DNA of 8,413 bases from Candidatus Heimdallarchaeota archaeon (GTDB lineage Archaea; Asgardarchaeota; Heimdallarchaeia; Heimdallarchaeales; Heimdallarchaeaceae). A program made the translations under genes and the position numbers. How positions within the stretch are numbered: the first letter of the stretch is position 1; each line of letters starts with the position of its first letter. The stretch lies in the NCBI GenBank assembly GCA_030668875.1, contig DAOVER010000084.1, positions 1 through 8,413 on the forward strand. The letters are read 5' to 3'. Shown one piece after another: positions 1 to 8,413 of the stretch. The notes under the pieces were generated by a model. It was not told the DNA's origin, did no database searches, and saw only the letters and a list, made by a program, of their open reading frames with translations.

Positions 1-333
1 TTTGTTAAACAACAAGGGTGGAAGATGGGAAAAATGTTTGCTGATATTGCTTCAGGGATGAACGAACAACGAAAAGGTTTACAGAATCTATTGAATGAAG
101 TGGCAACAACTAGCCCTTTTGCTGTCATCTGCACCTATGAAGATAGATTGGCAAGGTTTGGAACAAAAGTGATCAAACACTATTGCCAAACATTCTCAAC
201 AAACATCATTGCTATGCATAAGCAATTACAAACTACCAAGGAAGAAAAACTAATAGAAGATATGATCGCCTTGGTAACCTCCTTTGCAGGAAGATTACAT
301 AGACAAAGGAGAGGGAAAGATCCTCCTAGCTGA
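1..333 (+). CDS. tnpA: IS607-family transposase TnpA (serine recombinase), C-terminal part; frame +1 is open from base 1, so the gene is 5'-truncated by the window
   Basis: Serine-recombinase/IS607 motifs DIASGMNEQRKGL, VICTYEDRLARFG and EKLIEDMIALVTSFAGRLH; lies directly upstream of a TnpB-like gene. Confidence 0.92.
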   Translation, partial: FVKQQGWKMGKMFADIASGMNEQRKGLQNLLNEVATTSPFAVICTYEDRLARFGTKVIKHYCQTFSTNIIAMHKQLQTTKEEKLIEDMIALVTSFAGRLHRQRRGKDPPS

Positions 334-345
334 CTTTTCTTCGCC

Positions 346-353
346 TTTATATA
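346..353 (+). promoter_or_regulatory. Candidate archaeal TATA box (TTTATATA) between tnpA and tnpB
   Basis: TTTATATA lies about 20 nt before GTG373 and about 29 nt before ATG382. AGGTGA (371-376, SD-like) precedes ATG382. Confidence 0.4.
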
Positions 354-381
354 CCATTCTGTGGATAAGTAGGTGAAGACG

Positions 382-2289
382 ATGGTCTCACAAGCAACAA
401 AGAAAACACAAGTAGCTGTCAACTCTCACTCAAAGACGGTGATGCGGGGCTACCAGGTGGCGCTAAAATGTGTAGACCAGCACCAACGAGAAGAGATTAA
501 CCAAAGGATAAGAAAGCTAGAGGAACAGCAACTGCTCCTTCTTTCTCCGCAAATAGTAAAGAGGGCTGAAAAGTTGTTTAGATCCAATCCTAAGGAAGGG
601 TTCTTCACCCGCCAACTATGTAAAGAAGTGGGGAAAAGTCCTAATATAGCGGAGAGTGCTTTCCATTGGTTGCATATAGCAATCAAAGGGAAAAGAGATA
701 AGGAACAGAAAGTGCAGGGGTTGCTAAACTTTCTCATGAAAAATCCTCAACAACTTGTAGAATGGATGATTTTTGGTAGATCACCTTATACTGAAAGCAG
801 TTTAGGGAACTATTAGAAACTGAAAAGAAGGTACGTTATCAACCTCTTAACCAGCGCTAGACAACAAGCAGATGGATATTGGAGAAAGAAAAAGAAAGTA
901 ATGTATAGTTCCAACCATTTACAATTCAATTCTTTCCTTCCTTCAATAGTACAACAAGCTATAGTACAGGCGATAGATGACACACTTTTCTTTTACACCA
1001 ATGCTTTTGTTACTATTCCCAAAATAACTAAAAGGCAACAAGCCTTTTTAACCAAACTTAAACTACTGAAGAACGAACAAGCTGTCGTTGTCCCCTTTCT
1101 CGCCTCGTGGATTAACAGTCCTCAACTTTCTCGTTGGAAAAGTCTCAAAATATTAGCAGAACAACTAGCAACGATAATTGGGAAACCTTCCCGAAAACTT
1201 TTTTCAGCTGTCAGGCTGATTATTGTTTTCACACTCTTTGACCACTTCATGCAGAGTGCCCCTCAGTTAGTTAAAGGTCTCCCAGTAGCAAAAGTTGTTC
1301 CATTACCATTTAAAAAGAAAAAGAAAGGAAGATTACCCATAAAATTGTTAATGAAAAAAGATTATGTTATCACCCGACAAGGGAATGCAAAGGAATTGAC
1401 AGACCAGATTAATAAACAAGGATGGACCGAACTAGGTTTTCCTCAGAAAGGGAAGAAGAAACTTGTTACAAAAGCACTTTTCCCCTCTAAAGTACGAGAA
1501 TATATCCAGAATGGTGCAGAGCTCAAACTTTTCCAAGTTAGCAGTGGTCAAGCACCTAGTTACAAACCTCGAGTGGATGTAGTGCTCGAGGGAACAATGG
1601 ACTGTTTCCACTCCTCTACTCTTCTCCATACCTATCTCCCCTCAATTTCCGGAAGGAAAAAATCTGTTCTGGGTCTAGATATTAATCGCTTAGGGGCACA
1701 TATGGTAGCATTCAACACCTCTGTTTCTCTCCCCCCAGACATCTTGCTTCTAGCAGAACGTTACACTCACCTTACTGCTAAAGTTCTCCCTGCACTTCAT
1801 CGGGGGTTGATACGTAAACGTAAAGTTCGAGACGCTCTTGGTTTCTGTAAGTTGCAAGGAGAGCTCAATAGAGTTTATACTCGTCGTATGCGAATCATTC
1901 GCGAGCTTACTCGTCTTCTCCCCCACCTTCTTGCGGCAGTTATGGTGAAGAAACAGTGTAAAATCTTGAAGATCGAACAGTTAACTGTTGACCCCTCAGG
2001 TACTAAGGGAGCATTAGCTAAAGCTATTTACACCATGCCTGATAATCTCTTAATCTACAAGAAAGCTGTCTGGCTAGCTTCTCAAGAGTTAAGTTATCAA
2101 GTACAGTTAGAGTCTGTTTCCCCCTACCACACCAGCACTATTCATTATGGTTGTGGAGGAACGTTAGTTCGCAACCAAAGTCAGTATGATCATGCTCCTT
2201 GCAAAAAGTGTGGACGAAAAGTTAACACTCATACTAATGCTGCGCACAATATCGCTTCTCTCCCTGGTACACTTCTTCCTTCTTTATAA
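382..2289 (+). CDS. tnpB: Large TnpB-like RNA-guided RuvC protein (~635 aa if the in-frame TAG at 814-816 is bridged); possibly a pseudogene. The track splits it into 373..816 and 901..2289
   Basis: Both track ORFs are in frame +1, and 817-900 is open (KLKRRYVINLLTSARQQADGYWRKKKKV). Motifs: WED-like start VMRGYQVALK; RuvC-I VLGLDIN (Asp at 1678-1680); RuvC-II LKIEQL (Glu at 1975-1977); SPYHTS then Zn ribbon HxxC...CxxC; RuvC-III NTHTNAAHNI (His at 2230-2232 where Asp is canonical). Start could also be GTG373. Confidence 0.85.
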
Positions 2290-2295
2290 TCCTCT

Positions 2296-2398
2296 TCCCC
2301 TCAACGCACGTGAGGGGACCCACCAAAACGATGGTTAAAAAGTCTCTGGCAAGTTTGACCAAGTTTCATAACGTGCGTAAACAAAGTAATTTTCAGAT
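2296..2398 (+). ncRNA. Candidate omegaRNA 3' scaffold (hairpin plus pseudoknot) and guide (~2379-2398) of the IS607 TnpB; 5' boundary unknown
   Basis: 8-bp stem TCCCCTCA (2296-2303)/TGAGGGGA (2311-2318). Its loop ACGCACG (2304-2310) is the exact reverse complement of CGTGCGT (2372-2378). Small hairpins lie between (ACCA/TGGT, 2322-2335). Confidence 0.65.
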
Positions 2399-2613
2399 AA
2401 CTGAAGAAGACCTCGAAAACGTCGTGAATTGGATAAATCATAAGGGAGACCATTCATTAATGTTGAAGTACCTTTAATTGCCAACTTCATTAGAAGATTC
2501 TCAGTCAAGGACGAGTTGTTAGATAGAACAACGGGTCCAAGCTTGTGATCAAATTTAACCAGAACAACCCCTAAATCCAGAGAGTTATCATGTAATAGTT
2601 TGCATGATGACAT
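2379..2613 (-). pseudogene. 5' part of a uDENN/longin-like protein gene, apparently interrupted by the IS607 element
   Basis: GVVLVKFDHKLGPVV resembles the hydrophobic-strand-F(D/H)xxxGP start of uDENN/NPR2-type longin domains, followed by a helix and two strands. The last ~14 codons of the track ORF (2335-2378) fall inside the inferred element end. Confidence 0.5.
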
Positions 2614-2725
2614 TATGACATATTACTATTCTCTTCAAGCTATTTAAGAAAAAAGAGGGGCAATATTGAAAGTGAAGAAATTGAGTTTTTTCAAAGTTAA
2701 CTTTATTCAGAGAAAAATTGGAATT

Positions 2726-2810
2726 TGGTGCGGGGAGGGAGAGTCGAACTCCCGAACTACTAAAGACTGGATCCTAAGTCCAGCGCCTTTGACCACTCGG
2801 CAATCCCCGC
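2726..2810 (-). tRNA. tRNA-Leu (anticodon UAG), CCA encoded, no intron
   Basis: Acceptor GCGGGGA/TCCCCGC-A-CCA; anticodon arm CTGGA-CT-TAG-GA-TCCAG; long variable arm; T-arm GGGAG-TTCGACT-CTCCC; 85 nt. Confidence 0.96.
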
Positions 2811-2880
2811 AATTTGGAAAAACATTGTGGTCAACAGTTTCAGTTTATTGGATTTTTTAAATTTATCTTTTTGATTGAAT

Positions 2881-3347
2881 TCATTCTTTAAGATTTAAGA
2901 CCATCTCAGTATCACTTTCTTTGAATCCTGCTTTAACATACAATGATTTTCTAATTCTGTTGTTAGTAATCTTACTTTCTTAATCTTCTTCTCAGTTATC
3001 TCTTCTATTATTTTTCCAAGCAAAATAGTTCCTATACCTTTTTTTCGTGCTCTTGGTAAAGTATACATGTTCATTACGTAAGCTTCTTCTCCCGAAACAT
3101 TTCCAAAACTTGGGGGCACGGTACTAAATGACACTCCGCTAGTTGCTACAATCAAATCATCTTCTACAGCAAACCAAGCTATAAATTCTCCATTCTGTAA
3201 ATAAGTAGTAAAATATTCTTTGAGAGATTCTTCAAGTAAGTCAGATGGTGTTTCTTTATCTAGCTTCTCAGCTTAGTAGAGAAATTTTATTCGGAGTTTA
3301 ATTAAGTTTTCAACATCAGTTAATTCTGCTCTTCTAAAATGAACCAT
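2881..3347 (-). pseudogene. GNAT-family N-acetyltransferase with an in-frame TAA (3275-3273) and a 1-nt frameshift near 2950
   Basis: Reconstructed: MVHFRRAELTDVENLIKLRIKFLY*AEKLDK...AWFAVEDDLIVATSG...YVMNMYTLPRARKKGIGTILL (acetyl-CoA motif A)...TTEL, then frameshift to KSLYVKAGFKESDTEMVLNLKE* (motif B). The track shows only the middle piece, 2895..3155. Confidence 0.85.
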
Positions 3348-3498
3348 TTTAATTCATGAAACACCACATAGCGTCATTAATAAAAATAAGTATATGTAGT
3401 AGTGTAACAGTTTTTTAGGAATAGAAGAAGACAGTTGGAAAATAATTCATAATAACTCCTTTTTGTTTTTCTTCTAAAATTTATTATATCACTAGTAT

Positions 3499-4083
3499 AT
3501 GCTATTAAATGGGATTATATTGTCAGAAGTTAAATCTGCATTAATGGTTATAGATGTCCAACTTGGTCTATTTACTGATAGAAAACCACTCTACAAAGCT
3601 AAAGAGTTAATTTGCAACATCAACTTGCTTATTGACTCCACCCGTTCCGTCAATTATCCCGATATACTTATTTTCTTTGTTCAGCATTCTAATAAGTGTA
3701 ATTTGATAAAGGGTACGGGTGGATACAAATATCACCCTGATATTCACTTGCAGGAAGATGATCCCATATTTTACAAAACGAAACCTAGTGTTTTTGAAGA
3801 AACTGATTTACATCCGTTTTTACAATCTAAAAATGTTACTCAGTTGTTCATTGCAGGATTGCTTTCCAATGCTTGCATTAAAACTAATGCTATTGCATCA
3901 CATGAATTAGGCTACAATGTAATTCTTATTCATGATGCCCACAGTTGCCTGGGAAGTGAGGAGGAGGGTAAAAAGATTGTTAATGATATAAACAAGAAAT
4001 TACCAGCTGAAGGCGTGGTTGTATTAGAAAGTACTAGAGGGTATGTATGTGATTTTCTTAATTTAGATATGGTTAAGTCATGA
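3499..4083 (+). CDS. Isochorismatase-family cysteine hydrolase
   Basis: Triad motifs ALMVIDVQ (Asp), FYKTKPSVF (Lys), AGLLSNACIKT (Cys), plus GYNVILIHDAHS. The true start may be TTG3520. Confidence 0.92.
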   Translation: MLLNGIILSEVKSALMVIDVQLGLFTDRKPLYKAKELICNINLLIDSTRSVNYPDILIFFVQHSNKCNLIKGTGGYKYHPDIHLQEDDPIFYKTKPSVFEETDLHPFLQSKNVTQLFIAGLLSNACIKTNAIASHELGYNVILIHDAHSCLGSEEEGKKIVNDINKKLPAEGVVVLESTRGYVCDFLNLDMVKS

Positions 4084-4142
4084 AAGAGATTTATTTCAAA
4101 TAAGATTAATATTTCAAAAATCAGTTTTTATTCGAAAAAAGT

Positions 4143-4251
4143 TGGTGCCTCGACCGGGATTTGAACCCGGGTCTGCGGATTTTCCTGCTTTGTCACGCGG
4201 ACTTTCACATGTGAAAGTCCGCAATGATTGGCCGAACTACACCATCGAGGC
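4143..4251 (-). tRNA. tRNA-Glu (anticodon UUC) with a 31-nt insertion in the anticodon loop (most simply a 37/38 intron, 4211-4181); CCA encoded
   Basis: Acceptor GCCTCGA/TCGAGGC-A-CCA; archaeal Glu-type D-arm TGGTGTAGTTCGGCCAATCAT; anticodon stem GCGGA/TCCGC with CT-TTC-A; T-arm CCGGG-TTCAAAT-CCCGG. Length 109 nt, or 78 nt after removing 31 nt. Confidence 0.88.
4197..4222. repeat. Perfect 26-bp palindrome spanning the tRNA-Glu exon/intron junction
   Basis: gcggactttcacatgtgaaagtccgc is its own reverse complement. Confidence 0.97.
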
Positions 4252-4342
4252 GTTGTTTGTGCTATTCGTTTTTCTTTCTCTCCTTTTTAATATCTTTCGT
4301 TATTGGCTTTTTGAATTGCTATTACATCTTCAGCAAGGTTTC

Positions 4343-5119
4343 TTAACTTTCTACCATTTCTCCAAGAAACGATAGTATTTTATCAAAAACCTCTTGTTTA
4401 TGTGGATCCACAGTCAAGATATGGTCACCTTTCTGTACAAAAAACAATTCCTTTTTGGTTTTCAAGTCTTCGTACAGCTCCTCTGCTCCTTCTGGTTTAG
4501 CTGTTATATCCTCTTCAGACTGAATTATTAATACTGGAACGTTAATTTCATCTACTTTCCTGTGTAATATCCTTAACATTTTGTACAATTGGCTAGCTGC
4601 TGGTATAGAATCTTCAGAATAGGAAAAAAGATTATTTTCCACATACCATTTAATTCTTTCTTCATTTTTTTGTTTGTGAGCTCCAAAAAGACTTAGAAAC
4701 CAGGCAGTAAAAGACGATGTCTTTGATAAGTGATAAAAAGCGCTGATGGTAAAAATAGCTTTGAATTTCATCTGTGTTGAGGAATACAGTGCTAGAGCTC
4801 CTCCCATTGAAACCCCCCCAACAAAAATGTTAGTATACTTAGGAGTATATTCATCGTATGCTTCTTGTATATTACCAATCCATTCTTCCCACCTCACATT
4901 ATCCATATCATCAGGTTTAGTTCCATGCCCTTTCAGAAGGACCCCCTTCACATCATATCCTTCAGAATAAAGAAATTCTCCTAACAGTCTTGTCTCTGTA
5001 GCTGAAGCACCAAAACCATGTACTAAAATTATTAGATTCTTTGATTGCTTCTTGTCATTTTTAAAATAATACGATTTAGCAAGCTCTCTCAATCGTTCCG
5101 GATAGACATCTGTAAGCAT
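4343..5119 (-). CDS. Alpha/beta-hydrolase, carboxylesterase/monoacylglycerol-lipase-like (~258 aa); start reassigned to ATG5119
   Basis: LVHGFGAS oxyanion motif, GVSMGG nucleophile elbow, QSEEDITA (Asp), KGDHIL (His). The track's 70-codon N-terminal extension to 5329 overlaps the opposite-strand RAM gene and TATA-like boxes, so it is probably not coding. Confidence 0.9.
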   Translation of the reverse strand: MLTDVYPERLRELAKSYYFKNDKKQSKNLIILVHGFGASATETRLLGEFLYSEGYDVKGVLLKGHGTKPDDMDNVRWEEWIGNIQEAYDEYTPKYTNIFVGGVSMGGALALYSSTQMKFKAIFTISAFYHLSKTSSFTAWFLSLFGAHKQKNEERIKWYVENNLFSYSEDSIPAASQLYKMLRILHRKVDEINVPVLIIQSEEDITAKPEGAEELYEDLKTKKELFFVQKGDHILTVDPHKQEVFDKILSFLGEMVES

Positions 5120-5183
5120 GTGTGATGATTCAGCTAATTTAGCTATAAAATATCGTTGATTTATACATAAATTGTCGATGTCT

Positions 5184-5200
5184 GAAAAAAGTTTATTAAA
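5184..5200 (+). promoter_or_regulatory. Candidate BRE plus TATA box for the RAM-domain gene
   Basis: GAAAAAAG followed by TTTATTAAA, about 35 nt upstream of ATG5234. Confidence 0.45.
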
Positions 5201-5233
5201 CGTGTTGACATATAGTTTGTTGGTGAAATCCAA

Positions 5234-5467
5234 ATGGCAATAGCTTTCATCCTGATTAATAGTGAAATAGGAGAAGAAAAGAGCGTACTCGACCAACTTA
5301 TGTCCCTTCCAAATGTTAGTGAAGCCCATGTAGTCTATGGTGTTTATGACCTAATTGCGAAGATCGAAGCAGATACAATGGATGAATTAAAGAAAATTGT
5401 TACAGAAAATCTACGAGCATTAGAAAATGTACGTAGTACAATGACAATGATCTGTGTCGAGAAATAA
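5234..5467 (+). CDS. Stand-alone Lrp/AsnC ligand-binding (RAM) domain protein, no helix-turn-helix
   Basis: 77 aa with AFILIN...V.EAHVVYGVYDLIAKIEA...V.ST.TMI, the typical AsnC C-terminal fold signature. Confidence 0.92.
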   Translation: MAIAFILINSEIGEEKSVLDQLMSLPNVSEAHVVYGVYDLIAKIEADTMDELKKIVTENLRALENVRSTMTMICVEK

Positions 5468-5577
5468 ATTCTTCCTAAACATGCTTCTTATTTTTCTTAC
5501 ATCCATATAGTGGATACTTTAGCTTATTTTCATATTTTCAAACAAATTTTAAATAAAAGTCACTAGACCTTAATATC

Positions 5578-6303
5578 ATGGGTTATGAAATAGTATATGA
5601 AATCTTATTATTATTACTTGGTTACTTCTGTGGCTCTATTCCTGTTGCATATTTAATTGGAAAACTGGGGCATGGAATAGATATCAGAGAACACGGTTCT
5701 GGCAATATGGGAACCGCTAATGTATTGAGGACTCTTGGGAAGAAAGCAGGGCTGACAACTTTGGTTCTAGATATGCTCAAAGGAACAATAGCTGTTCTAT
5801 GTGCCAGGTTTTATCTTTGGTTTGGTAATTATAGTTATTTTGGGACCGATAGTACCAGTGGTTTCCCATTAACCTTAGATGAGGGGTTTTTCCTAGCTTT
5901 AGTGGCTTTTATGACAATAATTGGTCATAGTCTTCCTGTATGGCTTAAATTCCGAGGAGGTAAATCAGCTGCAGTAGGAGCAGGAGCAATGCTAGGAATT
6001 AATCCAATTGCTTGGGTGATAATTATGATCATCTGGTTCTTCCTTTTGAAATTTACAAAACTAATGTCTCTCTCGAATTTATCTGTAACACTAATTTCTA
6101 TGCCCTTTTACTGGTATTTTGGTGGAAATAGTTTCTTCGGAAATAATAGCCTATGGGCTTTAATAGTAAGCGCAGCAATGGTAGTTTTCATTTATTGGAG
6201 GCATAGAGCAAATATCAAACGGCTTCTAACTTGTACAGAGAGAAAGATGGGTCAAAAGGTAGATATAGAAAAAGACACGAAGGCAAAAACGGAAACTAAT
6301 TAG
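5578..6303 (+). CDS. plsY: Acyl-phosphate:glycerol-3-phosphate acyltransferase PlsY
   Basis: GYFCGSIP; motif 1 DIREHGSGNMGTANVLR; DMLKG; motif 2 GHSLPVWLKFRGGK; motif 3 RHRANIKRLL..TE; multiple hydrophobic segments. Confidence 0.95.
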   Translation: MGYEIVYEILLLLLGYFCGSIPVAYLIGKLGHGIDIREHGSGNMGTANVLRTLGKKAGLTTLVLDMLKGTIAVLCARFYLWFGNYSYFGTDSTSGFPLTLDEGFFLALVAFMTIIGHSLPVWLKFRGGKSAAVGAGAMLGINPIAWVIIMIIWFFLLKFTKLMSLSNLSVTLISMPFYWYFGGNSFFGNNSLWALIVSAAMVVFIYWRHRANIKRLLTCTERKMGQKVDIEKDTKAKTETN

Positions 6304-6356
6304 TTTTTTTTCTATATTTCCAAAAGCATATATTGGGCTGAAGTTCTACTAAGTTA

Positions 6357-7910
6357 GTGAAAAATCCTTTCAAGAAACCTCTATTTACTTCTATTTTTCT
6401 TGTGTTGTTAATTGTGGTTAGTTTAAGCGGTTTTTTCATTACTAAAACTATTCTTGATAATACAACAAACTTTGAGTTGAATATTATTTCTGTCGAAGAA
6501 AGTACAATAAAAGGAGATCCAGTCAAAATAGTTTTTGAGATTTATATTGATAGAAGAGGAGACGTCTTAATAGAAAGTATCCAATTTGGTATATACTCTG
6601 AAGAATATAATTTCAACATTACAGCTATTCAGGAAATTAACCAAACTAAAAGCGGGAGGACCAATTATAGCATAACAGTTTTCTTGTATCCTCTACTGAA
6701 TTCAAGCGAAGGATTCTATGCATTAAATGTAGGAAATTATAATTTGTATTCAGCTACTGTTTCATTTGGAGAACAACTACCTGCTGTGTTTAAGAAAATA
6801 AATTTCGATTTCAGTATAATCAATCCTATGAAGGAAGAAAAAGTTGCAAATGGAGATTTTGGAGATGAATCAGCTGGATGGGAGATTAGCAAACTAGATA
6901 CTGTGCTTATTCCTGATATAGAAACCTCGTCACCACTAAGTGGCCCTTCATTTCATATTTCCAACGTTGATAATATTACAGCGGTTAACCAAACTTGGGT
7001 TTCAATATCTCAAAACATGAATTTAACAAATGCACATTTCGTTTCCTTTGATATACTATTAGATAAACCAGGTATTCTTGGGGCTAATTTGGCCATAAAC
7101 GGTAATCCACAGACAATGGGCCTTGTCTTAACTGAAAGCTCATCAACCGATCAGATAATCTATTTTGAGCATACTAAAGGTATAGCCAACGTCACACTTC
7201 AAATTATTTTTACAGAAATTACAGAATATTCCAATGTTTACTTAGATAATGTATCAGTAATTAGTTATGAACATAGAGTGTTTGTTGTTGCACTTAATGA
7301 TAATTGGGAAGTGATGGACGATAAAATCATTAGAAAAAGCCCTATAATTGGAATTACTAATGCATCGTTATACTTTGAAAAAGATTTAGGCATCAAACTC
7401 ATGCCAATATTGGAATTAGACTGGCACCCCCCTACAACAGAATATCCTGATGTTTATGATTATAGTAAACAAACAACTGGAGATTTACTTAATTTAGAGG
7501 GTGGGTGGGATGTAATGGCCGGTAGATCTTTAAGCAACAACGGATTTGATTTTCTATCTTGCTTCTCTAACCAAACAAGCGATCATTTTGGCTTTGCCTT
7601 TTTCGACAGTAACATAGCTTTCCATTTTGCTAGGTCCCGGGAACTAGAAAATTATATTGAAGATTATTTTCCAAATGGCTTTAGCATCCCTGAAGAATGG
7701 GTAGAAAACATTATTCAGCATGAAATTAGTCATGATTTTGGAGCATTAGATAGAGATAGAGCAATTTATCCTCCAAGCATTATGAGTAAACCATTCAATG
7801 CAGACCAAGCTGCAGCTGACTTTATATCAAACAAATTATGGTCACAAGTAAATAACTGGCTTCTAGAGGATATTTTGCTAATGCTTGAAACTAAAGCCAT
7901 GTTTGATTGA
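6357..7910 (+). CDS. Membrane-anchored or secreted zinc metalloprotease (metzincin-like) with a central CBM-like beta-sandwich
   Basis: Basic N-terminus plus hydrophobic helix; VANGDF...GW ... VYLDNVSV bracket a CBM4/9-like domain; HEISHDFGALD (7719-7751) followed by SIM (Met at 7782-7784, Met-turn-like); 12 N-x-S/T sequons counted by eye. Confidence 0.7.
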   Translation: MKNPFKKPLFTSIFLVLLIVVSLSGFFITKTILDNTTNFELNIISVEESTIKGDPVKIVFEIYIDRRGDVLIESIQFGIYSEEYNFNITAIQEINQTKSGRTNYSITVFLYPLLNSSEGFYALNVGNYNLYSATVSFGEQLPAVFKKINFDFSIINPMKEEKVANGDFGDESAGWEISKLDTVLIPDIETSSPLSGPSFHISNVDNITAVNQTWVSISQNMNLTNAHFVSFDILLDKPGILGANLAINGNPQTMGLVLTESSSTDQIIYFEHTKGIANVTLQIIFTEITEYSNVYLDNVSVISYEHRVFVVALNDNWEVMDDKIIRKSPIIGITNASLYFEKDLGIKLMPILELDWHPPTTEYPDVYDYSKQTTGDLLNLEGGWDVMAGRSLSNNGFDFLSCFSNQTSDHFGFAFFDSNIAFHFARSRELENYIEDYFPNGFSIPEEWVENIIQHEISHDFGALDRDRAIYPPSIMSKPFNADQAAADFISNKLWSQVNNWLLEDILLMLETKAMFD

Positions 7911-7984
7911 ATTTGCTTAAGCTGTTATAACAAGAACGAAAAGCTTAATTACATAAGGATGGGCAAAATAGTTAGAACATTCTC

Positions 7985-8093
7985 GGCCGGATGGTCTAGC
8001 TTGGTATGGCCCTGGGTTTGGGACTCAGTGATCCCGTGTTCAAAATAACTTCAGATGCGCTCTGAAATATTGAAAATCACGGTCCGGCCACCA
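7985..8093 (+). tRNA. tRNA-Pro (anticodon UGG) with a 32-nt intron in the T-loop (59/60; 8045-8076); CCA encoded
   Basis: Acceptor GGCCGGA/TCCGGCC-A-CCA; anticodon arm CTGGG-TT-TGG-GA-CTCAG; T-stem CCGTG/CACGG enclosing 39 nt instead of 7. Removing 32 nt gives TTCAAAT and a 77-nt tRNA. Central helix TTCA/TGAA is followed by a 3-nt bulge (AAT). Confidence 0.92.
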
Positions 8094-8110
8094 AACTCTT
8101 CTAACTAAAT

Positions 8111-8240
8111 TGACAAAAATATTTGTTTTTATGATGTTCATTTGTCTTCTTGGACAAAGCTTGGTACATGTCGTGCTTAGAGGTCATGATATAGAGCGAA
8201 GATACTCTATACTCACTCTGAGTGGATACATCACGTATCC
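8111..8240 (-). ncRNA. Candidate omegaRNA of the second TnpB (scaffold ~8240-8131 or longer, guide ~8130-8111)
   Basis: Minus-strand hairpin GGATAC-GTGAT-GTATCC (8240-8224). Its loop GUGAU can pair with AUCAU (8135-8131; four Watson-Crick pairs and one G-U). A further hairpin TTGTC/GACAA lies between. Confidence 0.5.
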
Positions 8241-8413
8241 TCCTACCCCGTTCACACTACGTTTAGGTAGTGCTTTCGGATCGCTTTTTATCAGAATATT
8301 ATATGCAGCATTAACATCAGCATTGATTAGGTGGCCTTGAGCAGAACGGAACAACCCTCGATGGATCCTTTTCCCCTTGTACTTCTTACGATAACGGGGA
8401 AATTCATTATCCA
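8131..8413 (-). mobile_element. Right part of an IS200/IS605-family (tnpB-bearing) element; right end inferred near 8131
   Basis: tnpB C-terminus followed by hairpins; the sequence ends ...AACATCAT before an abrupt switch to AT-only flank. Confidence 0.6.
8184..8413 (-). CDS. tnpB: C-terminal 75 aa of an IS200/IS605-type TnpB (5'-truncated by the window; not in the ORF track)
   Basis: Minus-strand frame from 8411: DNEFPRYRKKYKGKRIHRGLFRSAQGHLINADVNAAYNILIKSDPKALPKRSVNGVGGYVMYPLRVSIEYLRSIS*. Contains the KRxxRGLF..INADVNAAYNI RuvC-III signature with Asp intact. Confidence 0.92.
   Translation of the reverse strand, partial: DNEFPRYRKKYKGKRIHRGLFRSAQGHLINADVNAAYNILIKSDPKALPKRSVNGVGGYVMYPLRVSIEYLRSIS

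Follow-up and report, generated by a model that had tools for sequence, protein, structure and literature searches.

A covarying pseudoknot at the right end of IS607-type elements in Heimdallarchaeota, the probable core of a TnpB guide-RNA scaffold

Genes at the locus

The window, i.e. the whole stretch of 8,413 nt that was analysed, is contig C87 of a Candidatus Heimdallarchaeota genome of 3.2 Mb in 99 contigs. All named homologues of its proteins, as well as all related loci, are from Candidatus Heimdallarchaeota MAGs. At its left end lie two genes of an IS607-type element and the spacer between them:

1 to 333, plus strand: 3′ part of tnpA (serine recombinase), truncated by the contig start (Pfam Resolvase, E = 6.6e-12)
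346 to 353, plus strand: TATA-like box (TTTATATA) in the tnpA-tnpB spacer, read from the sequence
373 to 2289, plus strand: TnpB-like gene with one in-frame TAG (Pfam Cas12f1-like_TNB; the open reading frames 373 to 816 and 901 to 2289 are in one frame)

Intact tnpA encodes 196 aa (L021:615-1205), and an intact element copy on contig C48 encodes a TnpA of 196 aa together with a TnpB-like protein of 638 aa. The window has TAG at 814 to 816, where the C48 copy has TGG (Trp148), and the remaining frame is open. Most simply, the TAG is a nonsense mutation, and the window copy would rely on TnpB made elsewhere. The TATA-like box is the probable promoter of tnpB. The spacer, ~40 nt long, recurs in gene-less mini-elements just 5′ of their RNA, and GTTTATATA is invariant in the alignment of these elements (A4). 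Further downstream, at 4146 to 4251 on the minus strand, Rfam has a 106-nt tRNA match that is uncalled by ARAGORN and is presumably an intron-containing tRNA.

The protein of ~640 aa is TnpB-like, and its sequence matches in the PDB are Cas12f/TnpB. The RuvC-I Asp (D436) and the RuvC-II Glu (E535) are invariant. His620 stands at the position of the RuvC-III Asp of Cas12f/TnpB and is conserved to at least 90% across 17 diverse homologues; the motif NTHxNAAxNI aligns with NADYNAARNI of 8hr5. An Asp-to-His variant of RuvC-III has already been catalogued for some TnpB branches (PMC10691335), and the conservation of the His across the family places the protein in this class of rearranged sites. The RIIIr-4 branch is said to be without a zinc finger (PMC10691335), whereas the Heimdallarchaeota family has retained HxxC...CxxC. 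With His instead of the canonical Asp, the protein is a putative nuclease that may cleave DNA.

Structure and covariation of the right-end module

The region at the 3′ end of the TnpB-like gene, which is adjacent to the serine recombinase gene tnpA, contains the following features:

2293 to 2378, plus strand: 86-bp right-end module common to all element types, i.e. the right end and the predicted core of an omegaRNA scaffold (~25 genomic copies, covariance model)
2296 to 2318, plus strand: hairpin 1, an 8-bp stem (TCCCCTCA, 2296 to 2303, with TGAGGGGA, 2311 to 2318) with a 7-nt loop (sequence and MFE fold; 97.8% of the cells paired in 58 sequences)
2305 to 2310, plus strand: 5′ strand of the pseudoknot, CGCACG, within the loop (pair counts over 58 right ends)
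2326 to 2366, plus strand: closing stem, AAAC (2326 to 2329) with GTTT (2363 to 2366) (MFE fold)
2333 to 2339 with 2354 to 2360, plus strand: stem 2, GGTTAAA with TTTGACC, inside the closing stem (MFE fold, covariation)
2342 to 2344 with 2348 to 2350, plus strand: inner 3-bp hairpin, inside the closing stem (MFE fold, covariation)
2343 to 2353, no strand: TCTCTGGCAAG, which corresponds in inverted orientation to the left-end motif CTTGCCAGA(A/G)G and overlaps stem 2 (comparison of left and right ends)
2372 to 2377, plus strand: 3′ strand of the pseudoknot, CGTGCG (covariation)

An 8-bp stem with the loop ACGCACG (2304 to 2310), complementary to 2372 to 2378, had been described in an initial sequence-only reading, and both can indeed be read directly from the sequence: the exact reverse complement of the loop, CGTGCGT, occupies 2372 to 2378. 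The heptamer is present at only two sites in the 8.4-kb window, for an expected count of 0.07, and two or more copies were found in none of 200 shuffles. The MFE fold includes hairpin 1 and a second hairpin, and RNAalifold gives the same helices for the closing stem, stem 2, and the inner hairpin. The energy of the MFE fold is unremarkable (z = −0.85), and therefore the folding energy provides no evidence.

Loci encoding relatives of the protein were fetched (78 loci), and 58 right ends were aligned (A2). For the whole structure, i.e. hairpin 1, the loop-tail helix, the closing stem, stem 2, and the inner hairpin, 95.3% of the cells are paired in the 58 sequences. As a control, the 3′ partners were slid by 1–3 columns, and pairing fell to 22–41%. 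Eleven pairs have double-sided changes, a count that is overstated to the extent that the aligned sequences are related and the events non-independent; the observed values were reached by none of 500 shuffles. Covariation is also seen within stem 2 and the inner hairpin, where pair 52-73 appears as UA, UG, or CG, pair 55-70 as AU or GC, and pair 60-64 as CG, UG, or UA.

The loop and the tail show compensatory changes as well, which had been proposed as a check of the pseudoknot and turned out in its favour. Six of the seven loop-tail pairs are conserved, and four change on both sides, namely 19-93 (CG 50, UA 5, AU 1, UG 1), 20-92 (GC 44, AU 7, GU 6), 22-90 (AU 57, UA 1), and 24-88 (GC 56, AU 1), i.e. 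from CG to UA or AU, from GC to AU, from AU to UA, and from GC to AU, respectively. Matched loop/tail haplotypes are found in many Heimdallarchaeota genomes, i.e. ACGCACG/CGTGCGT, ATGCACG/CGTGCAT, ACACACG/CGTGTGT, ACGCTCG/CGAGCGT, and CGCACAT/ATGTGCG. The variety of these haplotypes, together with a distant clade, reduces the concern about kinship.

A pseudoknot of 7 bp, extended to 8/8 with the neighbouring positions, had been suggested. The pairing stands, but its length has to be revised. Because the pair A2304-T2378 is present in only 31 of the 58 right ends, the conserved pseudoknot helix has 6 bp, 2305 to 2310 with 2372 to 2377. A2304 pairs with T2378 only in the subclade of the window; otherwise, this position is a variable 1-nt linker, which, going by general knowledge of RNA geometry, suits a classical H-type pseudoknot. 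The T2311-A2371 extension is present, in competition with the stem pair A2303-T2311.

The single-sided changes point to the strand. Those leading to G·U outnumber those leading to A·C by 9:1 in the pseudoknot and by 66:16 in the nested helices, an excess that speaks for pairing within a plus-strand RNA and against a symmetric double-stranded DNA site.

RNAalifold with 55 autonomous loci yielded no conserved helices 5′ of hairpin 1 in the last ~190 nt of the tnpB ORF, in agreement with the proposal of the sequence-only reading that most of the scaffold is 3′ of the tnpB stop. A cmscan search of the window (E ≤ 1) and of four related loci (E ≤ 5) gave no Rfam match to the module, TnpB-associated motifs included, but only tRNAs and chance matches.

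Module boundary, copies and gene-less derivatives

In every one of ~25 genomic copies, identity is lost exactly after ...ACGTGCGT (2378). Copies from nine other genomes have the same end-point, and 16 gene-less copies from nine genomes end with ...G(C/T)GT and then diverge. The right end of the element, which had been placed at about 2378, is therefore located precisely at this nucleotide.

The sequences 5′ of the module differ between copies. It is preceded by the 3′ end of tnpB in C87, C48, C76, and C37, and by an internally deleted tnpB in C53. The C15 copy is a tnpA-only element of 772 bp (G000:C15:30712-31483), in which the tnpA stop is joined directly to the module via the microhomology CTTTTCTTC. 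The C88 copy is an 83-bp mini-element that has lost hairpin 1. Many copies of the module are located ~55 nt from contig ends, indicating that the assembly is interrupted by the repeat. With a covariance model, the module was detected in 20 of the 23 genomes of the genus and in both genomes of a second genus; it was absent by this model from 36 genomes beyond the two genera, of which four belong to the same family but to three further genera, and 32 to different families of the order or class.

Autonomous copies are outnumbered by gene-less elements of ~400 bp, which form two families (b and c) with about 12 and 5 copies. Examples are G000:C95:100420-100820, G000:C29:51575-51972, and ~15 more, and they occur in at least nine genomes of the genus (A4). 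They start with the left end, which is followed by the tnpA-tnpB spacer, copied together with the TATA box (GTTTATATA), by a segment of ~170 nt, and finally by the 86-nt module. The ~170-nt segment covaries in 16 copies from nine genomes, with seven double-change pairs inside it; the 62 predicted pairs refer to the whole aligned gene-less RNA including the right-end module. No counterpart of this domain was detected in the autonomous element, and blastx and blastn revealed no tnpB-coding origin, but only similarity to the tnpA-tnpB spacer (promoter). A tentative and rather doubtful possibility is that the longer RNA of the gene-less elements, and not the 3′ tail of its own mRNA, is the main RNA partner of the Asgard TnpB. 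If true, these elements would be guide-RNA-only parasites with a scaffold extension that they have evolved themselves; conversely, the 640-aa D-E-H protein would have taken over roles that RNA performs in bacterial IS607 systems.

Retention of the module without tnpB, i.e. in the tnpA-only element, the 83-bp mini-element, and the ~400-bp gene-less elements, raises the question whether the hairpin and the complementary tail are right-end DNA features for TnpA (inverted sites or a cruciform) instead of an RNA pseudoknot. The module does contain an inverted motif, CTTGCCAGAAG, that is common to both ends: left-end positions 23 to 44 are an inverted copy of the right-end CTTCTGGCAAG (window 2343 to 2353, within stem 2). 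Judging from this sequence, it is likely a TnpA binding site, and such a putative site would explain why tnpB-less derivatives retain the module. The terminal YGT, moreover, appears to be the crossover core. Some of the conservation would then not be RNA-driven, because the module is partly a recombinase DNA site. We nevertheless consider it very improbable that the hairpin and the tail as a whole are explained in this way. Neither hairpin 1 nor the tail has a left-end counterpart in the comparison of the two ends, and hairpin 1 is gone from the 83-bp mini-element. The intermediates are G·U and not A·C, a preference not expected of a double-stranded inverted repeat, and the same loop-tail covariation is seen in a position-conserved paralogue clade between tRNA genes (see below).

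The gene-less derivatives bear also on a function within the tnpB mRNA, i.e. on the pseudoknot being a recoding or 3′-end element (stop-codon readthrough or mRNA stabilisation). The hairpin of the window starts 6 nt past the TAA stop, and in most relatives the tnpB ORF continues through hairpin 1 with a conserved tail, FPS(S/T)HVRG, both of which would be compatible with such a role. It is hardly credible, however, since the module is intact in the gene-less derivatives, which already disfavour this reading, the position of the ORF end with respect to the hairpin is variable, and the 3′ strand of the pseudoknot is fixed to the transposon end and not to the ORF.

We thus regard 2293 to 2378 as, very probably, an IS607-type right end of Heimdallarchaeota that doubles as the core of a plus-strand omega (re)RNA scaffold.

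Predicted guide, proposed function and known systems

Beyond the module, and at its last two nucleotides, three further features were assigned:

2377 to 2378, no strand: terminal GT, a probable recombination core common with the target pentamer AC(C/T)NT, and the last nucleotides of the predicted scaffold (empty-site comparisons)
2379 to 2398, plus strand: predicted guide (AAACAAAGTAATTTTCAGAT) from the interrupted host gene, of presumed length (flanks that differ per copy; orthologue in G016)
2379 to 2613, minus strand: N-terminal 78 codons of the host gene (~160 aa), which is split by the insertion (rest beside a left end on contig C96)

Each copy has a different flank, starting with the first base past 2378. 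All left ends in the genome start with ACCGT save one with ACAGT, and the sequences before them are unrelated. Five empty sites carry AC(C/T)NT in register (ACCGT, ACCAT, ACCAT, ACTCT, and ACTGT), and their flanks align base for base. The first is the insertion of the window itself, which is empty in G016, the closest relative (...CCATATCGAA ACCGT AAACGAAGTAATTTTTAGAT...), where exactly ACCGT precedes the window flank. Three elements of other genomes have empty sites in the genome of the window: L031 and L126 are occupied as ACCGT...GCGT, with ACCAT at the empty site, and L042 as ACTGT...GTGT, with ACTCT. The fifth is the C88 mini-element, which splits a gene, and the empty orthologue in G010 reads ...GGC ACAGT TGGG (ACTGT in the orientation of the element). 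In all examined elements but one, the C or T at position 3 of the left-end pentamer is the same as the C or T before the terminal GT of the right end.

Joining the left flank on C96, 5 nt, and the window from 2379 onward restores a frame of 156 aa, and 13 relatives have uninterrupted orthologues of the split gene with 158–213 aa. C40 was rejected as the left partner, because only C96 sensibly restores the host frame. The element part on C96 (C96:1-590) is without most of tnpA and is 91% identical to window 312 to 791 over 480 nt; this mismatch could possibly be due to nested or tandem elements, to a mixture of strains, or to a chimeric assembly. The C29 insertion splits a gene of a huge beta-helix paralogue family that has no close orthologue, and its frame phase is compatible with 2 or 5 nt.

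At the empty sites the right flank starts directly after ...G(C/T)GT, and the guide should therefore start at 2379. The sequence-only reading had already derived the guide from the flank; the copy-specific flanks and the empty sites bear out this start, while the length of 16–20 nt is assumed by analogy. Recombination of IS607 elements takes place between matching dinucleotides, and a fixed right-terminal nucleotide belongs to the scaffold in ISXfa1 (PMC10711439). For these reasons the GT at 2377 to 2378 looks like a shared recombination core, and the final YGT like scaffold and not guide. ACCGT, more generally AC(C/T)NT, is a candidate TAM that TnpB may read.

Several observations on these sequences can be added. 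At position 4, the empty pentamers often have another base than the occupied ACCGT (G000:C33:3015-3019, ACCAT; G000:C94:22242-22246, ACCAT; G000:C15:48687-48691, ACTCT), and in the target of the window this position is the synonymous third site of a Tyr codon. By eye, a 15-nt match to the predicted guide of the window, TAAACAAAGTAATTT, was seen 20 nt beyond the C15 right end; it is below the reporting threshold of BLAST and may be due to chance. Another match to the window flank, of 15–16 nt at C88:3526, is at chance level (E 0.88).

The following mechanism is compatible with these results. Hairpin 1 would present the loop CGCACG, pairing of which with CGUGCG (2372 to 2377) would close an H-type pseudoknot, and the intervening 53 nt would form the closing stem and the second hairpin. 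The RNA, once transcribed and processed, would continue into the host flank, so that about 16–20 nt from 2379 onward could serve as the guide. By analogy with ISDra2, ISXfa1, and ISFba1, the ~640-aa TnpB-like protein would bind the scaffold, and for the window copy it would have to be supplied in trans, because the gene of the window has a stop. The guide would locate the vacated site by an ACCGT-like motif followed by a guide match, and this site would be cut or marked, so that the element could be copied back.

A clade of paralogues, the proteins of which are 38–47% identical, has one copy seen in the genome of the window (G000:C95:33990-36090, P0122; loci L082-L102), and its position is conserved across genomes. 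It is located downstream of tRNA-Asn in some members and upstream of tRNA-Cys in others. The clade has its own hairpin and pseudoknot (CGCATAC/GTATGCG, CGCATGT/ACATGCG, and CACATGC/GCATGTG). The sequence at the guide position is conserved; here it is GGCATAGCCGCTTTGCTAAC, similar to the 5′ part of the adjacent tRNA-Cys read in antisense, and other members have what looks like an antisense T-arm of a tRNA. The clade may represent a TnpB system that is domesticated or specific for tRNA sites.

The paralogues fixed beside tRNA-Cys, with a guide-like flank resembling its antisense, and the replacement of the RuvC-III Asp by a nearly invariant His could also be taken to mean that the guide scaffold is real, but that the Asp-to-His RNP is not a homing nuclease and binds without cutting (TldR-like) or acts on another substrate. 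This is improbable in our view. The element is present in multiple copies with a different flank at each, there are recent insertions, neither D436 nor E535 varies, and other nucleases with an RNase H fold have His as a metal ligand. Furthermore, conserved rearranged sites such as Asp-to-His have been argued to stay active (PMC10691335).

The reading of the module as part of a guide RNA for a putative homing nuclease was compared with characterised systems. The reRNA of ISXfa1 folds into three stem-loops, and an apical loop forms a pseudoknot with guide-flanking nucleotides; this pseudoknot is required for activity, and a compensatory mutation rescues it (PMC10711439). Both are IS607 elements with a serine recombinase, in which the RNA extends (in the Heimdallarchaeota element, would extend) from the tnpB 3′ end across the right end into the flank, and they have in common the stem-loops, the apical-loop pseudoknot beside the guide, and one or more core-dictated terminal nucleotides in the scaffold (PMC10711439). 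In contrast to the ISXfa1 RNA of ~150 nt, the conserved structure of the Heimdallarchaeota module has ~83 nt, is nearly all downstream of the ORF, and belongs to an Asgard archaeal host; its protein of ~640 aa has the RuvC-III His and a predicted activity, and there is no sequence or Rfam similarity. Characterised IS607 reRNAs in general have 150–190 nt, compared with about 83 nt for the conserved structured part of the module.

ISFba1 has a RAGATH-18-derived reRNA with a 187-nt scaffold, two pseudoknots, and a 5-nt TAM (PMC11061315). An RNA-guided IS607 TnpB, a pseudoknotted scaffold, and a 5-nt TAM beside the left end (PMC11061315) correspond to the system predicted here. However, the ISFba1 scaffold fits RAGATH-18, for which the window has no match at E ≤ 1, and the ISFba1 TAM is AGGAG/GAGGG, compared with the candidate AC(C/T)NT of the Heimdallarchaeota element. 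ISDra2 is similar in that its apical loop pairs with guide-flanking nucleotides, as has been shown experimentally (PMC10711439). It differs as an IS200/IS605 element with a Y1 HUH transposase and a canonical DED RuvC site, and its scaffold, most of which overlaps the ORF, extends as far as the transposon boundary. The ~400-bp b/c elements, with left end, promoter, and right-end module, resemble MITE/PATE-like gene-less OMEGA derivatives, but they add a covarying 5′ RNA domain of ~170 nt. Because no Rfam model matches it, the module, judged by its sequence, is an undescribed family that is shorter than the characterised ones, albeit of a known RNA kind.

The results define a scaffold boundary, a pseudoknot, a guide start, and a candidate TAM for a TnpB family that was confined to Heimdallarchaeota in the searches run, and these could be the inputs for a bench test of the Asp-to-His 640-aa enzyme as an active RNA-guided nuclease. 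They account for a recurrent 86-bp repeat that breaks MAG assemblies and splits host genes, and they tie the ~400-bp structured-RNA repeats to the same system. The eukaryotic Fanzors descend from IS607 TnpBs (PMC10711439), which makes IS607 systems of Asgard archaea of comparative interest.

Follow-up and report, generated by a model that had tools for sequence, protein, structure and literature searches.

How can a tRNA precursor be spliced when half of its intron is antisense to its own anticodon arm, and when the canonical splice position seems to offer no proper BHB motif to the archaeal endonuclease? This question is raised by a tRNA-Glu(UUC) gene of a Heimdall-group Asgard archaeon, which we analysed within an 8,413-nt stretch of its DNA (the window). 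The resulting puzzle is that an essential precursor has a conserved fold whose predicted stability far exceeds that of the fold needed by the splicing enzyme. Cuts, folding order and function are derived throughout from sequence, covariation and nearest-neighbour energies. Nucleotides (nt) of the pre-tRNA are numbered from window position 4251 on the minus strand, and in the anticodon arm the standard tRNA position equals the nt number minus 3.

Identity and distribution of the tRNA-Glu(UUC) gene

The gene, with its encoded CCA, occupies window positions 4143–4251 on the minus strand. It matches Rfam model RF00005 with 48.4 bits against a cut-off of 29 and covers the full model length, with the tRNA body at 4251–4146 and the CCA reaching 4143. 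The Rfam alignment and direct reading both place the anticodon UUC (positions 34–36) at 4213–4215. Exon 1 (4211–4251, tRNA positions 1–38, last base C38) is identical to the first 41 nt of the intronless tRNA-Glu(CUC) gene of the same genome (G000, C9:32443–32520) except for U34 in place of C34, and exon 2 (4143–4179, positions 39–76 including CCA) is identical to the 3′ part of that paralogue; relatives agree with the exon 1 boundary. Between the two exons lies a 31-nt intron (4180–4210), placed between positions 38 and 39 by register analysis, paralogue identity and A/U variation at nt 72. The true 3′ strand of the anticodon stem, nt 73–77 (4175–4179), covaries with nt 30–31 in the sister genus. 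Two bases past the CCA, direct reading finds a run of six T (4135–4140), likely to act as a transcription stop. Rfam score and the match to a Glu-type paralogue together confirm the tRNA-Glu(UUC) identity assigned in the original prediction.

Whether this is the only tRNA-Glu(UUC) gene of its genome could also be addressed within the 92%-complete assembly. The only other Glu-type genes there are the intronless tRNA-Glu(CUC) on contig C9 and a tRNA-Asp; no second tRNA-Glu(UUC) gene was found, and the gene studied here is therefore the sole one. No other copy of its intron was found in the genome, and no further Rfam family matched the region at E values up to 1.

Automated gene finders misname genes of this type. 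ARAGORN overlooks the gene when run without introns and, when introns are allowed, reports a tRNA-Phe(GAA) interrupted at 33/34, a register that the original prediction had mentioned as not fitting BHB geometry. That register contains no central pairs, the tRNA body is of Glu type, and the real tRNA-Phe(GAA) gene of this genome lies on contig C70. With introns allowed, the same program turns a tRNA-Tyr(GUA) with C1:G72 (C33:5287–5407) into Asn, a tRNA-Lys(UUU) (C15:3151–3258) into a stop-codon tRNA and a tRNA-Arg(CCG) (C9:41925–42014) into Trp, because it misplaces their introns. The Phe call and the fact that the contigs of several relatives end near tRNA-Glu are the two observations that favour a gene that does not work as tRNA-Glu at all, whether a pseudogene, an artefact of assembly or a tRNA-Phe(GAA) interrupted at 33/34. 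We consider this extremely improbable in the face of the evidence above and of the distribution of the gene among relatives.

Of the 24 genomes in the genus, 18 contain the intron-bearing gene at 92–100% identity; completeness in the remaining six is 72–89%. Two genomes of the sister genus have it as well, and a third genus has a more diverged version. Metagenomes were scanned with exon 1 as the sole anchor, a pattern that could have recovered intronless or spliced forms; this returned 14 contigs, and every one of them carries the intron. In total the same structure is present in more than 30 independent assemblies, and across the genus the exons are nearly invariant and the intron is variable. 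This spread through the genus, the sister genus and metagenomes therefore means that the gene is neither an assembly artefact nor a dead copy, the two dismissive readings that had been entertained when the locus was first described, and it answers the accompanying question about intron conservation in the affirmative.

Several observations concern copies of the gene in relatives and its surroundings in the window. One relative (G016) carries a second intron-bearing copy, L040 (contig C24:3130–3235), whose sole difference from the gene studied here is U34 to C, making it a CUC isoacceptor; the change introduces a mismatch into the decoy described below and into the central splicing helix alike, and the copy reflects a recent switch of anticodon or else mixed strains in the assembly. 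Contigs C190 and C122 of G010, C79 of G013, C212 and C145 of G014 and C95 of G020 end within or beside the tRNA-Glu gene, likely because the UUC and CUC genes are near-identical repeats. In the window itself, positions 1–333 encode an N-terminal fragment of a serine recombinase (resolvase) that runs off the window start, and positions 901–2289 encode a 462-amino-acid protein with a Cas12f/TnpB-type domain; together they look like an IS607-family element upstream of two tRNA genes. An intronless tRNA-Leu(UAG) scoring 58.4 bits lies on the minus strand at 2726–2810. An alpha/beta hydrolase gene (4343–5329) adjoins a gene for a PlsY-type glycerol-3-phosphate acyltransferase (5578–6303; Pfam E = 8e-51), here in an archaeal genome.

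Splice register at 38/39 or 37/38

The two plausible positions of the intron differ by one base, and they predict different mature tRNAs. Excision of nt 42–72, between positions 38 and 39, restores the seven-nucleotide loop CUUUCAC in a 78-nt product whose sole difference from the intronless tRNA-Glu(CUC) of the same genome is the first anticodon base. Excision of nt 41–71, at the canonical 37/38 site, creates a second mismatch to this paralogue, A for C at position 38. Positions 37–38 are AC or GA, never AA, in the intronless and canonically interrupted Glu tRNAs examined in the class. In an alignment of 23 distinct sequences from relatives, C at nt 41 is invariant like other exon bases, and nt 72 behaves as an intron base should, with A in 19 sequences and U in 4. 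The intronless paralogue in this way provides a simple check of the junction.

Pairing geometry also differs sharply between the registers. At 38/39, a central helix is predicted between nt 36–39 (UUUC, bases 33–36; window 4213–4216) and nt 67–70 (GGAA; 4182–4185), an assignment that follows from register analysis and pairing in relatives. On its 5′ side lies a 3-nt bulge, nt 40–42 (4210–4212), with the predicted cut after nt 41, followed by an inner helix h′ of nt 43–45 (4207–4209) with nt 64–66 (4186–4188). Further into the intron, nt 50–52 would pair with nt 58–60 to form a small hairpin with a conserved 5-nt loop (4192–4202). The 3′ side departs from the strict motif: only nt 71–72 (4180–4181) are unpaired, facing the unpaired C32, and the base after the predicted cut at nt 72 is already paired in the anticodon stem. 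The outer helix is consequently not contiguous with the central helix (h = 0), and the 3′ cut falls outside a proper 3-nt bulge. Judged from its sequence, the 38/39 site is best described as a relaxed motif of the HBh′ type in which the relaxed part is the shortened 3′ bulge. At 37/38, the central helix consists of C·A, U·G, U·G and U-A (score 0111), exactly the pairs given in the original prediction, and the inner helix is absent (h′ = 0). The earlier conclusion that the intron lacks a good BHB thus holds for the canonical position and fails one base further on, where four central pairs, a 3-nt 5′ bulge and a covarying inner helix are present. We also considered placing a BHB inside the decoy fold or a three-way-junction fold; by reasoning through these structures, we found no arrangement that put both cuts in the correct place.

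Comparative analysis agrees with the shifted register. Over the 23 sequences, the 38/39 fold is paired in 95.9% of cells, compared with 75% for the 37/38 register, whose inner helix reaches 30%. Two-sided changes support the 38/39 inner helix: the pair 43:66 changes from U-A to C-G in two relatives, and 45:64 occurs as U·G, C-G, U-A and A-U. In the small intronic hairpin, 50:60 is found as G-C, G·U and A-U. Four central pairs combined with an inner helix of at least two pairs occur at 38/39 in 17 of 23 sequences, and four central pairs occur at 37/38 in 2 of 23. The inner helix comprises 2–8 pairs at 38/39 in all 23 sequences; at 37/38, h′ is 0 in all of them and C32 stands opposite A in 21.

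A canonical cut at 37/38 through an hBH-type motif, combining a weak central helix with a good outer one and a 3-nt bulge on the 3′ side, would give A38 and the loop CUUUCAA. In its favour, the anticodon stem and a 3-nt AAA bulge are intact in this register (h = 7), most other introns of the genome sit at 37/38, some of them tolerate one or two central mismatches, and the two relatives with four central pairs would suit it. Against it stand the missing inner helix, the C32 mismatch in nearly all relatives, the disagreement with the paralogue at position 38, an AA dinucleotide absent from the Glu tRNAs examined, the U38 that four relatives would acquire, and a predicted fold energy of −30.6 kcal/mol, 18.6 kcal/mol above the minimum. 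We therefore regard a 37/38 cut as improbable. Instead, we infer a one-base slide of this genus's intron away from the canonical site, because one neighbour has a Glu gene with C on both sides of the intron, from which either register yields one and the same product. On this evidence, an Asgard tRNA intron that appears to be without a motif would be explained by a one-base slide of the splice site.

The 38/39 reading assumes a single excision. In a nested two-step alternative, an 18-nt piece (nt 44–61) containing the antisense copy would be removed first through a helix of nt 38–41 with nt 56–59. The 13-nt mini-intron left behind would resemble those that tRNA-His and tRNA-Thr carry in this genome. 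The required four pairs with their 3-nt flanks are indeed present, and introns of 12–13 nt with helix–loop geometry occur elsewhere in the genome, but the inner piece has no inner helix, and the sister genus, which lacks one base there, has lost the four pairs. Because the nested fold faces the same competition from the decoy as one-step splicing, it adds no explanatory power, and we judge it highly improbable.

A decoy hairpin predicted to compete with the splicing fold

The antisense copy of the anticodon arm makes up the 5′ half of the intron and takes part in a long hairpin. Direct search finds a perfect 26-nt palindrome at window positions 4197–4222, with 13-nt arms and no spacer, against an expectation of about 0.0003 such palindromes given the window's length and base composition; folding and comparison with relatives identify the same element as the core of a hairpin. 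It pairs the 5′ strand and loop of the anticodon arm (nt 30–40) with intron nt 45–55, and past one bulged U the helix continues between nt 25–28, in the 3′ strand of the D stem, and intron nt 56–59, so that the full decoy helix spans 4193–4227 on the minus strand. The intron also contains an imperfect direct repeat of the start of the 3′ exon, the two copies being 22 nt apart. Palindrome, bulged extension and direct copy had all been described in the original prediction and were recovered here unchanged. The 22-nt spacing is the combined length of anticodon arm and variable loop, and the 5′ copy repeats positions 27–38 in inverted orientation. Tandem or inverted duplication was considered as an origin, and no one simple event yields the sequence.

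Folding predictions assign this hairpin a dominant role in the precursor. The whole pre-tRNA has a z score of −5.5 relative to shuffled sequences, and its minimum-energy fold, at −49.2 kcal/mol, uses the palindrome hairpin; the best structure combining a cloverleaf with the 38/39 motif is predicted at −37.1 kcal/mol. The suspicion that a strong alternative fold hides the anticodon is borne out by this difference, and the fold is in addition conserved in relatives. Across 13 precursors of the genome with anticodon-loop introns, the corresponding gap is 0 to about 9 kcal/mol in eleven and reaches its maximum of 12.1 kcal/mol in tRNA-Glu and tRNA-Met. The decoy would be complete once 55 nt have been transcribed, and direct refolding is predicted to face a barrier near 18 kcal/mol, in energy models that leave out tertiary structure, base modification and proteins.

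Two mutually exclusive folds are therefore both conserved, as the decoy helix is paired in 95.6% of cells over the same 23 sequences, mainly through invariance and changes that preserve U·G pairing, and the RNAalifold consensus is the decoy hairpin. Intron nt 50–58 have a mean variability about that of the exons, and nt 45–46, 61–63 and 70–72 vary freely. Five of the conserved bases in nt 50–58 form only a loop in the splicing fold, and the exon-like conservation of the decoy core including these five hints at selection on the decoy itself. None of 3,000 shuffled introns matched the observed decoy (p = 0.0003). Only this genome and its closest relatives have the palindrome with a perfect centre. 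Beyond the genus and its sister genus, decoy enrichment is weak (Fisher p = 0.02) and lends little support to a rule by which Glu introns throughout the class would contain one. Two further hairpins were set aside: a hairpin of nt 51–55 with nt 64–69 is not kept in relatives, with 55:64 and 52:68 often broken, and the second hairpin of the minimum-energy fold has 64:77 and 68:74 unpaired in 6–7 of 23 sequences.

These observations allow the decoy to be read as a selected functional element, in one of two versions. As a conformational gate, it would hold back splicing of the sole tRNA-Glu(UUC) until a helicase, a chaperone or a condition opens it; as a source of antisense RNA, the excised and probably circularised intron would target the anticodon arm of Glu tRNA. 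For the gate, the sequence itself points to no ligand or factor. The conserved helix and its consensus fold, the exon-like constraint on nt 50–58 beside freely varying unpaired positions, the shuffling result and an energy gap that is the largest in the genome, common to tRNA-Met, all point in this direction, as does one compensatory change to A:U at 30:55 in the CUC gene of the sister genus. Most of this support, however, consists of invariance or one-sided changes that relatedness alone can produce. The sister-genus gene L020, in which the exon has changed, has an A·C mismatch at 30:55, and in the divergent relative L062 the contiguous decoy is down to 5 bp and G50 is replaced by A; the matching change there, C60 to U, compensates within the splicing fold's small hairpin, not within the decoy. 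The weak enrichment beyond the genus pair and the failure to find C/D boxes or a known RNA family in the region count against selection as well. On balance we regard a selected decoy as possible, if doubtful.

A stronger form of this idea, in which the self-antisense half of the intron is a device that locks the sole tRNA-Glu(UUC) precursor in an uncuttable state or gives rise to a stable circular antisense RNA, is in our view rather unlikely. Were the lock real, splicing and the decoding of GAA would depend on an RNA-remodelling factor or condition, and either the lock or the circular RNA would amount to control of archaeal tRNA maturation by intron structure, of which we found no description in the literature.

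The reading that we favour, and consider probable, is that the gene works, that a relaxed motif directs cutting of its intron at 38/39, and that the decoy is inherited and at most delays maturation. In this model, minus-strand transcription of the sole tRNA-Glu(UUC) gene would produce a precursor interrupted once, between positions 38 and 39, by a protein-free intron of 31 nt that belongs to the BHB type cut by archaeal endonuclease. The very stable decoy hairpin would form first, the 5′ half of the intron acting as antisense to the anticodon arm, and would have to be opened before cutting, whether through the folding tRNA body, the enzyme or RNA chaperones. In the splicing fold, bases 33–36 (UUUC) would then pair with GGAA near the 3′ end of the intron. 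The 5′ cut would fall inside the 3-nt bulge, next to the short inner helix, and the 3′ cut inside the shortened 2-nt bulge beside the anticodon stem. A two-subunit endonuclease with a broad-specificity loop would make both cuts, and ligation would give the loop CUUUCAC. The decoy would then be an inherited feature of this intron lineage that stands outside the cutting mechanism and at most delays splicing.

Other non-canonical introns in this genome and its relatives provide a precedent for this reading. Besides the imperfect 3′ bulge and the conserved decoy core described above, two considerations weigh against it. With a gap of about 12 kcal/mol and a barrier of about 18 kcal/mol, almost no molecules would be cuttable in the absence of help, according to the models; and relaxed motifs are frequent by chance if intron boundaries may shift (preprint 10.64898/2026.10.13.758758). 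A decoy with a function would offer a means of timing or regulating tRNA maturation in the archaea most closely related to eukaryotes, and one without a function would quantify the misfolding that the archaeal splicing system tolerates.

Introns elsewhere in the genome and family show related features. The tRNA-Met(CAU) gene of this genome (G000, C12:11424–11546), whose fold gap equals that of tRNA-Glu, has a 50-nt intron flanked by an 8-nt direct repeat; the repeat includes the 3′ strand of the anticodon stem, and a complete decoy anticodon arm can therefore form. This intron and those of tRNA-Leu(UAA) (C24:7570–7696) and tRNA-Leu(CAA) (C12:46313–46434) have the words AAGGGYUAGA and GAUGMG.AA in common near their 3′ ends, which may represent a protein-binding or kink-turn-like element or a common origin. 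Introns of about 30 nt interrupt the T loop of tRNA-Asp(GUC) (contig C12, minus strand, from about 36541) and of tRNA-Phe(GAA) (contig C70, minus strand, from about 499). In two other genera of the family, tRNA-Glu genes (L019 in G026, L030, L038, L039 and L044) are interrupted a second time, in the T loop near 59/60, by an intron of about 30 nt, and one complete genome has a T-loop intron and a decoy-bearing intron in the same Glu gene. In another family, two Glu genes (L080 and L081, G040) contain an intervening sequence 5′ of the anticodon loop with a second copy of the 5′ strand of the anticodon stem, a mirror image of the decoy studied here.

The splicing endonuclease and known intron classes

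The genome encodes two EndA paralogues, in the regions C71:40119–40349 and C2:4044–4304. The first, of 185 residues, aligns with the catalytic alpha subunit of Aeropyrum pernix (E = 4e-37), and the alignment covers the Crenarchaea-specific loop insert, with Lys at the place of K44. The second, of 182 residues, is more distant and beta-like, resembling structural subunits. As far as these alignments can tell, the host has a broad-specificity alpha-plus-beta endonuclease with the loop lysine.

Among known introns, the box C/D guide intron of archaeal pre-tRNA-Trp likewise pairs with the anticodon arm of its own precursor. The intron studied here differs in being 31 nt long and free of C or D boxes by reading; its nearest box-like words are 8 nt apart, compared with about 12 in box C/D guides. 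Together with the lack of an Rfam match at E up to 1, this led us to reject a box C/D guide within the intron.

Closer parallels are found among relaxed introns. An Asgard (alpha-beta)2 EndA with the specific loop has been described by Kaneta et al. and tied to the cutting of relaxed motifs (PMC5829648), and the HBh′ class of such motifs is described for archaea with two-subunit endonucleases (PMC4090602, PMC5829648). Like the relaxed HBh′ and hBH introns of Crenarchaeota, above all of Thermoproteales, the intron studied here is protein-free and has a 4-bp helix with flanking bulges, one of which is degenerate (Marck and Grosjean 2003, as reviewed in PMC4090602), and as in Crenarchaeota it lies at a position other than 37/38 in a host with a two-subunit endonuclease (PMC4090602). 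It differs from them in that the shift is of one base within the anticodon loop, that the host is an Asgard archaeon and that a long conserved antisense copy is predicted to out-compete the splicing fold; we did not find position 38/39 listed in the review PMC4090602. Pre-tRNA-Glu of Methanopyrus kandleri also has a relaxed HBh′ intron that needs an (alpha-beta)2 endonuclease (PMC5829648). The M. kandleri enzyme, however, is without the specific loop and cuts poorly, whereas the loop lysine is present in the host studied here, and no decoy hairpin is described for the M. kandleri precursor in PMC5829648.

Within the same phylum as our gene, a survey of Asgard archaea reports heavily interrupted tRNA genes with many non-canonical sites, relaxed motifs and two EndA paralogues, Heimdall lineages being less interrupted than others; tRNA-Glu, hairpins and palindromes are not mentioned in it (preprint 10.64898/2026.10.13.758758). 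Neighbouring genera and families offer a further comparison: their tRNA-Glu genes L021, L044, L046 and L049 carry strict hBHBh′ introns at 37/38, which are of similar length and interrupt the same loop CUUUCAC, and one of which has a GUCCGC element in common with the intron studied here. These introns differ in having four central pairs and both flanking helices at 37/38; in our gene, C38 precedes the intron, which costs the 3′ bulge one base. The intron thus belongs to a well-known kind, cut by the enzyme at a non-canonical site through a relaxed motif, and its unusual points are the one-base slide and the conserved, dominant decoy.
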